A stretch of 9,822 nucleotides of DNA. It comes from a virus. Lineage: Duplodnaviria; Heunggongvirae; Uroviricota; Caudoviricetes. Position numbers and translations under genes: made by a program. The notes under the pieces were generated by a model. The model was not told where the DNA came from and made no database searches. It saw only the letters and a list, made by a program, of their open reading frames with translations. How positions within the stretch are numbered: position 1 is the stretch's first letter; each line of letters opens with the position of its first letter. This document shows positions 1 through 9,822 of the stretch, in pieces. The stretch lies in IMG/VR virus record IMGVR_UViG_3300011952_000030; one strand, given 5' to 3'.

Positions 1-303
1 ACTGGGGTTACACCAGGTAAGTATAGGTGGAAAATCAATATTCGCCAGTTCAACAATAAGGAAAATCTCATTGCATCACAACTATAAAACCATGTGTTTA
101 ACTCACAAAAAACAAATCATTAAACTAATCTGTTATATTATAATAGCTGCGTGCAATAATAATATTATATACTCTTAATATTCACTTGAAATATCTTCAT
201 ATAAAAACAGATTGAATAAAATCTTTTGGGGCTGGTATGTTTACCAACATTAAATTGCATCTCAATGTTTTCTTCAGCGTGAACAGGATTTTTATACAAA
301 CTG

Positions 304-324
304 ACACTATGGGTATCATAGTGT
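304..324. terminator. Hairpin (8-bp stem ACACTATG/CATAGTGT, 5-nt loop) followed by TTTTT on the plus strand and a moderately T-rich tract on the minus strand; possible bidirectional terminator 66 nt downstream of the 390..1349 gene
   Basis: Perfect inverted repeat read directly in sequence at 304-311 and 317-324; T-run at 327-331. No upstream plus-strand gene is visible in the window. Confidence 0.4.
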
Positions 325-389
325 AGTTTTTACGATTGTAAATATCCTGCATACAGGAACTCATCACTTTCAGATGATATCGCATACAG

Positions 390-1349
390 TTAATTCACCA
401 TCAGTCTTAGAGCCAGTTCTTCCGGATAGGGATCGAAGTAATTCTGTGTAAGCAAGTAATCATTAGGATACTCACCCAGATAATGCTTCAGCAGAGTCAA
501 CGGCGCAAGAAGAGGCAATGTGCCAAAGCGATAGTTAAGTATAACCTCGGTCAACTCTTTACGCTGGCGTGTACTTAAGTAATTACTAAAATACCCCTGT
601 ATATGCATCAGCACATTCGTGTGATTTTTACGTGATGCAGGTTTTCTGAGAATCGCCATCAGCTTATCACGATACACCTCAAAGTATGATTCAAGGTCCG
701 CCCACTCGTGTATTGCAGCCACAAATGGTCCCATATCTTTATAGCCTGCCTGACTATGCGCCAACAACTGAAGCTTATAACGACTATGAAAAGCTAATAA
801 CTCTCTTCTTGATAATTTCTCCTTGTAAAGGTGATTGAGCTCATGCAAAGCAAAAACTCTTTCAACAAAATTCTCACGAAGCACTGGATCATGTAATCGC
901 CCATCCTCTTCAACCGGTAGCCAGGAAAACTTTTCCATCAAAGTGCTCGTAAATAGTCCCACTCCATCTTTACGACCTCGATTACCATTTTCATCATAGA
1001 CACGCACGCGCTCCATGCCACAGCTGGGAGATTTAGCACAAACCACAAACCCCGATACATCCTTTAATTTGTGCATATAAGAACGACTAAACTCTGTCAT
1101 TCTCTCTGTCACATCCTCATTCTGGTCGTGGCTGAAACACATCCGTATATTTCCTTGCTTCGAGCGCACAAGACGTAGAGCAGGACGCGGAACTGGCAGC
1201 CCTATAGCCATTTCCGGACATACTGGTCTGAATGTTACCCATTCCACTAATTTGTCCATTAAAAAGTCAGCTCTTTTGTGACCACCATCAAAACGAACAG
1301 CAGAACCGGCCAAACAACCGCTGATTCCAATCACAGGTTTTTTTATCAT
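390..1349 (-). CDS. DUF523 (TudS-like, Cys-rich N-terminal half) fused to DUF1722 (YbgA-like C-terminal half), 319 aa
   Basis: ORF with ATG at 1349..1347 preceded by GGGGGAGGA Shine-Dalgarno. Cys motifs (GISGCLAG, VCPEMA, CAKSPSCGME) fit DUF523; the C-terminal half resembles YbgA. Family assignment is from memory, not a search. Confidence 0.75.
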   Translation of the reverse strand: MIKKPVIGISGCLAGSAVRFDGGHKRADFLMDKLVEWVTFRPVCPEMAIGLPVPRPALRLVRSKQGNIRMCFSHDQNEDVTERMTEFSRSYMHKLKDVSGFVVCAKSPSCGMERVRVYDENGNRGRKDGVGLFTSTLMEKFSWLPVEEDGRLHDPVLRENFVERVFALHELNHLYKEKLSRRELLAFHSRYKLQLLAHSQAGYKDMGPFVAAIHEWADLESYFEVYRDKLMAILRKPASRKNHTNVLMHIQGYFSNYLSTRQRKELTEVILNYRFGTLPLLAPLTLLKHYLGEYPNDYLLTQNYFDPYPEELALRLMVN

Positions 1350-1541
1350 ATCCTCCCCCTTGACTAATTCATTAACACATAAACTGTGTAGTGCACGGAA
1401 TAAATTGCCTTTCTGACGTCATCACTGACAATTTTTCTGTTATGGACTATTCCTAATATAGTATGAAAGTTCTTTAAGTGATCGGTCGTAATCATCTATC
1501 TTTCATACTTACTCTCAACTATCAAAAGTACAGGATTGATT
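1350..1541. promoter_or_regulatory. Divergent intergenic region between the YbgA-like gene and blc, with a 10-bp inverted repeat AGTATGAAAG (1461-1470) / CTTTCATACT (1500-1509) and a TGACGTCA palindrome (1426-1433)
   Basis: Repeats read directly in sequence; promoter function is inferred from position between divergent starts. Confidence 0.3.
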
Positions 1542-2066
1542 ATGAAGTTATGGCCTGTGTTGACTGGCATTGCACTCTCTTTCACTCTTATAGCATGTAA
1601 GGCCCCGACACCACCTAAAGGTGTGCAGCCGATTACAAATTTTGACGCCAACCGCTACCTCGGAAAATGGTATGAAATAGCTCGCCTCGAGAACCGGTTC
1701 GAACGTGGTCTGGAACAGGTCAGCGCTACTTATGGAAAACGGAACGACGGAGGGATTCGTGTACTTAACCGTGGATACGATCCAACGAAAAATAAATGGA
1801 GCGAGAGCGAAGGTAAAGCATACTTTACTGGAGATACTAAAACTGCAGCGTTGAAGGTTTCGTTTTTTGGCCCCTTCTATGGTGGCTATAATGTAATCAA
1901 ACTGGATGATGAGTATAAGTATGCTCTTGTTAGTGGTTCGAACAGAGAATACCTATGGATTCTGGCAAGGACCCCAACTATTCCAGATAAAGTAAAAGCA
2001 GACTATGTGCGAACCGCTCAAAAGTTGGGATTCAATGTCAATGAATTATTATGGGTTAAACAATAA
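1542..2066 (+). CDS. blc: Blc-family outer-membrane lipocalin lipoprotein (174 aa from ATG 1542; ORF track starts at TTG 1536)
   Basis: Signal peptide with lipobox L-I-A-C, then lipocalin motifs (NFDANRYLGKWYEIARL, FERGLE, KVSFFGPFYGGYNVI, YLWILARTP) closely parallel to E. coli Blc as recalled. AGGA lies 6 nt before ATG 1542. Divergent enough from chromosomal Blc to be a paralog. Confidence 0.8.
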   Translation: MKLWPVLTGIALSFTLIACKAPTPPKGVQPITNFDANRYLGKWYEIARLENRFERGLEQVSATYGKRNDGGIRVLNRGYDPTKNKWSESEGKAYFTGDTKTAALKVSFFGPFYGGYNVIKLDDEYKYALVSGSNREYLWILARTPTIPDKVKADYVRTAQKLGFNVNELLWVKQ

Positions 2067-2094
2067 AATCCCTACCCGAAATGATACTTATTAG

Positions 2095-2121
2095 AAAAAA
2101 ACCAGCCTTTGGGGAGGCTGG
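2095..2121 (-). terminator. Intrinsic terminator on the minus strand: 7-bp GC-rich stem (2102-2108 / 2115-2121), 6-nt loop, then a 7-U tract (plus-strand A-run 2095-2101); candidate tR' downstream of Q
   Basis: Stem pairs checked base by base; the U-tract only exists on the minus strand. Lies about 100 nt downstream of the Q stop (2222). Confidence 0.55.
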
Positions 2122-2221
2122 CTAAATCAGGAAACAAGCTGTTATATGATAATAACTACGTTGCGATTCCAACATTTAAAATGTTAGACTAATGACAATC
2201 AGACAGCAACTTTTCCTTTAA

Positions 2222-2599
2222 TTATTTCGAACAATCAGCATCCATCTCCAATCGGAGATCCAATACCATCAGCATGCCCTCCACTACGCCCTCAGCTTTC
2301 TGGAGCATCCTGCCAACCCAACAATCAGATCGCCCATGCTTACGTGCAAGCGCCATAAAAGTCATGCCGCCGACATAATAGTCCACCAATAAACCATGTA
2401 AATCGCTGTTGTTTTTTCTCAGGCGAGCCATACATTCACAAATGATCATCGCGTCATCGTCACAACATTGCGGGCGAGATTTTACTTTTGAAGGAATTAA
2501 TCCCTTAAAACCAGCGGCAATGGACGACCAGGTCACATCTTCATGATTATTAGCCGCCCATGCCCCCCAACGCTCAAGAACCATCTGAATATCACGCAT
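2222..2599 (-). CDS. quuD: Phage antitermination protein Q (QuuD / phage-82-type), 125 aa from ATG 2599 (ORF track starts at TTG 2614)
   Basis: [34 protein letters not shown]... and the Cys-rich zinc-binding region ([18 protein letters not shown]) match E. coli DLP12 QuuD as I recall it. GGAG lies upstream of ATG 2599. Confidence 0.85.
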
Positions 2600-2616
2600 C
2601 AACTTACTCCACAAAA

Positions 2617-3603
2617 TTAGGCCAGCACACCAATTGCCAGCGCGCGATCGATAAATCGAAAAATCAGCTCCAGTTGGGAGCCATACTTCTCTTCAAATGC
2701 CACGGTATCCGTATGCAACTCGTCGTGATGCTTTCTGCACAAAGGCAACACAAAGAGATCATGTGCTTTGGTTCCCATTCCGCCCTGCCCGTGACCAATC
2801 AGATGATGCGGATCGTCGGCTGGCATCCCGCAGCAAGCACACGGCTGTGTCTTAACCCAGCGTGTGTATTTCTCCTTAACCCAACGGTGACGTTTAGGCA
2901 GCTTCATGAAAGATTCCGGAGACTCTGGATCAACGGTGATGCTTACCACCGTCTTTTCCTGTGATGGGTTTTGTTGCTGGTGGGCGTGAGGCAACGGTGC
3001 AAGATTTTTTGTGCGCTGTTTCAATATGCTGGTGGCGGTCTGCTCTCCCGGTACGATGTCGCTTTCGCGGTACACCGAGCAGATTTTTTCCGCTGGTAAT
3101 CCCAGCGAGCGACGTAATACCGCTTCCGGTAGCGCGTCCGCCAGCTGATTGCGGACCGCCCACCAGGATAATTCAGCCAGAGATAATTCACGCTCCTTCG
3201 TACCGCTTATTGCGTGACCGATGACGTCAATCATCCATGCTGCCAGGTTTTGATGAGCAAGTTGCTCGAGTGATTCGGATGTCTGGTCACGCAGTTGGTT
3301 GTCGCAGTGCCAGCACAACACCATTGCGCCGGTACCATATCGGTGAATAACGGTTTCNNNNNNNNNNNNNNNNNNNNNNNNNNNNNNNNNNNNNNNNNNN
3401 NNNNNNNNNNNNNNNNNNNNNNNNNNNNNNNNNNNNNNNNNNNNNNNNNNNNNNNNNNNNNNNNNNNGCAGATTACGCATGCTTTTCGGTTCCGGCTCCA
3501 CCAGTACCCGGGTATTGTGGAATACCGGCATGGATTCACGGCCCGGCTTAACGACCACCAGCCCGAGTTCCGGTACCAGAACAGGTCGAAGTAATACCCG
3601 CAC
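2617..3603 (-). CDS. Nin-region protein with C-terminal HNH-like zinc-finger motif (DUF968 / YdfU-like); reading frame passes through a 110-nt N-run so the product is incomplete
   Basis: C-terminus [18 protein letters not shown]...[10 protein letters not shown] has the CxxC...HH...CxxHH spacing typical of HNH/DUF968 proteins found just upstream of Q in Qin-type prophages. ATG 3603 sits 1 nt after the upstream gene stop. Residues within 3358-3467 are unknown. Confidence 0.55.
3358..3467. other. Run of 110 N (masked or unresolved sequence) inside the DUF968-like gene
   Basis: Directly visible. The flanking reading frame is conserved across it. Confidence 0.95.
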
Positions 3604-3604
3604 G

Positions 3605-3883
3605 TTACCTCCAGATGCGTTGCTGGAATGTACGGGACGGACGCGGTGGGCGTTCGGAGTAAGGCAATCTGACTGAGATTATCCAGTGACGGTAGTCGAG
3701 ACTAAGGGCTTTCTTAACCTCGTATCCGCGCCTGCGGTAACACTGAATTATCCATTCAGCCTGCTCTTCAGTGCATGGAGGGTGCTGGAACCATTCAGAC
3801 TTGAATGCGTGAGAATACCGCTCGTGCGTGCAGGCAAGAACGGGCGAATTATCAGAATTGTAATATTTTACGTTGCGTGCCAT
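3605..3883 (-). CDS. Hypothetical small phage protein, 92 aa, Cys-containing
   Basis: ATG 3883 preceded by GGAG; the stop abuts the start of the downstream gene. No family recognised. Confidence 0.5.
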   Translation of the reverse strand: MARNVKYYNSDNSPVLACTHERYSHAFKSEWFQHPPCTEEQAEWIIQCYRRRGYEVKKALSLDYRHWIISVRLPYSERPPRPSRTFQQRIWR

Positions 3884-3949
3884 CGGTTTTCTCCGGTGGC
3901 ACGGTGTTACTCAGCGGGAGTTCAGCCCCGCGCAAGATTGTAGATGAGT

Positions 3950-4201
3950 TTATTCTTCTGCAAAAGCTGAAAAGCCTGCTTTTATTCCGATCTCTTTCAG
4001 TGCCTGTAATGAAGTGACAAACTCACCTTCGCGCAAGATAAATCCGTCTGTCACTCGACCATCCACAAAATTAATTAACGCAGCCCCATTCTTTCGCAAA
4101 CACATAATGCGGTAATGACTAACAAGATTTCCATTTTCAACGCACACAGCATAGAGGCCATCTTCACAAAAAATTTTACGCAGTTCTTCGATGTTCATCA
4201 T
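3950..4201 (-). CDS. Hypothetical small phage protein, 83 aa (occupies the position of rem in Qin-type prophages)
   Basis: ATG-ATG start at 4201; family not recognised. The rem comparison is positional only. Confidence 0.5.
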   Translation of the reverse strand: MMNIEELRKIFCEDGLYAVCVENGNLVSHYRIMCLRKNGAALINFVDGRVTDGFILREGEFVTSLQALKEIGIKAGFSAFAEE

Positions 4202-4317
4202 CAGAATCCTTCCGGATAATTAGCTCTCCCCTTTAAGGGACCATCCCTCTTATCCCTGCGCGCTACTTAAGTATTTTTGATTCTATTCCGGCACCGTCCA
4301 GAACTTCAAACGCGTTG

Positions 4318-4347
4318 AAAATAAAAACAAAAACACGCCGAAGCGGG
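4318..4347 (-). terminator. Weak GC hairpin with UUCG-type tetraloop (4334-4347) followed on the minus strand by a U-rich tract (plus A-rich 4318-4333); candidate hokD transcript terminator
   Basis: Stem has 4 G-C pairs and one mismatch; the U-tract is good. Position is about 70 nt downstream of the hokD stop. Confidence 0.35.
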
Positions 4348-4417
4348 TTAAGTGCGGGTGCGTTGAGGATGCCTGTCACATCAGAGGTGGCGAGGGATTT
4401 CTCCCTCGCCGGGTCTC

Positions 4418-4573
4418 TTACTCCTCAGGTTCGTAAGCTGTGAAGACAGCGACCTCCGTCTGGCCGGTTCGGATTCGTACCTCGCAGAGGTCTTTCCTCG
4501 TTACCAGTGCCGTCACTATGACGGTTAAACAGATGACGATCAGGGCGATTAACATCGCCTTTTGCTGCTTCAT
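4418..4573 (-). CDS. hokD: Hok/Gef-family type I toxin (HokD/RelF-like), 51 aa from ATG 4573; the ORF track's longer 70-aa form is an in-frame upstream extension
   Basis: MKQQKAMLIALIVICLTVIVTALVTRKDLCEVRIRTGQTEVAVFTAYEPEE matches E. coli K-12 HokD as I recall it: single TM helix plus conserved Cys and C-terminal periplasmic tail. A perfect 9-bp stem-loop (4389-4410) lies just 3' of the stop. Confidence 0.85.
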   Translation of the reverse strand: MKQQKAMLIALIVICLTVIVTALVTRKDLCEVRIRTGQTEVAVFTAYEPEE

Positions 4574-4951
4574 AGCCTGCTTCTCCTTGCCTTTCGGCAC
4601 GTAAGAGGCTAACCTACATGTGTCTAGCATGAAATTGGCCTCAGATTAATGTTAAGCGTCTTGCAGGACGCGTAATGTTAACTGGGGCTTTTCTCTATCT
4701 GCCGTTGGTGTTCATGCCCGAGGCAGATAGCCTCAAGCACCCGCAGGCATTCTACTTAACTCCCGTTATCTCGCCAATATGAAATCAGTCAGAAAGGCGA
4801 TCCATAAGAATAACAGAACAATAAATTACCCGCACCACCGCAATAGTCAGCGAACATTTAAGAACCAACATGACAGCCTCCCACATTTAAAGTACGTATG
4901 TTCTAATAAATATAAATGGCATGATTCTGCGAAATACTTACATAAGCAATT

Positions 4952-4980
4952 CGCTCAAATCTGACTGTCAGTTTTGAGCG
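4952..4980 (-). terminator. Near-perfect 29-nt palindrome (CGCTCAAA t CTGAC t GTCAG t TTTGAGCG) about 40 nt downstream of the ATPase gene stop; candidate operon terminator or protein-binding site
   Basis: Read directly in sequence. Flanked by an A-rich tract on the plus side and a moderately U-rich tract on the minus side. Sits at the left edge of the AT-rich island. Confidence 0.4.
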
Positions 4981-5018
4981 AGAAAAATGATATCTACATA
5001 TCTATCAAATTACAAATC

Positions 5019-6743
5019 TTAAAGCCTAAAAAACTTATCGTCCTCCCCAAGCTCAAGCACAACACTATTATTGATGAAGTCTTGATCAATATTCTCCAAC
5101 TTGTCTTTAAGAATAGCCAATATATATTGACCATTAATCCCCGAAGCTATCTCGAATAACTTATTTATTTGATTTACATGAATTGCCTCAATTCCATCAT
5201 GAGCTATAAAACGTGGTGTTCTGGCTTCTAAAGACTCCTGGACAGATAAATAGGCAAAATCTAAAGAGGCAACCTGGGCTTTCTTTTTTCCTTCTCCCTG
5301 ATTACCTGATGTGAGCAAAGTTCCTAAAGGTTCAATGGTAAAAACGAAAGAACCGGAGGAATCTTTATAGGAAAGAATATATTCATCCTGATATAATTTT
5401 TTAGTATATAAAGAAAAATAGGAATTGAATAGCGCAAGACGTTTGTTAAAATCGTCAAGTTTAGATTTTAATCTATCTGACACATCATTAAACTTTGCTT
5501 TCAGTATATTAAAGTTGTTCTCCATCTCTTGGATTTGAAGTAGTCCAGCTTCAAGCCCACCTTTTTCTTCAAATAATGAATTTAATTTTTTTTGCATTAT
5601 TTGCAGGTCTGCCAATGTCCCATGCGAAGACAAACTCTTTAAAAGCTCTGATTCTTGAGTCAATAAGTTATTTAGTTCATCTTTATATTTGGAAATTTCT
5701 TGCAGCACTGGCTGCATTTGTTTTCTAATAAACTCAGCTTTTTTTACAAGCATTTTATTATGAAACGAAAGTAGCTCAGTAAACTCTTTGTTTAAGTTAC
5801 CTAACCGATCAGTTGCTTCTAAGTACAACTTCTGTAGATCTAGTGTATTTATATTTTCATGACTTTTTTCCAGATCTAGTATAGCCTTATCGTTTAATTT
5901 TTGCTTAAACTCCAAAGATGATAGTGTGATAGAAACTTCACTAATTTTAATTTTTAACTCATTTAACTCAGCAAGCATATCATTATAAGAGTCTGCCACT
6001 TGAAAATTAGAAATTAACTCTTCTTGTGCTATAATATCTCTATTTATAATTGCAATAGCTTGTTCCAAAGCATTCTTTGAGCGATGGCGAGTAATTACTT
6101 CATAATCGGATTTCGCCAGTTTATAGGCTTTAGTCACTGACTGTTTTTCATCCAGAATCTGTGAGTTACCGAACCCAAACATAAACAGATTTAACGTTTC
6201 ATATTGTGTATTAGAACCCATTTTTATCGTTTTTAATGCGTTCGACATCTTGTCATGCGTATTTCGAATAACACGTCCCATAATCTCTCGTATGGTCGGT
6301 TTTATCGCGGAATCAAGATATAATGTTCTTTTTAAAGCCTCGTTGAAATCTTTAGCCTTCGTATAGGACTCTTCATTTATTGAGGCTATAACCTTCGTTT
6401 TATTAGTCTCAGATGTAATTTTACGCTTAATTTTTATTACTGGTGCAGTTTTATTATTCAAATCTTTTGTGAGAATTAAACAAAACTCAATCTCGTTCTC
6501 TATCAAATAATTTTTTATAACCGAATTTTCTTTCTTGAATTCAGGATCGGTATAAAAATTCAGTTGTTCTGCTCCAAAACAAAAATCTAAAGCTCTTAAT
6601 ACAGTAGTTTTTCCCACACCATTTCCAGTTTGCTCTTTGCTGGAGGTGTTTCGGTCAATAATCAAATTAACGCCAATGTGAAATTCGATATCACGAATCA
6701 CTCCAAGCCTGAAAGAACTGACTATTAGCCGTTTCAAAAACAT
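5019..6743 (-). CDS. P-loop ABC/SMC-like ATPase with long central coiled coil, 574 aa; last gene of the AT-rich operon
   Basis: N-terminal head typical of SMC/RecF/OLD-type ABC ATPases, with Walker A GNGVGKTT (aa 40-47, nt 6603-6626). Lys/Glu/Leu-rich heptad region at about aa 230-470. Degenerate signature-like TSGNQGEG (aa 479-485) and Walker-B-like FIAHD (aa 512-516, nt 5196-5210). ATG 6743 overlaps the upstream gene by 10 nt. Confidence 0.8.
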   Translation of the reverse strand: MFLKRLIVSSFRLGVIRDIEFHIGVNLIIDRNTSSKEQTGNGVGKTTVLRALDFCFGAEQLNFYTDPEFKKENSVIKNYLIENEIEFCLILTKDLNNKTAPVIKIKRKITSETNKTKVIASINEESYTKAKDFNEALKRTLYLDSAIKPTIREIMGRVIRNTHDKMSNALKTIKMGSNTQYETLNLFMFGFGNSQILDEKQSVTKAYKLAKSDYEVITRHRSKNALEQAIAIINRDIIAQEELISNFQVADSYNDMLAELNELKIKISEVSITLSSLEFKQKLNDKAILDLEKSHENINTLDLQKLYLEATDRLGNLNKEFTELLSFHNKMLVKKAEFIRKQMQPVLQEISKYKDELNNLLTQESELLKSLSSHGTLADLQIMQKKLNSLFEEKGGLEAGLLQIQEMENNFNILKAKFNDVSDRLKSKLDDFNKRLALFNSYFSLYTKKLYQDEYILSYKDSSGSFVFTIEPLGTLLTSGNQGEGKKKAQVASLDFAYLSVQESLEARTPRFIAHDGIEAIHVNQINKLFEIASGINGQYILAILKDKLENIDQDFINNSVVLELGEDDKFFRL

Positions 6744-6970
6744 AATATCAAATCTCCATTTTCGTTAGCATCAACCAGGCCTAATAAATATAGCCAATTT
6801 AAAGTGTAAATATATTGCGTGAATGAAGAGTTGTTATTTTTAGATTTGAATTCATTATACAAGTCTATAATATCAACATACGAATAAGCATTTGAACTCA
6901 TGCATTCTAATAACCGAGCTCCCAGGTAATACAAGGTTTGGCTTGGTTTTGTTACATCAGAGATAATCAT
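6734..6970 (-). CDS. Small 78-aa protein, third gene of the AT-rich operon; possible adaptor or winged-helix-like component
   Basis: ATG 6970 overlaps the upstream stop in an ATGA arrangement; its own stop overlaps the ATPase start. Codon usage matches the neighbours. No motif recognised. Confidence 0.6.
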   Translation of the reverse strand: MIISDVTKPSQTLYYLGARLLECMSSNAYSYVDIIDLYNEFKSKNNNSSFTQYIYTLNWLYLLGLVDANENGDLILCF

Positions 6971-7563
6971 ATTGGTTTTTCCAGAATCTTACACTCTACG
7001 AATGCATGATAAACGATAAAAGAAGCATGGCATTCGATTTCTTCGCTTGTGTAATTCATTGCCATAAGAGAATTTAAGCATTTCTTAATGATGTGCTCTA
7101 TTACACTGTCTATTATCCAATCTGCAAACTCTCTTACCAATTGAATCTTTAAATTATTCCGTTCCTGAGCATCCTTGCAGCTCTTATACGCTTCTCTATG
7201 TTTAAGCAATAAATCTCCTTGACAATCAAGATATCGTGAATTGATGCTTTTCAGTGCCGTTTCCTTAGCAGTAGGCATACTTTCATTTAATGTTTCATAC
7301 GCTTTATCTATCATCGAAGAATATAGATAGAACCCTTCAATACGTTCTCTATGTTTTATAACATCATTGAAGTCTATTTTATTCTCAATATCATATGGCT
7401 CGTAGTCATTGTTTGTACGAGGATCAATAACATTCGAATCAACTAAAATACCAACAAGATCCATAAAAATCGATGGAGACTTTATAATATCAACAGAGTT
7501 AGAATCGACAACCACCTGCACATTACGTGAGTAATTCCCTGACCTTTGAGTAACACCAACCAT
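6967..7563 (-). CDS. 198-aa soluble protein of unknown function, second gene of the AT-rich operon
   Basis: ATG 7563 lies 2 nt after the upstream TGA; its stop overlaps the next ATG. Acidic, with five Cys but no recognisable nuclease or protease motif. Confidence 0.65.
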   Translation of the reverse strand: MVGVTQRSGNYSRNVQVVVDSNSVDIIKSPSIFMDLVGILVDSNVIDPRTNNDYEPYDIENKIDFNDVIKHRERIEGFYLYSSMIDKAYETLNESMPTAKETALKSINSRYLDCQGDLLLKHREAYKSCKDAQERNNLKIQLVREFADWIIDSVIEHIIKKCLNSLMAMNYTSEEIECHASFIVYHAFVECKILEKPI

Positions 7564-7565
7564 GA

Positions 7566-7811
7566 TCAGCCTCGCTTGTTTTCATTATTTCCAAAAACGA
7601 CCGTCTGATTATTTTTTGAATGGCTACCGCTTTTTTGAATTATTGTATGCCCTGAACTTTTTTTATTAACAATAAATGTACCTAAAAATGTTACAAGAAA
7701 GCTACCAGAAGTGAACATCAATGGCACACTATTGAAGTGATATGCAGCAAAGCCAGCGCAAGCAACGAATGTCAAAGAAAATATTCTAATCATAATTCGG
7801 ATCATAGCCAC
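7566..7811 (-). CDS. Small two-TM membrane protein (81 aa from GTG 7811, or 79 aa from ATG 7805), first gene of the AT-rich operon
   Basis: Two hydrophobic helices (about aa 8-27 and 30-48) followed by a polar Lys/Ser/Asn-rich tail. AGGA lies 8 nt upstream of ATG 7805. Confidence 0.55.
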   Translation of the reverse strand: MAMIRIMIRIFSLTFVACAGFAAYHFNSVPLMFTSGSFLVTFLGTFIVNKKSSGHTIIQKSGSHSKNNQTVVFGNNENKRG

Positions 7812-7899
7812 ATCCTGTAAGTACTGTTGTCATCTTTTAGTGATTCTTGAATCCCATACTATACAAAAGCTTATCCATCTTTTGTACAAGCTTCCGCTT

Positions 7900-7990
7900 T
7901 GAAAGTGACATTATAAAGTAACTACAACTTAGAGTGCATCCCCCTAAATATCTCCGATGGTGATAGTTGCTGGCTACAACTTACTTCCAT
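7900..7990 (-). promoter_or_regulatory. Putative promoter/operator of the AT-rich operon: consensus -10 TATAAT (minus strand, plus coordinates 7915..7910) and a perfect 10-bp direct repeat CTACAACTTA at 7922-7931 and 7974-7983
   Basis: Hexamer and repeats read directly. The -35 is weak (TGCACT), so activity is uncertain. The repeats are spaced 52 bp apart, about five helical turns. Confidence 0.3.
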
Positions 7991-8028
7991 AACCAACTAA
8001 CTGGCTTGCTCTGCGTTAATTAGTGCAT

Positions 8029-8085
8029 NNNNNNNNNNNNNNNNNNNNNNNNNNNNNNNNNNNNNNNNNNNNNNNNNNNNNNNNN
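8029..8085. other. Run of 57 N (masked or unresolved sequence) upstream of the AT-rich operon
   Basis: Directly visible. Flanked by ...TAGTGCAT and TGCATAGG... Confidence 0.95.
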
Positions 8086-8190
8086 TGCATAGGAATGTCA
8101 GCATTATCCGCTCTTGGCACAAACCAAACGACCACGCTAGCGCTAATCTTGTGCCACGAAAATGTCAATTCACATCTGAACTAATGCTCT

Positions 8191-8622
8191 TTAATCTCGT
8201 CGCTTCAATAGATATCGAACATTTCCCTGATAGAATGCGAGTATACGCTGCATAACTTCAGTCTTCCGGCACTCGCGACAGATTATGTTTAGGCGACTGT
8301 CGTAGCGGCGTATTTCTCCGTCAGGTAATGACCAGATAAGGTCCGGATCAACCACAGCAGGTTTCTTCACCTTTGCCCTCGAGAGTTTTTTGCGGGCGTG
8401 TTGCCAGTCCTTACGCGCCTGTTCAGACGGGAATAACCCGTAGCCGGAGTTGTATACATCGCCACTGGCTACCAGCTCTCTGGCAAGAACGCTCATCAGA
8501 TATCTAGTCGCACCTGTTTTAGCTTCCAGTTGCCGTAACGTCTCACGACCGCTCTGGCGCACGAGTTCCACCACCTGCCCTTTAATTTTTTCCCGCTCTT
8601 CTTGTGTAAAAACTTTTGCCAC
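8191..8622 (-). CDS. Hypothetical phage protein, 143 aa, immediately downstream of the replication initiator; possible helix-turn-helix
   Basis: GTG start at 8622 with a strong AAGGGGGA Shine-Dalgarno 5 nt upstream. Basic protein; a possible HTH (TLRQLEAKTGATRYLMSVLAREL). Family not recognised. Confidence 0.55.
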   Translation of the reverse strand: MAKVFTQEEREKIKGQVVELVRQSGRETLRQLEAKTGATRYLMSVLARELVASGDVYNSGYGLFPSEQARKDWQHARKKLSRAKVKKPAVVDPDLIWSLPDGEIRRYDSRLNIICRECRKTEVMQRILAFYQGNVRYLLKRRD

Positions 8623-8662
8623 AAGTCCCCCTTAAAATTACCTCATGACCTGAAATCAACAC

Positions 8663-9606
8663 TTATCCTCTGAAACCAGGCGGAATTTCTGTATCCGGTT
8701 CAGAAATATGATTAACACAACGCTGTACAGGTGAACGTCCCAGGCGGATGACCAGTTCGTCCCATTTTTCGCGGAGCTTTGACGGGCTCATGATGTTTTT
8801 TACCCAGAATGGATCTCGCTGAACCCGACCAAACATTTCGCAAATTTGTCTGTGGCTTCTGCCATCCAGCATCCGCATTGTGCGCACGTCATTGGCCCAG
8901 GCAGTCCAGTTAGGCTCTTTTGGTCGCATGATCTCGCCATCATCACTGGCTGCCTGTTCGTAGAGACCCACGATCCGCCCCCAGATCCACTGCGCACACG
9001 CCAAATCCTCCCTGCTACCCCACTGGCGTTTTTTCGCACTAAACACAACCGCGTCGGAGTTCCGGGTTAAAAAATCCTGTTCAGTCGTCTGCGGGTCCGG
9101 TTGCGAAGCTTCCGGACGAAAAGTGTTTTTATTCTCTGTAGTAATCTCTGTTGTATTCTCTGTAAGATCATCAGGCCATTTTGACCCGATGACATTGGAT
9201 CGTTTTGAACCAATGGAGCGTTTCATTTTGACCTCTTCCATCGTGTCATTTTGACCTGATGGAGCGGCGCATTTTGAACCGATGGATTCGTTCAATTTGC
9301 CACCATCTAAAAGCTCGCTCCCATAGTTGATCGTGTAGAAATTGGTCATATCGCGCTTTGATTTATTGAGCTTTTCACAACGCAAAAGCCCCAGCGTTTT
9401 CAGACTTGCAAACGCGCGCTTTAACGTTGACTCTGACCAGAATGGGAACTGTTCCAGCCATTGTTCCGTTGTGTTATAAATCCAGCGGAGTTGGTATCTC
9501 TCAACCAGTAGTGCAGTTGTTGCAAAACAATGGCTTCGTTTAAGCCGATTTTCATTGCCAGCTGCGTGTTTATAACCAGTGGGCGTTCAGCAAAAAGAAG
9601 ACTCAT
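8663..9606 (-). pseudogene. Lambda-O-like replication initiator (replisome organiser) disrupted by an apparent single-base frameshift near 9489-9503; contains the iteron origin
   Basis: N-terminal domain (MSLLFAERPLVINTQLAMKIGLNEAIVLQQLHYWL) is in one frame and its continuation (RWIYNTTEQWLEQFPFWSESTLKRAFASLKTLGLL...) in another. Both read as one winged-helix domain if a 1-nt indel is assumed. Could be a sequencing error rather than a true pseudogene. Confidence 0.6.
9177..9295. repeat. Replication-origin iterons: five copies of CATTTTGA(A/C)C(C/T)GATGG at 23-24 bp spacing, plus a degenerate sixth, flanked by an AT-rich repeat-containing stretch (9121-9176)
   Basis: TTTTGA cores start at 9179, 9203, 9226, 9249 and 9272. 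The adjacent AT-rich segment carries ATTCTCTGTA twice. Origin inside the initiator gene is the lambda arrangement. Confidence 0.7.
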
Positions 9607-9808
9607 AATTCCATCCAGCTTTTTGTTGGTATTGCTGTCGATACGCAAGCTTGAAAGCAATTGCTTTTTCTATAAGTTCGTCAGTTTCACGATCTACAAC
9701 GGCAGGATCTGCAAAAAGCAGTCCGGATTCCACCACATCGCCATATTCTTTATTTAACCCGGCGATCATGTACGTAATACTTTTTCCATCACTGGTCTCA
9801 CGATCCAA
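9587..9808 (-). CDS. Hypothetical 73-aa ORF upstream of the replication initiator; start may lie at or beyond the window edge
   Basis: Open frame ending about 20 nt inside the initiator start. No family recognised. Confidence 0.35.
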   Translation of the reverse strand: MDRETSDGKSITYMIAGLNKEYGDVVESGLLFADPAVVDRETDELIEKAIAFKLAYRQQYQQKAGWNYESSFC

Positions 9809-9822
9809 CCTGAAATCACTAA

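Follow-up and report, generated by a model that had tools for sequence, protein, structure and literature searches.

The stretch of DNA analysed here (9,822 nt; IMG/VR record IMGVR_UViG_3300011952_000030; hereafter the window) belongs to a lambdoid E. coli prophage, of which it covers the early-right (nin) region in the sense opposite to transcription. The minus-strand genes succeed one another in the order O-like replication gene, DUF977, a three-gene system of the ABC-three-component (ABC-3C) type, hokD, rem, DUF968/ydfU and Q. Q is followed by a terminator hairpin, a convergent lipocalin gene (blc) and a gene of the YbgA family (ybgA).

Several features of the nin region were recorded alongside. 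A complete type I toxin-antitoxin locus of the hok/sok type occupies 4418-4742(-) and is composed of a hokD-like ORF (4418-4630(-); PF01848) and a sok antitoxin RNA (4568-4742(-); Rfam, 115 bits against a gathering score of 59). The ABC-3C genes (5019-7563(-)) encode a DUF2326 ATPase-like protein of 574 aa, a 'middle component 6' and an ABC-3C protein, and have the look of a cargo island of the defence type. The related phages HannyBb and mEp460_ev081 show matches on either side of these genes and cover only 37-39% of the window. Masked runs of N are present at 3358-3467 and 8029-8085, the first of them inside the DUF968/ydfU gene. The ORF spanning 3358-3467 measures 987 nt versus 1050 nt for the ydfU CDS of the near-identical E. 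coli genome NZ_AP021933 (locus L001), so that coordinates to its right are offset relative to L001.

The Q antiterminator gene was delimited at 2222..2599(-) by Pfam search, alignment with QuuD and the RefSeq CDS. In the ORF list its reading frame extends over 2222-2614(-), with an upstream in-frame TTG at 2614. Biological support favours the ATG at 2599 as the start: it is the RefSeq start in L001, aligns with Met1 of QuuD and is predicted to give an intact product of 125 aa. Q matched the PF06530 (Phage_antitermQ) profile over its entire length (1-118/118; E 1.4e-50, 170.6 bits against a cut-off of 26). It shares 85% identity with DLP12 QuuD across 120 aa, and 79% identity over residues 1-120 with Q of VT2-Sakai (Stx2 phage; Sp5). 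The nearest solved structures are those of Q21 (6P18 and 6JNX; E 5.4e-10, residues 8-90), a protein to which the identity is only ~32-35%. On these sequence comparisons the window Q is of the QuuD type, as stated in the original prediction, and belongs to the Q21 family of antiterminators (QuuD/Q933W clade). The comparison with phage 82 proposed there proved ill-chosen, because PF06530 is the Q21 family whereas the Q of phage 82 falls under PF06323 (Yin et al. 2022, PMC9388147).

The putative recognition helices of the three Q types compared differ from one another (CWVGRM, GYIGKR and TCIGKR), and that of Lambda_2E9 Q is nearly identical to the helix of the window Q. On the Q strand the highest-scoring promoter-like match, TTTACA-16-TATTAT (10/12; 2375-2402(-)), falls within the Q coding sequence and is probably a fortuitous match in coding DNA. 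A CII-type paQ site was sought inside Q and none was found.

Downstream of Q, an intrinsic terminator was identified at 2095..2123(-) by terminator scan, RNA folding and homology to tR' of Sp5/Sp15. On the minus strand its 9-bp stem pairs 2123-2115 with 2108-2100 around a 6-nt loop (2114-2109) and leads into a U7 run (2101-2095). The hairpin begins 98 nt past the Q stop codon, and ~127 nt separate that stop from the end of the U run; the strong minus-strand terminator announced within about 100 nt of Q is present. Hairpin and U7 together were the top-ranked match of the terminator scan of the window, and the minus-strand hairpin folded at -14.9 kcal/mol (z = -3.1 versus shuffles). Since terminator-like sites are not rare in the window (13 found versus 7.8 ± 3.1 expected), the scan by itself is weak evidence. 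The Rfam match in the Q-blc interval was sub-threshold and driven by the terminator (28.6 bits against a gathering score of 50).

The same terminator could be related to one that has been mapped experimentally. In Stx phages, the PR' transcription start site (TSS) and the tR' 3′ end were located by dRNA-seq and Term-seq, 258 nt apart (PMC7547250). When the published coordinates were reconciled on the Sakai sequence, the Sp5 TSS fell on the A that follows TATCAT-GATAAG, 22 nt downstream of the Q stop, and the tR' 3′ end of Stx phages in the T run after GCCAGCCTCCCCCAGTGGCTGG. Local alignment of the window block 2144-2095, from the motif TAACAGC to the U run, with Stx1/Stx2 phage tR' gave a score of 43 (shuffles 18 ± 2.2), and this block is nearly invariant across >80 related loci. 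A pattern search for the hairpin in viral contigs returned only modules of the blc type and Stx-type phages, besides two unrelated chance matches. Together, alignment and pattern search support the view that the terminator is a tR' homologue.

Directly beyond the terminator lies blc (1542..2066(+)), the convergent blc-like gene of the original prediction. Its product, a lipocalin lipoprotein, matched PF08212 (E 2.7e-43) and NCBIfam Blc (312 bits against a cut-off of 267). From the blc stop codon it is 28 nt to where the U run ends and only 33 nt to the hairpin, a proximity which favours the view that the hairpin is chiefly a terminator or 3′-end stabiliser of blc, or a bidirectional terminator of two convergent units, and not a dedicated tR'. 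On the plus strand, too, the hairpin folds (-13.3 kcal/mol, z = -2.5), and an A-run precedes it there as in bidirectional terminators. However, the T/U run exists on the Q strand only, the blc strand reading CTAAATCAGG after the hairpin. Moreover, the hairpin and the 30 nt upstream of it recur in Stx phages devoid of blc, in which the hairpin is the mapped tR', and DLP12 displays the same layout, with a tR'-like hairpin abutting the nmpC stop. Its presence in phages that lack blc assigns the hairpin to the Q module, not to the moron. We therefore regard a hairpin devoted chiefly to blc as unlikely, a partial second role for blc 3′ ends being possible.

blc is known as a moron, carried by >50% of 19 lambda-like infant-gut coliphages (Mathieu et al. 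2020, PMC6969025), and here it is convergent with both Q and late transcription. The adjacent cargo gene, ybgA (390..1349(-); PF04463, PF08349), encodes a fusion of TudS/2-thiouracil desulfurase and DUF1722. It has the orientation of Q and of the late genes, and accompanies Q and blc in phages and viral contigs. Being co-oriented with the late operon, ybgA may be expressed late; a 9/12 promoter-like site was also found upstream of it at 1518-1491 (consensus scan). A terminator-like hairpin detected by terminator scan after ybgA (304..324(-)) would be a further barrier to late transcription. Just past the left edge of the window, a gene for an AraC/YdeO/GadX-like regulator (L001 19270-19983), whose start codon is 18 nt outside, constitutes the third cargo gene, and it too is followed by a minus-strand terminator-like hairpin (L001 19200-19179). 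These extra minus-strand terminators between Q and the holin gene essD fit the need for processive antitermination that is expected of embedded morons. Window positions 1-400, upstream of the AraC-like gene, have a GC content of 31% and show the lowest conservation within the module (73% identity to Lambda_2E9). The GC content of the cargo differs modestly from that of the nin region (38-45% versus 46-54%).

From the arrangement of Q, terminator and blc, the original prediction had concluded that late genes are missing and that the prophage is truncated just after its late-control switch. Such a remnant would have been cut off after Q and tR', with blc and ybgA as flanking or captured host genes in place of the late region. 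No lysis or structural gene was indeed found after Q or elsewhere within the window itself (ORF list, Pfam), and both blc and ybgA share their names with chromosomal genes of E. coli. However, the lack of a late gene inside the window says nothing on the DNA past its left edge. The whole window is present in seven complete E. coli genomes at 99.1-99.7% identity. In all six that match it at 99.5-99.7%, late genes follow ybgA in the same orientation, the very observation which the original prediction had named as refuting the conclusion of truncation. The stretch from ybgA to lysozyme is 100% identical in these six genomes, in the order ybgA, AraC-like gene, holin essD, ydfR and lysozyme, and it is covered to at least 80% in 325 genomes.

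Wider flanks were read in one of the six genomes, NZ_AP021933, which differs from window positions 1-3357 by 3 SNPs, all in Q and including one K40R change. To the left, the Q strand encodes the AraC/YdeO-like regulator, the essD holin, ydfR, the rrrQ lysozyme and an Rz-type lysis gene, and farther left the small and large terminase, the portal, a ClpP-capsid fusion and tail genes through J. In this genome the cargo adds ~2.9 kb between Q and essD. The right flank contains cro/cI-like genes, dicB, an exonuclease, xis and int, adjoining rspB. Lysis, morphogenesis, xis and int genes are thus all found in this sibling genome, with int and xis at the far end of the prophage, which is not the gene content of a truncated or cryptic remnant. 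From genomes 99.5-99.7% identical to the window, we infer that late genes also lie to the left of the window.

The module also recurs in phage genomes and in other prophages. In the isolated phages IdasGreatGrand, Lambda_2E9 and 1H12, a 732-nt ORF and then holin, endolysin and Rz come after Q, the terminator, blc and ybgA. The 166-nt intergenic DNA between Q and blc was found only in 12 phage records, all carrying blc (these three and nine others). Among IMG/VR loci with this Q allele, downstream DNA was collinear with the reference module to the contig end in 80/80, apart from IS insertions and a few loci diverging farther along. The Q-tR'-blc junction was detected in 1017 of 5426 complete E. 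coli genomes (~19%). Separately, a contig binned in a 'Candidatus Nanosynbacter' MAG (L211; JARKOR010000135.1, 2113 nt) shares 98.2% identity with window 1055-2531 (ybgA-blc-tR'-Q) and almost certainly reflects contamination of the MAG bin by an E. coli prophage. With late genes after ybgA in every complete genome matching the whole window at ≥99.5%, and with the module placed ahead of holin, endolysin and Rz inside phage genomes, a remnant cut off after Q and tR' is extremely improbable. We conclude that the interval is very probably the late-control module (Q and tR') of a lambdoid E. coli prophage which retains its lysis and morphogenesis genes.

The original prediction had envisaged a PR'/qut/tR' module after Q. 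Its tR' was borne out by the homology described above, whereas PR' and qut could not be located: a PR' promoter, a qut/QBE or a sigma-dependent pause element was sought in 2124-2221, and none could be assigned. Neither the Q21-type direct repeat ATTGAGCA/AATGAGCA nor a TAAGCT-type pause element at +2 was recognisable in the window interval. By consensus scan, the window contains 29 promoter-like matches versus 23.3 ± 4.6 in shuffles, that is, no enrichment.

At least four candidate PR' promoters can be read, which are mutually exclusive, none being preferable statistically and none having homology support. Two of these putative promoters, proposed from the scan and from reading by eye, fall in the stretch 2181..2250(-). 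The first, TGGAGA-18-AATAAT (2250-2221), overlaps the Q stop and is the only site of the interval that passed the scan (9/12), and the second, TTGCTG-17-TAACAT (2209-2181; 7/12), was read by eye. Also read by eye were TGn-TGGAAT (2174-2166), an extended -10 which is TAGAAT in Lambda_2E9, and TTGGAA-15-TATCAT (2172-2146). The latter would yield a 45-nt RNA, similar to the PR' RNA of phage 21 (~46-50 nt), and has the spacing ATCG-N12-TATCAT in common with the mapped PR' of Sp5. Its spacer is 15 nt, and no pause element was recognisable downstream of it.

Conservation pointed to a narrower region. Identity to the Lambda_2E9 variant reached 97.2% over 2095-2166, the best-conserved 72 nt of the module, versus 87% over 2167-2221, 82% over 2067-2094, 93.7% in Q and 95% in blc (2095-2166 versus 2167-2210, Fisher p = 0.006). 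Variation among 80 viral loci was too low for footprinting of cis elements. The part of this block preceding the terminator (2124..2166(-)), a conserved leader/promoter core by comparison with Lambda_2E9, contains two overlapping -10-like hexamers, TATTAT (2154-2149) and TATCAT (2151-2146), as well as the motif TAACAGC (2144-2138). Since the block is the best conserved relative to Lambda_2E9, essential cis elements are probably located within 2166-2095, near the TATTAT/TATCAT cluster, which may correspond to the PR' -10 or to a pause element. Upstream of TAACAGC, local and global alignments of 2145-2235 with Stx or DLP12 regulatory DNA remained within shuffle distributions. This dissimilarity fits the divergence of the putative recognition helices among the three Q types.

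Two further observations concern the same DNA. An inverted repeat, GTTAT-N6-ATAAC (2156-2141, minus strand), is centred on the -10-like TATCAT within the most conserved block, and might bind a protein or contribute to a leader RNA hairpin (2170-2130). Compensatory changes in this predicted hairpin were looked for by hand, and the idea was dropped: the two Lambda_2E9 differences, at the hairpin base, break pairs. In viral contig L038, an IS-like insertion of ~1.3 kb (~3430-4750) is located exactly between GTTGGAAT and the conserved block (~window 2166), and parts Q from the terminator block.

That neither a promoter nor a Q-binding repeat with statistical support was found from Q to the terminator, and that ~2.9 kb of cargo separate Q from essD, would be expected if PR' and qut were outside 2095-2221. 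The terminator would then end early-right (Q) transcription, and the late promoter would be elsewhere, for instance just upstream of the holin gene. We consider this very unlikely, because PR' abuts Q in both experimentally characterised relatives: the -35 of phage 21 starts 7 nt past the Q stop, and the Sp5 TSS is 22 nt past it. In addition, the terminator block is homologous to the terminator of a PR' transcript, and no part of the module is better conserved than the 72-nt block which ends in this terminator.

On the model of phage 21 and Stx phages, we propose the following late switch for a PR' next to Q. A constitutive late promoter PR' beside Q would produce a short RNA ending at 2095-2099, at the hairpin-U7 terminator (2123-2095). 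Q made after induction would load onto RNA polymerase at PR' and render it terminator-resistant. The late transcript would thereby pass tR' and proceed antisense through blc, then in sense through ybgA and the AraC-like gene. It would next enter the holin-endolysin-Rz genes and the head and tail genes just past the left edge of the window. In this scheme the family of Q, the terminator with its tR' homology, the late genes of near-identical genomes and phage isolates and the recurrence of the module were observed; the positions of PR', QBE and the pause element and read-through by Q are presumed, and the prophage may be inducible.

Conservation of the 72-nt block also suggested other roles for this DNA. 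The short RNA might be a trans-acting sRNA of non-Stx lambdoid prophages, analogous to StxS and aimed at another target. A second idea is that transcription of blc, whose own strand lacks a U-run terminator, might read into Q and act as an antisense brake on the late switch, much as paQ does in lambda. These ideas draw on conservation and on nothing beyond it, and we regard a role of either kind as decidedly improbable. As the terminator end is homologous to StxS, the leader was also evaluated as an StxS-like activator of rpoS, and rejected. Its pairing with the rpoS activating site reached -8.1 kcal/mol, which 487/500 shuffles equalled or bettered. Of the positive controls at this site, StxS gave -24.5 kcal/mol (1/500 shuffles as good) and DsrA -31.8 kcal/mol (0/500). 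Pairing with rpoS over long duplexes was uninformative even for these positive controls.

Taken together, Q, a terminator and a convergent host-like gene are no evidence of prophage decay, and the present analysis serves mainly as a correction. Between tR' and the holin gene, lambdoid phages have their standard cargo slot, in which cargo can be on the opposite strand. Its contents vary: blc, ybgA and the AraC-like gene here, nmpC in DLP12/Turner, tRNAs together with stx in Stx phages, and nothing but tRNAs in phage 21. The three genes named first are cargo (morons) in this classic slot, and appear to be, as phage morons are, genes of a dispensable type between conserved phage functions, variable among relatives. 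The arrangement is ordinary and of a known kind, and blc cargo has already been published. Inducibility would be misjudged if such prophages were described as truncated on the strength of a short window. The abundance of the Q-tR'-blc-ybgA module also makes it a convenient test case for the specificity of Q proteins of the QuuD clade.

The module can finally be compared with three known systems. Phage 21 has a Q of the same family (PF06530) and a similarly compact layout, in which Q is followed by promoter and terminator within ~90-130 nt; its Q stop is 91 nt from the end of tR', and the terminator ends near +50. Its cassette comprises PR'21, QBEu/QBEd, SDPE and tR', with the ATTGAGCA/AATGAGCA direct repeat and a TAAGCT pause element at +2. 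Unlike the window, phage 21 has two tRNAs and no convergent cargo before S21.

DLP12, PA-2, 434B and Turner carry a convergent porin gene (nmpC/lc) as the first cargo after Q, with the lysis genes (essD-rrrD-rzpD) farther on. As with blc in the window, the stop of this cargo gene abuts a hairpin-T terminator on the Q strand. The suggested comparison with DLP12 was thus apt for Q (the QuuD identity given above) and for the layout, whereas the intergenic DNA has no significant similarity besides the 9-mer ATATAACAG. DLP12 differs further in its terminator sequence, in a spacing of ~190 nt and in its cargo, which is a porin and not a lipocalin. Between quuD and nmpC (L007 ~2375-2400), DLP12 has a second hairpin, GGGGCG-TTGAGA-CGCCCC, whose T run lies on the strand of nmpC. 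This hairpin seems to be a terminator dedicated to the convergent nmpC, and has no counterpart in the blc module. A DLP12 element read by eye, TAATAT-GCC-AT-rich-T, resembles the published PR' pause region of phage 82; we took this for a chance resemblance, which serves as a warning on motifs read by eye in AT-rich DNA.

With Stx phages 933W/Sp5/Sp15, the module shares a Q that is 79% identical and the placement of cargo between tR' and the holin gene, in their case tRNAs and stxAB. The Stx hairpin (GCCAGCCTCCCC..GGCTGG-Tn) and ~30 nt upstream of it are homologous to the window terminator. In Stx phages, however, the 258 nt between PR' and tR' include an extra hairpin-T7 at ~+28 to +50, whereas in the window the U run ends ~127 nt beyond the Q stop. 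The DNA upstream is unrelated, the Q C-terminus and the putative recognition helix differ, and the window leader is without the rpoS seed of StxS. Where Stx phages carry tRNAs and stxAB, the window prophage has blc, ybgA and the AraC-like gene, of which blc is convergent.

What the first reader, a model, noticed from the sequence alone, without database searches (positions are those of the whole stretch)
4318..4780. hokD type I toxin sits directly downstream of the new operon, with mRNA structural elements but no relBE
A Hok-family toxin, identical to K-12 HokD as I recall it, lies about 450 nt downstream of the ATPase gene on the same strand. Its flanks hold a perfect 9-bp stem-loop just 3' of the stop (4389-4410), a second hairpin with U-tract (4334-4347) and a 9-bp stem hairpin in the leader (4694-4733), consistent with the folded Hok mRNA architecture. 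No relE or relB ORF is present upstream, so hokD here is either read through from the operon or has its own promoter and antisense Sok.
Basis: partly seen in the sequence, partly recalled or inferred. Interest (0 to 1): 0.5.

Follow-up and report, generated by a model that had tools for sequence, protein, structure and literature searches.

The report
Complete hokD/sok toxin-antitoxin module in prophage
This is an ordinary, already known kind of small toxin gene (hok) with its own promoter and its own antisense RNA antidote (Sok), sitting in the backbone of a Qin-like prophage; the well-known K-12 "hokD" is a cut-down copy of it, and the neighbouring operon is unrelated cargo.

Summary
On the minus strand, 4573..4418 encodes a 51-aa Hok toxin that is 100% identical to K-12 HokD.

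The open question (read-through, or own promoter plus Sok) resolves to the second option. The locus is a complete hok/mok/sok type I toxin-antitoxin module:
- its own promoter;
- a 169-nt leader matching Rfam RF01794 at 115 bits;
- an in-frame 70-codon mok;
- a convergent Sok gene (4622-4692, plus strand) with promoter and terminator;
- a tac/fbi 5'-3' pairing that covaries across genera;
- a protective hairpin after the stop codon, and a terminator.

From promoter to fbi it is 93% identical (395/425) to hokW-sokW of phage 933W/Sp5, which has been shown experimentally to be a type I TA system. K-12 hokD is the derived form. Homology with the window begins only about 19 nt before the ATG, because the relBE cargo replaced the leader.

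The ABC-3C operon is one of many alternative cargoes in the slot upstream of hokD (17 of 5,426 complete E. coli genomes).

Verdict: already known, low interest.

The parts
4749..4777 (-). hok/mok promoter: -35 TTGGCG (4777-4772), 17-nt spacer, -10 TAGAAT (4754-4749). The predicted start is G4742.
   Evidence: Promoter scan, 9 of 12 matches. The -10 box and the start are identical in 933W hokW and mEp460. The Rfam model begins exactly at 4742.
4325..4742 (-). Predicted full-length hok mRNA, about 418 nt.
   Evidence: MFE -165.1 kcal/mol, z = -7.3. Mapped onto 40 diverse relatives, the structure is 93.8% paired, with 27 pairs changed on both sides against 8.7 +/- 2.2 in shuffles.
4731..4742 (-). 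tac (translational activator) element GGGUGCUUGAGG at the mRNA 5' end.
   Evidence: It pairs with fbi in the full-length fold with unpaired probability about 0. It pairs with ucb in the isolated 5' fragment. It is conserved across genera.
4695..4730 (-). Leader hairpin with a 9-bp stem, CUAUCUGCC/GGCAGAUAG. It forms the apical part of the tac stem and the nascent-transcript structure.
   Evidence: (I1). It is helix 3: 99.7% paired, with 2 pairs changed on both sides.
4684..4690 (-). ucb / anti-SD box AAGCCCC. It pairs either with the mok SD (closed form) or with tac (open form).
   Evidence: Full-length fold: GAGG 4642-4639 pairs with 4687-4684. 5' fragment: tac pairs with 4690-4684. Forcing tac-ucb costs +12.4 kcal/mol with fbi present and 0-1.1 kcal/mol once fbi is removed.
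4639..4642 (-). mok Shine-Dalgarno sequence GAGG.
   Evidence: It lies 8 nt before the mok ATG. It is invariant in 40 relatives and sequestered in the full-length fold.
4418..4630 (-). mok ORF, 70 codons, in frame with hok (an N-terminally extended Hok).
   Evidence: ORF list. It projects onto mokW of 933W. The ATG is conserved in 72-73 of 73 relatives.
4418..4573 (-). hok (hokD) toxin CDS, 51 aa. The SD GGAG is at 4586-4583.
   Evidence: Pfam HOK_GEF 82.9 bits. 100% identical to K-12 HokD. RefSeq names it WP_000813254.1 HokD.
4587..4615 (+). Sok promoter: -35 TTGCCT (4587-4592), 17-nt spacer, -10 TAACCT (4610-4615).
   Evidence: Read directly from the sequence. It lies 7 nt upstream of the projected sokW 5' end and is identical in 933W. 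The hexamers are nearly invariant in 73 relatives. The consensus scanner did not pick it up because the -10 matches only 3 of 6.
4622..4692 (+). Sok antisense RNA, 71 nt: a 15-nt single-stranded 5' tail complementary to the mok start codon region, a long hairpin (4637-4689), and a U-tract.
   Evidence: Projection of the sokW misc_RNA annotated in 933W. Fold energy -28.7 to -31.4 kcal/mol, z = -5.5. It is helix 6: 97.8% paired, with 3 pairs changed on both sides.
4389..4410 (-). Hairpin after the stop codon (9 bp, GAAA loop). It is the presumed 3' end-protecting stem of the processed, active mRNA.
   Evidence: (I11). Pair 5 is A-U here, G-U in K-12 and G-C in 933W. It is helix 19: 97.4% paired. 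The role is inferred from R1 (PMC9841398).
4356..4368 (-). fbi (fold-back inhibitory) element CCUCAA(C)GCACCC.
   Evidence: It forms 12 bp with tac with one bulge, -21.5 kcal/mol (I9, 36, 41). It covaries with tac in Kluyvera and Photorhabdus and always lies 45-56 nt after the stop.
4318..4347 (-). hok terminator: CCCGC-UUCG-GCGUG hairpin (4347-4334) followed by U-runs. It is weakened by a G>T change at 4335.
   Evidence: The canonical CCCGC-UUCG-GCGGG form is present in 51 of 73 relatives.

Best explanation
The region 4318-4777 is a self-contained hok/mok/sok type I toxin-antitoxin module. It belongs to the backbone of a Qin-like (DicA/DicC-type) lambdoid prophage.

**Proposed mechanism.**
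1. A weak constitutive promoter (4777-4749) makes a roughly 418-nt hok mRNA starting at G4742.
2. In the full-length RNA the 5' tac box pairs with the 3' fbi box, and the mok Shine-Dalgarno sequence is held by the ucb anti-SD. Neither mok nor the coupled hok is translated, and Sok cannot bind.
3. Slow 3' trimming back to the stable post-stop hairpin (4410-4389) removes fbi. tac then pairs with ucb, and the mok translation start and the Sok target open up.
4. The convergently transcribed, unstable 71-nt Sok RNA (4622-4692) then pairs through its 15-nt 5' tail with the mok start region. This blocks mok and hok translation and triggers cleavage of the duplex.
5. If Sok supply stops, for example on loss or induction of the prophage or on transcription shut-off, the stable processed mRNA is translated and the 51-aa Hok peptide damages the inner membrane.

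**Shown here (all in silico):** the presence, arrangement, conservation and covariation of every sequence element; identity of the toxin to K-12 HokD; near-identity of the regulatory region to hokW-sokW; and independence from the upstream cargo.

**Inferred from R1 hok/sok and Sp5 hokW-sokW:** transcription starts, 3' processing, translational coupling, RNase III cleavage, toxicity in this context, and the biological role (prophage maintenance and/or help with lysis at induction).

K-12 hokD is the derived, truncated version. There the relBE cargo replaced everything upstream of position -19, leaving hokD as the third cistron of the relBEF operon.
For: **Family and homology**
- Rfam RF01794 matches 4742-4568 on the minus strand at 115.3 bits (gathering score 59), E = 2.4e-26, over the full model 1-157.
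- Pfam HOK_GEF 82.9 bits. PHROG 251 'MokW-like host killing' 114.7 bits.
- 933W annotates mokW, hokW and sokW. The window is 395/425 identical from promoter to fbi, and the three features project to 4630-4418, 4573-4418 and 4622-4692.
- The knockout primers YO-349 and YO-351 of the hokW-sokW paper match the window leader exactly (read).
- hokW-sokW has been shown experimentally to be a type I TA system (PMC8621323).

**RNA structure**
- tac-fbi: 9-nt perfect inverted repeat 375 nt apart (I9); 12-bp duplex, -21.5 kcal/mol.
- Compensatory changes: GAGG:CCTC becomes GAGA:TCTC in Kluyvera, and GGGTGC:GCACCC becomes GGGCGC:GCGCCC in Photorhabdus.
- Full-length structure on 40 relatives: 93.8% of cells paired; 27 pairs changed on both sides, against 8.7 +/- 2.2 in shuffles (0 of 500 reached the observed value) and 6-13 in slid controls.
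- In-silico switch: forcing tac-ucb costs +12.4 kcal/mol with fbi and 0-1.1 kcal/mol without it. This matches the R1 model described in PMC9841398.

**Promoters**
- hok promoter found by the scan. Sok promoter hexamers are nearly invariant in 73 relatives.

**Independence from upstream genes**
- K-12 homology starts about 19 nt before the ATG.
- The cargo between the DUF977 gene and hokD differs in every genome inspected.
- 70 of 80 viral contigs with an identical HokD have the intact leader, and 2 have relE.
- Junction counts in 5,426 genomes: relE-hokD 1,173; intact locus with shared flank about 901; ABC-3C-hokD 17.
Against: - Nothing here measures RNA or protein. The transcription starts, 3' processing and Sok expression are all inferred.
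- The Sok -10 box (TAACCT) is a poor consensus match, and the scanner missed it.
- The unconstrained MFE of my guessed truncated mRNA does not adopt the open form by itself. The open form is only iso-energetic with it.
- The pair-count structure was derived from one of the aligned sequences and includes coding sequence, which inflates the percentage paired (caveats).
- The terminator is weakened in this lineage, so 3'-end formation may differ from relatives.
- The Hok survey preprint reports that the chromosomal loci tested (hokA, hokB, hokC) failed to mediate post-segregational killing. A measurable phenotype is therefore not guaranteed.
- No strong intrinsic terminator separates the ABC-3C operon from hok, so some read-through transcription cannot be excluded.
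Confidence: 0.9

Rival explanations
1. hokD is expressed mainly as a downstream cistron of the ABC-3C operon by read-through, in the way K-12 hokD is the third gene of relBEF. On this view the hok/sok-like elements are vestigial.
For: The two lie on the same strand with a 445-nt gap. The scanner called no canonical intrinsic terminator between 5019 and 4777. The hairpin at 4951-4981 after the ATPase stop (-16.6 kcal/mol, z = -3.2) is AT-rich and lacks a U-tract. K-12 sets a precedent for co-transcription.
Against: The hok promoter, tac, mok, the Sok promoter and fbi are all intact and are conserved regardless of what lies upstream. The ABC-3C junction is present in only 17 of 5,426 genomes. 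In other genomes the adjacent cargo gene is on the opposite strand, as in mEp460 and L005. A 5'-extended transcript would still fold tac-fbi and remain subject to Sok.
Confidence: 0.05
2. The module is structurally complete but phenotypically silent. It is so tightly repressed that it causes neither post-segregational killing nor help with lysis, making it a selfish or relic passenger of the prophage.
For: [quoted passage not shown] The window's terminator is weakened. The Qin-like prophage context may be cryptic, and IS elements occur in related copies.
Against: The regulatory region is essentially identical to that of hokW-sokW, which is active and affects lysis timing and phage yield. All elements are under visible purifying selection and show covariation. 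The HokD peptide served as a toxic control in the survey.
Confidence: 0.25
3. Hok/Sok is functionally coupled to the ABC-3C defence system, for example as its membrane effector or as an addiction module that stabilises the defence island.
For: The two are physically adjacent in a cargo hotspot.
Against: The same hokD module flanks many unrelated cargoes: relBE, SMEK plus a methyltransferase, and assorted hypothetical proteins. The ABC-3C operon carries its own candidate effector components, CTD10 and an 81-aa membrane protein. The published survey found no enrichment of hok next to defence systems. The module also occurs at a different position in 933W.
Confidence: 0.03

Closest known systems
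hokW-mokW-sokW of Stx2 phages 933W / Sakai Sp5 (AF125520; Takada et al. 2021, PMC8621323)
   Same: It is 93% identical (395/425) from the -35 box to fbi. The hok -10 box, the mRNA 5' end, tac, the leader hairpin, ucb, the Sok promoter hexamers, the Sok hairpin and fbi are identical. Both have an in-frame 70-codon mok and a 51-aa toxin. Both lie in lambdoid prophages.
   Different: The toxin C-terminus differs...FTAYEPEE here against ...FVDYESEK in HokW. Six substitutions fall in the Sok 5' tail and mok start region (4624-4637). The post-stop hairpin carries compensatory changes. The sequence downstream of fbi (the terminator) is unrelated. The position in the phage also differs: the replication-to-Q region here, and the right-arm moron region in 933W.
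K-12 hokD (relF), third gene of the relBEF operon in the Qin prophage
   Same: The CDS, the 3' UTR (post-stop hairpin, fbi, terminator) and the downstream genes rem, ydfU and Q are the same, with the CDS identical in nucleotide sequence. It occupies the same prophage slot.
   Different: K-12 lacks everything upstream of about -19: the hok promoter, tac, ucb, the mok start, the Sok promoter and the Sok gene. These are replaced by the relE 3' end plus a 71-nt spacer. K-12 is the truncated derivative and the window holds the complete form. In the literature, K-12 hokD is described as inactivated by genomic rearrangement (PMC12214031).
hok/sok (parB) of plasmid R1, the family prototype
   Same: The architecture and the inferred mechanism are the same: tac/fbi, ucb/dcb, mok coupling, convergent Sok, and a 3' stem-loop (model from PMC9841398; elements found here).
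   Different: HokW, which differs from this toxin at only 5 of 51 residues, is 44% identical to R1 Hok. mok is in frame with hok here, whereas from my recollection of the R1 sequence it is out of frame there (not tested). The host element is a prophage rather than a plasmid.

Membership tests
[quoted passage not shown] | A small hydrophobic Hok/Gef-family toxin ORF. | tested here: met
   Pfam PF01848 at 82.9 bits against a cut-off of 22. PHROG 251 at 114.7 bits. 100% identical to K-12 HokD.
[quoted passage not shown] | A conserved structured 5' leader carrying the Sok target. | tested here: met
   Rfam RF01794 at 115.3 bits against a gathering score of 59, over the full model length.
[quoted passage not shown] | An overlapping mok reading frame that starts upstream of hok and has its own SD. 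| tested here: met
   A 70-codon ORF at 4630-4418 with GAGG 8 nt upstream. The ATG is conserved in 72-73 of 73 relatives. It corresponds to the annotated mokW.
[quoted passage not shown] | A cis-encoded antisense Sok RNA gene with its own promoter and terminator, overlapping the mok translation start. | tested here: met
   Met at the sequence level only. The promoter is TTGCCT-17-TAACCT, the RNA spans 4622-4692, and it folds as a hairpin plus U-tract with z = -5.5. Expression was not measured.
[quoted passage not shown] | A long-range tac/fbi pairing between the 5' and 3' ends of the mRNA. | tested here: met
   A 12-bp duplex of -21.5 kcal/mol with unpaired probability about 0 in the full-length fold. 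Compensatory changes occur across genera.
[quoted passage not shown] | The ucb/dcb conformational switch on removal of fbi. | tested here: inconclusive
   The competing pairings exist, and the energy penalty for the open form drops from 12.4 to 0-1.1 kcal/mol without fbi. The unconstrained MFE of the guessed truncated RNA stays closed, and the true 3' end is unknown.
[quoted passage not shown] | Toxicity of Hok, neutralisation by Sok, and 3' processing of the mRNA. | not testable with these tools
   Known for the identical HokD peptide (a toxic control in the survey) and for the near-identical hokW-sokW locus. Not measured for this locus.
relBEF operon (the K-12 arrangement of hokD) | relB and relE immediately upstream, co-transcribed with hokD. 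| tested here: not met
   tblastn with RelE found nothing, and RelB gave only a chance hit at E = 7.5. The sequence upstream of -19 is unrelated to K-12.
ABC-3C (ABC three-component) system, taking hok as a component | Conserved co-occurrence of hok with the DUF2326 ATPase, middle component and CTD genes. | tested here: not met
   The junction is present in 17 of 5,426 genomes, while the intact hokD locus is in about 901. Other cargoes occupy the slot.

The most novel reading that the evidence does not exclude
The hok/sok module may be a fixed backbone landmark bordering a variable cargo (defence or moron) slot in Qin-like prophages. Its only rapidly diverging patch is the 15-nt Sok recognition tail and mok start spacer (4620-4639). 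That patch could be under diversifying selection, so that the up to nine hok/sok copies resident in one E. coli genome do not cross-neutralise one another. A further speculation applies to this orientation: early-operon read-through at prophage induction would collide with the convergent Sok promoter, which would link Hok release to induction.
Probability: 0.3. Interest if true: 0.35.

Novelty: already known. Interest (0 to 1): 0.12.

Why it matters
It matters mainly for annotation.
- RefSeq labels only the 51-aa CDS as "hokD" in these genomes. It does not annotate mok, Sok or the regulatory leader.
- The gene name comes from the truncated K-12 copy, so a reader can wrongly expect relBE upstream or assume the gene is an orphan.
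- Recognising the locus as a complete module of the hokW-sokW type shows that it is autonomous and separate from the neighbouring ABC-3C defence operon. It also marks the right-hand border of a cargo hotspot in Qin-like prophages.
- None of this changes what is known about hok/sok biology.

Tried and rejected
- **Leader as a remnant of relE.** Rejected. Alignment with K-12 shows unrelated sequence upstream of -19, and the window's leader is a full Rfam match.
- **Consensus scans as the test of Sok.** The scanner found the hok promoter but neither the Sok promoter (-10 matches 3 of 6) nor the terminator (mismatch at 4335). I therefore relied on projecting the 933W annotation and on conservation.
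- **Unconstrained folding of a guessed 3'-truncated mRNA to show the open conformer.** It stayed closed. Only the constrained comparison was informative.
- **Leader query as a count of hokD loci.** Not specific, because paralogous hok leaders also match at about 90% (4,135 genomes). I used the junction-specific queries instead.
- **The other Rfam hits.** ceN48, sR55 and the Betaproteobacteria toxic sRNA are all below their gathering scores. The first overlaps the Sok hairpin and the last is a terminator-like hairpin at 2093-2136. All were dismissed as chance.
- **The 61-aa plus-strand ORF at 4779-4964.** No family hit, and it overlaps the hok promoter flank. Treated as spurious.
- **Literature search for an explicit description of the hokD truncation.** I found only the secondary statement in PMC12214031. 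The primary paper (Pedersen and Gerdes 1999, cited from memory) is not in the library.

Full report
**1. What is there**

The Hok gene is on the minus strand.
- The ORF list shows a 70-aa ORF at 4630..4418 whose last 51 residues start at the ATG at 4573.
- The 51-aa product matches Pfam HOK_GEF at 82.9 bits and PHROG 251 "MokW-like host killing" at 114.7 bits.
- It is 100% identical to K-12 HokD by tblastn. The coding DNA is also identical base for base to K-12.
- RelE finds nothing in a six-frame search of the window, and RelB finds only a chance hit at E = 7.5.
- The ATPase ORF ends at 5019 on the same strand, 445 nt upstream of the hok ATG.

- The perfect 9-bp stem at 4389-4410 has -19.7 kcal/mol and z = -5.8.
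- The 9-bp leader stem lies at 4695-4730, inside a larger stem at 4684-4742 with z = -4.0.
- The small hairpin at 4334-4347 is followed by U-runs. It is weak here because of a G>T change at 4335 (-4.6 against -11.8 kcal/mol).

**2. What it is**

Rfam's RF01794 model matches 4742-4568 on the minus strand over its full length, at 115.3 bits against a gathering score of 59.
- The match is in the sense of the hok mRNA, since it ends on the hok AUG. It therefore identifies a complete hok leader rather than fixing the strand of Sok.

The leader is absent from K-12.
- Alignment with the K-12 relE-hokD region shows identity from about 19 nt before the ATG, through the CDS and 3' UTR, into rem.
- Upstream of that point the sequence is unrelated, being the relE 3' end.

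Phage 933W (AF125520) annotates mokW, hokW and the SokW antisense RNA.
- The window is 395/425 identical to 933W from the -35 box to fbi.
- The annotated features project to mok 4630-4418, hok 4573-4418 and Sok 4622-4692 on the plus strand.
- The knockout primers published for hokW-sokW of Sakai prophage Sp5 match the window's leader exactly (read).
- That locus was shown experimentally to be a type I TA system. Its Sok RNA disappears and its Hok appears on prophage induction, and deleting it delays lysis and halves phage release (PMC8621323).

**3. Anatomy**

- **hok promoter:** TTGGCG-17-TAGAAT at 4777-4749, with the conserved mRNA 5' end G4742 lying 7 nt downstream.
- **tac:** GGGUGCUUGAGG at 4742-4731.
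- **fbi:** CCUCAA(C)GCACCC at 4368-4356, 49 nt after the stop codon. The two boxes form a 12-bp duplex of -21.5 kcal/mol and are paired with unpaired probability about 0 in the full-length fold.
- **Sok promoter (plus strand):** TTGCCT (4587-4592), 17-nt spacer, TAACCT (4610-4615), 7 nt before the projected Sok start.
- **Sok RNA:** a 15-nt unpaired 5' tail complementary to the mok AUG region, then a long hairpin and a U-tract.
- **Post-stop hairpin (4410-4389):** this is where 3' trimming would be expected to stop. In R1, mutations in the equivalent stem destabilise the processed mRNA (PMC9841398).

**4. Tests of the structure**

Across 53 loci from species-representative genomes, tac and fbi change together.
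- Kluyvera has GAGA paired with TCTC.
- Photorhabdus has GGGCGC paired with GCGCCC.
- The fbi box always lies 45-56 nt after the stop.

The window's full-length MFE structure was mapped onto 40 sequences that are less than 97.5% identical to one another.
- 93.8% of cells are paired.
- 27 pairs show changes on both sides, against 8.7 +/- 2.2 in shuffles (0 of 500 reached the observed value) and 6-13 when the partners are slid.
- Caveats: the structure came from one of the aligned sequences, and much of it is coding sequence.

The R1 switch is reproduced in part.
- With fbi present, forcing the tac-ucb stem costs 12.4 kcal/mol. Without fbi it costs 0-1.1 kcal/mol.
- In that open conformer the mok SD pairs with a downstream box.
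- The unconstrained MFE of my guessed truncated RNA stays closed, so I rate this feature as inconclusive.

**5. Relation to the neighbouring operon**

The window is a Qin-like prophage with this gene order: DicA/DicC-type regulators, YdaT, replication genes, DUF977, cargo, hokD, rem, ydfU, Q.

The "new operon" is an annotated ABC-3C system.
- It comprises a DUF2326 ATPase, middle component 6, a CTD10 protein and an 81-aa membrane protein.
- The ATPase matches PADLOC PDC-M68B.

The slot between DUF977 and hokD holds a different cargo in every genome inspected:

| Genome or phage | Cargo upstream of hokD |
|---|---|
| Window | ABC-3C operon |
| K-12 | relBE with ydfV and flxA |
| L005 | SMEK protein, methyltransferase and a hypothetical |
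| L006, L008 | One or two hypotheticals |
| Phage mEp460 | 449-aa protein on the opposite strand |

Counts in 5,426 complete E. coli genomes:

| Arrangement | Genomes |
|---|---|
| relE-hokD junction | 1,173 |
| Intact locus with its shared upstream flank | about 901 |
| ABC-3C-hokD junction | 17 |

Of 80 viral contigs with an identical HokD, 70 have the intact leader and 2 have relE.

So hok/sok is backbone and the operon is one exchangeable cargo. K-12 hokD is the derived form, in which a cargo replacement removed the leader. The literature describes K-12 hokD as inactivated by rearrangement (PMC12214031).

Read-through from the operon cannot be excluded.
- No canonical terminator was called between the two.
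- The hairpin at 4951-4981 lacks a U-tract.
- Read-through is nevertheless not needed to explain expression.

**6. Verdict**

This is a complete, autonomous hok/mok/sok module of a known and experimentally characterised type. The implied association with the operon is not supported. Novelty is "already known" and interest is low.

The only mildly new points are side observations, listed under the things noticed in passing:
- Sequence variation is concentrated in the Sok recognition tail.
- A small hydrophobic ORF lies in the shared upstream flank.
- The terminator is weakened in this lineage.

Noticed in passing
window 4620-4639: Among 73 non-identical hokD-type loci, variation inside the transcript is concentrated in this 20-nt patch. 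It covers the Sok single-stranded 5' tail, the mok AUG flanks and the first mok codons. The mean non-consensus fraction is 0.20-0.24 here, against less than 0.05 in most other 10-nt bins. The Sok promoter hexamers, the mok ATG, tac and ucb are nearly invariant. This could be a specificity determinant that keeps co-resident hok/sok copies apart; up to 9 matching places occur per genome.
   Followed up: partly
window 4785-4886 (minus strand): A 33-aa hydrophobic ORF, MWEAVMLVLKCSLTIAVVRVIYCSVILMDRLSD. GGGAGG overlaps its ATG and is better placed as an SD for the internal in-frame ATG at 4871. It ends 8 nt before the hok -35 box and lies in the flank shared with other intact hokD loci. L086 has a clear homolog. 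Other relatives have different short hydrophobic ORFs, or the sequence reads in another frame. It has no Pfam, PHROG or NCBIfam match and is not annotated in RefSeq.
   Followed up: partly
window 4335: A G>T change puts a mismatch in the hok terminator stem (CCCGC-UUCG-GCGUG instead of GCGGG), weakening it from -11.8 to -4.6 kcal/mol. This exact variant is unique among 73 non-identical relatives, 51 of which have the canonical stem. It may increase read-through into rem.
   Followed up: partly
window 4434 and 4478 (minus strand): There are two UACGAA motifs of the kind edited by TadA. At A4434, codon 47 TAC would be recoded to Cys. At A4478, codon 32 GTA, editing would be silent. Low-level A-to-I editing of hokD mRNA has been reported (PMC12214031). 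933W has a hard-coded G at 4478.
   Followed up: no
window 5019-7811 (minus strand): A four-gene ABC-3C system: an 81-aa protein with hydrophobic stretches, a CTD10 protein (198 aa), middle component 6 (78 aa) and a DUF2326 ATPase (574 aa; PADLOC PDC-M68B, 141 bits). It is found next to hokD in only 17 of 5,426 complete E. coli genomes. A hairpin at 4951-4981 follows its last gene.
   Followed up: partly
window about 3330-3450 and about 8030-8090: Masked stretches that read as runs of X in the translations interrupt the ydfU-like DUF968 ORF and the region upstream of the DUF977 gene.
   Followed up: no
window 390-2066: A YbgA-family gene (minus strand) and a lipocalin-family gene (plus strand) sit downstream of the Q antiterminator gene. 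They look like moron-type cargo in a second variable slot of the prophage. A terminator-like hairpin at 2093-2136 gave a sub-threshold Rfam hit.
   Followed up: no
L003 (933W) 2571-2845: In 933W the near-identical hokW-sokW module lies in the right-arm moron region beside a very large ORF, not between the replication genes and Q. The module itself therefore moves between positions in lambdoid phages. Homology with the window ends just after fbi and about 15 nt upstream of the -35 box.
   Followed up: partly
L033 (Kluyvera sp.), L049: A relE 3' end that is 97% identical to K-12 lies upstream of a Hok only 70% identical to HokD in a Kluyvera genome. This suggests that relBE has been joined to different hok genes more than once, or has moved together with its junction.
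   Followed up: no

Follow-up and report, generated by a model that had tools for sequence, protein, structure and literature searches.

A block of AT-rich DNA within a prophage raises the question of whether it is exchangeable cargo and what the genes within it might do. The window (i.e. the whole 9,822-nt stretch analysed) is a Qin-like lambdoid prophage of E. coli. GC content was ~34% over about 4868–8095 as compared to 48–49% in the flanks (33.9% over 4868–8220 and 33.4% over 4870–7990 versus 49.2% over 2100–4867 and 47.8% over 8221–9822), and GC3 was 29–30% in the four island genes versus 50% in the flanking DUF977 and O-like genes. An earlier sequence-only reading had placed an island at essentially this position, and the computed drops in GC and GC3 bear this out. 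The values that it gave (25–30% GC inside, 50–55% outside) were too extreme, with 300-nt windows giving 30–36% in the island and 42–55% in the flanks and just a few 200-nt windows reaching down to 26.5%. The left edge, previously set at ~4870, is sharp: homology to phage HannyBb and to the empty slot of BL21 stops at 4870, that to alleles carrying a dCTP deaminase or SIR2 at 4881 and that to an AIPR allele at 4913. Homology to the dCTP-deaminase, SIR2 and AIPR alleles restarts at ~8096–8143, so that the right edge, formerly put at 7990 by a promoter region and an N-run, is near this point but ~100 nt further right, just past the N-run (57 N, 8029–8085). Breakpoints against five other slot alleles were 4870/4881/4913 on the left and 8096/8119/8143 on the right. 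A second N-run, absent from the earlier reading, occupies 3358–3467.

The flanks were detected in >4,300 of 5,426 complete E. coli genomes and the cargo of the island in 17. Alternative cargo in the same slot, i.e. from the DUF977 Ren-like gene to sok/hokD, comprised an anti-phage dCTP deaminase, SIR2, AIPR, a HEPN protein, AbiH, a KwaB-like protein, SMEK with a methyltransferase, DUF4209, QueH and RelBE, most of which are recognised anti-phage genes. The slot is empty in BL21 and occupied by relBE in K-12 Qin and K-12-like genomes. Differing cargo in one slot of related prophages is as had been predicted, and these counts, together with the clustering of breakpoints at 4870–4913 and 8096–8143, support the proposal of a cassette exchanged at a prophage accessory hotspot. 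The suggested position between the replication genes and hok/nin holds on the hok side (sok: Rfam RF01794, 115 bits, 4568–4742; hokD annotated by RefSeq in an identical locus), but on the other side the slot follows the Ren-like gene and not directly the replication genes. In all enterobacterial hosts examined the cassette had ~31% GC, regardless of flank composition, and low GC therefore moves with the cassette. Comparison of slot alleles identifies the island, at the level of sequence, as horizontally exchanged cargo in a hotspot for defence genes in Qin-like lambdoid prophages. In the P2 and P4 hotspots (Rousset et al.), conserved phage genes likewise bracket rapidly swapped, mostly defensive cargo, and the int-psu region of P4, a validated defence hotspot, holds the very same cassette type, a P4-like satellite carrying the same four genes with int on one side and psu/delta on the other. 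The present slot differs in that it belongs to lambdoid (Qin-like) prophages, has the Ren-like gene and hok/sok on its two sides and is not cos-adjacent; no name for it was found in the literature searched.

Table 1. Positions of the island, its flanking anchors, its genes and its sequence elements in the window.
Feature	Position	Strand	Details
AT-rich variable-slot cargo (island)	4868..8095	.	hok/sok locus on one side, tail of the DUF977 gene region on the other
Left flank: mok/hokD toxin gene and sok region, conserved slot anchor	4418..4742	-	
Right flank: DUF977 Ren-like exclusion protein gene, conserved slot anchor	8191..8622	-	PHROG phrog_142 'Ren-like exclusion protein' 1.1e-44; RefSeq DUF977 family protein
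Cassette upstream non-coding region	7812..8095	-	sequence reading and repeat search
Gene 1, small membrane protein, 79 aa	7566..7805	-	ATG at 7805; GTG at 7811 would make 81 aa
Tail motif of small protein, IIQKSGSHSKNNQTVVFGNN	7584..7643	-	residues 57-76 in 81-aa numbering
Gene 2, LmuA-like adaptor, CTD10 only, 198 aa	6967..7563	-	Pfam PF20275 CTD10, E = 1.6e-10, residues 36-195
CTD10 N-terminal motif, GVTQRSGNYSRNVQVVVDSNS	7495..7557	-	residues 3-23; aligned core VTQRSGNYSRNVQVVVDSNS, residues 4-23
Gene 3, ABC-3C middle component 6, LmuC-like, 78 aa	6734..6970	-	Pfam PF20293 MC6, E = 1.6e-13
Gene 4, DUF2326 SMC/Rad50-like ABC ATPase, LmuB-like, 574 aa	5019..6743	-	Pfam DUF2326 4.2e-14
Palindrome / stem-loop, 31 nt	4951..4981	-	15-nt arms, 93% complementary, 1 nt apart

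The cargo is a single minus-strand operon of four genes (Table 1), and three of the four proteins are from families defined within conflict systems. The cassette genes are called ABC-three component system proteins by RefSeq (gene 3 as 'ABC-three component system middle component 6'), and the cassette belongs to the Lamassu/ABC-3C superfamily with LmuB-like, LmuC-like and LmuA-like (CTD10 only) components. An AlphaFold2 model of the gene 4 ATPase (pLDDT 82.6) has a head, coiled coil, head arrangement; Foldseek matched it to the YydD-YydB model 9a6c_A (1.7e-23) and to Lamassu LmuB (9uxh_F, 8e-15; 9hqu_A, 4.7e-13), with E values of 8e-15 to 8e-12 across solved LmuB chains. Walker A is GNGVGKTT (residues 40–47) and Walker B FIAHD516-G, followed by invariant E519 and H522. 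Because of the glycine after the Walker B aspartate, the ATPase chemistry is, as read from the motif, uncertain; Walker B, given as D-[Q/G/S], resembles the hhhhD[Q/S/T/E] that has been reported in short Lamassu. The order of effector component, middle component and SMC-like ATPase in overlapping genes, the Pfam families, the fold of gene 4 and a non-canonical Walker B are all shared with short Lamassu/ABC-3C (LmuA-LmuC-LmuB; the DUF2326-MC6-CTD10 subtype with an HNH-CTD10 effector). The ATPase differs in its coiled coil, which has no CxxC and hence no zinc hook, and in matching the PADLOC LmuB model weakly (6e-4, as compared to 1.3e-41 for PDC-M68B).

The effector component also differs from that of short Lamassu. 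Relatives at ~35% ATPase identity consist of HNH-CTD10, MC6 and DUF2326, HNH being the LmuA-type enzyme domain of these nearest three-gene systems, whereas the LmuA-like protein of the window lacks an enzymatic domain and keeps just the domain for docking and oligomerisation, ABC-3C C-terminal domain 10, preceded by ~27 disordered residues. In its AlphaFold2 model (pLDDT 73.8) residues 1–27 are disordered, a helix spans 30–41 and a helical bundle 72–190; by this model a predicted disordered, N/Q/G-rich N-terminal peptide of ~25 residues stands where LmuA carries its enzyme domain. In a library of 1.84 billion proteins 502 clusters matched the CTD10 protein, and 142 of the top 150 were of 170–230 aa, indicating that short-form proteins predominate in the family. 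The phenotype given for 'Clade O' short Lamassu by Haudiquet et al. (bioRxiv 10.1101/2025.04.02.646746) is that of the 198-aa CTD10 protein, the two being likened by description only; that preprint makes no mention of an upstream membrane gene or a shared motif.

Both of these features are added in the present cassette. The gene 1 protein has two hydrophobic helices at ~3–24 and 29–48 (Kyte-Doolittle windows >1.6 begin at residues 1–6 and 29–30) followed by a polar tail. It had no match in Pfam, NCBIfam, PHROG or PADLOC, and homology to Bell, Babybell or HeLo domains was not detectable. Its dN/dS of 0.09–0.31 indicates an ORF under purifying selection. A small membrane-protein gene was present upstream of all short-CTD10 loci with a readable upstream region (~15 lineages, with L040 left out), from Enterobacterales to a Clostridium botulinum plasmid, and missing from all four HNH-CTD10 loci examined. 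This distribution across sequenced loci marks the small gene as genuine and links it to enzyme-domain loss. Its presence where the enzymatic effector has been lost argues that the small protein supplies the missing effector function; it appears to take the place of the usual enzyme "warhead", and we propose that it is the effector and that its tail is cytoplasmic.

The tail of the small protein has a cognate in the N-terminus of the CTD10 protein, a stretch of roughly 20 N/Q/G-rich residues with pLDDT <50 in the monomer model. Local alignment of the two scored 48 as compared to 19.2 ± 3.9 for 2,000 shuffles, none of which reached 48. Across lineages, z was 4–10 in 13 of 14 pairs; one pair (L025) was weak, with 30 of 2,000 shuffles reaching the observed score. 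The motif is radically different among lineages (e.g. QKGGxFSxNxQ, NSGDNxGTxxGxIxG, TGYQAxxMTVxN, GSVAVGGDNSG and NKQTxxGxNxQxIT) and matching inside each system. When partners were permuted, the observed score of 527 (331 ± 31 for permutations) was reached in 0 of 200,000 permutations, and the true partner ranked top in 8 of 11 lineages. The partner-specific signal was modest among close enterobacterial lineages, where 55 of 5,040 permutations reached the observed identity. Composition of the motifs was enriched for N (3.5-fold), Q (2.2-fold) and G (2-fold) and depleted of P (0.05-fold) and L (0.2-fold), a bias similar to that published for BASS (N, Q and G up; P and L down). The shared motif appears, by analogy with such pairs, to be a co-evolving, amyloid-signalling-like element.

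Two sets of known systems supply this analogy, on which the amyloid reading of the motif would stand. Bab/Agp (BASS11) of E. coli ECOR25 (bioRxiv 10.1101/2024.11.07.622273) is an experimentally validated amyloid-signalling abortive infection system, in which an upstream small protein with a hydrophobic helix and a C-terminal motif adjoins a sensor with the same motif N-terminally; like the cassette it is encoded by prophages or defence islands in E. coli, and membrane damage is its proposed output. In one locus (L037) an Agp-like pair directly adjoins a four-gene ABC-3C system, and the motifs of the pair and of the ABC-3C system, HGSVAVGGDANAP and HGGSVAVGGDNSG respectively, are alike. The Bab/Agp sensor is a single TPR-GreAB-C-PIN protein, whereas in the cassette an adaptor belonging to an SMC-like three-protein complex would be the sensor; Babybell homology was not detectable in the small protein, and QKSGxxSxNxQ, the motif of the window's lineage, is different in sequence. 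NLR/Bell BASS pairs of filamentous bacteria and fungal NWD2/HET-S are likewise neighbouring genes sharing a motif of ~20–25 residues, N/Q/G-enriched and P/L-depleted, at the effector C-terminus and the receptor N-terminus, as here, with receptor oligomerisation proposed to nucleate the fold. Their receptors are STAND NTPases and their effectors Bell or HeLo domains; NLR/Bell pairs are reported to be rare in Proteobacteria and unicellular bacteria, in contrast to the hosts of the cassette (Enterobacterales, Clostridium and phage contigs).

We consider it fairly probable that the island encodes a four-gene Lamassu-like anti-phage cassette in which a membrane effector is coupled by an amyloid-like motif to a CTD10 adaptor. 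In canonical Lamassu LmuB2-LmuC sequesters LmuA, and LmuA oligomerisation has been described. By homology, the ATPase dimer and MC6 are assumed to hold the CTD10 protein in uninfected cells. The CTD10 protein would be freed when replication structures of phage DNA or DNA ends are sensed, and would then oligomerise. The clustered N-terminal motifs might then adopt a beta-rich amyloid-like fold that templates the membrane protein's matching tail, in the manner of Bab/Agp and the NLR/Bell BASS pairs. The membrane protein would in turn assemble and permeabilise or depolarise the inner membrane, resulting in abortive infection.

The motif could instead be a conventional docking element (e.g. beta-strand pairing or competition for one binding groove), with the small protein as a membrane anchor or a regulator of the Lamassu-like complex, and not an executioner activated by amyloid, and killing or exclusion effected by the ATPase complex or a host factor. 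Any specific contact, heterotypic or homotypic, would equally be expected to yield co-varying matched motifs, the small protein lacks homology to known pore-forming death domains and the motif of this lineage is not obviously BASS11-like. However, the two motifs replicate one another rather than being complementary surfaces, an N/Q/G-rich, P/L-poor make-up and an S-x-N-x-Q ladder, as they have, typify cross-beta signalling motifs, the genes are arranged as in validated amyloid pairs and the small gene occurs exactly where the enzymatic effector is lost. Docking is accordingly rated as a rather doubtful account.

Less probable still, and in our judgement quite unlikely, is that the genes are not for defence and form a phage moron (e.g. 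a toxin-antitoxin or addiction module, a membrane protein for superinfection exclusion or a lysis-timing factor) of direct benefit to the prophage. Such a role would fit the adjoining hok/sok, the relBE in the same slot of K-12 Qin and the Ren-like neighbour, and the small membrane protein could be a Sie-type or holin-like factor. Against this, three of the four proteins fall in conflict-system families, the ATPase fold matches Lamassu LmuB and most other cargos of the slot are recognised anti-phage genes. The cassette also occurs outside prophages: in addition to the P4 int-psu hotspot, copies lie beside AbiEii with an integrase, on a Clostridium plasmid and beside a gene for restriction-modification. 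A further copy, in L037, lies beside an Agp-like system. It is highly improbable that the cassette is a decayed Lamassu remnant with an incidental upstream ORF and a motif likeness left by local duplication at a fission point: a clade of this kind is characterised by Haudiquet et al. simply by its having 'seemingly lost the effector domain' and an IS3 element splits the cassette in two genomes, but the short form is dominant, four-gene synteny is kept across phyla with every gene intact, the frame relation and overlap of genes 1 and 2 vary among lineages and therefore exclude a conserved frameshift fusion, a one-off duplication cannot explain motif pairs unrecognisable between lineages yet matched within systems, and this account is already disfavoured by the partner-permutation test and dN/dS.

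The palindrome was present only in E. coli-type copies of the same cassette. It had been described as 29 nt (4952–4980) and as the left boundary of the island; the palindrome is real, but is 31 nt long and cargo-borne, located 81 nt within the island and 38 nt past the stop codon of the ATPase gene, the last of the operon. As coding-strand RNA it folds at -18.1 kcal/mol (z = -2.8). It lacks a U-tract and is therefore not a canonical intrinsic terminator, and a terminator search gave no call there; it is probably a 3' end structure of the operon. Upstream of gene 1, a consensus promoter scan of the non-coding region gave no site with at least 4 of 6 matches per hexamer. A perfect TATAAT with a weak -35 is present on the minus strand (7914–7909), and the region may, from its sequence, hold a promoter. 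It also contains a direct repeat, CTACAACTTA, at 7922–7931 and 7974–7983 and an inverted repeat, TACAAAAG/CTTTTGTA, at 7862–7886.

A continuous AT-rich island, filled by four overlapping or abutting minus-strand genes (see table), was delimited in the prophage by sliding 300-nt windows, with a GC content of 30-36% from ~4800 to ~8250 as compared to 42-55% on either side. Exact values were 33.9% for 4868-8220, 49.2% for the left flank (2100-4867) and 47.8% for the right flank (8221-9822), and GC3 was 29-30% in the four island genes versus 50% in the flanking DUF977 and O-like genes, indicating that the compositional discontinuity noticed in the sequence-only reading is genuine. The AT-rich block was placed essentially correctly at 4870-7990, but the 25-30% GC attributed to it was too low, the value being 33.4% with only a few 200-nt windows reaching 26.5%. 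Low GC as a trait of the prophage in this host was rejected, as the cassette has ~31% GC in several hosts.

The palindrome that had been taken as the left bound of the island exists but is 31 rather than 29 nt in length. It was found only together with this cassette; a role as recombination boundary was rejected as the palindrome lies 81 nt within the island and travels with the cassette. It was also rejected as a canonical intrinsic terminator, having no U-tract and not being called by a terminator scan. The 57-N run does not conceal cargo or an insertion site, since every identical relative (i.e. the 100%-identical loci L001, L015 and L027-L029) is contiguous at this position (CCTATGCACTAATT) without extra sequence. 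The cassette is also available free of the N-run in NZ_AP021933.1 (2453797-2456967). Both N-runs look like scaffolding or masking artefacts rather than biology. A second AT-rich stretch (26-33% GC) was observed at the left window end (1-450), upstream of the YbgA and lipocalin morons, and may represent a further accessory segment of this prophage.

Features of the prophage window and of the AT-rich island (L001 is a 100%-identical relative)
Feature	Position	Strand	Remarks
YbgA moron	390-1349	-	beside the Q antiterminator gene, further left
Lipocalin moron	1536-2066	+	beside the Q antiterminator gene, further left
Second N-run, 110 N	3358-3467		inside ydfU; in place of 173 nt of L001
mok/hokD	4418-4630	-	
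sok	4568-4742	-	Rfam RF01794, 115 bits
Palindrome, 31 nt	4951-4981		15-nt arms, 93% complementary; 38 nt past the last stop codon
DUF2326 ATPase, 574 aa	5019-6743	-	Pfam 4e-14; PADLOC PDC-M68B 1.3e-41; PADLOC LmuB E = 6e-4
MC6, 78 aa	6734-6970	-	PF20293, E = 1.6e-13; gene overlaps both neighbours
CTD10 protein, 198 aa	6967-7563	-	Pfam CTD10 of ABC-three-component systems, 1.6e-10
Small protein, 79 aa	7566-7805	-	two hydrophobic helices and a polar tail; no database match
N-run, 57 N	8029-8085		TGCAT on both sides
DUF977 protein	8191-8622	-	PHROG 'Ren-like exclusion protein', 1e-44
O-like replication protein	8663-9385	-	

The window shares 99.9-100% identity with a prophage in E. coli WP2-W18-ESBL-08 and is Qin-like lambdoid in layout, with the phage early rightward genes located on the window minus strand in the order O-like, DUF977, island, sok, mok/hokD, rem, ydfU and Q. 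The RF01794 match for sok falls on the same strand as mok/hok, opposite to where an antisense RNA should be encoded; possibly the model includes the hok leader or follows a different strand convention. The flanks of the island were present in >4,300 of 5,426 complete E. coli genomes and this cargo in 17 of them. Among genomes sampled broadly from those carrying both flanks, the alternative cargos of the slot included an anti-phage dCTP deaminase, SIR2, AIPR, HEPN and AbiH, and additionally KwaB-like, SMEK plus methyltransferase, DUF4209, DUF5677, QueH, ParA, ImmA/IrrE and RelE/RelB genes. Pairwise alignments placed the left homology breakpoints at 4870 (HannyBb phage and BL21), 4881 (dCTP-deaminase and SIR2 alleles) and 4913 (AIPR allele), and those on the right at 8096, 8119 and 8143 for the dCTP-deaminase, SIR2 and AIPR alleles, 8221 for HannyBb and 8326 for BL21. 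The BL21 slot (L032, NZ_CP060121.1 1559315-1561987) is empty, with a deletion that extends into the 3' end of the DUF977 gene up to the point where homology returns, which makes this strain a natural recipient in which cargo of the hotspot can be tested. Different cargo in the same slot between DUF977 and hokD in related prophages, clustered breakpoints and the empty BL21 site together support the earlier interpretation of a cassette exchanged at a prophage accessory hotspot. The site combines conserved phage flanks with many alternative cargos and an enrichment of defence genes, so that a defence-cargo hotspot from the Ren-like gene to hok/sok within Qin-like lambdoid prophages is now documented with breakpoints and an empty site, and could be mined in the manner of the P2/P4 hotspots. 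In E. coli KK05-19 (NZ_CM144239.1 / NZ_OZ392455.1), the cassette is broken by an IS3-family element and matches in two pieces over 4.7 kb.

ABC-3C and Lamassu form one superfamily (PMC10586767), in which the LmuA effector has its docking domain at the C-terminus and is accompanied by LmuC, the small 'middle component', and by the SMC-like LmuB. The cassette is a member of this family and shares its gene order: the ATPase is SMC/Rad50-like with the coiled-coil insertion of LmuB, the small middle component is encoded between the effector-component gene and the ATPase gene, and the CTD10 protein carries a C-terminal docking/oligomerisation domain. The CTD10 protein differs from its counterparts elsewhere in having no N-terminal enzymatic domain (i.e. 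nuclease, Sir2, protease, lipase or others). RefSeq labels three of the cassette genes as ABC-3C or DUF2326 proteins, and the kind of system is therefore already known. PADLOC matches were limited to the ATPase, for which a candidate-system model was the best match and the curated LmuB model matched weakly; PHROGs matches were limited to the ATPase (unknown function) and the Ren-like flank, and no cassette gene had a match in NCBIfam. Sequence searches of the PDB with the ATPase, CTD10 protein and small protein returned nothing meaningful.

The ATPase was modelled by AlphaFold2 (pLDDT 82.6) as a head, a coiled coil and a second head. The best structural match of this model in Foldseek was the B. 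subtilis YydD-YydB model (1.7e-23), and solved Lamassu LmuB chains were also matched (9uxh_F, 8e-15; 9hqu_A, 4.7e-13; 9nyg_B, 8e-12), with SMC and Rad50 heads ranking below these chains. Among ATPase homologues, the Walker A motif (GNGVGKTT) and residues E519 and H522 are invariant. The Walker B motif (FIAHD-G; residues 511-516, window 5196-5213) has Gly after D516 in the enterobacterial clade and Gln in most distant relatives (Q, G and S in 14, 13 and 2 of 30 homologues), and comes close to the hhhhD[Q/S/T/E] pattern that has been reported for the short Lamassu type (bioRxiv 10.1101/2025.04.02.646746). This residue pattern suggests that ATP is hydrolysed slowly or atypically, which has also been proposed for short Lamassu.

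The missing effector domain was examined across CTD10 relatives. Relatives of the ATPase at ~35% identity are encoded in three-gene operons, in which the CTD10 protein is 267-275 aa in length, with an HNH-type nuclease motif (CxxxxC...CHIEA...N..LLC..CH) in its N-terminal part; a small gene was not present upstream at the HNH-CTD10 three-gene loci examined. The short CTD10 proteins (~195-230 aa) were preceded directly by a small membrane-protein gene at all loci with a readable upstream region (L040, an IMG/VR contig, being left out), in Pectobacterium, Enterobacter, Chimaeribacter, 'Pseudomonas' flectens, several metagenomic and IMG/VR contigs and a Clostridium botulinum plasmid. Searched with a profile, 1.84 billion representative proteins yielded at least 502 clusters at 50% identity, ranging from Enterobacterales to Clostridia and phage contigs, and 142 of the best 150 of these clusters were of the short type, so that this form is standard in the CTD10 family rather than an accident. 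The genome-contig scan contributed only 4 loci, and a viral scan seeded by the 'QQAGGDI' subgroup contributed one ambiguous locus, L040. In the AlphaFold2 model of the CTD10 protein of the window, residues 1-27 were disordered and followed by a conserved helix (30-41) and a helical bundle (72-190); the CTD10 fold has no convincing solved relative.

Two further forms were observed among CTD10 proteins. P0230 (348 aa) and P0271 (337 aa), both from the representative search, have other N-terminal domains, neither HNH nor motif, with P0230 carrying a GIDI...QCK restriction-endonuclease-like signature, and so effector swapping exceeds the HNH and motif forms. In one lineage, that of L040 (2399-3106) and protein P0251, the CTD10 ORF may start with a short hydrophobic segment (MVVLPLMLLATKTAL) before the N/G-rich motif, the start codon being uncertain; no separate small ORF of at least 30 aa was found upstream. 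This may be a fused form of the small protein and the CTD10 protein.

Hydrophobic TM segments were present in all of the small partners, and positive residues flanking these segments, as read from the sequences, place the tail of the small protein in the cytoplasm. The small ORF exhibited dN/dS values of 0.09-0.31 in eight comparisons, and on these substitution ratios is under purifying selection. No homology to Pfam or PDB entries, including the known death domains Bell, Babybell and HeLo, was detected for the small protein, and a word-indexed homologue search returned close relatives only. A programmed frameshift producing a fusion of the small ORF with CTD10 was rejected, as both the frame relation and the spacing change with lineage: the genes are separated by a 2-nt gap in the window and a 35-nt gap in locus L037, and overlap by 1, 4, 8 or 11 nt elsewhere.

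The polar tail of the small protein and the N-terminus of the adjacent CTD10 protein are alike, with a local alignment score of 48 in the window versus 19 +/- 4 for 2,000 composition-preserving shuffles, and z-values of 4-10 in 13 of 14 pairs. This motif varies among lineages, yet is matched inside each system (see table). True pairs had a summed score of 527 versus 331 +/- 31 after permutation of the partners across 11 lineages, and 0 of 200,000 permutations attained 527; the true partner ranked first in both directions in 8 of the 11. The signal was weaker but present in the seven close enterobacterial lineages alone (55 of 5,040 permutations by identity, 25 of 5,040 by BLOSUM). The two copies of the motif co-vary, and their S-x-N-x-Q positions (tail N67, CTD10 N14) are invariant. 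The shuffles and partner permutations reject a composition artefact as the source of the likeness. The motif is enriched in N (3.5-fold), Q (2.2-fold), G and T (2-fold) and I (1.4-fold), and depleted in P (0.05-fold), L (0.2-fold) and K (0.7-fold). For 142 short representatives, N/Q/G accounted for 32% of the first 30 residues as compared to 13% of the remaining protein.

Paired motifs of small proteins and CTD10 proteins, by compared locus
System	Small-protein tail	CTD10 N-terminus
Window	IIQKSGSHSKNNQTVVFGNN	VTQRSGNYSRNVQVVVDSNS
Pectobacterium (L003)	TQKGGAFSQNTQNNYF	QQHGGMGSTNIQNNYL
L024	VSLKAGMFSTNTQSV	ATLTAGLGSTNTQNI
L026	NKQTAKGSGNTQTIT	NKQTVFGWDNEQNIT
C. botulinum (L036)	IRIENSGDNKGTMSGIITGGVNKN	ITLDNSGDNTGTIAGAIEGNVITN
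L037	ASGASIAIGGNNSGNI	AHGGSVAVGGDNSGVI
L038	STGYQAENMTVNN	GTGYQADRMTVHN
L041	SVNNKGVIGGSISGGVSNNV	SVNNKGIIAGKIEGDVTNNI
L045	NNHGNNSGIQIGNNNGDIN	NNHGNNDGLQIGVNKGPIN

In the bacterial NLR/Bell amyloid-signalling (BASS) pairs and fungal NWD2/HET-S, the motif is C-terminal on an upstream membrane-targeting effector and N-terminal on the receptor. The motif of these pairs comprises ~25 residues, is rich in N/Q/G, with V and I also enriched, and is P/L/K-poor. Once the receptors oligomerise, a cross-beta fold is proposed to be nucleated and passed on to the effector by templating. The Bab/Agp pair of E. coli ECOR25 works by amyloid signalling in anti-phage abortive infection (bioRxiv 10.1101/2024.11.07.622273). 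The anatomy of the cassette matches that of such amyloid signalling pairs: adjacent genes share a short motif of ~20-25 aa, with N/Q/G enrichment and P/L/K depletion, in the C-terminal region of the upstream product and the N-terminus of the downstream product. The difference lies in the carrier, which is a single-chain NLR/STAND or Agp receptor in those pairs whereas here the CTD10 adaptor, part of an SMC-like ABC-3C complex, bears the motif. Cryo-EM of canonical Lamassu has shown that LmuB2-LmuC sequester the LmuA oligomerisation domain and that, once DNA ends or replication structures are sensed, LmuA is liberated and forms a tetramer.

Synteny, membership of the family and the co-variation of the motifs were demonstrated by the analysis, and the following mechanism is proposed. 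By homology to canonical Lamassu, the CTD10 adaptor would be held by the DUF2326-MC6 complex, and sensing of phage DNA would release the adaptor and permit its oligomerisation. By analogy with the amyloid pairs, the clustered N-terminal motifs would then template the tail of the membrane protein, whose assembly would compromise the inner membrane. A broader reading, considered somewhat less likely than not, is that a large enzyme-less branch of Lamassu/ABC-3C couples an SMC-like DNA sensor to a separate miniature membrane executioner via prion-like motif templating. If true, SMC-type immune sensors would for the first time be linked to amyloid signalling, and the existence of an 'effector-less' Lamassu clade would be accounted for. 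The concrete and testable answer offered for the missing effector domain is that the effector would be supplied in trans, as a 60-110-residue membrane protein overlooked by gene callers and domain databases. The searchable literature, in which the founding ABC-3C paper was not covered, contained no link of Lamassu/ABC-3C to amyloid motifs or a membrane partner. Should the motif work by templating, amyloid signalling would reach SMC-like sensors, beyond the NLR-type and Agp-type receptors so far described, would occur commonly in unicellular bacteria as well as on mobile elements, and would provide orthogonal natural motif pairs as a ready set of specific protein-protein switches. All parts for testing sit on one 3.2-kb E. 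coli cassette.

Additionally, in L037, a four-gene ABC-3C system (1757-4707; motif HGGSVAVGGDNSGVI) is directly followed downstream by an Agp-type PIN-TPR-GreABC gene with its own 86-aa TM-motif-TM partner (5159-7707), this second pair sharing a similar motif (DHGSVAVGGDANAPITVTN versus NNSSIAIAGDANAPVSITQN). The ABC-3C and Agp-type motifs resemble each other (HGSVAVGGDANAP versus HGGSVAVGGDNSG), and so two motif-coupled systems stand side by side at this locus. A tblastn search of phage genomes with the L037 Agp-like protein, seeking a Bab/Agp pair for motif comparison, found nothing.

A consensus scan and reading of the sequence gave no confident promoter for the small gene. The region upstream of it contains a perfect minus-strand TATAAT (7914-7909) with a weak -35, located ~100 nt upstream of the gene, a 10-nt direct repeat (CTACAACTTA) at 7922-7931 and 7974-7983, and an 8-bp inverted repeat (TACAAAAG/CTTTTGTA) at 7862-7886. 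The repeats and TATAAT (window 7860-7985) may be operator/promoter elements for expression in the lysogen.

Follow-up and report, generated by a model that had tools for sequence, protein, structure and literature searches.

A four-gene ABC-3C/short Lamassu operon in a Qin-like prophage, with matched motifs that may couple its sensor to a putative small membrane effector

Two neighbouring genes of a prophage operon encode proteins with matching motifs, one in the C-terminal tail of a small membrane protein and the other in the N-terminal leader of a CTD10 protein. The pairing is specific, it co-varies between the partners, and it is selected at the protein level. The operon lies in the window, by which we mean the whole stretch of viral DNA that was analysed (9,822 nucleotides; IMG/VR record IMGVR_UViG_3300011952_000030, Caudoviricetes). 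Going by its protein families, it is a member of the described ABC-3C / short Lamassu anti-phage family. We give about an even chance to the reading that it is a four-gene defence of the abortive-infection type, in which an amyloid-like motif couples the sensor to a 2-TM effector. The literature searched contains no report of the link between tail and leader motifs, nor any paper about DUF2326 or PDC-M68 systems or any experiment on this family.

The operon and its genomic context

A preliminary description of this DNA had read four tightly packed minus-strand genes between 5019 and 7811. The ORF list and our reading of the sequence agree with it on the coordinates of all four open reading frames and on the three junctions exactly. 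These are TGA-tc-ATG, ATGA and a 10-nt overlap (ATGTTTTTGA). The first leaves a gap of 2 nt between the small membrane protein gene and the CTD10 gene in the window; other loci have overlaps here. The small gene at the 7811 end exists as described, but its start has probably to be moved. The ORF at 7566-7811 (minus strand) gives 81 aa if GTG 7811 is used. ATG 7805 is the most likely start, giving 79 aa, because AGGA lies 7 nt upstream, homologues align from its Met and RefSeq has 240 nt. The features of the locus are as follows.

7566..7805, minus strand: small membrane protein gene (ORF list, ATG/Shine-Dalgarno reading)
6967..7563, minus strand: CTD10 protein gene, 198 aa (ORF list, Pfam PF20275)
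6734..6970, minus strand: MC6 gene, 78 aa (ORF list, Pfam PF20293)
5019..6743, minus strand: SMC/Rad50-like ABC ATPase gene of the DUF2326/YydD family, 574 aa (ORF list, Pfam DUF2326)
4880..8190, no strand: AT-rich cargo block between hokD and the DUF977 gene (GC 0.338 vs 0.50 and 0.49 in the flanks)
7910..7915, minus strand: perfect TATAAT hexamer, about 100 nt ahead of the first gene (read from the sequence)

The hexamer is possibly a -10 element, and its -35 is weak. A consensus promoter scan did not return it, and that scan as a whole is uninformative in AT-rich DNA.

The evidence supports the view that the four-gene block is foreign, AT-rich DNA which a Qin-like prophage carries as cargo in a variable slot. 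The GC contrast reported earlier is real, but the 25-30% claimed for the operon is wrong. Operon GC is 0.332 and the individual genes have 0.30-0.34, while the flanks have means of 0.49-0.50, rising locally to 0.52-0.55. An E. coli locus identical to this one has DUF977, replication genes, YdaT and Cro/CI on the upstream side and hokD, rem, ydfU and Q on the downstream side. This is the order proposed before, with the operon between the replication module and the hok/Q region. In K-12 Qin relBE is next to hokD, as had also been stated. In related prophages this slot is occupied by relBE, by a methyltransferase or by yet other genes. The variable slot together with the GC contrast bears out the earlier view of a foreign insert.

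A survey of homologous operons, proposed with that view, finds the four genes as one conserved unit in relatives at about 50% identity and in 7/7 places reached via the small TM protein family. Known defence hotspots are among these places: the operon occupies the slot flanked by integrase and psu in P4-like satellites and the one flanked by portal Q and gpA in P2-like prophages. AbiH adjoins one copy, and non-phage islands carry the operon too.

Family membership

The operon had been put forward as a candidate undescribed system. The annotations in Pfam and RefSeq do not support this, since three of the four genes already have ABC-3C labels there. Three proteins pass the Pfam curated thresholds for ABC-3C families (DUF2326, MC6 and CTD10), three have the RefSeq name 'ABC-three component system', and the ATPase matches PADLOC PDC-M68B at 1.3e-41. 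A review places ABC-3C inside the Lamassu superfamily (PMC10586767). The window has the coiled-coil ABC/SMC-type ATPase of an ABC-3C system, an MC between the effector and ATPase genes, and a C-terminal CTD. It has no N-terminal enzymatic domain fused to that CTD, where relatives have HNH or SMEK_N.

Pfam DUF2326 matches the 574-aa ATPase above its cut-off (E 4.2e-14). In the AF2 model (pLDDT 81) the head is split and the coiled coil is long. The best Foldseek match of this model is the YydD model 9a6c (E 1e-20), followed by the Lamassu LmuB entries 9uxh, 9hqx and 9hqu (5e-12 to 7e-11); SMC, Rad50 and JetC heads rank after these. An SMC/Rad50-like ATPase with a long coiled coil, resembling LmuB, is what the preliminary description had expected, and it was right to name K45 as the Walker A lysine, which is invariant. 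At the sequence level, a profile search against the PDB gave no sequence at E 0.01. The PADLOC LmuB profile matches the window ATPase weakly (6e-4) and family relatives at 1e-13 to 1e-15. The parts of the ATPase are placed as follows.

6603-6626, minus strand: Walker A, residues 40-47 (invariant G40-N41-x-x-G44-K45-T46-T47)
5391-6164, minus strand: antiparallel coiled coil, about residues 194-451 (AF2 model)
5025-5405, minus strand: C-terminal head half or DUF2326 region, residues 447-573 (Pfam DUF2326)

The 78-aa protein matches Pfam PF20293 MC6 (E 1.6e-13, 50.8 bits vs a cut-off of 27.2). MC6 is directly upstream of the ATPase gene in 81/83 loci, and it sits where LmuC sits in Lamassu. Pfam PF20275 CTD10 matches residues 36-195 of the 198-aa protein (E 1.6e-10, 42.1 bits vs a cut-off of 28.1), whose homologues are all 195-199 aa long. 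Its AF2 model (pLDDT 78) is a helical bundle of residues 29-41 and 69-190, and Foldseek gave no significant match for it in the PDB, Lamassu entries included. Just a leader of about 35 aa stands before CTD10, and the enzymatic N-terminal domain is absent. We take this protein as an LmuA-like adaptor that does without such a domain.

The trio CTD10-MC6-DUF2326 is conserved in about 80/83 loci, and what varies is the effector. We collected 162 loci, 160 of them with a CTD10 ORF. Among these 160 there are 98 with HNH-CTD10, 8 with SMEK-CTD10 and 34 with a TM pair. The ATPases of TM-pair loci are interspersed among HNH-type ATPases and are up to 59% identical to them. The PADLOC M68A profile describes the HNH-bearing protein of canonical loci (4.5e-28). 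It matches none of the window's three other proteins, and of the PDC-M68 pair the window has M68B without M68A. It had been remarked earlier that the operon has no HNH. That remark marks the interesting part, because canonical relatives have HNH fused to CTD10.

We propose from these comparisons that in the window variant a separate 79-aa 2-TM protein replaces the usual CTD10-fused nuclease. The preliminary description had listed this 2-TM peptide without interpretation. In the loci examined every short CTD10 has a small protein with one or two TM helices encoded upstream of it. Such leader-bearing CTD10 proteins form at least 141 clusters at 50% identity. TM-pair or leader-type loci are found in Enterobacterales, Acinetobacter, Bacteroidota, gut and environmental metagenomes, prophages and satellites.

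The small membrane protein and the motif pair

The 79-aa protein, our proposed inner-membrane effector, has two hydrophobic helices (about residues 5-23 and 29-47) followed by a polar tail at the C-terminus. Because the K/R residues cluster after TM2, a cytoplasmic location is predicted for this tail. A Pfam search assigns the protein to no family and gives only a weak Hol_Tox match (E 0.014). Other operons encode homologues that are about 40% identical to it. The family comprises 42 database clusters, all Enterobacterales and all about 80 aa, and adjoins CTD10-MC6-DUF2326 in 7/7 places examined. Across all loci the small partner proteins have 47-110 aa and one or two TM helices. The two motifs are these.

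7584..7643, minus strand: tail motif of the 79-aa protein, I55-N74, IIQKSGSHSKNNQTVVFGNN (2-TM family alignment, motif scoring)
7495..7554, minus strand: leader motif of the CTD10 protein, V4-S23, VTQRSGNYSRNVQVVVDSNS (homologue alignment, motif scoring)

The only invariant columns in the 2-TM family alignment are G60, S63, N65 and Q67. All lie within the tail motif, and they are the residues held in common with the CTD10 leader. On the leader side 11 homologues show almost no variation at Q6, G9, S12, N14 and Q16, and the residue spacing is identical to that of the tail. The two window motifs score 48 against each other, compared with a shuffle mean of 20.7, and 0/2000 shuffles reach 48. In 8/8 loci the within-locus score is greater than all 2000 shuffles. 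In three outlying lineages the motif matches its own partner only.

The pairing extends to all 34/34 full-length short-type loci that were scored. Upstream, each has a small partner ORF whose tail matches, at z of about 3 to 15. A TM helix is called in 33/34 of these ORFs, and in the remaining one (L150) only at a lower threshold. A pattern search added two further short-type loci with a small partner, L087 and L094. Lower z values are found in some sub-clades (3.5-4.3 in L004 and L090, 3.0-3.2 in L095 and L096), as well as in L094 (2.4) and L178 (3.7). There are at least nine motif classes, differing between lineages and matching within each locus. Three more loci were picked prospectively from the CTD10 leader alone and the partner was then sought. 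All three have a 1-TM partner with a matching tail, at z of 10.4, 8.5 and 3.7. The 99 HNH/SMEK loci that served as a negative control have a median z of -0.01, and none of them has a TM partner whose tail matches; a small TM ORF abuts in just 3 of them.

Within the enteric class the variable positions co-vary between partners (6.18 vs 1.29, permutation 14/10000), a test that is inflated by shared ancestry because the effective sample is about five sub-clades. Where tail and leader have identical residues the codons are the same at only 4/9; one motif encodes Ser by AGC, the other by TCA. Since identical residues often have different codons, the motif pair is not a recent duplication. The likeness is maintained at the level of the protein and not of the DNA.

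Possible amyloid-like character of the motifs

The motifs are enriched in N (4.0-fold), Q (2.8-fold), G (1.9-fold) and I (1.3-fold), and they have no P, little L (0.12-fold) and slightly less K (0.84-fold). Their mean length is 18 aa (range 15-26), with 15-20 residues in most classes. The same trend in composition recurs in 141 different leaders. BASS motifs are described with the same bias, towards N, Q and G (also V and I) and away from P, L and K, at a length of about 20-25 aa (bioRxiv 10.1101/2020.01.06.895854). The CTD10 leader as a whole is flexible, 25-35 aa long and rich in Asn, Gln and Gly. Residues 1-25 have pLDDT <50 in the AF2 monomer, and the beta strands within residues 4-25 are weak and of low confidence.

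The gene-pair arrangement of BASS and FASS is present as well, in that adjacent collinear genes have an effector C-terminus and a receptor N-terminus alike beyond chance. So is the 'all-in-one' arrangement, as HNH-CTD10 and SMEK-CTD10 in sister loci. A HeLo/Bell-type domain and an NLR/TGP receptor are absent; in their place are plain TM helices and the CTD10 adaptor of an SMC-like ATPase. The relation to known amyloid-controlled executioners is one of analogy only, because the small proteins are plain TM helices and not Bell/HeLo.

Proposed mechanism and alternatives

We infer a defence phenotype, its trigger, contact between tail and leader, an amyloid nature of that contact and damage to the membrane. 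In this scenario the DUF2326 ATPase (LmuB-like) and MC6 (LmuC-like) would form the sensor and hold the LmuA-like CTD10 protein. Events would then run on the pattern of Lamassu: a phage DNA structure would be sensed and ATP hydrolysed, and CTD10 proteins would be freed and oligomerise. Lamassu is an abortive-infection system in which ATPase, effector and LmuC are all required, and on its activation LmuA is released and then oligomerises through its C-terminal domain. This step is carried over by analogy, because CTD10 has no detectable fold similarity to LmuA C-terminal domains. In NLR systems oligomerisation nucleates amyloid signalling. The gathered N-terminal leaders might likewise nucleate a cross-beta (amyloid-like) fold, which would template the tails of the membrane proteins, cluster their TM hairpins and permeabilise the membrane. 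The cell would die before phage release.

One can imagine the same system and the same unit with ordinary stoichiometric beta-strand pairing in place of a templated amyloid. The leader might hold the toxin tail inactive, like an antitoxin, until activation of the sensor withdraws it, or the pairing might just tether the sensor complex to the membrane. The evidence for motif pairing fits this equally well, and the motifs are short in most classes. The TM helices of the small proteins are genuine. Since these proteins are probably always in the membrane, no amyloid-driven release of a buried helix is needed, unlike in HET-S or Bab. However, the N/Q/G bias, the lack of Pro, the low Leu and the Gly-punctuated strands are the signature of BASS/FASS and not of generic strand interfaces. 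A heterodimeric interface also does not need its two sides to be alike, whereas self-similar motifs are what homotypic stacking predicts. We consider stoichiometric pairing unlikely on balance, but it is an alternative of some weight. It is improbable, in our judgement, that the motifs never touch and that tail and leader instead compete for one pocket on MC6 or the ATPase coiled coil, with activation swapping them. Similar sequences on one site would also give within-locus similarity, and co-variation through co-evolution, and LmuB and LmuC do contact LmuA extensively in Lamassu. But the motifs are extremely diverse, in their classes and among the 141 leaders, while MC6 and the ATPase are comparatively conserved. 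Leader-free HNH-type ATPases come as close as 59% identity to those of TM-pair loci, and a dedicated pocket would have to arise and be re-tuned many times.

Two other scenarios do away with the membrane protein as a defence effector. Lamassu 'Clade O' has been written of as effector-less, and the CTD10-only variant could be a truly effector-less, non-killing system (for example SMC-like binding or blocking of phage DNA) with the small membrane protein as an accessory. Yet no full-length short-type CTD10 gene with readable upstream DNA lacks a partner, counting the 34 automatic, 2 pattern and 3 prospective cases. The 3/99 HNH/SMEK loci with an abutting small TM ORF include none with a matching tail, and conservation in the TM protein is highest at precisely the residues that it has in common with CTD10. 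We regard this scenario as highly improbable. The operon might also not be for defence at all. It could be a stabilisation module that works by addiction or like a toxin-antitoxin pair, or it could serve the prophage in lysis or exclusion. The K-12 Qin slot does hold addiction-type cargo (relBE, hokD), and there is the weak holin-like toxin match of the 79-aa protein. Against this, relatives of the family are experimentally validated Abi systems that need all components, and the operon is found in P4 and P2 defence hotspots and on non-phage islands. To this scenario we give the smallest probability of all.

Returning to the amyloid-like coupling, we suggest, with somewhat less than even confidence, that amyloid-type (templated cross-beta) signalling exists inside Lamassu/ABC-3C and that the leader-bearing CTD10 branch, far from losing its effector, outsourced it to a minimal membrane protein, with a shared prion-like motif as the means by which the sensor activates it. 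If this is true, amyloid immune signalling would no longer be confined to NLR/TGP sensors but would reach SMC-type sensors and ordinary unicellular bacteria. The apparent lack of an effector in 'Clade O' would then be explained as well.

Comparison with known systems

Septu (PtuA/PtuB) and PARIS (AriA/AriB) were considered and rejected. None of the four proteins matches PtuA or PtuB, and the AriA match is confined to the P-loop (residues 41-89, E 6e-4) with no AriB. The PADLOC search thus agrees with the preliminary description that the partners of these systems are missing. Bacillus subtilis YydD-YydB (PDB 9a6c, an integrative model) provides the best structural match of the window ATPase, and JGI names members of the ATPase family 'YydD (DUF2326 family)', but YydB is a different partner.

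The PDC-M68 HNH-CTD10 systems share with the window the ATPase family (31-59% identity), MC6, CTD10, the gene order and the overlapping junctions. The window differs in having no HNH, in the N/Q/G-rich leader of 25-35 aa and in the extra upstream TM gene. HNH-CTD10/MC6/DUF2326 systems are probably the HNH- or SMEK-effector kind of 'short Lamassu'. Lamassu LmuA-LmuC-LmuB (DdmABC; Salmonella and Vibrio cryo-EM) likewise has an effector with a CTD, a small middle protein and an SMC-like ATPase, whose fold the window ATPase resembles. In the window the proposed effector is a separate membrane protein and not a CTD-fused enzyme.

The layout is also that of Bab/Agp (BASS11) of E. coli, which is experimentally proven and has an Abi outcome with membrane alterations (bioRxiv 10.1101/2024.11.07.622273). 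There too the genes are adjacent and lie in prophage defence hotspots. The small effector has a hydrophobic element at its N-terminus and, at its C-terminus, a motif of about 20 aa that the sensor-side protein bears at its own N-terminus. Bab has a Bell-like helical domain whereas the window has a plain TM hairpin; the two are likened by layout. HET-S/NWD2 and the Bell/NLR BASS pairs have collinear, often overlapping genes, an effector C-terminus that matches the receptor N-terminus, N/Q/G up, P/L down, and all-in-one alternatives, a logic and motif make-up that the window type and its sister loci match (bioRxiv 10.1101/2020.01.06.895854). Their receptors are NLRs (NB-ARC or NACHT), while the partner in the window is an SMC-type ATPase complex. 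BASS is reported to be specific to multicellular bacteria, whereas the window type is found in unicellular Enterobacterales, Acinetobacter and Bacteroidota and in their phages and satellites.

Two proteins of the operon carry the same motif

The small membrane protein and the CTD10 protein of the operon share a motif. In the window the tail of the 2-TM (transmembrane) protein is IIQKSGSHSKNNQTVVFGNN and the N-terminus of the CTD10 protein is VTQRSGNYSRNVQVVVDSNS. The spacing Q-x-x-G-x-x-S-x-N-x-Q is common to both, and its positions are conserved in both families. The sole invariant columns of the whole 2-TM family alignment are G60, S63, N65 and Q67, and these are motif residues. The arrangement recurs among the collected loci (L-numbers). 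Wherever the CTD10 protein is short, its gene is abutted or overlapped by a small ORF that encodes one or two TM helices. The C-terminal tail of this small protein resembles the N-terminus of its own CTD10 partner, while the sequence of the motif varies by lineage. The motif of another class, from L112 or L146, is QQTHSGNGHNINAGGDV.

Motifs of the TM protein and its CTD10 partner, by locus
Locus; TM tail; CTD10 N-terminus
L011; KQKQKIGKEGTGYQTGSGGTININ; KQKQNIGKEGTGYQTGDNGVININ
L007; DRSTYVEQANDITIN; DRSTNIGTAQTVTIN
L029; GDNFSSGRDMTINN; GNNYKSDNDLTVNN
L098; SNSLSNRGKVNGNMIGEQ; TNNLNNKGQVQGDMIGTQ
L112, L143, L146, L147; QQTHSGxGxNINAGxDV-type motif; same type

The pairing holds under several tests. 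In 8 of 8 loci the within-locus score is higher than that of any of 2000 shuffles that keep the composition, and outlying lineages score highly with their own partner only. All 34 full-length short-type loci (CTD10 without an enzyme domain) that have upstream sequence give a pairing z of about 3 to 15. In a prospective test, four CTD10 representatives were picked by their leader alone and DNA was obtained for three. In each of the three, the gene upstream encodes a 1-TM protein whose tail matches the leader (z 10.4, 8.5 and 3.7), and the fourth representative has an overlapping upstream gene of 58 aa. The same pipeline was applied as a negative control to 99 loci where an HNH or SMEK domain is fused to CTD10. 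The median z was -0.01 and 52 loci had no abutting ORF; z was at least 3.5 twice, neither time with a TM protein, and small TM ORFs were found in only three. Within the enteric class, with the invariant core removed, the similarity of tails to their own partner is 6.18 vs 1.29 for other partners (permutation 14/10000), in a co-variation test that is inflated by shared ancestry and has an effective sample of about five sub-clades. For example, the tail QTVVF goes with the N-terminus QVVVD, whereas QNNYF goes with QNNYL. It must be noted that L113 has a CTD10 ORF truncated to 169 aa, without about the first 50 profile positions, and no TM partner. It looks degenerate, and is a possible exception to the pairing.

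Recent DNA duplication or gene conversion can be ruled out as the source of the motif. Codons are identical at 4 of 9 matching motif residues in the window, where one motif uses AGC for Ser and the other TCA, and differing codons at identical motif residues are frequent. This implies that the similarity is kept at the protein level and is not the result of a recent duplication. Programmed frameshifting that fuses the TM and CTD10 genes was considered and set aside since the relative frames and overlaps differ among loci. A third copy of the motif elsewhere in the loci was rejected: the best six-frame-ORF match to the CTD10 leader is the TM protein in 11 of 13 loci, and the two ties are chance matches.

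The 1-TM partners of several motif classes have a similar helix (SGWxIALLSLIVNxLQ) followed by a K/N-rich linker. Such helices were seen in L011 (301-489), L029 (3901-4152), L111, L112, L143, L146, L147 and L150. This implies that the membrane part is conserved and the tail motif exchanged.

Identity of the operon

The preliminary description placed four minus-strand ORFs at 5019-7811, with a TGA-n2-ATG junction, an ATGA and a 10-nt overlap, and the ORF list and the sequence read exactly so, the first junction being TGA-tc-ATG. The AT-rich contrast that it drew also stands (33.2% GC in the operon vs 49-50% in the flanking prophage genes), but its hand-counted 25-30% was too low. For the first gene ATG 7805 is the most likely start, giving a product of 79 aa, because AGGA precedes this codon, the homologues agree and the RefSeq start is identical. 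The window has N-masked runs at 3358-3467, inside a DUF968/ydfU-like gene, and at 8029-8085, which is intergenic and upstream of the operon, so its promoter region is only partly readable. An identical locus, L001, has the sequence in full. A promoter and terminator scan was uninformative in such AT-rich DNA, with 19 sites vs 13 expected.

Three of the products match Pfam families above the curated thresholds. The 574-aa protein has a C-terminal DUF2326, the 78-aa protein is MC6, and the 198-aa protein is CTD10 across residues 36-195. RefSeq already gives three operon proteins ABC-3C (ABC-three-component) family names, and a review places ABC-3C inside the Lamassu superfamily (PMC10586767). 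The ATPase matches the PADLOC candidate PDC-M68B (1.3e-41), while its matches to LmuB and AriA are weak; membership of Septu or PARIS was rejected on the PADLOC profile results. NCBIfam gave no match, and PHROGs gave just a family of unknown function, for the ATPase.

Structure is another line of reasoning. The AF2 model of the ATPase (pLDDT 81) combines a split ABC head with a long antiparallel coiled coil. In the PDB it is matched best by 9a6c, a model of B. subtilis YydD (E 1e-20), and next by several LmuB chains (E 5e-12 to 7e-11), in agreement with the LmuB/SMC-type likeness first proposed; SMC, cohesin, condensin, Rad50 and JetC heads rank below them. The ATPase family profile found no solved structure in the PDB, the CTD10 profile found noise alone, and no PDB entry matched the CTD10 model in Foldseek with E < 0.9. 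The entry 9a6c is an integrative model of YydD with YydB. Since it is the closest structural neighbour of the window's ATPase, it suggests that yydB-yydD of B. subtilis 168 may encode an ABC-3C/Lamassu-like kind of system.

The operon had been proposed as an undescribed defence or abortive-infection system. The defence reading is well supported by homology and context. However, this is a known kind of system, ABC-3C / short Lamassu, which is already annotated and has a PADLOC candidate for its HNH form. What is new, in that it is not described in the literature searched, is the variant: its adaptor is CTD10-only, its minimal membrane protein is separate, and a co-varying amyloid-like motif links the two.

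Effector types

A scan of genome contigs with the single ATPase sequence found no match, but an alignment query succeeded and 80 genomic loci with ATPase relatives were fetched. In about 80 of 83 loci the genes immediately upstream of the ATPase code for MC6 and a CTD10 protein. The CTD10 protein of most loci is 264-297 aa and starts with an HNH nuclease domain; this is the PADLOC protein PDC-M68A. Over 160 loci there are 98 of the HNH type, 8 of the SMEK type, 34 of the window's short type and 20 fragments or unclassified. The smaller SMEK_N-CTD10 set includes six viral contigs. The CTD10 proteins of viral contigs L060 and L157-L162 are 321-326 aa with an N-terminal SMEK_N domain (Pfam E about 1e-40), and that of L157, the one tested, also matches PADLOC 'Aga_REase-PNTD1-PNTD2' (1.4e-22). 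SMEK-CTD10 is a third effector form of the same system, mainly on viral contigs.

HMMER was run exhaustively against 1.84 billion representatives and retrieved 501 CTD10 relatives. The short type makes up 141 of the top 149, with leaders of 20-45 aa rich in N, I, Q and G. A search with the 2-TM protein found 42 clusters, all in Enterobacterales, and the four-gene unit was present in 7 of 7 places examined.

A single origin of the TM-pair architecture is ruled out because its ATPases are interspersed with those of HNH types, which implies that the effector module was exchanged repeatedly. The ATPase of L146, for instance, shares 59% identity with one of the HNH type and about 35% with the window's.

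A 2025 preprint lists HNH and SMEK among the effectors specific to 'short Lamassu' and describes one clade ('Clade O') that apparently lost its effector (bioRxiv 10.1101/2025.04.02.646746). The words 'transmembrane' and 'amyloid' are absent from its text. The window's clade is compatible with the description of Clade O, and the motif pairing offers an answer to the puzzle of a Lamassu clade seemingly without an effector. PADLOC has no model for the small TM protein or the HNH-less CTD10, and the RefSeq label of the small gene is 'hypothetical', so detection tools in their present form would overlook the effector gene or leave the system incomplete.

Genomic setting

E. coli WP2-W18-ESBL-08 has an identical locus, with the operon inside a Qin-like prophage. 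DUF977, replication genes, YdaT and Cro lie on one side; hokD, rem, ydfU and Q lie on the other. The same slot holds relBE in K-12 Qin, as the preliminary description said. In other prophages it is filled by a methyltransferase, by single hypothetical genes, by an insert with an integrase, or by several small genes in a row. The operon is carried by 17 of 5426 complete E. coli genomes, and IMG/VR viral contigs also contain its sequence. Three further genes of the window bear on its cargo.

4418-4573, minus strand: hokD, intact, immediately downstream of the operon; MKQQKAMLIALIVICLTVIVTALVTRKDLCEVRIRTGQTEVAVFTAYEPEE
390-1349, minus strand: YbgA-family (DUF1722-like) gene
1536-2066, plus strand: lipocalin gene

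With hokD intact directly downstream, the cargo slot, like that of K-12 Qin, borders on a type I toxin gene. The YbgA-family and lipocalin genes, in DNA of lower GC (0.29-0.45), have the Q antiterminator on one side and the lysis genes on the other, and look like a second cargo ('moron') insert of the prophage.

The four-gene unit also occurs in a P4-like satellite between integrase and psu/ogr, on islands adjoining smpB/ssrA, next to AbiH, and near RHS toxin/immunity genes and IS elements. In a P2-like prophage it sits between portal Q and the replicase gpA, the interval that holds tin and old in P2. On the metagenomic contig L175 a SIR2_2-domain gene (1593-2678) is directly upstream of the TM/CTD10/MC6/ATPase operon and a UDG-family gene is farther upstream on the opposite strand; this looks like a defence-island neighbourhood. 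In Dickeya dadantii L168/L169 (6832-7070) MC6 is split into ORFs of 57 aa and 25 aa, with TM, CTD10 and ATPase all intact; the copy may be decaying. Just downstream, L168 has an RHS toxin and an Imm-NTF2 immunity gene. In E. coli KK05-19 the match to the operon region (H10/H11, NZ_CM144239.1 4724335-4728985) coincides with an IS3-family element. It is a natural insertion and may disrupt the operon.

A proposed model for signalling

The paired segments average 18 aa. They are enriched in N (4.0-fold), Q (2.8-fold) and G (1.9-fold), Pro is absent and Leu is very scarce. In the AF2 model of the CTD10 protein, residues 1-25 have pLDDT < 50 and are flexible with weak beta strands, and a confident helical bundle lies behind them. 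K/R residues cluster after the last TM helix of the small proteins, so the tails are predicted to be cytoplasmic, on the same side as the CTD10 protein.

In Lamassu, two LmuB protomers together with LmuC sequester LmuA by its C-terminal oligomerisation domain, and DNA-end sensing with ATP hydrolysis frees LmuA to form the active tetramer. In NLR-based signalling induced receptor oligomerisation nucleates an amyloid fold (bioRxiv 10.1101/2024.11.07.622273). We argue that combining these two kinds of logic gives the most economical model. Activation of the DUF2326/MC6 sensor would release and cluster the CTD10 proteins. The clustered leaders would nucleate a cross-beta fold, which would recruit and template the tails of the membrane proteins. 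Clustering of the TM hairpins would then breach the membrane. Of this, the data show the architecture and the pairing, and we infer the trigger, the contact between the motifs, the amyloid nature of that contact and the lethal output alike.

There are two main rivals. One can imagine ordinary stoichiometric strand pairing between tail and leader, serving as a tether or as an antitoxin-like restraint. One can also imagine both motifs competing for one pocket on MC6 or the ATPase. The high diversity of the leaders, next to a conserved ATPase and MC6, speaks against a shared pocket.

Comparison with known systems

About 10% of prokaryotic genomes carry Lamassu-type systems, and it was not until 2025 that the logic of their activation was worked out. 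The operon offers a compact, testable E. coli model, with a 79-aa membrane protein and an 18-aa motif, of an SMC-like DNA sensor that would signal to the membrane. There is one experimental precedent for amyloid signalling in phage defence, Bab/Agp of E. coli (bioRxiv 10.1101/2024.11.07.622273). There a TPR-GreA/B-PIN sensor and a small protein that targets the membrane both bear the BASS11 motif, and abortive infection is lost on beta-breaker mutation. ABC ATPases, Lamassu, CTD10 and HNH are unmentioned in that paper, and no amyloid-Lamassu connection was found in the literature searched.

The bacterial amyloid signalling motifs (BASS) of Dyrka et al. (bioRxiv 10.1101/2020.01.06.895854) are the other comparison. 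The same composition bias is reported for them. Their pairs, like these loci, are collinear and often overlapping genes in which the effector C-terminus matches the receptor N-terminus, and fused 'all-in-one' relatives exist. If templating is true, amyloid signalling would be known from just two bacterial immune systems, of which this one would be the second and the first to couple it to an ATPase complex. The conclusion of Dyrka et al. that such motifs are confined to multicellular bacteria would then not hold.

Follow-up and report, generated by a model that had tools for sequence, protein, structure and literature searches.

The 574-aa open reading frame at positions 5019..6743 (minus strand) of the window, a stretch of 9,822 nucleotides from a Caudoviricetes virus record (IMGVR_UViG_3300011952_000030), encodes an SMC/Rad50-like ABC ATPase of the DUF2326 family, the equivalent of LmuB. 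Our analysis predicts that this ATPase is the Rad50/SMC-like sensor in an anti-phage module of the ABC-3C type (Lamassu family) that a prophage carries. The loss of the catalytic glutamate from its Walker B motif is a family-wide trait, known for LmuB and ABC-3C ATPases, and is not peculiar to the present protein. Two proteins encoded next to it, a small transmembrane (TM) protein and a CTD10 protein, contain matched amyloid-like motifs; judged from their sequences, these appear to be new and less expected than the loss of the glutamate.

The ATPase gene and its genomic setting

We observed three consecutive overlapping genes, which Pfam assigned to the DUF2326, MC6 and CTD10 families. RefSeq names the genes of the module as ABC-three component system proteins. 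The Pfam families are identical to those of the DUF2326-MC6-CTD10 type of ABC-3C (PADLOC PDC-M68), and this is the family to which the present system belongs; PADLOC treats PDC-M68 as a candidate system only. ABC-3C systems were reportedly described by Krishnan, Burroughs, Iyer and Aravind in 2020. The PADLOC model PDC-M68B matched the ATPase strongly (E=1.3e-41), while the curated LmuB models matched it weakly (E=6e-4 and 0.03) and in its N-terminal part only. Therefore we regard the module as a sister type within ABC-3C, and not as Lamassu in the narrow sense of PADLOC. The features by which ABC-3C and Lamassu systems are recognised were found together here, namely an ATPase split by a coiled coil, a middle component, a CTD effector and a Walker B motif without the glutamate.

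Of 5426 complete E. coli genomes, 17 carried the module, flanked on one side by the replication genes of a prophage and on the other by hokD/rem/ydfU/Q. The prophage that harbours it is Qin-like and defective; its flanking parts had a GC content of about 43-54%, compared with 33% in the module. The ATPase copies of 15 of the 17 carriers were at least 99% identical. Outside E. coli, the DUF2326 profile retrieved 2513 representatives of 50%-identity clusters. Full-length relatives came from many bacterial phyla and from one archaeal MAG, and they shared the motif variants and the gene neighbours. Genes for AbiEii, integrases and transposases were also seen in the neighbourhood.

When the C-terminal head was searched in isolation, Pfam returned DUF2326 alone. 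The NCBIfam search and a DNA-level search of a phage genome collection gave no match, and in PHROGs the ATPase fell only in a family of unknown function. Counts of promoters and terminators between positions 4650 and 8250 were indistinguishable from those in shuffled sequence. Our literature search found no biochemical or phage-challenge work on this ATPase or on any DUF2326/MC6/CTD10 system.

Partner genes and their matched motifs

The gene at 6734..6970 (minus strand) encodes the MC6 middle component, a protein of 78 aa equivalent to LmuC (Pfam MC6, E=1.6e-13, and RefSeq annotation). It overlaps the start of the ATPase gene by 10 nt and the stop of the upstream gene by 4 nt. This upstream gene (6967..7563, minus strand) encodes a CTD10 protein of 198 aa (Pfam CTD10, E=1.6e-10, aa 36-195), which stands in the place of the effector/adaptor LmuA; the enzymatic N-domain is absent from it. 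In the AlphaFold2 (AF2) model of the CTD10 protein (pLDDT 77.6), residues 1-22 scored below 50 and were disordered, and a helical bundle followed. The next open reading frame (7566..7811, minus strand) encodes the TM protein of 81 aa (79 aa in RefSeq), for which hydropathy predicted two TM helices at about aa 4-24 and 29-49. No Pfam family matched it above threshold (Hol_Tox, E=0.014 only). We presume that it is the membrane-damaging effector.

The order of the genes, effector/adaptor (CTD10), middle component (MC6) and ATPase, was conserved. An ORF of the size of MC6 was located directly upstream of the ATPase gene in all 86 of 86 related loci, and an ORF of the size of CTD10 preceded it in 81 of them. 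The long forms of CTD10 were HNH-CTD10 fusions in 59 of 60 cases. Every intact short CTD10 gene had a TM-protein gene upstream.

We observed that the N-terminal motif of the CTD10 protein (aa 4-23, VTQRSGNYSRNVQVVVDSNS, 7495..7554, minus strand) matches the C-terminal tail of the TM protein encoded upstream (aa 57-76, IIQKSGSHSKNNQTVVFGNN, 7584..7643, minus strand). The local alignment of the pair scored 48, compared with 20.2 +/- 3.8 for shuffled sequences (0 of 300 shuffles reached this score; z = 7.3). A cognate match between tail and N-terminus was present in 13 of the 19 short-CTD10 systems that were scored, the present one included (0 of 300 shuffles reached), and it was weak in four related loci (L070, L087-L089). 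The motif region of CTD10 was disordered in the AF2 monomer. Hydrophobic residues alternate in the motifs, which have a high content of G, N, Q, S and T. A G-phi-Q-phi-G core, as in RHIM/PP/BASS3 motifs, occurs in some pairs (GTGYQAG in L028, L022 and L009, for instance). The motif sequences differed from system to system. The two-gene layout together with the match within the pair was found in Enterobacterales, Acinetobacter, Bacteroidota, Balneolaceae, Bdellovibrionales and Myxococcus. Since the match persists while the sequence of the motif changes, the two sides co-vary, which argues that the match is not a recent relic. No link between amyloid motifs and Lamassu or ABC-3C was found in our literature search.

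This arrangement resembles that of Bab/Agp (BASS11) and Bell/NLR, in which the genes are likewise adjacent and the motif at the C-terminus of a small membrane-targeting protein has its counterpart at the N-terminus of the protein on the sensor side. The setting of Bab/Agp, prophage defence in E. coli, is also the same. In E. coli Bab/Agp, amyloid templating proceeds from the N-terminus of the sensor to the C-terminus of the membrane effector and drives abortive infection. The sensors differ, as Bab/Agp and Bell use TPR-GreA/B-C-PIN or NLR proteins, whereas the sensor here would be an ABC-3C/Lamassu-type ATPase complex acting through the CTD10 adaptor. For the presumed effector here, one or two TM helices are predicted; it showed no similarity to Bell or 'Babybell' and falls outside the Bell/HeLo type.

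It is possible, although we consider it somewhat unlikely, that the motif does not serve amyloid templating and is either a docking element (e.g. beta-strand pairing that would hold the adaptor on the membrane protein in the resting state) or a relic of duplication or splitting where the two genes meet. The evidence for the amyloid reading consists of sequence matching and predicted disorder, and the two motifs are about 25 residues apart across an intergenic gap of 2 nt, which is the spacing expected from a tandem duplication. Such a relic is difficult to reconcile with a layout and a match that persist across the above taxa while the motif itself changes. The composition of the motifs, with the G-phi-Q-phi-G core in some pairs, and a layout identical to that of the validated Bab/Agp and Bell/NLR pairs also favour templating over docking.

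Fold of the ATPase and its nucleotide site

The AF2 model of the ATPase (mean pLDDT 84.7) showed an SMC/Rad50-like head split into N- and C-terminal halves with a coiled coil between them, and the fold of the head and the coiled coil is closest to the solved LmuB structures. The coiled coil (aa 194-451, 5391..6164, minus strand, from AF2 secondary structure) is antiparallel, folds back with its apex near aa 315-320 and has helix breaks at 246-251 and 373-377. The initial annotation had rightly placed a coiled coil between the two halves; the length of about 240 residues given there becomes about 258 in the model. No CxxC zinc hook was found in the sequence of the coiled coil.

The family profile searched against all PDB sequences, with E up to 10, returned coiled-coil noise only and no head-domain match. 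With hhalign, the alignments of the family N- and C-terminal heads were compared with E. coli SbcC; the former aligned over the P-loop only (14 columns) and the latter gave nothing. Therefore the registers of the signature, H-loop and Q-loop were set by AF2 secondary structure and manual spacing against E. coli SbcC. Conservation was tabulated for 57 and for 259 relatives, the latter being full-length.

All three motif strings on which the initial annotation was based, GNGVGKTT, TSGNQGEG and FIAHDG, were found in the ATPase ORF where they had been placed. The Walker A motif or P-loop is T-GNGVGKTT (aa 39-47, 6603..6629, minus strand), in which GNGVGKTT covers aa 40-47 (nt 6603-6626). Across the family it reads [TS]GNxVGKTT, with an invariant GK[T]T core and an invariant Asn of the SMC/Rad50 type (N41). 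Position 39 (K-6) was T or S in the relatives and never G or A, so that the strict pattern [AG]x4GK[ST] is not matched. The motif had been called canonical; this holds for the GK[T]T core, and with T/S at the first Gly position the whole is nearly canonical. The probable Q-loop position, suggested by motif context, is aa 153 (6285..6287, minus strand). It is E in the present ATPase and Q in 207 of the 259 relatives.

The signature region is SGNQGEGKKK (aa 479-488, 5280..5309, minus strand), as indicated by conservation and the AF2 model; the string TSGNQGEG covers aa 478-485 (nt 5289-5312). In the model this stretch forms a loop and the N-terminus of helix 484-505, which is the site of an ABC signature, so the region had been identified correctly. 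The family consensus is x-G-N-x-[GS]-x-G-K-K-K; it has no conserved Ser-Gly-Gly and differs from LSGGQ/E. Position 483 was G or S in 256 of 259 relatives and G485 was invariant, while S479 was not conserved. Because of this pattern and of the position of the helix start, the equivalents of LSGGQ are more likely G483-E484-G485-K486 than S479-G480.

The Walker B strand and the loop after it are FIAHD-G-I-E (aa 512-519, 5187..5210, minus strand; conservation and AF2), with FIAHDG at aa 512-517 (nt 5193-5210) and G517 at nt 5193-5195. In the model FIAHD is the strand 512-516, the Walker B strand. The proposed replacement of the catalytic glutamate by glycine was thus borne out. Position 517 (Walker B +1) in the 259 relatives was Q in 87, K in 69, G in 58, R in 21, S in 17 and E in 3. 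Since the loss is family-wide, the G517E 'repair' would restore a residue that is found in just 3 of 259 relatives. We also looked for a conventional D-E elsewhere in the C-terminal head, which would have spoken against the replacement. No such dipeptide was conserved among the 259 relatives, the highest frequency being 14%. Two candidates for a hidden canonical Walker B, D453-E454 and E567-D568-D569, were rejected; neither is conserved or stands behind a properly placed hydrophobic core strand. Compensation of G517 by E153 was rejected as well, as only 17 of the 58 sequences with G517 have E153, which leaves no clean compensation through the Q-loop.

The probable H-loop position is K-D-K (aa 546-548, 5100..5108, minus strand), from manual spacing against E. 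coli SbcC. Position 546 was K or R in 190 of 259 relatives, and there was no conserved His there.

Of 61 systems linked to HNH, 60 had D-Q, the motif of LmuB, and systems linked to a TM protein had G, R, K, S or Q at +1. Glu was present at +3 in 25 of the 25 listed loci without an HNH-CTD10 partner. The near-invariant E519, three residues past the Walker B Asp, had been overlooked by the initial annotation.

E519 could still support hydrolysis. A stronger form of this idea, that the general base now sits at +3 instead of +1, so that E519 is catalytic, the rate is normal and SMC-like and the loss of the glutamate is merely apparent, seems to us unlikely. In its favour, E519 (258 of 259 relatives) equals K45 and D516 in invariance, with +1 varying among Q, K, G, R and S, and one study of LmuB complexes measured a moderate, Smc-ScpAB-like ATPase despite D-Q. 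In our manual alignment, however, +3 lies in the D-loop region and not at the end of the strand, and the signature and the H-loop are degenerate too, which suggests that the site is weakened overall. We know of no ABC ATPase with a catalytic base at +3.

The remaining explanations have little in their favour. It is very unlikely that the ATPase is a Rad50/SbcC paralogue of housekeeping or phage DNA repair and no immune sensor. Heads of Rad50, SbcC and SMC have LSGGE, D-E and the H-loop His; the coiled coils of these proteins are long and bear a hook or hinge, and their partners are Mre11/SbcD or kleisins. All of these are absent here, where the coiled coil is short and without a hook. Instead of a nuclease of the Mre11/SbcD type, MC6 and CTD10 with HNH or TM effectors were always present. 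The distribution among E. coli genomes is sporadic, and the neighbours of the kind listed above (AbiEii, integrases, transposases) do not suit a housekeeping gene. Still less credible is a pseudo-ATPase scaffold that has lost nucleotide binding. Four motifs of the nucleotide site are deviant, namely the first Gly of Walker A, the signature, Walker B +1 and the H-loop. Against this, G44, K45, T46, T47, N41 and D516 (the last in 99%) were 97-100% conserved across phyla and the Q-loop position was Q or E in 241 of 259 relatives, a pattern that points to selection for binding Mg-ATP, and LmuB itself loses function when its Walker A is mutated. The last reading, in which the prophage gene is dead and decaying or the AT-rich ORF is read by chance, might be suggested by the defective prophage and the AT-rich module; it is already refuted by the conservation of the deviations in the 259 relatives, by the intact ORF of 574 aa with its nearly identical E. 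coli copies, and by full-length relatives across many phyla that keep the motif variants and neighbours.

Comparison with LmuB and the question of switch or motor

The ATPase resembles LmuB/DdmC of Lamassu (type II or 'short' Lamassu; PDB 9uxl, 9hqu) in its fold, and the deviant Walker B is common to both. We also noted differences. The C-terminal head belongs to DUF2326 here and to DUF3732 in the solved LmuB chains, and the +1 residue is Gly here and Gln in LmuB. The LmuB papers that we covered report neither the Glu at +3 nor the [GS]xGKK signature nor a K/R in the H-loop position. The LmuB of SalEnt keeps a functional signature Ser (S536). Compared with LmuB, the present ATPase lacks a zinc hook.

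LmuB has a naturally deviant Walker B (D-Q, E to Q), and short Lamassu systems have hhhhD[Q/S/T/E]. The turnover of the Salmonella Lamassu complex is about one ATP per minute and requires DNA, and the Vibrio and Bacillus complexes have a moderate, Smc-ScpAB-like rate in spite of D-Q. LmuA is held by two LmuB and LmuC, and after its release it tetramerises via its C-terminal domain. The initial annotation suggested that the protein may bind ATP and hydrolyse it slowly, acting as a switch or sensor and not as a motor. Our analysis supports this in part, as it would agree with the rates of the closest solved relatives. A switch is a reasonable prediction for the DUF2326 subfamily. It is not a new one, because the deviant Walker B, the weak ATPase and the effector-release switch of LmuB were already known.

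Proposed mechanism

We think it probable that the protein is a sensor ATPase of the LmuB type, carried as abortive-infection cargo by a Qin-like E. coli prophage, and that its switch releases CTD10, which leads to killing through the membrane. If the module works like the characterised Lamassu systems, an ATPase dimer together with MC6 would sequester the CTD10 protein. The complex would recognise a DNA structure derived from the phage, e.g. DNA ends, and this recognition together with ATP-driven engagement of the heads would open the complex and free CTD10. With a crippled catalytic site hydrolysis would be slow, and the nucleotide would then act as a switch or timer and not as fuel for a motor. 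We further infer that freed CTD10 may oligomerise and so cluster its disordered N-terminal motifs, which may act as a template for their counterpart in the C-terminal tail of the neighbouring 2-TM protein. This protein might then damage the membrane and kill the infected cell.

More tentatively, with less than even confidence, we propose that an SMC-like sensor of the Lamassu type kills via amyloid templating, in which CTD10, once released and oligomerised, would convert the tail of the TM protein to cross-beta and so make the membrane fail, and that the nucleotide site has been rebuilt around D-x-x-E.

Significance

The loss of the glutamate mostly rediscovers a known trait of Lamassu and ABC-3C ATPases, which are switches rather than motors. 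The drift of +1 among Q, K, G, R and S with a constant Glu at +3 is a clean natural experiment within one family, and this pattern bears on whether activation of the Lamassu type needs hydrolysis of ATP or its binding alone. The neighbouring genes suggest that matched amyloid-like peptides can couple sensors of this class to a membrane effector. Should this be confirmed, sensors other than NLR and TGP would also use amyloid signalling, and the pair of motifs would be a compact and portable module that couples a sensor to an effector. If true, it would join the SMC-like effector-release switch with prion-like signalling (NLR/HET-S, Bab/Agp), two phenomena that have so far been described separately.

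Results

The longest open reading frame of the window (5019-6743, minus strand) encodes a 574-aa ATPase, and this gene belongs to a family that has been annotated before (Pfam DUF2326). We observed that it is the last of four closely packed minus-strand genes. The others encode an 81-aa protein (TM protein, 7566-7811; two hydrophobic helices by hydropathy), a 198-aa CTD10 protein (Pfam CTD10, 6967-7563) and a 78-aa middle component (Pfam MC6, 6734-6970). PADLOC assigned the ATPase to candidate system PDC-M68B (E=1.3e-41), and models of LmuB, its Lamassu counterpart, matched weakly. The RefSeq labels are 'ABC-three component system protein', 'middle component 6' and 'DUF2326 domain-containing protein'. 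The 3-kb module was present in 17 of 5426 complete E. coli genomes, at an identity of at least 99% in 15 of them. The cluster representative P0001 (560 aa, 352 members) begins 14 codons further downstream (6701 instead of 6743), while the 574-aa start is that of RefSeq and most homologues. The longer start is probably correct, because it takes in the conserved first beta-strand (M-F-L-K-x-L).

The four genes lie in an island with 33% GC, and the prophage DNA on either side has approximately 43-54% GC. The home of the island is a Qin-like lambdoid prophage, with replication genes on one side and hokD, rem, ydfU and Q on the other; no match to the island was found in the phage genome collection. 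The insertion point of the defence module separates the replication region of the prophage from its nin/Q region, and the flanking genes are the hokD toxin gene (4418-4630), rem (3950-4201) and the antiterminator Q gene (2222-2614), all on the minus strand. Downstream of Q, which is the classic cargo ('moron') position in lambdoid prophages, there are a YbgA-family gene (390-1349, minus strand) and a lipocalin (Blc-like) gene (1536-2066, plus strand). In strain WP2-W18-ESBL-08, YbgA-family and lipocalin genes are located between Q and the lysis cassette. Two runs of N are masked: 110 bases (3358-3467) break up a ydfU/DUF968-like frame, and 57 bases (8029-8085) lie between genes, with the TM gene on one side and a DUF977 gene on the other.

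The ATP-site motifs quoted in the initial annotation were all located where they had been reported: Walker A GNGVGKTT (aa 40-47, nt 6603-6626), TSGNQGEG in the signature region (aa 478-485) and FIAHDG, comprising Walker B and the next residue, G517 (aa 512-517; G517 at nt 5193-5195). A word-indexed search gave 427 relatives, and an exhaustive profile search gave 2513 representatives of 50%-identity clusters; residues were counted over 259 full-length members. The Walker A core N41-x-x-G44-K45-T46-T47 was invariant. The motif, previously called canonical, is nearly but not strictly so, with T or S standing six before the Lys. The Walker B Asp, D516, was conserved in 99% of members. The following (+1) position was occupied by Q (87), K (69), G (58), R (21), S (17) or E (3), and E519 (+3) was kept in 258. 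No D-E dipeptide was conserved elsewhere in the C-terminal head (maximum 14% of the 259 members), in agreement with the proposed absence of a conventional Walker B. The invariance of E519 argues for an essential role, and this residue might restore catalysis.

The signature region has the consensus x-G-N-x-[GS]-x-G-K-K-K, in which G485 is invariant and S479 (of TSGNQGEG) is not conserved. Residues 483-486 are likely the equivalents of S-G-G-Q, judging from the structural model and the spacing relative to E. coli SbcC, since the helix begins at 484. The H-loop position 546 was K or R in 190 of 259 members. The probable Q-loop residue 153 (6285-6287) was Q in 207 and E in 34; the window ATPase has E. 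E153 was not cleanly coupled to G517, as only 17 of the 58 sequences with G517 carry it.

The AlphaFold2 model of the ATPase was built from 57 homologues (mean pLDDT 84.7). It consists of two head halves, N-terminal and C-terminal, separated by helices 194-451 that double back at approximately 315-320. These helices form the coiled coil postulated between the head halves, with a length of about 258 residues instead of about 240, and no CxxC hook was found in it. FIAHD forms strand 512-516. Helix 484-505 comes before this strand, and after it come a loop, helix 523-535 and strand 539-545. Walker B had been placed correctly, because these elements keep the canonical order, which runs from the signature helix through Walker B and the D-loop to the H-loop strand. 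In canonical ABC ATPases the first core strand leads straight into the P-loop. Here, a low-confidence insertion of approximately 9 residues (aa 30-38, 6630-6656) lies between them, with pLDDT below 50 at aa 37-40. D30 of the first core strand, NLIID, does not vary across the 57-sequence alignment, and 42% of relatives have D-E there.

We compared 86 loci, 80 of them from species-representative genomes and the remainder collected earlier. An MC6-sized frame was found directly upstream of the ATPase in all 86, and a CTD10-sized frame upstream of that in 81. About 60 CTD10 proteins were long (264-325 aa), with an HNH-like Cys/His pattern at the N-terminus in 59 of 60; about 20 were short (183-253 aa), without an enzymatic domain. 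In most relatives (L002, L007 and L008, plus about 57 further loci of L011-L090), the CTD10 protein measures 264-290 aa and starts with an HNH nuclease, and a TM frame is absent upstream. Walker B read D-Q in 60 of 61 ATPases with HNH-form partners, and those with short, TM-linked partners had G, R, K, S or Q at +1. Relatives were adjoined by other genes of conflict or mobility, namely AbiEii toxin, Rhs/endonuclease with an immunity gene, CcdAB, Tn7-like TnsA and integrases (L009 6087-6953, L004 6928-8772, L005 9157-9710, L008 1-1960), which is consistent with a defence-island lifestyle.

A frame of 45-111 aa preceded every intact short CTD10 gene, and nearly all such frames carry one or two hydrophobic helices at the N-terminal end. 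The final ~20 residues of the frame resembled the initial ~25 of the CTD10 protein in most of the systems. In the window, the TM tail (7584-7643, minus strand) reads QKSGSHSKNNQTVVFGNN and the CTD10 N-terminus (7495-7554, minus strand) QRSGNYSRNVQVVVDSN; the pairs at L028 (QEQNIGKSGTGYQAGETININ and KQEQNIGKNGTGYQAERINIYN) and L090 (KKTIKISVNGDDNTVSGRDI and NNIKIDVNGNTNTIAGRDI) are further examples. The motif, approximately 20 aa rich in G, N, Q and S, is matched within a system and different between systems. Besides the window, it occurs at L004, L009-L018, L022, L028, L046, L064 and L090. In 13 of 19 systems, none of 300 shuffles reached the cognate local-alignment score (window pair: 48 vs 20.2 +/- 3.8), and the best-scoring partner was usually the cognate one. 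The match was poor at four related loci (L070, L087-L089), and also at L010 when its last 40 residues were scored. A G-phi-Q-phi-G core was present in GTGYQAG of L028, L022 and L009.

Discussion

Three Lamassu structure papers from 2025 describe a natural Walker B variant of LmuB without the catalytic Glu. The first gave E to Q as the variant, with no ATPase activity alone and, once DNA was present, a turnover of about one ATP per minute. The second gave hhhhD[Q/S/T/E] for short Lamassu systems; the third called the motifs 'naturally deviant', with ATPase activity still measurable. DdmC has likewise been described with 'an atypical Walker B'. The suggestion that the window ATPase may bind ATP and hydrolyse it slowly, as a switch, is thus reasonable, partly supported and has precedent. 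Because the Lamassu papers already report the deviant LmuB motif, it fits the current view of the superfamily and is not a new insight. [quoted passage not shown]

The arrangement of the TM and CTD10 genes is that of known amyloid-signalling pairs, namely Bab/Agp, an experimentally validated E. coli prophage system, and Bell/NLR. Bell/NLR pairs bear BASS motifs, and the G-phi-Q-phi-G core is common to RHIM, PP and BASS3 types. In contrast to both, the sensor to which the motif pair is attached here is of the ABC-3C/Lamassu type. Within the searchable literature, no paper ties amyloid motifs to Lamassu or ABC-3C.

Alongside the family membership, fold, conserved motif variants, synteny and matched motifs established here, we propose a mechanism by analogy with Lamassu, whose complex sequesters the oligomerisation domain of the effector and then frees the effector to form a tetramer (first paper). 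Two ATPase protomers and MC6 would keep the CTD10 protein inactive, and it would be released when a phage-derived DNA structure acts in combination with head engagement driven by ATP. The detuned catalytic site would give a long-lived ATP-bound state, and therefore the nucleotide would act as a switch or timer. Further, for the window system, the freed CTD10 protein may oligomerise and cluster its N-terminal motifs, which could template the tail of the two-TM protein, with damage to the membrane and abortive infection as the outcome. Two features set this system apart within a known family, namely its motif details and its amyloid-like coupling to a membrane protein.

Follow-up and report, generated by a model that had tools for sequence, protein, structure and literature searches.

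Few bacterial defence families are as widespread as Lamassu (ABC-3C), whose founding paper is that of Krishnan et al. 2020. In the solved Lamassu complexes the C-terminal domain of LmuA and LmuC sit on an LmuB dimer, the interfaces among the three proteins are extensive, and activation of LmuA consists of its release followed by tetramerisation through the C-terminal domain (CTD). Typical LmuA effectors include Cap4, Mrr, HNH, SIR2, protease and lipase domains. Recent structures account for the switching-on of the fused nucleases, and one clade seemed to be left with no effector at all. The type II (short) systems, such as Vibrio cholerae DdmABC and Salmonella LmuACB, consist of LmuA-LmuC-LmuB with overlapping frames and are found on mobile elements. 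Deviant Walker B motifs have been reported for LmuB proteins (Lamassu paper), and the Vc-Cap4 clade combines such a motif with the lack of a zinc hook. The "Clade O" short Lamassu of Haudiquet et al. 2025 (bioRxiv 10.1101/2025.04.02.646746) can be likened, by its described architecture, to the short forms that concern us here; the text of that preprint says nothing of a membrane partner or of a shared motif, and the words "transmembrane" and "membrane" are absent from it.

The other systems that must be considered are amyloid-signalling pairs. In the Bab/Agp pair of E. coli (BASS11, bioRxiv 10.1101/2024.11.07.622273) two adjacent genes in a prophage defence hotspot encode a small membrane-targeting effector with a C-terminal N/Q/G-rich motif of ~20 residues and a sensor-side protein with the same motif at its N-terminus. 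The Bell/NLR BASS and the fungal HET-S/NWD2 pair likewise have neighbouring genes, a match between effector C-terminus and receptor N-terminus, and several co-varying motif families. The receptors there belong to the STAND/NLR NTPases and oligomerise when ligand binds, and the original BASS survey drew on multicellular Actinobacteria and Cyanobacteria.

The locus described here resembles both groups. It almost certainly is a prophage-borne ABC-3C/Lamassu system, and the small membrane protein encoded at its upstream end is very probably a functional, motif-matched fourth component. That the four genes as a whole work as a short Lamassu with an amyloid-like relay is the explanation we favour, and we hold it to be reasonably probable.

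The window, by which we mean the whole stretch of 9,822 nucleotides that was analysed, derives from an E. coli lambdoid prophage. Its composition profile falls to ~31-37% GC within an island whose flanks have 43-54%, with prophage replication and DUF977 genes on one side and hokD/rem/ydfU/Q on the other. A comparison of genomic context found a 100%-identical locus in RefSeq NZ_AP021933.1, while of 5426 complete E. coli genomes only 17 have the full island. The island and its four genes, all of which RefSeq lists as CDS in E. coli, are as follows.

4750-8000, no strand: low-GC accessory island, from the composition profile, holding the four-gene operon
7566-7811, minus strand: gene 1, small membrane protein, an ORF of 81 aa from the GTG at 7811 (RefSeq start: ATG at 7805, 79 aa)
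6967-7563, minus strand: gene 2, LmuA-like adaptor of 198 aa, a short head plus CTD10, from the ORF and Pfam
6734-6970, minus strand: gene 3, LmuC-like middle component MC6 of 78 aa, predicted winged helix, from Pfam PF20293 and a model
5019-6743, minus strand: gene 4, putative LmuB-like SMC/Rad50-type ABC ATPase of 574 aa, its head split by a long helical insert, from Pfam, PADLOC and phrog matches

The order is thus the two-transmembrane-helix (2-TM) gene, the 198-aa adaptor, the 78-aa MC6 protein and the 574-aa ATPase. Two nucleotides separate the gene 1 stop from the start of the 198-aa gene, whose own stop overlaps the start of the 78-aa gene in an ATGA at 6967-6970; genes 3 and 4 overlap by 10 nt (ATGTTTTTGA, 6734-6743). 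We regard the four-gene unit, the order of which is conserved, as well supported. A scan for promoters and terminators was uninformative, with 18 sites against 13.8 expected and no operon terminator. A fusion of the 2-TM ORF with the 198-aa ORF by read-through or frameshift was also considered and set aside: the frames differ, a TGA and 2 nt lie between them, inspection showed no evident slippery site, and in no lineage are the two genes joined.

Family membership of the two middle proteins is firm. The 198-aa protein matches Pfam CTD10 (PF20275) with E 1.6e-10 (42.1 bits, cut-off 28.1) and is named "ABC-three component system protein" in RefSeq, and the 78-aa protein matches Pfam MC6 (PF20293) with E 1.6e-13 (50.8 bits, cut-off 27.2) and is named "ABC-three component system middle component 6". 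As in other ABC-3C systems, the effector-side protein ends in a family C-terminal domain (CTD1-13) and the middle-component gene sits between the adaptor and ATPase genes. The winged-helix model of MC6 is of moderate confidence and was built on five near-identical sequences. Neither protein has a PADLOC, NCBIfam or PHROG match or a sequence relative in the PDB. Searches of PDB sequences, made with the three proteins as well as with profiles of their families, returned only coiled-coil noise and weak Rad50 N-terminal matches, with LmuA, LmuB and LmuC all absent.

The ATPase is assigned by its parts. Pfam DUF2326 covers residues 447-573, the C-terminal half of the head, and coiled-coil-type matches run across residues 190-430. 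Its best PADLOC match is the candidate PDC-M68B (E 1.3e-41) and it also matches phrog_5467 (E 2e-29); the PADLOC LmuB models match weakly (E 6e-4 and 0.03), and the weak matches of its profile among PDB sequences are to the Rad50 N-terminus (E 0.1-0.3), with no LmuB among them. Two nucleotide-binding motifs can be placed.

6603-6626, minus strand: P-loop (Walker A) GNGVGKTT, ATPase residues 40-47, conserved in nine ATPases
5196-5210, minus strand: deviant Walker B FIAHD, then GIE, ATPase residues 512-516, from a motif scan

Across the nine ATPases (25-50% identity) the P-loop residues G40, N41, G44, K45 and T47 are invariant, as are F512, D516 and E519. P-loop and Walker B lie far apart with a long helical insert between, the length of 574 aa is close to the ~600 aa typical of short forms, and a motif scan found no CxxC zinc hook, so the ATPase shares the deviant Walker B and missing hook of the Vc-Cap4 clade. 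To judge from their sequences, the 198-aa protein, the 78-aa protein and the ATPase correspond to LmuA, LmuC and LmuB-like parts, and the locus has the gene order, overlapping frames, CTD and MC families and mobile setting of type II short Lamassu. The preliminary description of this DNA, which was made from the letters alone, had seen the 198-aa and 78-aa ORFs with their ATGA and 10-nt overlaps, and these are real. Its view that the two are stoichiometric partners of the ATPase forming an adaptor module was essentially right, both being in Pfam families that match the LmuA CTD and LmuC. Its statement that neither has a nameable motif is contradicted by the Pfam matches above gathering score and the RefSeq names. 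It had also said that clear homology to a housekeeping family would count against it; the homology is there, but to a defence family. Finally, by limiting the unit to the ATPase and two partners it missed the coupled gene at 7566-7811.

There is one respect in which this is a variant of Lamassu and not a typical member, since no effector domain is fused to the CTD. None of the usual LmuA effectors is present on the LmuA-like protein. In their place is a short head rich in N, Q, G and S, ~25 residues long.

6979-7458, minus strand: CTD10 domain by Pfam coordinates, residues 36-195 of 198, all-helical, predicted docking and oligomerisation module
7501-7554, minus strand: head motif of gene 2, residues 4-21, VTQRSGNYSRNVQVVVDS, not part of the Pfam CTD10 match, whose first residue is 36

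In the 35 residues that precede CTD10 we found no Pfam, PADLOC or NCBIfam match and no enzymatic domain. The structure model of the adaptor has helices at 29-41 and 69-190, and by analogy with the solved C-terminal domains of LmuA the role of CTD10 is predicted to be docking and oligomerisation. The head is modelled with pLDDT <50 and a weak beta-strand tendency. Even so, Q6, G9, S12, N14 and Q16 of the head are invariant or nearly so in homologues, and the gene is under purifying selection (pN/pS 0.14-0.22). At E<=0.001 the CTD10 family comprises at least 501 cluster representatives (50% identity). Among the best 149 of these 501, the N/Q/G share is 32% in the head and 13% in the body, and 141 of the 149 are 170-235 aa long. 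In the literature we found no experimental report on this CTD10 subfamily.

Gene 1 is labelled "hypothetical protein" in RefSeq, and its product has no Pfam, PADLOC, NCBIfam or PHROG family; its match to Pfam Hol_Tox (E 0.014, 15.7 bits) is below the cut-off of 23.3, and it has no significant match to a holin or small-toxin family. It has two hydrophobic helices, at about residues 4-23 and 29-48, followed by a cytoplasmic tail rich in N, Q, G and S.

7590-7643, minus strand: tail motif of gene 1, residues 57-74, IIQKSGSHSKNNQTVVFG, conserved in orthologues and matching the adaptor head

Orthologues with 38-41% identity all keep tail residues Q59, G62, S65, N67, Q69 and F73. The gene is under purifying selection (pN/pS 0.11-0.26), every relative has it directly upstream of its CTD10 gene, and it is present and translationally coupled in 7 of 7 genome loci (48-100% identity). 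Loci from across the family were collected with a degenerate DNA pattern for F[IVM][EDN]CKILE.P; a genome scan with a narrow alignment gave four loci only. We propose that the gene 1 product is the effector of the system. Type II short Lamassu systems have three genes, and it is this extra upstream membrane-protein gene that makes the unit here one of four.

What is new at this locus, as far as its sequence can tell, is the short N-terminal head of the adaptor, outside the Pfam domain, together with its match to the tail of the upstream membrane protein. Tail IIQKSGSHSKNNQTVVFG and head VTQRSGNYSRNVQVVVDS are identical at 8 of 18 residues, and of the tails of 26 lineages the gene 1 tail is the one that best matches its cognate head. 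This holds across the family. In 26 lineages of <60% identity the mean Smith-Waterman score is 54.3 for cognate pairs and 28.9 for non-cognate pairs, the top-scoring partner out of 26 is the cognate one for 15 of the tails and 19 of the heads, and none of 100,000 permutations reached the observed score sum. Motif types diverge sharply among lineages yet agree inside pairs, as in NNHGNNSGIQIGNNNGDIN/NNHGNNDGLQIGVNKGPIN and VNSGSGDNYMADRDLNV/NNSGSGINYAALRDINV. The N/Q/G/S content is 50-59% and the model gives a beta tendency at low confidence, both no more than indirect hints of cross-beta fibrils. An origin of the likeness by recent duplication or gene conversion was considered and rejected: at identical head and tail residues the same codon is used 130 times in 275, against 131.7 expected, and codon identity no higher than expected argues against both. 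The similarity therefore probably reflects selection at the protein level.

The distribution of the partner follows the form of the CTD10 protein. A small upstream membrane protein with such a tail, or one with a HetE-N domain, accompanies 58 of 59 short-form CTD10 loci (57 by an automatic rule and L012 on inspection), the sole exception being a split SMEK form. The 32 loci in which an HNH-, SMEK_N- or Mrr-type effector is fused to CTD10 all lack a motif-matched partner: 28 have no adjacent ORF and 4 an unmatched one. The fused HNH-CTD10, SMEK_N-CTD10 and Mrr-like-CTD10 proteins have the same CTD10 and the same downstream MC and ATPase genes as here, but their effector domain is covalently attached where this system has a short head and a separate matched partner. 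Two loci, L057 and L094, have as partner a protein with the Pfam HetE-N domain (E 1.8e-12), and its tail is like that of the 1-TM partners. One apparent natural fusion of TM, head and CTD10 (P0128/L012) turned out to be an ORF-calling artefact, with a separate partner ORF in another frame; no such fusion was seen among the best 149 representatives of the 501.

By analogy, this architecture matches the amyloid-signalling pairs HET-S/NWD2, Bell/NLR and Bab/Agp, here set on an SMC-like sensor. Similar motifs stand at the C-terminus of the candidate effector and the N-terminus of the sensor-side protein, the genes are adjacent, and the motifs co-vary within pairs. As with Bab/Agp the setting is a prophage, but the motif here is on a Lamassu adaptor that would dock on an SMC-like ATPase, and the effector candidate is a 2-TM hairpin without a Pfam family instead of a HeLo/Hell/Bell-type protein. 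Some relatives (L057 and L094) use a HetE-N domain effector, a further likeness to the Bell/NLR-type pairs. Nor is the motif carried by an NLR/STAND or other self-oligomerising receptor; it is on the CTD10 adaptor with an SMC-like ATPase as sensor, and release of the adaptor from the SMC-like complex would have to do what ligand binding does for the NLR-type receptors. The hosts also differ, being unicellular Enterobacterales and gut bacteria. We found no paper that describes an amyloid-type pair on a Lamassu or SMC-like sensor.

The mechanism we favour would work in the following way. At rest the adaptor would be kept monomeric on the LmuB dimer together with LmuC. When LmuB detects phage DNA ends or replication structures the adaptor would be released, and, if it behaves as other LmuA proteins do, it would oligomerise through CTD10 and bring several N/Q/G-rich heads together. 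Up to this point the expected logic would be shared with type II short Lamassu, by analogy with which the LmuB dimer holds LmuA and LmuC until release and CTD-driven oligomerisation of LmuA. The clustered heads would then nucleate an in-register cross-beta (amyloid-like) fold, this fold would template the matching tails of the membrane protein, and the templated protein would become a membrane-damaging oligomer that aborts the infection. Taken by itself, amyloid-like templating as the means by which head and tail are coupled is something we infer, and we rate its chances as even or slightly better. To the broader proposal, that a widespread Lamassu clade (501 or more protein clusters at 50% identity, most of them short-form) swapped its fused effector for a prion-like relay with a HetE-N/Bell-like pore former as alternative partner, we give an even chance.

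The strongest competing idea is that a stable, non-propagating beta-sheet between head and tail joins adaptor and membrane protein constitutively, so that the two amount to a split "TM-CTD10" LmuA. The Lamassu complex would then be anchored at the membrane, or the membrane protein kept inactive, and activation would come by release or conformational change and not by templated polymerisation. The same pairing and co-variation data fit this idea, the head is placed exactly where the fused effectors sit in HNH-, SMEK- and Mrr-CTD10 proteins, and the tight translational coupling suggests a fixed stoichiometry. However, heterotypic docking does not need the partners to resemble each other, while in-register homotypic stacking predicts sequence similarity. 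Known amyloid-signalling pairs are matched both by the richness in N/Q/G and by the HetE-N partners, whose tails are of the same kind, and a natural TM-head-CTD10 fusion is missing from the best 149 of 501 representatives. We consider a constitutive tether unlikely, though worth keeping in mind.

Less plausible still, and in our opinion improbable, is competitive mimicry, in which head and tail bind one pocket on a third partner such as LmuB, MC6 or the CTD10 body. The head could, for example, act as an auto-inhibitory pseudo-ligand until activation displaces it, the tail of the membrane protein then being captured or released. The presence of similar short linear motifs in two members of one complex would fit, as would the extensive LmuA/LmuB/LmuC interfaces of the solved complexes. 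But the motif types differ radically between lineages while CTD10, MC and ATPase stay alignable, so a third binding site would need to co-vary equally fast, and a low-complexity N/Q/G composition is atypical of pocket-binding peptides.

In the preliminary description the 198-aa and 78-aa proteins were taken as two novel, unclassifiable domains that serve an uncharacterised ATPase as its specificity or adaptor module, and new domains were most to be expected in them. An adaptor role is compatible with the Lamassu architecture, and for both proteins PADLOC, NCBIfam, PHROG and PDB sequence searches came back empty. The novelty of the domains is nevertheless very improbable, as both score above gathering in curated Pfam families with which the RefSeq names agree, and the expectation of new domains was wrong: CTD10 and MC6 have been described. 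Finally, we give almost no credence to the notion that the upstream ORF is an unrelated prophage moron (holin- or Hok-like) or non-coding, its similarity to the head being chance low complexity or the leftover of a local duplication, for although the Hol_Tox match, weak and below cut-off, and the inflation of alignment scores by N/Q/G-rich peptides (hence the non-cognate mean) speak for it, the low pN/pS of gene 1, its strict co-occurrence with short-form CTD10, the lack of a matched partner in 32 of 32 fused-effector loci, the excess of cognate over non-cognate scores that no permutation equalled, and a codon identity not above expectation all speak against it.

The analysis points to a separate small membrane protein as the missing effector and to a co-varying pair of short peptides as the coupling device. 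If the relay we favour is real, the "effector-less" Lamassu clade would be explained, an SMC-family sensor would for the first time be seen to drive amyloid signalling, and such signalling would be common in unicellular gut and enteric bacteria, their prophages and satellites. Should the coupling indeed be amyloid templating, SMC-like DNA sensing would be joined with prion-like immune signalling, and amyloid signalling would reach well past the NLR-type receptors and the multicellular microbes. It would also make available dozens of motif pairs, orthogonal by nature, which could be swapped to probe the specificity rules of functional amyloids. The operon measures 3 kb, and the hypothesis is directly testable in E. 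coli.

The window carries a four-gene unit with established family memberships and no enzymatic effector, and a motif co-varies between the C-terminus of its membrane protein and the N-terminus of its adaptor. The four ORFs are closely packed on the minus strand in a low-GC stretch (~31-37% over ~4750-8000, against 43-54% in the flanks, by composition profile). ORF calling gives these:

7566-7811, minus strand, membrane protein, 81 aa
6967-7563, minus strand, adaptor, 198 aa
6734-6970, minus strand, middle component, 78 aa
5019-6743, minus strand, ATPase, 574 aa

The overlaps in the preliminary description are confirmed: the adaptor stop and middle-component start lie in a common ATGA, and the 78-aa ORF overlaps the ATPase ORF by ATGTTTTTGA. 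The membrane-protein stop and the adaptor start are 2 nt apart. That description also called the 198-aa and 78-aa proteins unannotatable and the likeliest site of new domains, but both are known Lamassu components, which makes the finding in that form an ordinary one. The first is Pfam CTD10 of ABC-three-component systems (residues 36-195, E 1.6e-10) and the second is Pfam Middle Component 6 (E 1.6e-13), each above the gathering score; RefSeq names them 'ABC-three component system protein' and 'ABC-three component system middle component 6'. ABC-3C is the older name of type II Lamassu, which consists of the effector LmuA with a family-specific C-terminal domain, the middle component LmuC and the SMC/Rad50-like ATPase LmuB. 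The ATPase here has DUF2326 on the C-terminal half of its head (Pfam). Its P-loop (residues 40-47, GNGVGKTT) is conserved, its Walker B (residues 512-519, FIAHD-GIE) is deviant, and a motif scan found no CxxC hook in it. Its best PADLOC match is only the candidate PDC-M68B (E 1e-41), and PADLOC's LmuB scores weakly. In an AlphaFold2 model of the adaptor (pLDDT 78) the chain after residue 28 is helical and the head has low confidence, and Foldseek found no match to it in the PDB. Its C-terminal domain, middle component and ATPase place the system in ABC-3C/short Lamassu, but the fused effector domain is absent; the link of the ATPase to LmuB is weakly supported.

Canonical LmuA carries a nuclease, protease, SIR2 or lipase domain at its N-terminus, whereas only 35 residues precede CTD10 in the window adaptor. 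Searching 1.84 billion cluster representatives with a profile gave 501 CTD10 proteins at E<=0.001. Among the best 149 of these 501, 141 are 170-235 aa long and only 5 have a fused domain (3 HNH-like, one of them Pfam-checked, 1 SMEK_N and 1 Mrr-like). In the short forms, those without a fused effector, the head is enriched in N, Q and G, at 32% compared with 13% for the body. The fusions measure ~316 aa with SMEK_N, ~275 aa with HNH and 348 aa with the Mrr-like domain; examples are loci L059, L040, L022 and ~25 others, and cluster representatives P0140, P0141, P0167, P0112 and P0151. SMEK_N and CTD10 halves lie on two overlapping ORFs in locus L097 (3859-4802) and also in L070, L096, L028 and L109; the L097 type represents a frameshifted pseudogene or, alternatively, a truly split SMEK-CTD10 protein.

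The product of the fourth gene has two hydrophobic helices and, after them, a polar tail; its RefSeq version is a 79-aa 'hypothetical' protein. The Clade O short-Lamassu preprint (Haudiquet et al. 2025, bioRxiv 10.1101/2025.04.02.646746) does not mention a membrane partner. Orthologues only 38-41% identical to it occupy the position directly before the CTD10 gene in Pectobacterium, 'Pseudomonas' flectens, Chimaeribacter and Enterobacter. For the membrane-protein gene a pN/pS of 0.11-0.26, similar to that of the CTD10 gene, indicates purifying selection. When viral and metagenome collections were scanned with a degenerate DNA pattern encoding the conserved CTD10 C-terminal peptide, 133 further loci were recovered, with 116 CTD10 ORFs in all. 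The count covers short-form loci whose upstream DNA extends for at least 350 nt; a partner is a small ORF that ends between -30 and +15 nt relative to the start of CTD10. Such a partner is present in 57/59; the exceptions are L012, whose partner is in another frame, and L097 with its split gene. One or two TM helices are predicted in 55 of the 57 partners. The other two, from metagenome lineages, match the Pfam HetE-N domain (E 1.8e-12) and lie upstream of a short CTD10 gene:

L057, 4390-4725, HetE-N partner, 111 aa, start MDIITSAVLGG...
L094, 3732-4067, HetE-N partner, 111 aa, same start

The window tail IIQKSGSHSKNNQTVVFG (residues 57-74) resembles the adaptor head VTQRSGNYSRNVQVVVDS (residues 4-21), and the Q, G, S, N and Q common to both are conserved positions in orthologues of both proteins. 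The motif diverges strongly between lineages while tail and head remain alike within each locus, as in these tail/head pairs:

VEVTNNGNNSGVISGINSGEI / RVENCGDNSGVMVANNNGSI
TSDNGGISVDNSGFLNKFNI / KADRGGLAYDGSGVGNKPTFNI
VNSGSGDNYMADRDLNV / NNSGSGINYAALRDINV
KGDNSQQAVGSITNN / TGQGSQQAFNDIVNN

The HetE-N partner tail DNYGAIVGNNSGEIKIDIKK likewise agrees with the head of its own locus, and is similar to 1-TM partner tails. Across 26 lineages below 60% identity, local-alignment scores averaged 54.3 for cognate and 28.9 for non-cognate pairs. The cognate was the top match for 15/26 tails and 19/26 heads, and no permutation in 100,000 reached the observed cognate sum. Identical residues using the same codon numbered 130 against 131.7 expected from codon usage, so it is protein-level maintenance, not gene conversion, that preserves the similarity. 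As a negative control, 28/32 fused-effector CTD10 loci have no adjacent upstream ORF; the adjacent ORFs of the other 4 are unrelated (scores 18-26), and none is a motif-matched partner. In loci L016 (5814-6065) and L053 (5848-6066) up to ~20 consecutive asparagines, differing in number between the two, separate the TM helix from the tail motif.

Resting Lamassu holds an LmuA monomer on an LmuB dimer with LmuC; sensing of DNA ends releases LmuA, which tetramerises through its C-terminal domains and activates its N-terminal domain by proximity. In the E. coli prophage-encoded Bab/Agp system (bioRxiv 10.1101/2024.11.07.622273), a ~20-residue motif common to the effector C-terminus and the sensor N-terminus passes on an amyloid fold and causes membrane damage. 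Bell/NLR BASS pairs and fungal HET-S/NWD2 are defined by the same layout. By analogy, the CTD10 adaptor would be released and would oligomerise, which brings its heads together; the clustered heads may nucleate an in-register cross-beta structure, and this could template the tails of the 2-TM protein into a lethal assembly. We lean slightly towards such amyloid-like templating as the coupling step. Chief among the alternatives are a constitutive beta-sheet tether, in effect a split LmuA, and competition of head and tail as mimics for a common binding site. A homotypic, amyloid-like contact is favoured because the partners are alike, which a heterotypic interface would not need, because their composition is N/Q/G/S-rich, and because one kind of tail occurs on different membrane-targeting modules (1-TM, 2-TM, HetE-N). 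The window's own motif belongs to the less arc-like ones.

The window system would work in a mode like that of the amyloid-signalling pairs, but it lies outside the Bell/NLR and Bab/Agp families since both its sensor and its effector differ. A literature search that included an Aug 2026 amyloid-signalling review found no paper tying Lamassu to amyloid signalling; the founding ABC-3C paper, outside that search, may mention a membrane partner. The locus represents an apparently undescribed, widespread Lamassu variant, and the hypothesis it offers is clear and can be tested.

E. coli chromosomal loci are 100% identical to the segment, and the entire island occurs in only 17/5426 complete E. coli genomes. 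Its host is a Qin/DicB-type lambdoid prophage, with replication/DUF977 genes on one side and hokD, rem, ydfU and the Q antiterminator on the other (RefSeq context). The neighbours in the window are:

4418-4630, minus strand, hokD-type type I toxin gene, next downstream after the Lamassu operon (as RefSeq annotates the identical locus)
390-1349, minus strand, YbgA-family protein, between the Q antiterminator and the prophage lysis genes
1536-2066, plus strand, lipocalin-family lipoprotein, in the same interval

In that annotation rem, a DUF968/ydfU gene and then the Q antiterminator lie beyond the hokD-type gene. The YbgA-family and lipocalin-family genes are probably further prophage cargo (moron) genes. 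Two runs of N (masked/unknown bases) break a ydfU/DUF968-like ORF (2617-3603) at ~3297-3480 and, at ~8023-8085, the intergenic stretch ahead of the defence operon, whose promoter region is therefore partly unreadable. In 'Pseudomonas' flectens and Logan SRR1587384 (loci L003 and L005), the four-gene system, at 48% identity, sits inside a P4-like satellite between an smpB-adjacent integrase and psu, ogr/delta and alpA genes. P4-like elements are known to have a defence hotspot at this position. An IS3-family element splits the operon in E. coli NZ_CM144239.1 and NZ_OZ392455.1 (hits H11 and H12), probably one genome deposited twice since both have 4,879,178 bases and identical match coordinates; the insertion suggests that the system is inactivated in some strains.

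What the first reader, a model, noticed from the sequence alone, without database searches (positions are those of the whole stretch)
7566..7811. Leading 2-TM mini-protein as a possible membrane effector
The first cistron encodes about 80 aa with two adjacent hydrophobic helices and a polar tail, the general shape of small membrane-disrupting effectors in abortive-infection and toxin-antitoxin systems. Its position upstream of a large ATPase suggests a sensor/activator plus membrane effector arrangement.
Basis: inference. Interest (0 to 1): 0.5.

Follow-up and report, generated by a model that had tools for sequence, protein, structure and literature searches.

The report
Detached membrane effector of Lamassu-type defence
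This tiny two-helix membrane protein is most likely the separately encoded killing module of a Lamassu-type anti-phage system, joined to its partner protein by a short matching peptide motif like those used in amyloid signalling, which may explain a group of these systems thought to have lost their effector.

Summary
The ORF is real. It is a conserved 79-aa gene (ATG 7805, not GTG 7811) encoding a confident helical hairpin plus a flexible cytoplasmic tail, under purifying selection that is strongest in the tail. It is the first cistron of a four-gene ABC-3C/Lamassu-family cassette (CTD10 protein, MC6, DUF2326 ABC ATPase) in a Qin-type E. coli prophage.

The tail (IIQKSGSHSKNNQTVVFGNN) repeats at the N-terminus of the next protein (VTQRSGNYSRNVQVVVDSNS), which consists only of that motif plus CTD10, i.e. 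an "effector-less" LmuA.

Across 36 non-redundant systems from several phyla the motif sequence differs, but it matches within each gene pair (z = 16.8; 0 of 20,000 re-pairings). Synonymous sites have diverged, so the match is maintained at protein level. Sister systems carry HNH, Mrr or SMEK nuclease domains fused at that same position.

The mini-protein is therefore best read as a detached membrane effector coupled to a CTD10 adaptor by a homotypic N/Q/G-rich motif. That is the layout of amyloid-signalling pairs such as Bab/Agp, here placed downstream of an SMC-like ATPase. Toxicity, membrane damage and fibril formation are untested.

The parts
7566..7805 (-). ORF1: 79-aa membrane mini-protein, proposed detached effector. 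The stop codon TGA is at 7566-7568.
   Evidence: ORF list; homologues; PGAP annotation WP_001367360.1; dN/dS 0.19; AF2 model.
7813..7816 (-). Shine-Dalgarno AGGA, 7 nt upstream of ATG 7805 and only 1 nt from GTG 7811.
   Evidence: Sequence.
7734..7802 (-). Helix 1 (residues 2-24, IRIMIRIFSLTFVACAGFAAYHF), with a basic N-terminus (R3, R7).
   Evidence: KD 1.83; AF2 helix 2-24 with pLDDT above 90; coordinates checked.
7668..7727 (-). Helix 2 (residues 27-46, VPLMFTSGSFLVTFLGTFIV), with invariant F40, G42 and T43, followed by N-K-K.
   Evidence: KD 1.65; AF2 helix 27-42; invariant columns.
7584..7643 (-). Tail motif, residues 55-74, IIQKSGSHSKNNQTVVFGNN. The core is Q-x2-G-x2-S-x-N-x-Q.
   Evidence: Invariant Q57, G60, S63, N65, Q67; similarity to the ORF2 N-terminus z = 6.5-7.0, 0 of 2000 shuffles.
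7658..7664 (-). A7 run inside ORF1 (codons K48-K49-S50). Loss of one A gives the 54-aa tail-less variant P0007.
   Evidence: Sequence; variant P0007 ends ...NKKVQGIQ.
6967..7563 (-). ORF2: 198-aa 'effector-less LmuA', made of the N-terminal motif plus the CTD10 domain. GAGG lies 7 nt before its ATG, inside the end of ORF1.
   Evidence: Pfam CTD10 1.6e-10, 42.1 bits against a 28.1 cut-off; AF2: residues 1-27 disordered, all-alpha from residue 30; junction sequence.
7495..7554 (-). ORF2 N-terminal motif, residues 4-23, VTQRSGNYSRNVQVVVDSNS, with the same Q-x2-G-x2-S-x-N-x-Q spacing.
   Evidence: Conserved Q6, G9, S12, N14, Q16; pair statistics.
6734..6970 (-). ORF3: MC6 middle component (LmuC equivalent). 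It overlaps ORF2 by 4 nt.
   Evidence: Pfam MC6 1.6e-13, 50.8 bits against a 27.2 cut-off.
5019..6743 (-). ORF4: 574-aa SMC-like ABC ATPase (DUF2326; LmuB equivalent). It has the P-loop GNGVGKT, a central coiled coil and Walker B FIAHDG.
   Evidence: Pfam DUF2326 4.2e-14; PADLOC PDC-M68B 1.3e-41 and LmuB 6e-4; phrog_5467; motifs.

Best explanation
ORF1 is the detached effector of a four-gene Lamassu-family (ABC-3C: CTD10 / MC6 / DUF2326 ATPase) defence cassette carried by a prophage.

Anatomy. ORF1 is a hairpin of two membrane helices with both ends in the cytoplasm. Its cytoplasmic tail ends in a 20-aa N/Q/G/S-rich motif. The next protein begins with the same motif and otherwise consists only of the CTD10 domain. 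In Lamassu that domain is the part held by the ATPase dimer and the middle component.

Proposed sequence of events:
1. At rest, CTD10 is sequestered by the ATPase and MC6.
2. The ATPase senses an infection-specific DNA structure, and ATP-driven opening liberates the CTD10 protein.
3. The liberated CTD10 proteins oligomerise, which brings their N-terminal motifs into register.
4. Those motifs nucleate an in-register beta (amyloid-like) assembly that recruits the identical motifs on the tails of the membrane mini-proteins.
5. The clustered hairpins form a membrane lesion, the cell depolarises and the infection aborts.

Shown here: gene reality, membership of the cassette, the shared motif, its within-pair co-variation, its cytoplasmic location, and the positional equivalence with fused nuclease domains.

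Inferred: steps 1-3, by analogy with solved Lamassu CTD7 systems; step 4, by analogy with Bab/Agp and NLR/Bell pairs; step 5, from the shape of the protein.
For: Cassette identity:
- CTD10, MC6 and DUF2326 score above their Pfam cut-offs. PADLOC matches PDC-M68B at 1e-41.
- RefSeq annotates the same names in 17 of 5426 complete E. coli genomes.

Conserved fourth gene:
- The mini-ORF precedes the CTD10 gene in Pectobacterium, Chimaeribacter, Enterobacter, Salmonella and others. Contexts include P4-like satellites, P2 gpA neighbourhoods and integrase islands.
- It is also present on a Clostridium botulinum plasmid.

Shared motif:
- In each of 8 enterobacterial loci, only 0-5 of 2000 composition-preserving shuffles reach the observed tail versus N-terminus score.
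- In 36 non-redundant pairs from metagenomes, viral contigs and genomes, cognate pairs score a mean of 48.8 against 23.6 +/- 8.3 for non-cognate pairs. The sum has z = 16.8, and 0 of 20,000 re-pairings reach it. The cognate partner is the best match in 19/36 rows and 22/36 columns.
- Examples: L015 NKQSIKGDDNQQAGGDIKN / NKQNIKGNNNQQAGGNITN; L100 NNHGNNSGIQIGNNNGDIN / NNHGNNDGLQIGVNKGPIN.

Protein-level selection:
- Third codon positions match at only 8/20 in the window and 7/19 in L015, despite 14/19 identical residues in L015.
- dN/dS in the tail is 0.12.

Layout:
- The motif ends about 4 aa before the ORF1 C-terminus and starts about 4 aa after the CTD10 N-terminus. Gene gaps are mostly -20 to +9 nt.
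- Both motif regions are disordered in AF2 monomer models.

Composition: N x4.2, G x1.9, Q x1.7, I x1.6; L and P are nearly absent. This is the bias reported for BASS motifs (bioRxiv 10.1101/2020.01.06.895854).

Topology: in the 24 one-helix relatives, K+R counts are 4 on the N-terminal flank and 62 on the C-terminal flank, so the tail is cytoplasmic.

Effector position:
- 19 of 87 loci have an HNH domain fused N-terminally to CTD10 and no mini-ORF; 54 of 87 have the mini-ORF.
- SMEK_N and Mrr_cat fusions also exist.
- MC6 follows in 76/76 loci and the ATPase in 63/64.

Precedents:
- Lamassu effectors are activated by liberation and oligomerisation of the CTD (bioRxiv 10.1101/2025.03.14.643221).
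- Bab/Agp is a validated E. coli prophage Abi system that uses a roughly 20-aa shared amyloid motif (bioRxiv 10.1101/2024.11.07.622273).
Against: - There is no experimental evidence for defence, toxicity, membrane localisation or fibril formation, either for this cassette or for any CTD10 system I could find.
- PADLOC matches only a candidate system (PDC-M68B). The validated LmuB models match weakly, at 6e-4.
- The CTD10 model has no Foldseek match in the PDB, solved Lamassu complexes included. The ATPase has no phmmer match to any solved chain. Steps 1-3 therefore rest on family-level analogy, not demonstrated structural equivalence.
- The motif is shorter than typical BASS motifs (median 20 aa against about 25). 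K is not depleted in the tails (x1.5) and V is not enriched.
- No Pfam amyloid-motif family matches the motif.
- AF2 gives only low-confidence beta-bridges in the tail.
- Cognate pairs are not the best match in about 45% of clusters, although many of those clusters share a motif flavour.
- Hydrophobicity of the two helices is moderate.
- No complex or multimer model could be run.
Confidence: 0.55

Rival explanations
1. ORF1 has the same effector role, but the shared motif is an ordinary stable docking element. ORF1 would be bound to CTD10 permanently through a small beta-zipper or hairpin, with no amyloid-like, self-propagating templating. Activation would simply release or cluster the pre-formed complex.
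For: The motif is short (median 20 aa) and lysine-rich in the tails. It matches no known amyloid-motif family. AF2 shows only weak beta-bridges. All the co-variation statistics are equally compatible with any direct physical contact.
Against: Ordinary heterotypic interfaces co-vary towards complementary residues, not identical ones. Here the partners converge on the same sequence, with N/Q/G/S at fixed positions. That is expected for in-register parallel stacking. The layout and composition meet the operational criteria used to define BASS motifs (bioRxiv 10.1101/2020.01.06.895854).
Confidence: 0.25
2. The polarity is reversed. ORF1 is intrinsically toxic, and the CTD10 N-terminal motif caps its tail like an antitoxin while CTD10 is held by the complex. 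Sensing would remove or degrade the cap and let ORF1 self-assemble through its own tails.
For: The motif is homotypic, so ORF1 tails could self-associate without CTD10. The genes are translationally coupled with a 2-nt gap, as in many toxin-antitoxin pairs. Natural tail-less and deletion variants of ORF1 exist (P0007, P0008), as expected if the gene is costly.
Against: In solved Lamassu the N-terminal effector part makes no contacts in the resting complex, and activation proceeds through CTD oligomerisation (bioRxiv 10.1101/2025.03.14.643221). The fused HNH/SMEK versions need positive activation, not uncapping. No evidence here distinguishes the two polarities.
Confidence: 0.1
3. ORF1 is a membrane anchor or localisation factor, not the killer. 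It would tether the CTD10/MC6/ATPase complex to the inner membrane, for example near phage DNA entry sites. The toxic or restrictive activity would lie elsewhere, in the ATPase complex or a host factor.
For: Only a hydrophobic helix and the motif are conserved across the family. Helix number varies (25 clusters with one helix, 11 with two) and helix sequence is poorly conserved. No pore-forming signature could be demonstrated.
Against: The anchor occupies exactly the position held by nuclease domains in sister systems. Those HNH-fused sisters have no anchor, yet they have the same MC6 and ATPase, so localisation is not a general requirement. The split systems would then have no effector at all.
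Confidence: 0.08
4. ORF1 is an unrelated prophage small membrane protein (holin/pinholin-like, a superinfection-exclusion factor, or a type I toxin like the neighbouring HokD) that merely sits next to the ATPase operon. Alternatively it is not a gene.
For: Its size and two-helix shape resemble class II holins. It lies in a prophage, and hokD is 400 bp beyond the cassette. No family library recognises it.
Against: It travels with CTD10/MC6/DUF2326 in non-prophage islands, satellites, a Clostridium plasmid and marine metagenomes. It is never next to an endolysin here. It is translationally coupled to ORF2. It shares a co-varying motif with ORF2. It is under purifying selection.
Confidence: 0.02

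Closest known systems
Lamassu / ABC-3C systems (LmuA-LmuC-LmuB; DdmABC of Vibrio cholerae; classification of Krishnan et al. 2020 as used by Pfam)
   Same: The gene order is effector-with-CTD, middle component, SMC-like ABC ATPase. Pfam CTD10, MC6 and DUF2326 are ABC-3C families. The cassette sits in mobile-element defence hotspots. Sister systems have HNH, Mrr and SMEK effectors, which are described for short Lamassu (bioRxiv 10.1101/2025.04.02.646746).
   Different: The LmuA-position protein has no enzymatic domain, only a 27-aa disordered motif plus CTD10. There is a fourth, upstream membrane gene. The validated LmuB HMMs match only weakly. CTD10 has no structural match to solved LmuA. This cassette has not been validated experimentally.
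[quoted passage not shown]
   Same: The clade is described as a truncated LmuA with intact LmuC and short LmuB, with more than 100 sequences in more than 40 species. That is the architecture seen here, and HNH and SMEK are listed there as short-Lamassu effectors.
   Different: Identity of Clade O with the CTD10 split class is my inference, because the preprint's sequence lists were not available to me. That paper does not mention an upstream membrane gene or a shared motif.
Bab/Agp amyloid-signalling Abi system of E. coli prophages (BASS11; bioRxiv 10.1101/2024.11.07.622273)
   Same: A small membrane-targeting protein carries a roughly 20-aa C-terminal motif, and the adjacent downstream gene starts with the same motif. 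It lies in a prophage defence hotspot, and the proposed trigger is oligomerisation of the sensor.
   Different: The executioner there is a Bell-type helical bundle, not a bare one- or two-helix hairpin. [quoted passage not shown] The motif sequences could not be compared. Bab/Agp is experimentally proven and this system is not.
NLR/Bell BASS1-10 pairs in bacteria and NWD2/HET-S in fungi (bioRxiv 10.1101/2020.01.06.895854)
   Same: The motif sits at the effector C-terminus and the receptor N-terminus. The genes are collinear with tiny gaps or overlaps. The motifs are N/Q/G/I-rich and P/L-poor. All-in-one fused relatives exist. Within-pair similarity exceeds between-pair similarity.
   Different: The receptor there is a NACHT/NB-ARC STAND NTPase. 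Those systems are found mostly in multicellular Actinobacteria and Cyanobacteria, and the motifs are about 25 aa.
Small transmembrane effectors of signalling defence systems (CBASS 2TM/Cap15-type, Pycsar PycTM, type III CRISPR Cam1) and pinholins such as S21 (own knowledge)
   Same: These are short one- or two-helix proteins whose regulated oligomerisation depolarises the inner membrane and aborts infection.
   Different: They are gated by a fused nucleotide-binding domain or by holin timing. They do not use a peptide motif shared with a separate adaptor protein.

Membership tests
ABC-3C / Lamassu family | SMC-like ABC ATPase with a coiled-coil insertion (LmuB-type) | tested here: met
   Pfam DUF2326 at 52.9 bits against a 28.7 cut-off. 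PADLOC PDC-M68B at 1.3e-41 over residues 17-569, and LmuB at only 6e-4. P-loop NGVGKT, Walker B FIAHDG, and a central region that hits only coiled-coil proteins.
ABC-3C / Lamassu family | Small middle component (MC1-8 / LmuC) between the effector gene and the ATPase gene | tested here: met
   Pfam MC6 at 50.8 bits against a 27.2 cut-off. An MC6-like ORF follows CTD10 in 76/76 related loci.
ABC-3C / Lamassu family | Effector-component protein ending in one of the CTD1-12 domains | tested here: met
   Pfam CTD10 at 42.1 bits against a 28.1 cut-off, residues 36-195.
ABC-3C / Lamassu family | Enzymatic effector domain fused N-terminally to the CTD | tested here: not met
   ORF2 residues 1-27 are a disordered motif with no domain. 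Fused HNH, Mrr and SMEK domains occur only in sister systems.
ABC-3C / Lamassu family | CTD fold and oligomerisation equivalent to the solved LmuA CTD7 | tested here: inconclusive
ABC-3C / Lamassu family | Demonstrated anti-phage or anti-plasmid activity | not testable with these tools
   The only match is to a PADLOC candidate system. No paper on DUF2326 or CTD10 function was found.
Amyloid-signalling motif pair (operational criteria of Dyrka et al., bioRxiv 10.1101/2020.01.06.895854) | A shared motif of at least 15 aa at the effector C-terminus and the partner N-terminus | tested here: met
   There is a 20-aa alignment with 8-9 identities in the window, z about 7, and 0 of 2000 shuffles reaching the score. 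Family-wide z is 16.8.
Amyloid-signalling motif pair | Adjacent collinear genes with a gap of 10 bp or less, or an overlap | tested here: met
   The gap is 2 nt in the window. In 36 clusters the gaps are mostly -20 to +9 nt.
Amyloid-signalling motif pair | Composition enriched in Q, N, G, V, I and depleted in K, P, L | tested here: inconclusive
   N x4.2, G x1.9, Q x1.7 and I x1.6 are enriched, and L and P are nearly absent. But K is x1.5 in the tails and V is x0.9.
Amyloid-signalling motif pair | Existence of all-in-one relatives in which the effector is fused directly to the receptor or adaptor | tested here: met
   HNH-CTD10 occurs in 19 of 87 loci, and SMEK-CTD10 and Mrr-CTD10 also exist.
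Amyloid-signalling motif pair | Partner is an NLR/STAND protein (BASS1-10) or a TGP protein (BASS11), or the motif matches a described family (RHIM, PP, HET-s, sigma) | tested here: not met
   The partner is a CTD10 adaptor. There is no Pfam hit for ORF1 or for two distant mini-proteins. BASS1-11 profiles were not available.
Amyloid-signalling motif pair | Fibril formation, cross-seeding or prion-like foci | not testable with these tools
   This needs peptides or GFP fusions. AF2 monomer models show only low-confidence beta-bridges at residues 57-58 and 64-65.
Holin / pinholin | Encoded in a lysis cassette next to an endolysin and spanin | tested here: not met
   The neighbours are CTD10, MC6 and the ATPase in every locus. 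There is no PHROG match.
Type I toxin (Hok-like) | Homology to a known toxin family | tested here: not met
   There is no Pfam, NCBIfam or PADLOC match for ORF1, whereas the neighbouring ORF at 4418-4630 hits HOK_GEF at 3e-23. Antisense RNA was not examined.

The most novel reading that the evidence does not exclude
A large, cross-phylum branch of the Lamassu/ABC-3C family (most of about 500 CTD10 clusters at 50% identity) did not lose its effector. Instead it relays the signal by prion-like amyloid templating. On this reading, liberated CTD10 adaptors oligomerise, their N-terminal N/Q/G-rich motifs nucleate a cross-beta fold, and that fold converts the identical tails of 45-110-aa membrane mini-proteins into a clustered, pore-forming state. 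This would be the first amyloid signalling downstream of an SMC-type DNA sensor, and the smallest amyloid-gated cell-death executioner known.
Probability: 0.3. Interest if true: 0.88.

Novelty: new variant of a known kind. Interest (0 to 1): 0.78.

Why it matters
Lamassu is one of the most widespread bacterial defence families. Its current model of liberation and oligomerisation of an enzymatic LmuA leaves unexplained a clade that 'seemingly lost the effector domain' (bioRxiv 10.1101/2025.04.02.646746).

The data here offer a concrete and testable answer. The effector is a separate, usually unannotated or 'hypothetical', membrane mini-gene upstream. It is joined to the truncated LmuA by a matching peptide.

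The result also extends the matching-motif (amyloid-signalling) logic, known from NLR/Bell pairs and Bab/Agp, to a completely different sensor class. It supplies dozens of orthogonal motif 'flavours' that could be tested for specificity.

Practically, it shows that defence-system finders which count three genes miss the executioner of these systems. A four-gene E. coli cassette of 2.8 kb is available for direct experiments.

Tried and rejected
Negative searches for ORF1:
- Family libraries (Pfam, NCBIfam, PADLOC, PHROGs) returned nothing.
- I looked for a fused 2TM-CTD10 protein and found none. All ORF1 relatives are 78-86 aa. The one 101-aa entry (P0036) looks like read-through past the stop.

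Negative searches for the other proteins and the cassette:
- Foldseek of the CTD10 model against the PDB, to link it to solved LmuA, gave no significant match.
- phmmer of the ATPase against PDB sequences gave only coiled-coil noise.
- Megablast of the cassette and tblastn of ORF2 against the phage collection gave no match. In the viral-contig collection, however, the cassette does occur in predicted prophages.
- The promoter and terminator scan was no better than shuffles and called no promoter upstream of ORF1.

Explanations for the motif that I considered and rejected:
- A recent duplication or gene conversion is rejected, because third codon positions are diverged.
- Overlapping reading frames are rejected, because the two motifs are encoded by separate DNA segments.

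Method correction: the first version of the pairing test cut the N-terminal window wrongly. It was redone anchored on the upstream stop codon.

Literature limits:
- The Krishnan et al. 2020 ABC-3C paper could not be read. I cannot exclude that it mentions the upstream membrane gene.
- Full-text searches for ABC-3C, DUF2326, CTD10, Lamassu+amyloid and LmuA+transmembrane found no such description.
Full report
**1. The observation**

The window is a Qin/Rac-type lambdoid prophage of E. coli. It carries a Q antiterminator, DUF968/YdfU, rem, hokD, a DUF977 protein and replication-module genes.

Bases 5019 to about 8000 form a block of roughly 33% GC inside flanks of 45-52% GC. The block holds four tightly packed minus-strand ORFs. 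The finding is the first of them, 7566..7811.

- The ORF is there as described. Two hydrophobic segments reach Kyte-Doolittle 1.83 and 1.65.
- AlphaFold2 on a 30-sequence alignment gives helices 2-24 and 27-42 at pLDDT above 90, followed by a low-confidence tail.
- It is a real gene. Relatives of 78-86 aa at 33-95% identity occur across Enterobacterales. dN/dS against an 83%-identical relative is 0.19. PGAP annotates it as hypothetical protein WP_001367360.1.
- The start-codon question is settled for ATG 7805. Every homologue starts in register with it, and AGGA at 7813-7816 is 7 nt from the ATG but 1 nt from the GTG.

**2. The surroundings**

- ORF2 (6967-7563) is Pfam CTD10, ORF3 (6734-6970) is MC6, and ORF4 (5019-6743) is a DUF2326 ABC ATPase. 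All three score above their curated cut-offs.
- PADLOC recognises ORF4 as candidate system PDC-M68B (1e-41) and matches LmuB only weakly.
- These Pfam families are the 'ABC-three-component' families, and ABC-3C is part of the Lamassu superfamily (PMC10586767). There, LmuA is an N-terminal effector domain plus a C-terminal docking domain, LmuC is the middle component and LmuB is the SMC-like ATPase.
- Here the LmuA-position protein is only 198 aa. CTD10 covers residues 36-195, and AF2 finds residues 1-27 disordered and the rest all-alpha. The three-gene system therefore has no recognisable effector.
- The same DNA occurs in 17 of 5426 complete E. coli genomes, always chromosomal.

**3. The unexpected feature**

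Half of the invariant columns in the ORF1 family lie in the 'polar tail': Q57, G60, S63, N65 and Q67. The conserved N-terminal residues of ORF2 have the same spacing: Q6, G9, S12, N14 and Q16.

The two peptides are IIQKSGSHSKNNQTVVFGNN (ORF1 55-74) and VTQRSGNYSRNVQVVVDSNS (ORF2 4-23).

- In eight enterobacterial loci, only 0-5 of 2000 composition-preserving shuffles reach the observed similarity.
- Locus-specific residues are shared between partners. Examples are STNTQ in Pectobacterium betavasculorum, and NNY/NNF in the Pectobacterium odoriferum/Enterobacter/Phaseolibacter ('Pseudomonas flectens') group.

**4. Generalisation**

A CTD10 profile finds 502 clusters (at 50% identity) among 1.84 billion representatives. 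Nearly all are 173-224 aa. Their N-termini are N/Q/G-rich extensions of 20-45 aa in many different 'flavours'.

I fetched 90 loci from metagenomes and viral contigs and 87 were analysed, including one further distant locus, L015. They fall into three groups:

| Class | Loci |
|---|---|
| Split: co-directional upstream ORF of 46-112 aa with one or two hydrophobic helices | 54 |
| Fused: HNH domain joined to CTD10, no such upstream ORF | 19 |
| Unresolved, mostly contig ends | 14 |

SMEK_N-CTD10 and Mrr-CTD10 fusions also exist. MC6 follows CTD10 in 76/76 loci and the ATPase in 63/64.

For 36 non-redundant split pairs, the upstream tail was scored against the CTD10 N-terminus:

| Measure | Result |
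|---|---|
| Mean score, cognate partners | 48.8 |
| Mean score, non-cognate partners | 23.6 +/- 8.3 |
| z of the cognate sum | 16.8 |
| Random re-pairings reaching the cognate sum | 0 of 20,000 |
| Cognate partner is the single best match | 19/36 rows, 22/36 columns |

Striking pairs:
- L015: NKQSIKGDDNQQAGGDIKN / NKQNIKGNNNQQAGGNITN
- L100: NNHGNNSGIQIGNNNGDIN / NNHGNNDGLQIGVNKGPIN
- L101: ENSGDNKGTMSGIITGGV / DNSGDNTGTIAGAIEGNV
- Clostridium botulinum plasmid: HIGNSGNNKGIMGGIITGGVN / TLDNSGDNTGTMAGNIEGDAIN

The similarity is not a recent duplication. Third codon positions agree at 8/20 in the window and 7/19 in L015, despite 14/19 identical residues in L015.

Other properties of the motif:
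- Its median length is 20 aa. It ends about 4 residues before the ORF1 C-terminus and starts about 4 residues after the CTD10 N-terminus.
- The genes are separated by -20 to +9 nt in most cases and by 2 nt in the window.
- Composition is N x4.2, G x1.9, Q x1.7 and I x1.6, with L and P almost absent.
- In the one-helix proteins, K+R counts are 4 before the helix and 62 after it, so the tail is cytoplasmic.

**5. Interpretation**

Two independent lines point to ORF1 as the effector.

- Positional equivalence. The N-terminus of CTD10 is the effector position, and it is occupied by nucleases in the fused sisters.
- The shared motif. It is the device by which a detached effector stays coupled to that position.

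This is the 'all-in-one versus two-gene with shared terminal motif' dichotomy by which amyloid-signalling pairs were discovered in fungi and bacteria (bioRxiv 10.1101/2020.01.06.895854). It was validated in an E. coli prophage Abi system, Bab/Agp (bioRxiv 10.1101/2024.11.07.622273).

Convergence of the two partners on the same sequence, rather than on complementary ones, is what in-register parallel beta stacking requires. This point is inference.

The solved Lamassu complexes supply the upstream half of a mechanism. The CTD is an oligomerisation domain sequestered by two LmuB protomers and LmuC. DNA-end sensing liberates it, and oligomerisation activates the effector (bioRxiv 10.1101/2025.03.14.643221). 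Oligomerisation of a sensor is also the proposed nucleation step in amyloid signalling.

I therefore propose: sensing, then release of CTD10, then CTD10 oligomerisation, then nucleation of the motif, then recruitment and clustering of the membrane hairpins, then membrane failure and abortive infection. Steps beyond the physical coupling are inferred.

**6. Caveats**

- Nothing here is experimental.
- CTD10 has no detectable structural relative among solved structures, and the ATPase has no sequence relative in the PDB. Transfer of the Lamassu mechanism is therefore by family-level analogy.
- The motif deviates from BASS statistics in lysine and valine content and in length. It matches no described amyloid-motif family.
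- A non-amyloid docking zipper, a reversed 'capping' polarity and a pure anchoring role remain possible. They are listed as rival explanations with tests.
- I could not read Krishnan et al. 2020.

**7. Comparison with the known, and novelty**

The cassette is a member of the ABC-3C/Lamassu family by three of its four defining sequence features. It fails the fourth, a fused effector domain.

[quoted passage not shown] The same paper lists HNH and SMEK as short-Lamassu effectors (bioRxiv 10.1101/2025.04.02.646746). The split CTD10 class fits that description, and the present analysis suggests the effector was detached, not lost. Equating the two is my inference.

No paper in the searchable library links ABC-3C, Lamassu, DUF2326 or CTD10 with membrane mini-proteins or amyloid-type motifs.

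I rate it a new variant of a known kind. Two known principles, the Lamassu sensor module and the shared-motif effector relay, are combined in a way that has apparently not been described.

**8. Verdict**

- Interest is 0.78. A specialist in phage defence or in functional amyloids would find the matched-motif architecture surprising, and it turns an open puzzle into a set of simple experiments on a 2.8-kb E. coli cassette.

My confidence in each sub-claim:

| Sub-claim | Confidence |
|---|---|
| ORF1 is a real gene | 0.98 |
| ORF1 is part of the system | 0.97 |
| The motif mediates coupling to CTD10 | about 0.85 |
| ORF1 is the effector | about 0.65 |
| Templating is genuinely amyloid-like | about 0.3-0.4 |

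Noticed in passing
window 7658-7664 (minus strand); proteins P0007, P0008, P0036: An A7 run lies inside ORF1 (codons K48-K49-S50). A 54-aa variant, P0007 (ending NKKVQGIQ*), is exactly what loss of one A produces, and it removes the whole tail motif. It was seen on 3 contigs. A 71-aa deletion variant (P0008) and a 101-aa read-through form (P0036) also exist. This may be recurrent inactivation of a costly gene, or slippage-based switching.
   Followed up: partly
window 4418-4630 (minus strand) and the whole insert 5019-8000: A HokD type I toxin gene (Pfam HOK_GEF 3e-23) lies just beyond the cassette. The low-GC cassette sits between hokD and the DUF977/replication genes. From my own knowledge, K-12 Qin carries relBE next to hokD, so this looks like a prophage hotspot for defence or TA cargo.
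   Followed up: partly
L015 1593-2678: In a distant metagenomic CTD10 system, a SIR2_2-family gene lies about 190 nt upstream of the 47-aa membrane mini-gene. Its C-terminus has no copy of the shared motif. It could be an unrelated neighbouring defence gene or a second effector.
   Followed up: no
window 3358-3467 and 8029-8085: Two masked runs of N (110 and 57 bases). The first interrupts the DUF968/YdfU-like ORF. The second lies in the intergenic region upstream of the cassette, where its promoter would be expected, so promoter analysis is incomplete.
   Followed up: no
window 390-2066: A YbgA-family gene (minus strand) and a lipocalin (Blc-like) gene (plus strand) sit next to the Q antiterminator gene, at the edge of the prophage late region. 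They look like cargo or 'moron' genes.
   Followed up: no
L074 (72-245 and the CTD10 ORF at 359-715): This is an exception to the rule. The small ORF upstream of this CTD10 gene is Cys- and Lys-rich (CxxC...C...C, zinc-ribbon-like) rather than hydrophobic, and no shared motif was evident.
   Followed up: no
L003/L008 (Phaseolibacter 'Pseudomonas' flectens), L004, L013, L014: The same four-gene cassette sits between the integrase and psu/delta of a P4-like satellite. In three other contigs it lies next to a P2-type gpA replication gene. From my own knowledge (Rousset et al. 2022), these are known defence hotspots of P4 and P2 elements.
   Followed up: partly
window 5019-6743 (ORF4): The ATPase matches PHROG family phrog_5467 (2e-29, function unknown), so relatives are already catalogued in phage and prophage genomes. 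However, tblastn of the CTD10 protein against 50,697 GenBank phage records found nothing.
   Followed up: partly

What the first reader, a model, noticed from the sequence alone, without database searches (positions are those of the whole stretch)
8663..9606. Replication initiator gene is frameshifted although the iteron origin is intact
The N-terminal winged-helix domain and its continuation lie in different frames, switching around 9489-9503, consistent with a 1-nt indel. The internal origin remains intact, with five iterons at 23-24 bp spacing and an adjacent AT-rich unwinding-type segment. This suggests a prophage that can no longer replicate autonomously but still carries cargo. The apparent SIGSK peptide repeats are just the iterons translated.
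Basis: seen in the sequence. Interest (0 to 1): 0.45.

Follow-up and report, generated by a model that had tools for sequence, protein, structure and literature searches.

The report
Prophage replication initiator broken by deletion
A lambda-O-like replication initiator gene of an E. coli Qin-locus prophage is broken by a private 22-base deletion while the replication origin inside it is untouched, which is ordinary prophage decay (or an assembly error) and not a new biological system.

Summary
The gene on the minus strand (ATG 9606, stop 8663) is split between two frames, and the origin inside it is intact. The cause is a clean 22-bp deletion, not a 1-nt indel. The segment CGGTATGGAATGTGATGGTGTT is missing at 9485-9488, with 2 bp of CG microhomology. 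Otherwise window 8640-9640 is base-for-base identical to the BL21(DE3) allele (WP_000054497.1, 321 aa, one ORF).

The deletion removes codons 41-47 plus one base. Translation stops after 40 native residues, inside a winged-helix DNA-binding domain of the RepA_N/DnaD type. Five exact iteron cores (24/23/23/23 bp apart), a sixth degenerate one, and an AT-rich triplet of 12-mers are unchanged.

A plaque-forming phage, PhiR42_1, carries a 99.4% identical intact protein. The junction was found in none of 5,426 complete E. coli genomes, GTDB representative genomes, IMG/VR or JGI metagenomes. Because the window also has N-runs and private SNP clusters, an assembly artefact cannot be excluded.

The best reading is a recent private pseudogenisation. 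This prophage copy cannot fire its own origin unless the initiator is supplied in trans. The inference about lost replication is plausible but untested. Interest is low.

Two side leads:
- the protein ends in a tail like that of host DnaT;
- the CAGAGA 12-mer element recurs in relatives from distant phyla.

The parts
9421..9606 (-). 5' fragment of the O-like initiator gene. ATG at 9606, 40 native codons (M1-S40, 9606-9487), then 21 out-of-frame codons and a TAA stop at 9421-9423.
   Evidence: translation; alignment to the intact BL21 allele.
9485..9488 (.). Deletion junction. The 22 bp CGGTATGGAATGTGATGGTGTT (gene sense; codons 41-47 GMECDGV plus 1 nt) present in all compared alleles is missing here. 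A 2-bp CG microhomology makes the exact breakpoint ambiguous.
   Evidence: The junction is absent from 5,426 complete E. coli genomes, GTDB representative genomes, IMG/VR and JGI metagenomes.
8663..9487 (-). 3' portion of the same gene (codons R48-G321 plus stop), in the -1 frame relative to the ATG. The first possible restart codons are TTG 9385 and ATG 9349 (M94), beyond the helix-turn-helix.
   Evidence: The 228-aa M94 ORF is called as a gene in other deletion lineages.
9326..9606 (-). N-terminal winged-helix DNA-binding domain (intact residues about 1-101). In the AF2 model the deletion removes the loop and strand start at residues 41-47, before helices 54-60 and 66-78 and the wing.
9169..9307 (.). 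Iteron array. Five units of 23 bp with the exact core CRTTTTGAMC (9177, 9201, 9224, 9247, 9270) and a sixth degenerate unit (core at about 9293-9302). Each unit is semi-palindromic (CATCRGG..CCYGATG) around an A/T tract.
   Evidence: Identical to BL21. The same layout is seen in about 30 divergent relatives.
9121..9168 (.). AT-rich segment holding three tandem 12-mers (gene sense ACAGAGAATACA / ACAGAGATTACT / ACAGAGAATAAA). It is the presumed DNA-unwinding element, downstream of the iterons in the direction of the gene.
   Evidence: GC 27.5%. Conserved in relatives.
8744..9082 (-). C-terminal helical domain homologous to the C-terminal domain of lambda O (34% identity, E 1e-26).
8666..8728 (-). 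Last 21 codons, VQRCVNHISEPDTEIPPGFRG. They match the C-terminal tail of E. coli DnaT.
   Evidence: The motif is conserved in the family.
9587..9822 (-). 3' end of the upstream YdaT-family gene. It overlaps the initiator start by 20 nt.
8191..8622 (-). Downstream DUF977 gene (PHROG 'Ren-like exclusion protein'). No P- or DnaC-like helicase loader gene follows the initiator.
5019..7811 (-). Cargo: an ABC-3C system (DUF2326 ATPase, MC6, a CTD10 protein) plus a small membrane protein. It is inserted between DUF977 and hokD and is absent from BL21.

Best explanation
Window 8663-9606 (minus strand) is the replication initiator gene of a lambdoid prophage at the E. coli Qin locus.

How the intact protein is likely to work:
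- The intact protein is 321 aa.
- Its N-terminal winged-helix domain is of the RepA_N/DnaD type. By analogy it binds the 23-bp semi-palindromic iterons that lie in the middle of its own gene.
- A disordered linker is encoded by those iterons and by an AT-rich triplet of 12-mers, the likely unwinding element.
- Its C-terminal domain is homologous to that of lambda O and ends in a DnaT-like peptide. This end presumably recruits the host helicase machinery, because the module has no P- or DnaC-like gene.

What happened in this window:
- A 22-bp deletion with 2-bp microhomology has removed codons 41-47 plus one base.
- Translation therefore ends after 40 native and 21 foreign residues, before the recognition helix and the wing.
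- The origin DNA is unchanged.
- This copy is therefore an initiator pseudogene with a cis-competent origin. It should not replicate on induction unless a matching initiator is supplied in trans.

Shown: the anatomy, the deletion, the identity of the origin, and homology of the domains. Inferred: loss of function, the mechanism of the origin, and that the deletion is biological.
For: - Window 8640-9640 is 100% identical to BL21(DE3) NC_012971.2 except for the 22-bp gap. The whole 9.8-kb window is 99.7% identical to NZ_AP021933.1, where the gene is intact inside a complete-looking prophage that runs from int to tail genes.
- All listed matches to the 120-nt junction query in complete E. coli genomes span 141-142 bp, so they carry the 22 bp.
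- The deleted residues lie in a conserved block; G41 and E43 are invariant among 18 homologues.
- Origin. The same gene-internal layout of iterons followed by 12-mers occurs in relatives from several phyla.
- Phage PhiR42_1 (a member of a panel used in plaque assays, PMC13190303) has the same module with a 99.4% identical intact protein.
- An independent 281-bp deletion of the same N-terminal region occurs in other E. coli lineages, so decay of this gene recurs.
Against: - The junction is found nowhere else: complete E. coli genomes, GTDB representative genomes, IMG/VR and JGI metagenomes. The fragment ORFs are not on record either.
- The window also carries two N-runs whose lengths disagree with the closest genome, and five private SNPs in two tight clusters. 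This is compatible with a draft-quality source, so an artefact is not excluded.
- No read data are available.
- Loss of replication was not tested.
- The rest of the prophage is outside the window.
- The AF2 model has only moderate confidence (mean pLDDT 56.7; N-terminal domain 64-77).
Confidence: 0.75

Rival explanations
1. The 22-bp gap is an assembly, sequencing or editing artefact, and the real genome carries the intact 321-aa gene.
For: - The junction is unique among all collections searched.
- The window has N-runs of the wrong length: 110 N stand where the closest genome has 173 bp, and 57 N plus a duplicated TGCAT stand where that genome has nothing.
- The window has five private SNPs in two clusters.
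- Everything else is identical to known genomes.
Against: - A clean 22-bp loss outside any homopolymer or repeat, with only 2-bp microhomology, is not a typical error of short-read or long-read platforms.
- By contrast, the Shigella flexneri copy L023 shows what platform error looks like: more than 10 single-base indels, several of them in homopolymer runs.
- The deletion is about 1.4 kb from the nearest N-run.
Confidence: 0.22
2. The two segments are two genuine separate genes: a small N-terminal protein and a separate C-terminal protein.
For: - Gene callers do call the 228-aa C-terminal ORF as a gene in other assemblies.
Against: - Those assemblies carry a different, 281-bp deletion.
- Every intact relative, from Escherichia to Citrobacter and Salmonella, is one ORF of 321-330 aa that is continuous across the site.
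- The 61-aa and 79-aa N-terminal ORFs are not on record anywhere.
- The split falls inside one folded domain.
Confidence: 0.01
3. Full-length protein is still made by programmed -1 ribosomal frameshifting, or a C-terminal fragment restarted at M94 keeps a function such as titrating host helicase factors.
For: - The two frames overlap for 64 nt (9423-9486).
- The C-terminal domain and the DnaT-like tail remain an open frame with an in-frame ATG at 9349.
Against: - There is no X XXY YYZ slippery heptamer in the overlap (read directly from the sequence).
- Even after a shift, residues 41-47 would be missing.
- A fragment starting at M94 lacks the helix-turn-helix.
- There is no evidence of expression.
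Confidence: 0.03

Closest known systems
Bacteriophage lambda O protein and ori-lambda
   Same: - The origin lies inside the initiator gene, in the part that encodes the inter-domain linker: iterons first, then an AT-rich segment downstream.
- The C-terminal domain is homologous, with 34% identity over 153 residues and E 1e-26.
- The position in the lambdoid early-right operon is the same, after the cro and cII-position genes.
   Different: - The N-terminal domain is not Pfam Phage_rep_O. There was no hit at E<=0.1, whereas lambda O itself scores 5.8e-36.
- There are five or six iterons with a different sequence.
- No P helicase-loader gene follows; the next gene is DUF977 (Ren-like).
- The protein ends in a DnaT-like tail.
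RepA_N plasmid and satellite initiators (pSK41 and pTZ2162 RepA, V. cholerae PLE RepA) and the DnaD N-terminal domain
   Same: [quoted passage not shown]
- The C-terminal domain is modular and swappable: many relatives match only residues 1 to about 154.
   Different: - There is no Pfam RepA_N (PF06970) sequence match.
- The C-terminal domain is of the lambda O type.
- The context is a lambdoid prophage, not a plasmid.
Decay of E. coli cryptic lambdoid prophages (Qin and Rac of K-12 and B strains)
   Same: - The chromosomal locus is the same, next to rspB/ynfA.
- Deletions, IS insertions and frameshifts in prophage genes are routine there: BL21 has a frameshifted integrase and truncated tail genes.
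- An independent 281-bp deletion removes the same part of this gene in other strains.
   Different: - Within the window the only lesion is this one.
- The closest genome has an apparently complete prophage, so the lesion looks recent and private.

Membership tests
Lambda O family (Pfam PF04492, Phage_rep_O) | N-terminal domain matches the Phage_rep_O profile | tested here: not met
   The intact allele gave no hit at E<=0.1. The positive control, lambda O, scored E 5.8e-36 on residues 22-115.
Lambda O family (functional architecture) | C-terminal domain homologous to that of lambda O | tested here: met
   BLASTP gave 34% identity, E 1e-26, query 142-294 against lambda O 130-270. tblastn against lambda-like phages gave 36% identity, E 2e-16.
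Lambda O family (functional architecture) | Origin (iterons plus an AT-rich region) inside the initiator's own coding sequence, between the two domains | tested here: met
   Five exact cores against 0.13 expected. AT-rich 12-mers x3. The region encodes residues 109-174, which the AF2 model leaves disordered.
Lambda O family (functional architecture) | A P-type helicase loader is encoded immediately downstream | tested here: not met
   The next gene is DUF977 (Ren-like) in the window, in BL21, in WP2-W18-ESBL-08 and in phage PhiR42_1.
PHROG 391, 'replication initiation O-like' | Full-length profile match | tested here: met
   E 1.4e-91, residues 17-321 against profile positions 11-298 of 298.
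RepA_N / DnaD-N winged-helix initiators | Sequence match to Pfam RepA_N (PF06970) | tested here: not met
   Not among the Pfam hits at E<=0.1.
RepA_N / DnaD-N winged-helix initiators | Fold of the N-terminal domain | tested here: inconclusive
   [not shown]
RepA_N / DnaD-N winged-helix initiators | Semi-palindromic direct-repeat iterons that converge on an A-tract | tested here: met
   The iteron reads CATCRGG-TCAAAATG-CCYGATG. The criterion is as described in PMC7145576. Binding was not tested.
Pseudogene | Orthologues are a single intact ORF, and the lesion causes a premature stop | tested here: met
Pseudogene | The lesion is present in the organism's DNA, not only in the assembly | not testable with these tools
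   No reads are available. The junction is unique to the window.

The most novel reading that the evidence does not exclude
The deletion is real, and the element persists as an origin-only prophage with no initiator. Its intact iterons would let it be replicated in trans by co-resident or superinfecting lambdoid phages that carry the same initiator specificity; this module occurs up to 4 times per genome. It would then behave as a nascent satellite that spreads its ABC-3C and hok/sok cargo at a helper's expense.
Probability: 0.06. Interest if true: 0.5.

Novelty: already known. Interest (0 to 1): 0.12.

Why it matters
For the finding itself, it matters little. A private frameshifting deletion in one prophage gene is routine decay, and the intact allele is already in RefSeq and in an isolated phage.

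It has three modest uses:
- It marks this prophage copy as probably unable to replicate on induction. That is relevant if the strain's prophage or its ABC-3C defence cargo is studied.
- RefSeq calls WP_000054497.1 'hypothetical protein' and Pfam gives no hit. The protein can be annotated as an O-like initiator with a RepA_N-like N-terminal domain and a gene-internal origin.
- Two side leads on the same gene could help explain how initiators without a P protein recruit the host helicase: the DnaT-like C-terminal peptide, and the CAGAGA 12-mer element that recurs in relatives from distant phyla.

Tried and rejected
- I searched for the deletion junction elsewhere. A 120-nt query against 5,426 complete E. 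coli genomes and a 42-nt exact pattern in GTDB representative genomes, IMG/VR and JGI metagenomes gave no match. The lesion therefore could not be confirmed independently.
- Exact-product look-ups of the 61-aa, 79-aa and 240-aa fragment ORFs found nothing on record. The 228-aa ORF was found, but in lineages with a different, 281-bp deletion.
- Pfam and NCBIfam gave no family for the intact protein. Sequence search of the PDB gave only the DnaT tail and a spurious YteR hit.
- I considered programmed frameshifting and rejected it. There is no slippery heptamer, and residues 41-47 would still be missing.
- I considered counting the Shigella flexneri copy (L023) as an independent pseudogene. I rejected this because it carries more than 10 single-base indels, several of them in homopolymer runs, which look like platform error.
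- I looked in the literature for a role of the DnaT C-terminal tail and found none in the papers read.
- The conservation of the 12-mers was first biased, because the search for related loci used the peptide TE[IS]TTENK as one search pattern. I recounted using only loci that lack that peptide pattern and were therefore found through the N-terminal motif.

Full report
**Observation**

On the minus strand, an ATG at 9606 opens a frame that reads MSLLFAERPLVINTQLAMKIGLNEAIVLQQLHYWLRDTNS. Twenty-one unrelated residues and a stop at 9421-9423 follow. A second frame reads RWIYNTTEQWLEQFPFWSESTLKR... down to PPGFRG and a stop at 8663-8665.

The repeats are also real:
- The core CRTTTTGAMC occurs five times with no mismatch, at 9177, 9201, 9224, 9247 and 9270. 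All five are on one strand, spaced 24, 23, 23 and 23 bp. Shuffles give 0.13 matches on average.
- A sixth, degenerate unit follows at about 9293.
- Directly beside the array, 9121-9168 holds the local GC minimum of 27.5%. It contains three tandem 12-mers, ACAGAGAWTA, against 0.05 expected.
- The SIGSK-type peptides are the iterons read in frame.

**The lesion**

A megablast of 8600-9822 against 5,426 complete E. coli genomes gave best matches of 1,245 bp for a 1,223-bp query. I aligned window 8640-9640 with the Qin-locus prophage of BL21(DE3). Every base is identical except one gap. The 22 bp CGGTATGGAATGTGATGGTGTT (gene sense) are absent from the window between 9488 and 9487. CG occurs at both edges of the gap, so the breakpoint is ambiguous within 9485-9488.

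The BL21 gene is one ORF of 321 aa (WP_000054497.1, 'hypothetical protein'). The lesion is therefore a 22-nt deletion with a net -1 frame change. It removes G41-V47 and one further base. It is not a single-base indel and it is not in a homopolymer. The deleted residues sit in a conserved block; G41 and E43 are invariant among 18 homologues with 70-99% identity.

**What the gene is**

- Pfam and NCBIfam do not recognise the intact protein.
- PHROGs places it full-length in phrog_391, 'replication initiation O-like', with E 1.4e-91. Residues 2-168 also match a 'DnaD-like helicase loader' family.
- Residues 142-294 align with residues 130-270 of lambda O at 34% identity, E 1e-26. That region of lambda O is its C-terminal domain.
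- The N-terminal domain is not of the lambda type. Lambda O itself matches Pfam Phage_rep_O at 5.8e-36, and this protein does not.
- An AlphaFold2 model from a shallow alignment has mean pLDDT 56.7 (N-terminal domain 64-77, C-terminal domain 68-84). It shows helices 14-20 and 22-38, strand 47-51, helices 54-60 and 66-78, and a wing up to residue 101. Residues 109-174 form a disordered stretch that coincides with the iterons and 12-mers. A helical C-terminal domain spans 183-295.
- The iterons read CATCRGG-TCAAAATG-CCYGATG. They are semi-palindromic direct repeats that converge on an A-tract, which is how RepA_N iterons are described (PMC7145576).

The deletion cuts that domain before its recognition helix.

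**Is the origin a real, conserved feature?**

I examined 32 relatives from genome contigs with TRF. Most have an array of 3-5.6 units with a 22-24-bp period at gene nucleotides about 320-460, followed at once by 3-5 copies of a 12-mer ACAGAGAATACA. The iteron sequence changes with the lineage: GGTCAAAATGA, GGACAATCTGTCC, GGGCAAATTGCAC, GATCAATCTGCGCAC, GATCCAACGAGCGGATCAAAA. The 12-mer changes little.

One of the two peptide patterns used to fetch these loci was the translation of the 12-mers. I therefore recounted on the 71 loci that lack that peptide pattern and were found through the N-terminal motif. Of these, 31 have at least three CAGAGA at 11-13-nt spacing in the expected place. They include Staphylococcus, Limosilactobacillus, Cellulosilyticum and Tissierellia.

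The window's origin is base-identical to BL21's. It differs at two spacer positions (9199 and 9291) from that of phage PhiR42_1. 'Origin intact' is therefore supported at the level of sequence.

**Context**

The whole window is 99.7% identical to E. coli WP2-W18-ESBL-08. There it lies in a complete-looking lambdoid prophage next to rspB/ynfA, the Qin locus. That prophage has integrase, excisionase, exonuclease, dicB, repressor, cro, ydaT, the initiator, DUF977, an ABC-3C system, hokD, rem, DUF968, Q, lysis genes, terminase, portal, capsid and tail genes.

In the window, reading along the minus strand, the order is:
- YdaT 3' end (9587-9822; it overlaps the initiator start by 20 nt);
- the initiator;
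- DUF977 (8191-8622; PHROG 'Ren-like');
- a small membrane protein and an ABC-3C system (5019-7811; DUF2326, MC6, CTD10);
- hok/sok;
- rem, DUF968 and Q;
- a lipocalin and YbgA.

No P- or DnaC-like loader follows the initiator in the window, in BL21, in WP2 or in the phage.

Phage PhiR42_1 is a complete 48.7-kb genome with ECOR13 as its recorded host. It belongs to the PhiR panel of temperate phages used in plaque assays (PMC13190303). It encodes a 99.4% identical intact protein in the same module. The intact allele therefore belongs to a working replication module.

**Is the lesion biological?**

The junction is absent from all 5,426 complete E. coli genomes. Every listed match to a 120-nt query across it spans 141-142 bp. 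It is also absent from GTDB representative genomes, IMG/VR and JGI metagenomes. The N-terminal fragment ORFs are not on record.

Compared with WP2, the window differs only by:
- the 22-bp deletion;
- five SNPs in two tight clusters. Three are at 2465/2474/2481 in Q, with only R40K non-synonymous. Two are at 9795/9805 in ydaT, both non-synonymous. Neither cluster is found whole in any complete genome;
- two N-runs of inconsistent length. 110 N stand in for 173 bp. 57 N plus a duplicated TGCAT stand where WP2 has nothing.

This pattern fits either a draft or masked source or a few recent private changes.

A clean 22-bp loss with 2-bp microhomology, about 1.4 kb from the nearest N-run, is not a usual platform error. 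The Shigella flexneri copy (L023) shows what such error looks like: more than ten single-base indels, several of them in homopolymer runs. I put a real deletion at about three in four.

Decay of this gene does recur. Another set of E. coli assemblies carries an independent 281-bp deletion that removes the end of ydaT and the first 52 or so codons of the initiator. Truncated or fused products are also common among the database hits.

**Mechanism and consequence (inferred)**

By analogy with lambda O and the RepA_N initiators, dimers of the N-terminal domain would bind the iterons. The nucleoprotein complex would open the adjacent AT-rich 12-mers. The C-terminal domain would then bring in the host helicase.

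Here the product ends after 40 native residues. A restart at the first in-frame ATG (9349, M94) would lack the helix-turn-helix. The overlap of the two frames has no slippery heptamer, so recoding is unlikely.

The origin should therefore be silent in cis. This prophage copy would be unable to amplify after induction unless a matching initiator is supplied. That is possible in principle, because the module occurs up to four times per genome. None of this was tested, and the remainder of the prophage is outside the window.

**Verdict**

The thing itself is ordinary: a private pseudogenising deletion, or an artefact, in a known, widespread O-like initiator of a Qin-locus prophage. Interest is low.

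Two side observations on the same gene may merit separate follow-up:
- Its last 17-21 residues (VNHISEPDTEIPPGFRG) match the C-terminal tail of host DnaT (VNTVSEPDSQIPPGFRG). The [IV]PxGF[RK]G motif recurs at or near the C-terminus of about 20 related initiators with otherwise different C-terminal regions.
- The CAGAGA 12-mer element is conserved across phyla next to variable iterons.

Noticed in passing
window 8666-8728 (minus strand); intact allele residues 301-321: The initiator ends in ...VNHISEPDTEIPPGFRG, which nearly matches the C-terminal tail of E. coli DnaT...VNTVSEPDSQIPPGFRG (PDB 2ru8, 6aep, 9zbt). The motif [IV]PxGF[RK]G recurs at or near the C-terminus of about 20 of 78 related initiators with otherwise different C-terminal regions. 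The module has no P/DnaC gene. It may be a portable peptide that recruits a host primosome factor. The papers I read assign no role to the DnaT tail.
   Followed up: partly
window 9130-9165; loci L015-L094 at gene nt about 440-510: The tandem 12-mer ACAGAGAATACA (x3-5) directly after the iterons is conserved in relatives from Enterobacterales, Photobacterium, Staphylococcus, Limosilactobacillus, Cellulosilyticum and Tissierellia, while the iteron sequences differ. It is present in 31 of the 71 loci that lack the 12-mer-derived search pattern and were found through the N-terminal motif. It encodes the peptide TENTTEITTENK, so both DNA and protein constraints are possible.
   Followed up: partly
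window 3358-3467 and 8024-8085: There are two N-runs whose lengths disagree with the closest genome. 110 N stand where NZ_AP021933.1 has 173 bp inside ydfU (DUF968). 57 N flanked by a duplicated TGCAT stand where that genome has no extra sequence. They could be scaffold gaps or masks over real indels. The second could hide a small insertion with a 5-bp target duplication.
   Followed up: partly
window 2465, 2474, 2481 and 9795, 9805: Five SNPs relative to the closest genome sit in two tight clusters. The Q-gene cluster has only R40K non-synonymous. The ydaT cluster gives Y->D and I->T. Neither cluster is found whole in any of 5,426 complete E. coli genomes.
   Followed up: partly
window 5019-7811 (minus strand): A low-GC cargo lies between DUF977 and hokD: an ABC-three-component (ABC-3C) system with a DUF2326 ATPase, middle component MC6 and a CTD10 protein, plus an 81-aa membrane protein. 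It is present in a handful of E. coli genomes (7 cover at least 80% of the window) and absent from BL21.
   Followed up: partly
L005 9700-10060, L008 1060-1420: Other E. coli assemblies carry an independent 281-bp deletion that removes the 3' end of ydaT and about the first 52 codons of the same initiator gene. This leaves a 228-aa ORF that is called as a gene in 30 blocks of the collection.
   Followed up: yes
P0001, P0002, P0004 (448 aa); P0016-P0021 (290 aa): Database relatives include 448-aa YdaT::initiator fusion proteins (P0001 is seen on 56 contigs). They also include a 290-aa allele that lacks 31 residues, which is 93 bp of the iteron array, so the number of iterons varies in frame.
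   Followed up: no
L023 (Shigella flexneri CP182557.1) 2960-3960: This copy of the gene carries more than ten single-base indels, several of them in homopolymer runs. This looks like long-read sequencing error or heavy decay, and it should not be counted as a clean independent pseudogene.
   Followed up: partly
window 4418-4742 (minus strand): A hokD toxin ORF lies at 4418-4630 and a sok antitoxin RNA (Rfam RF01794, 115 bits) at 4568-4742. This is an intact type I toxin-antitoxin module in the prophage.
   Followed up: no
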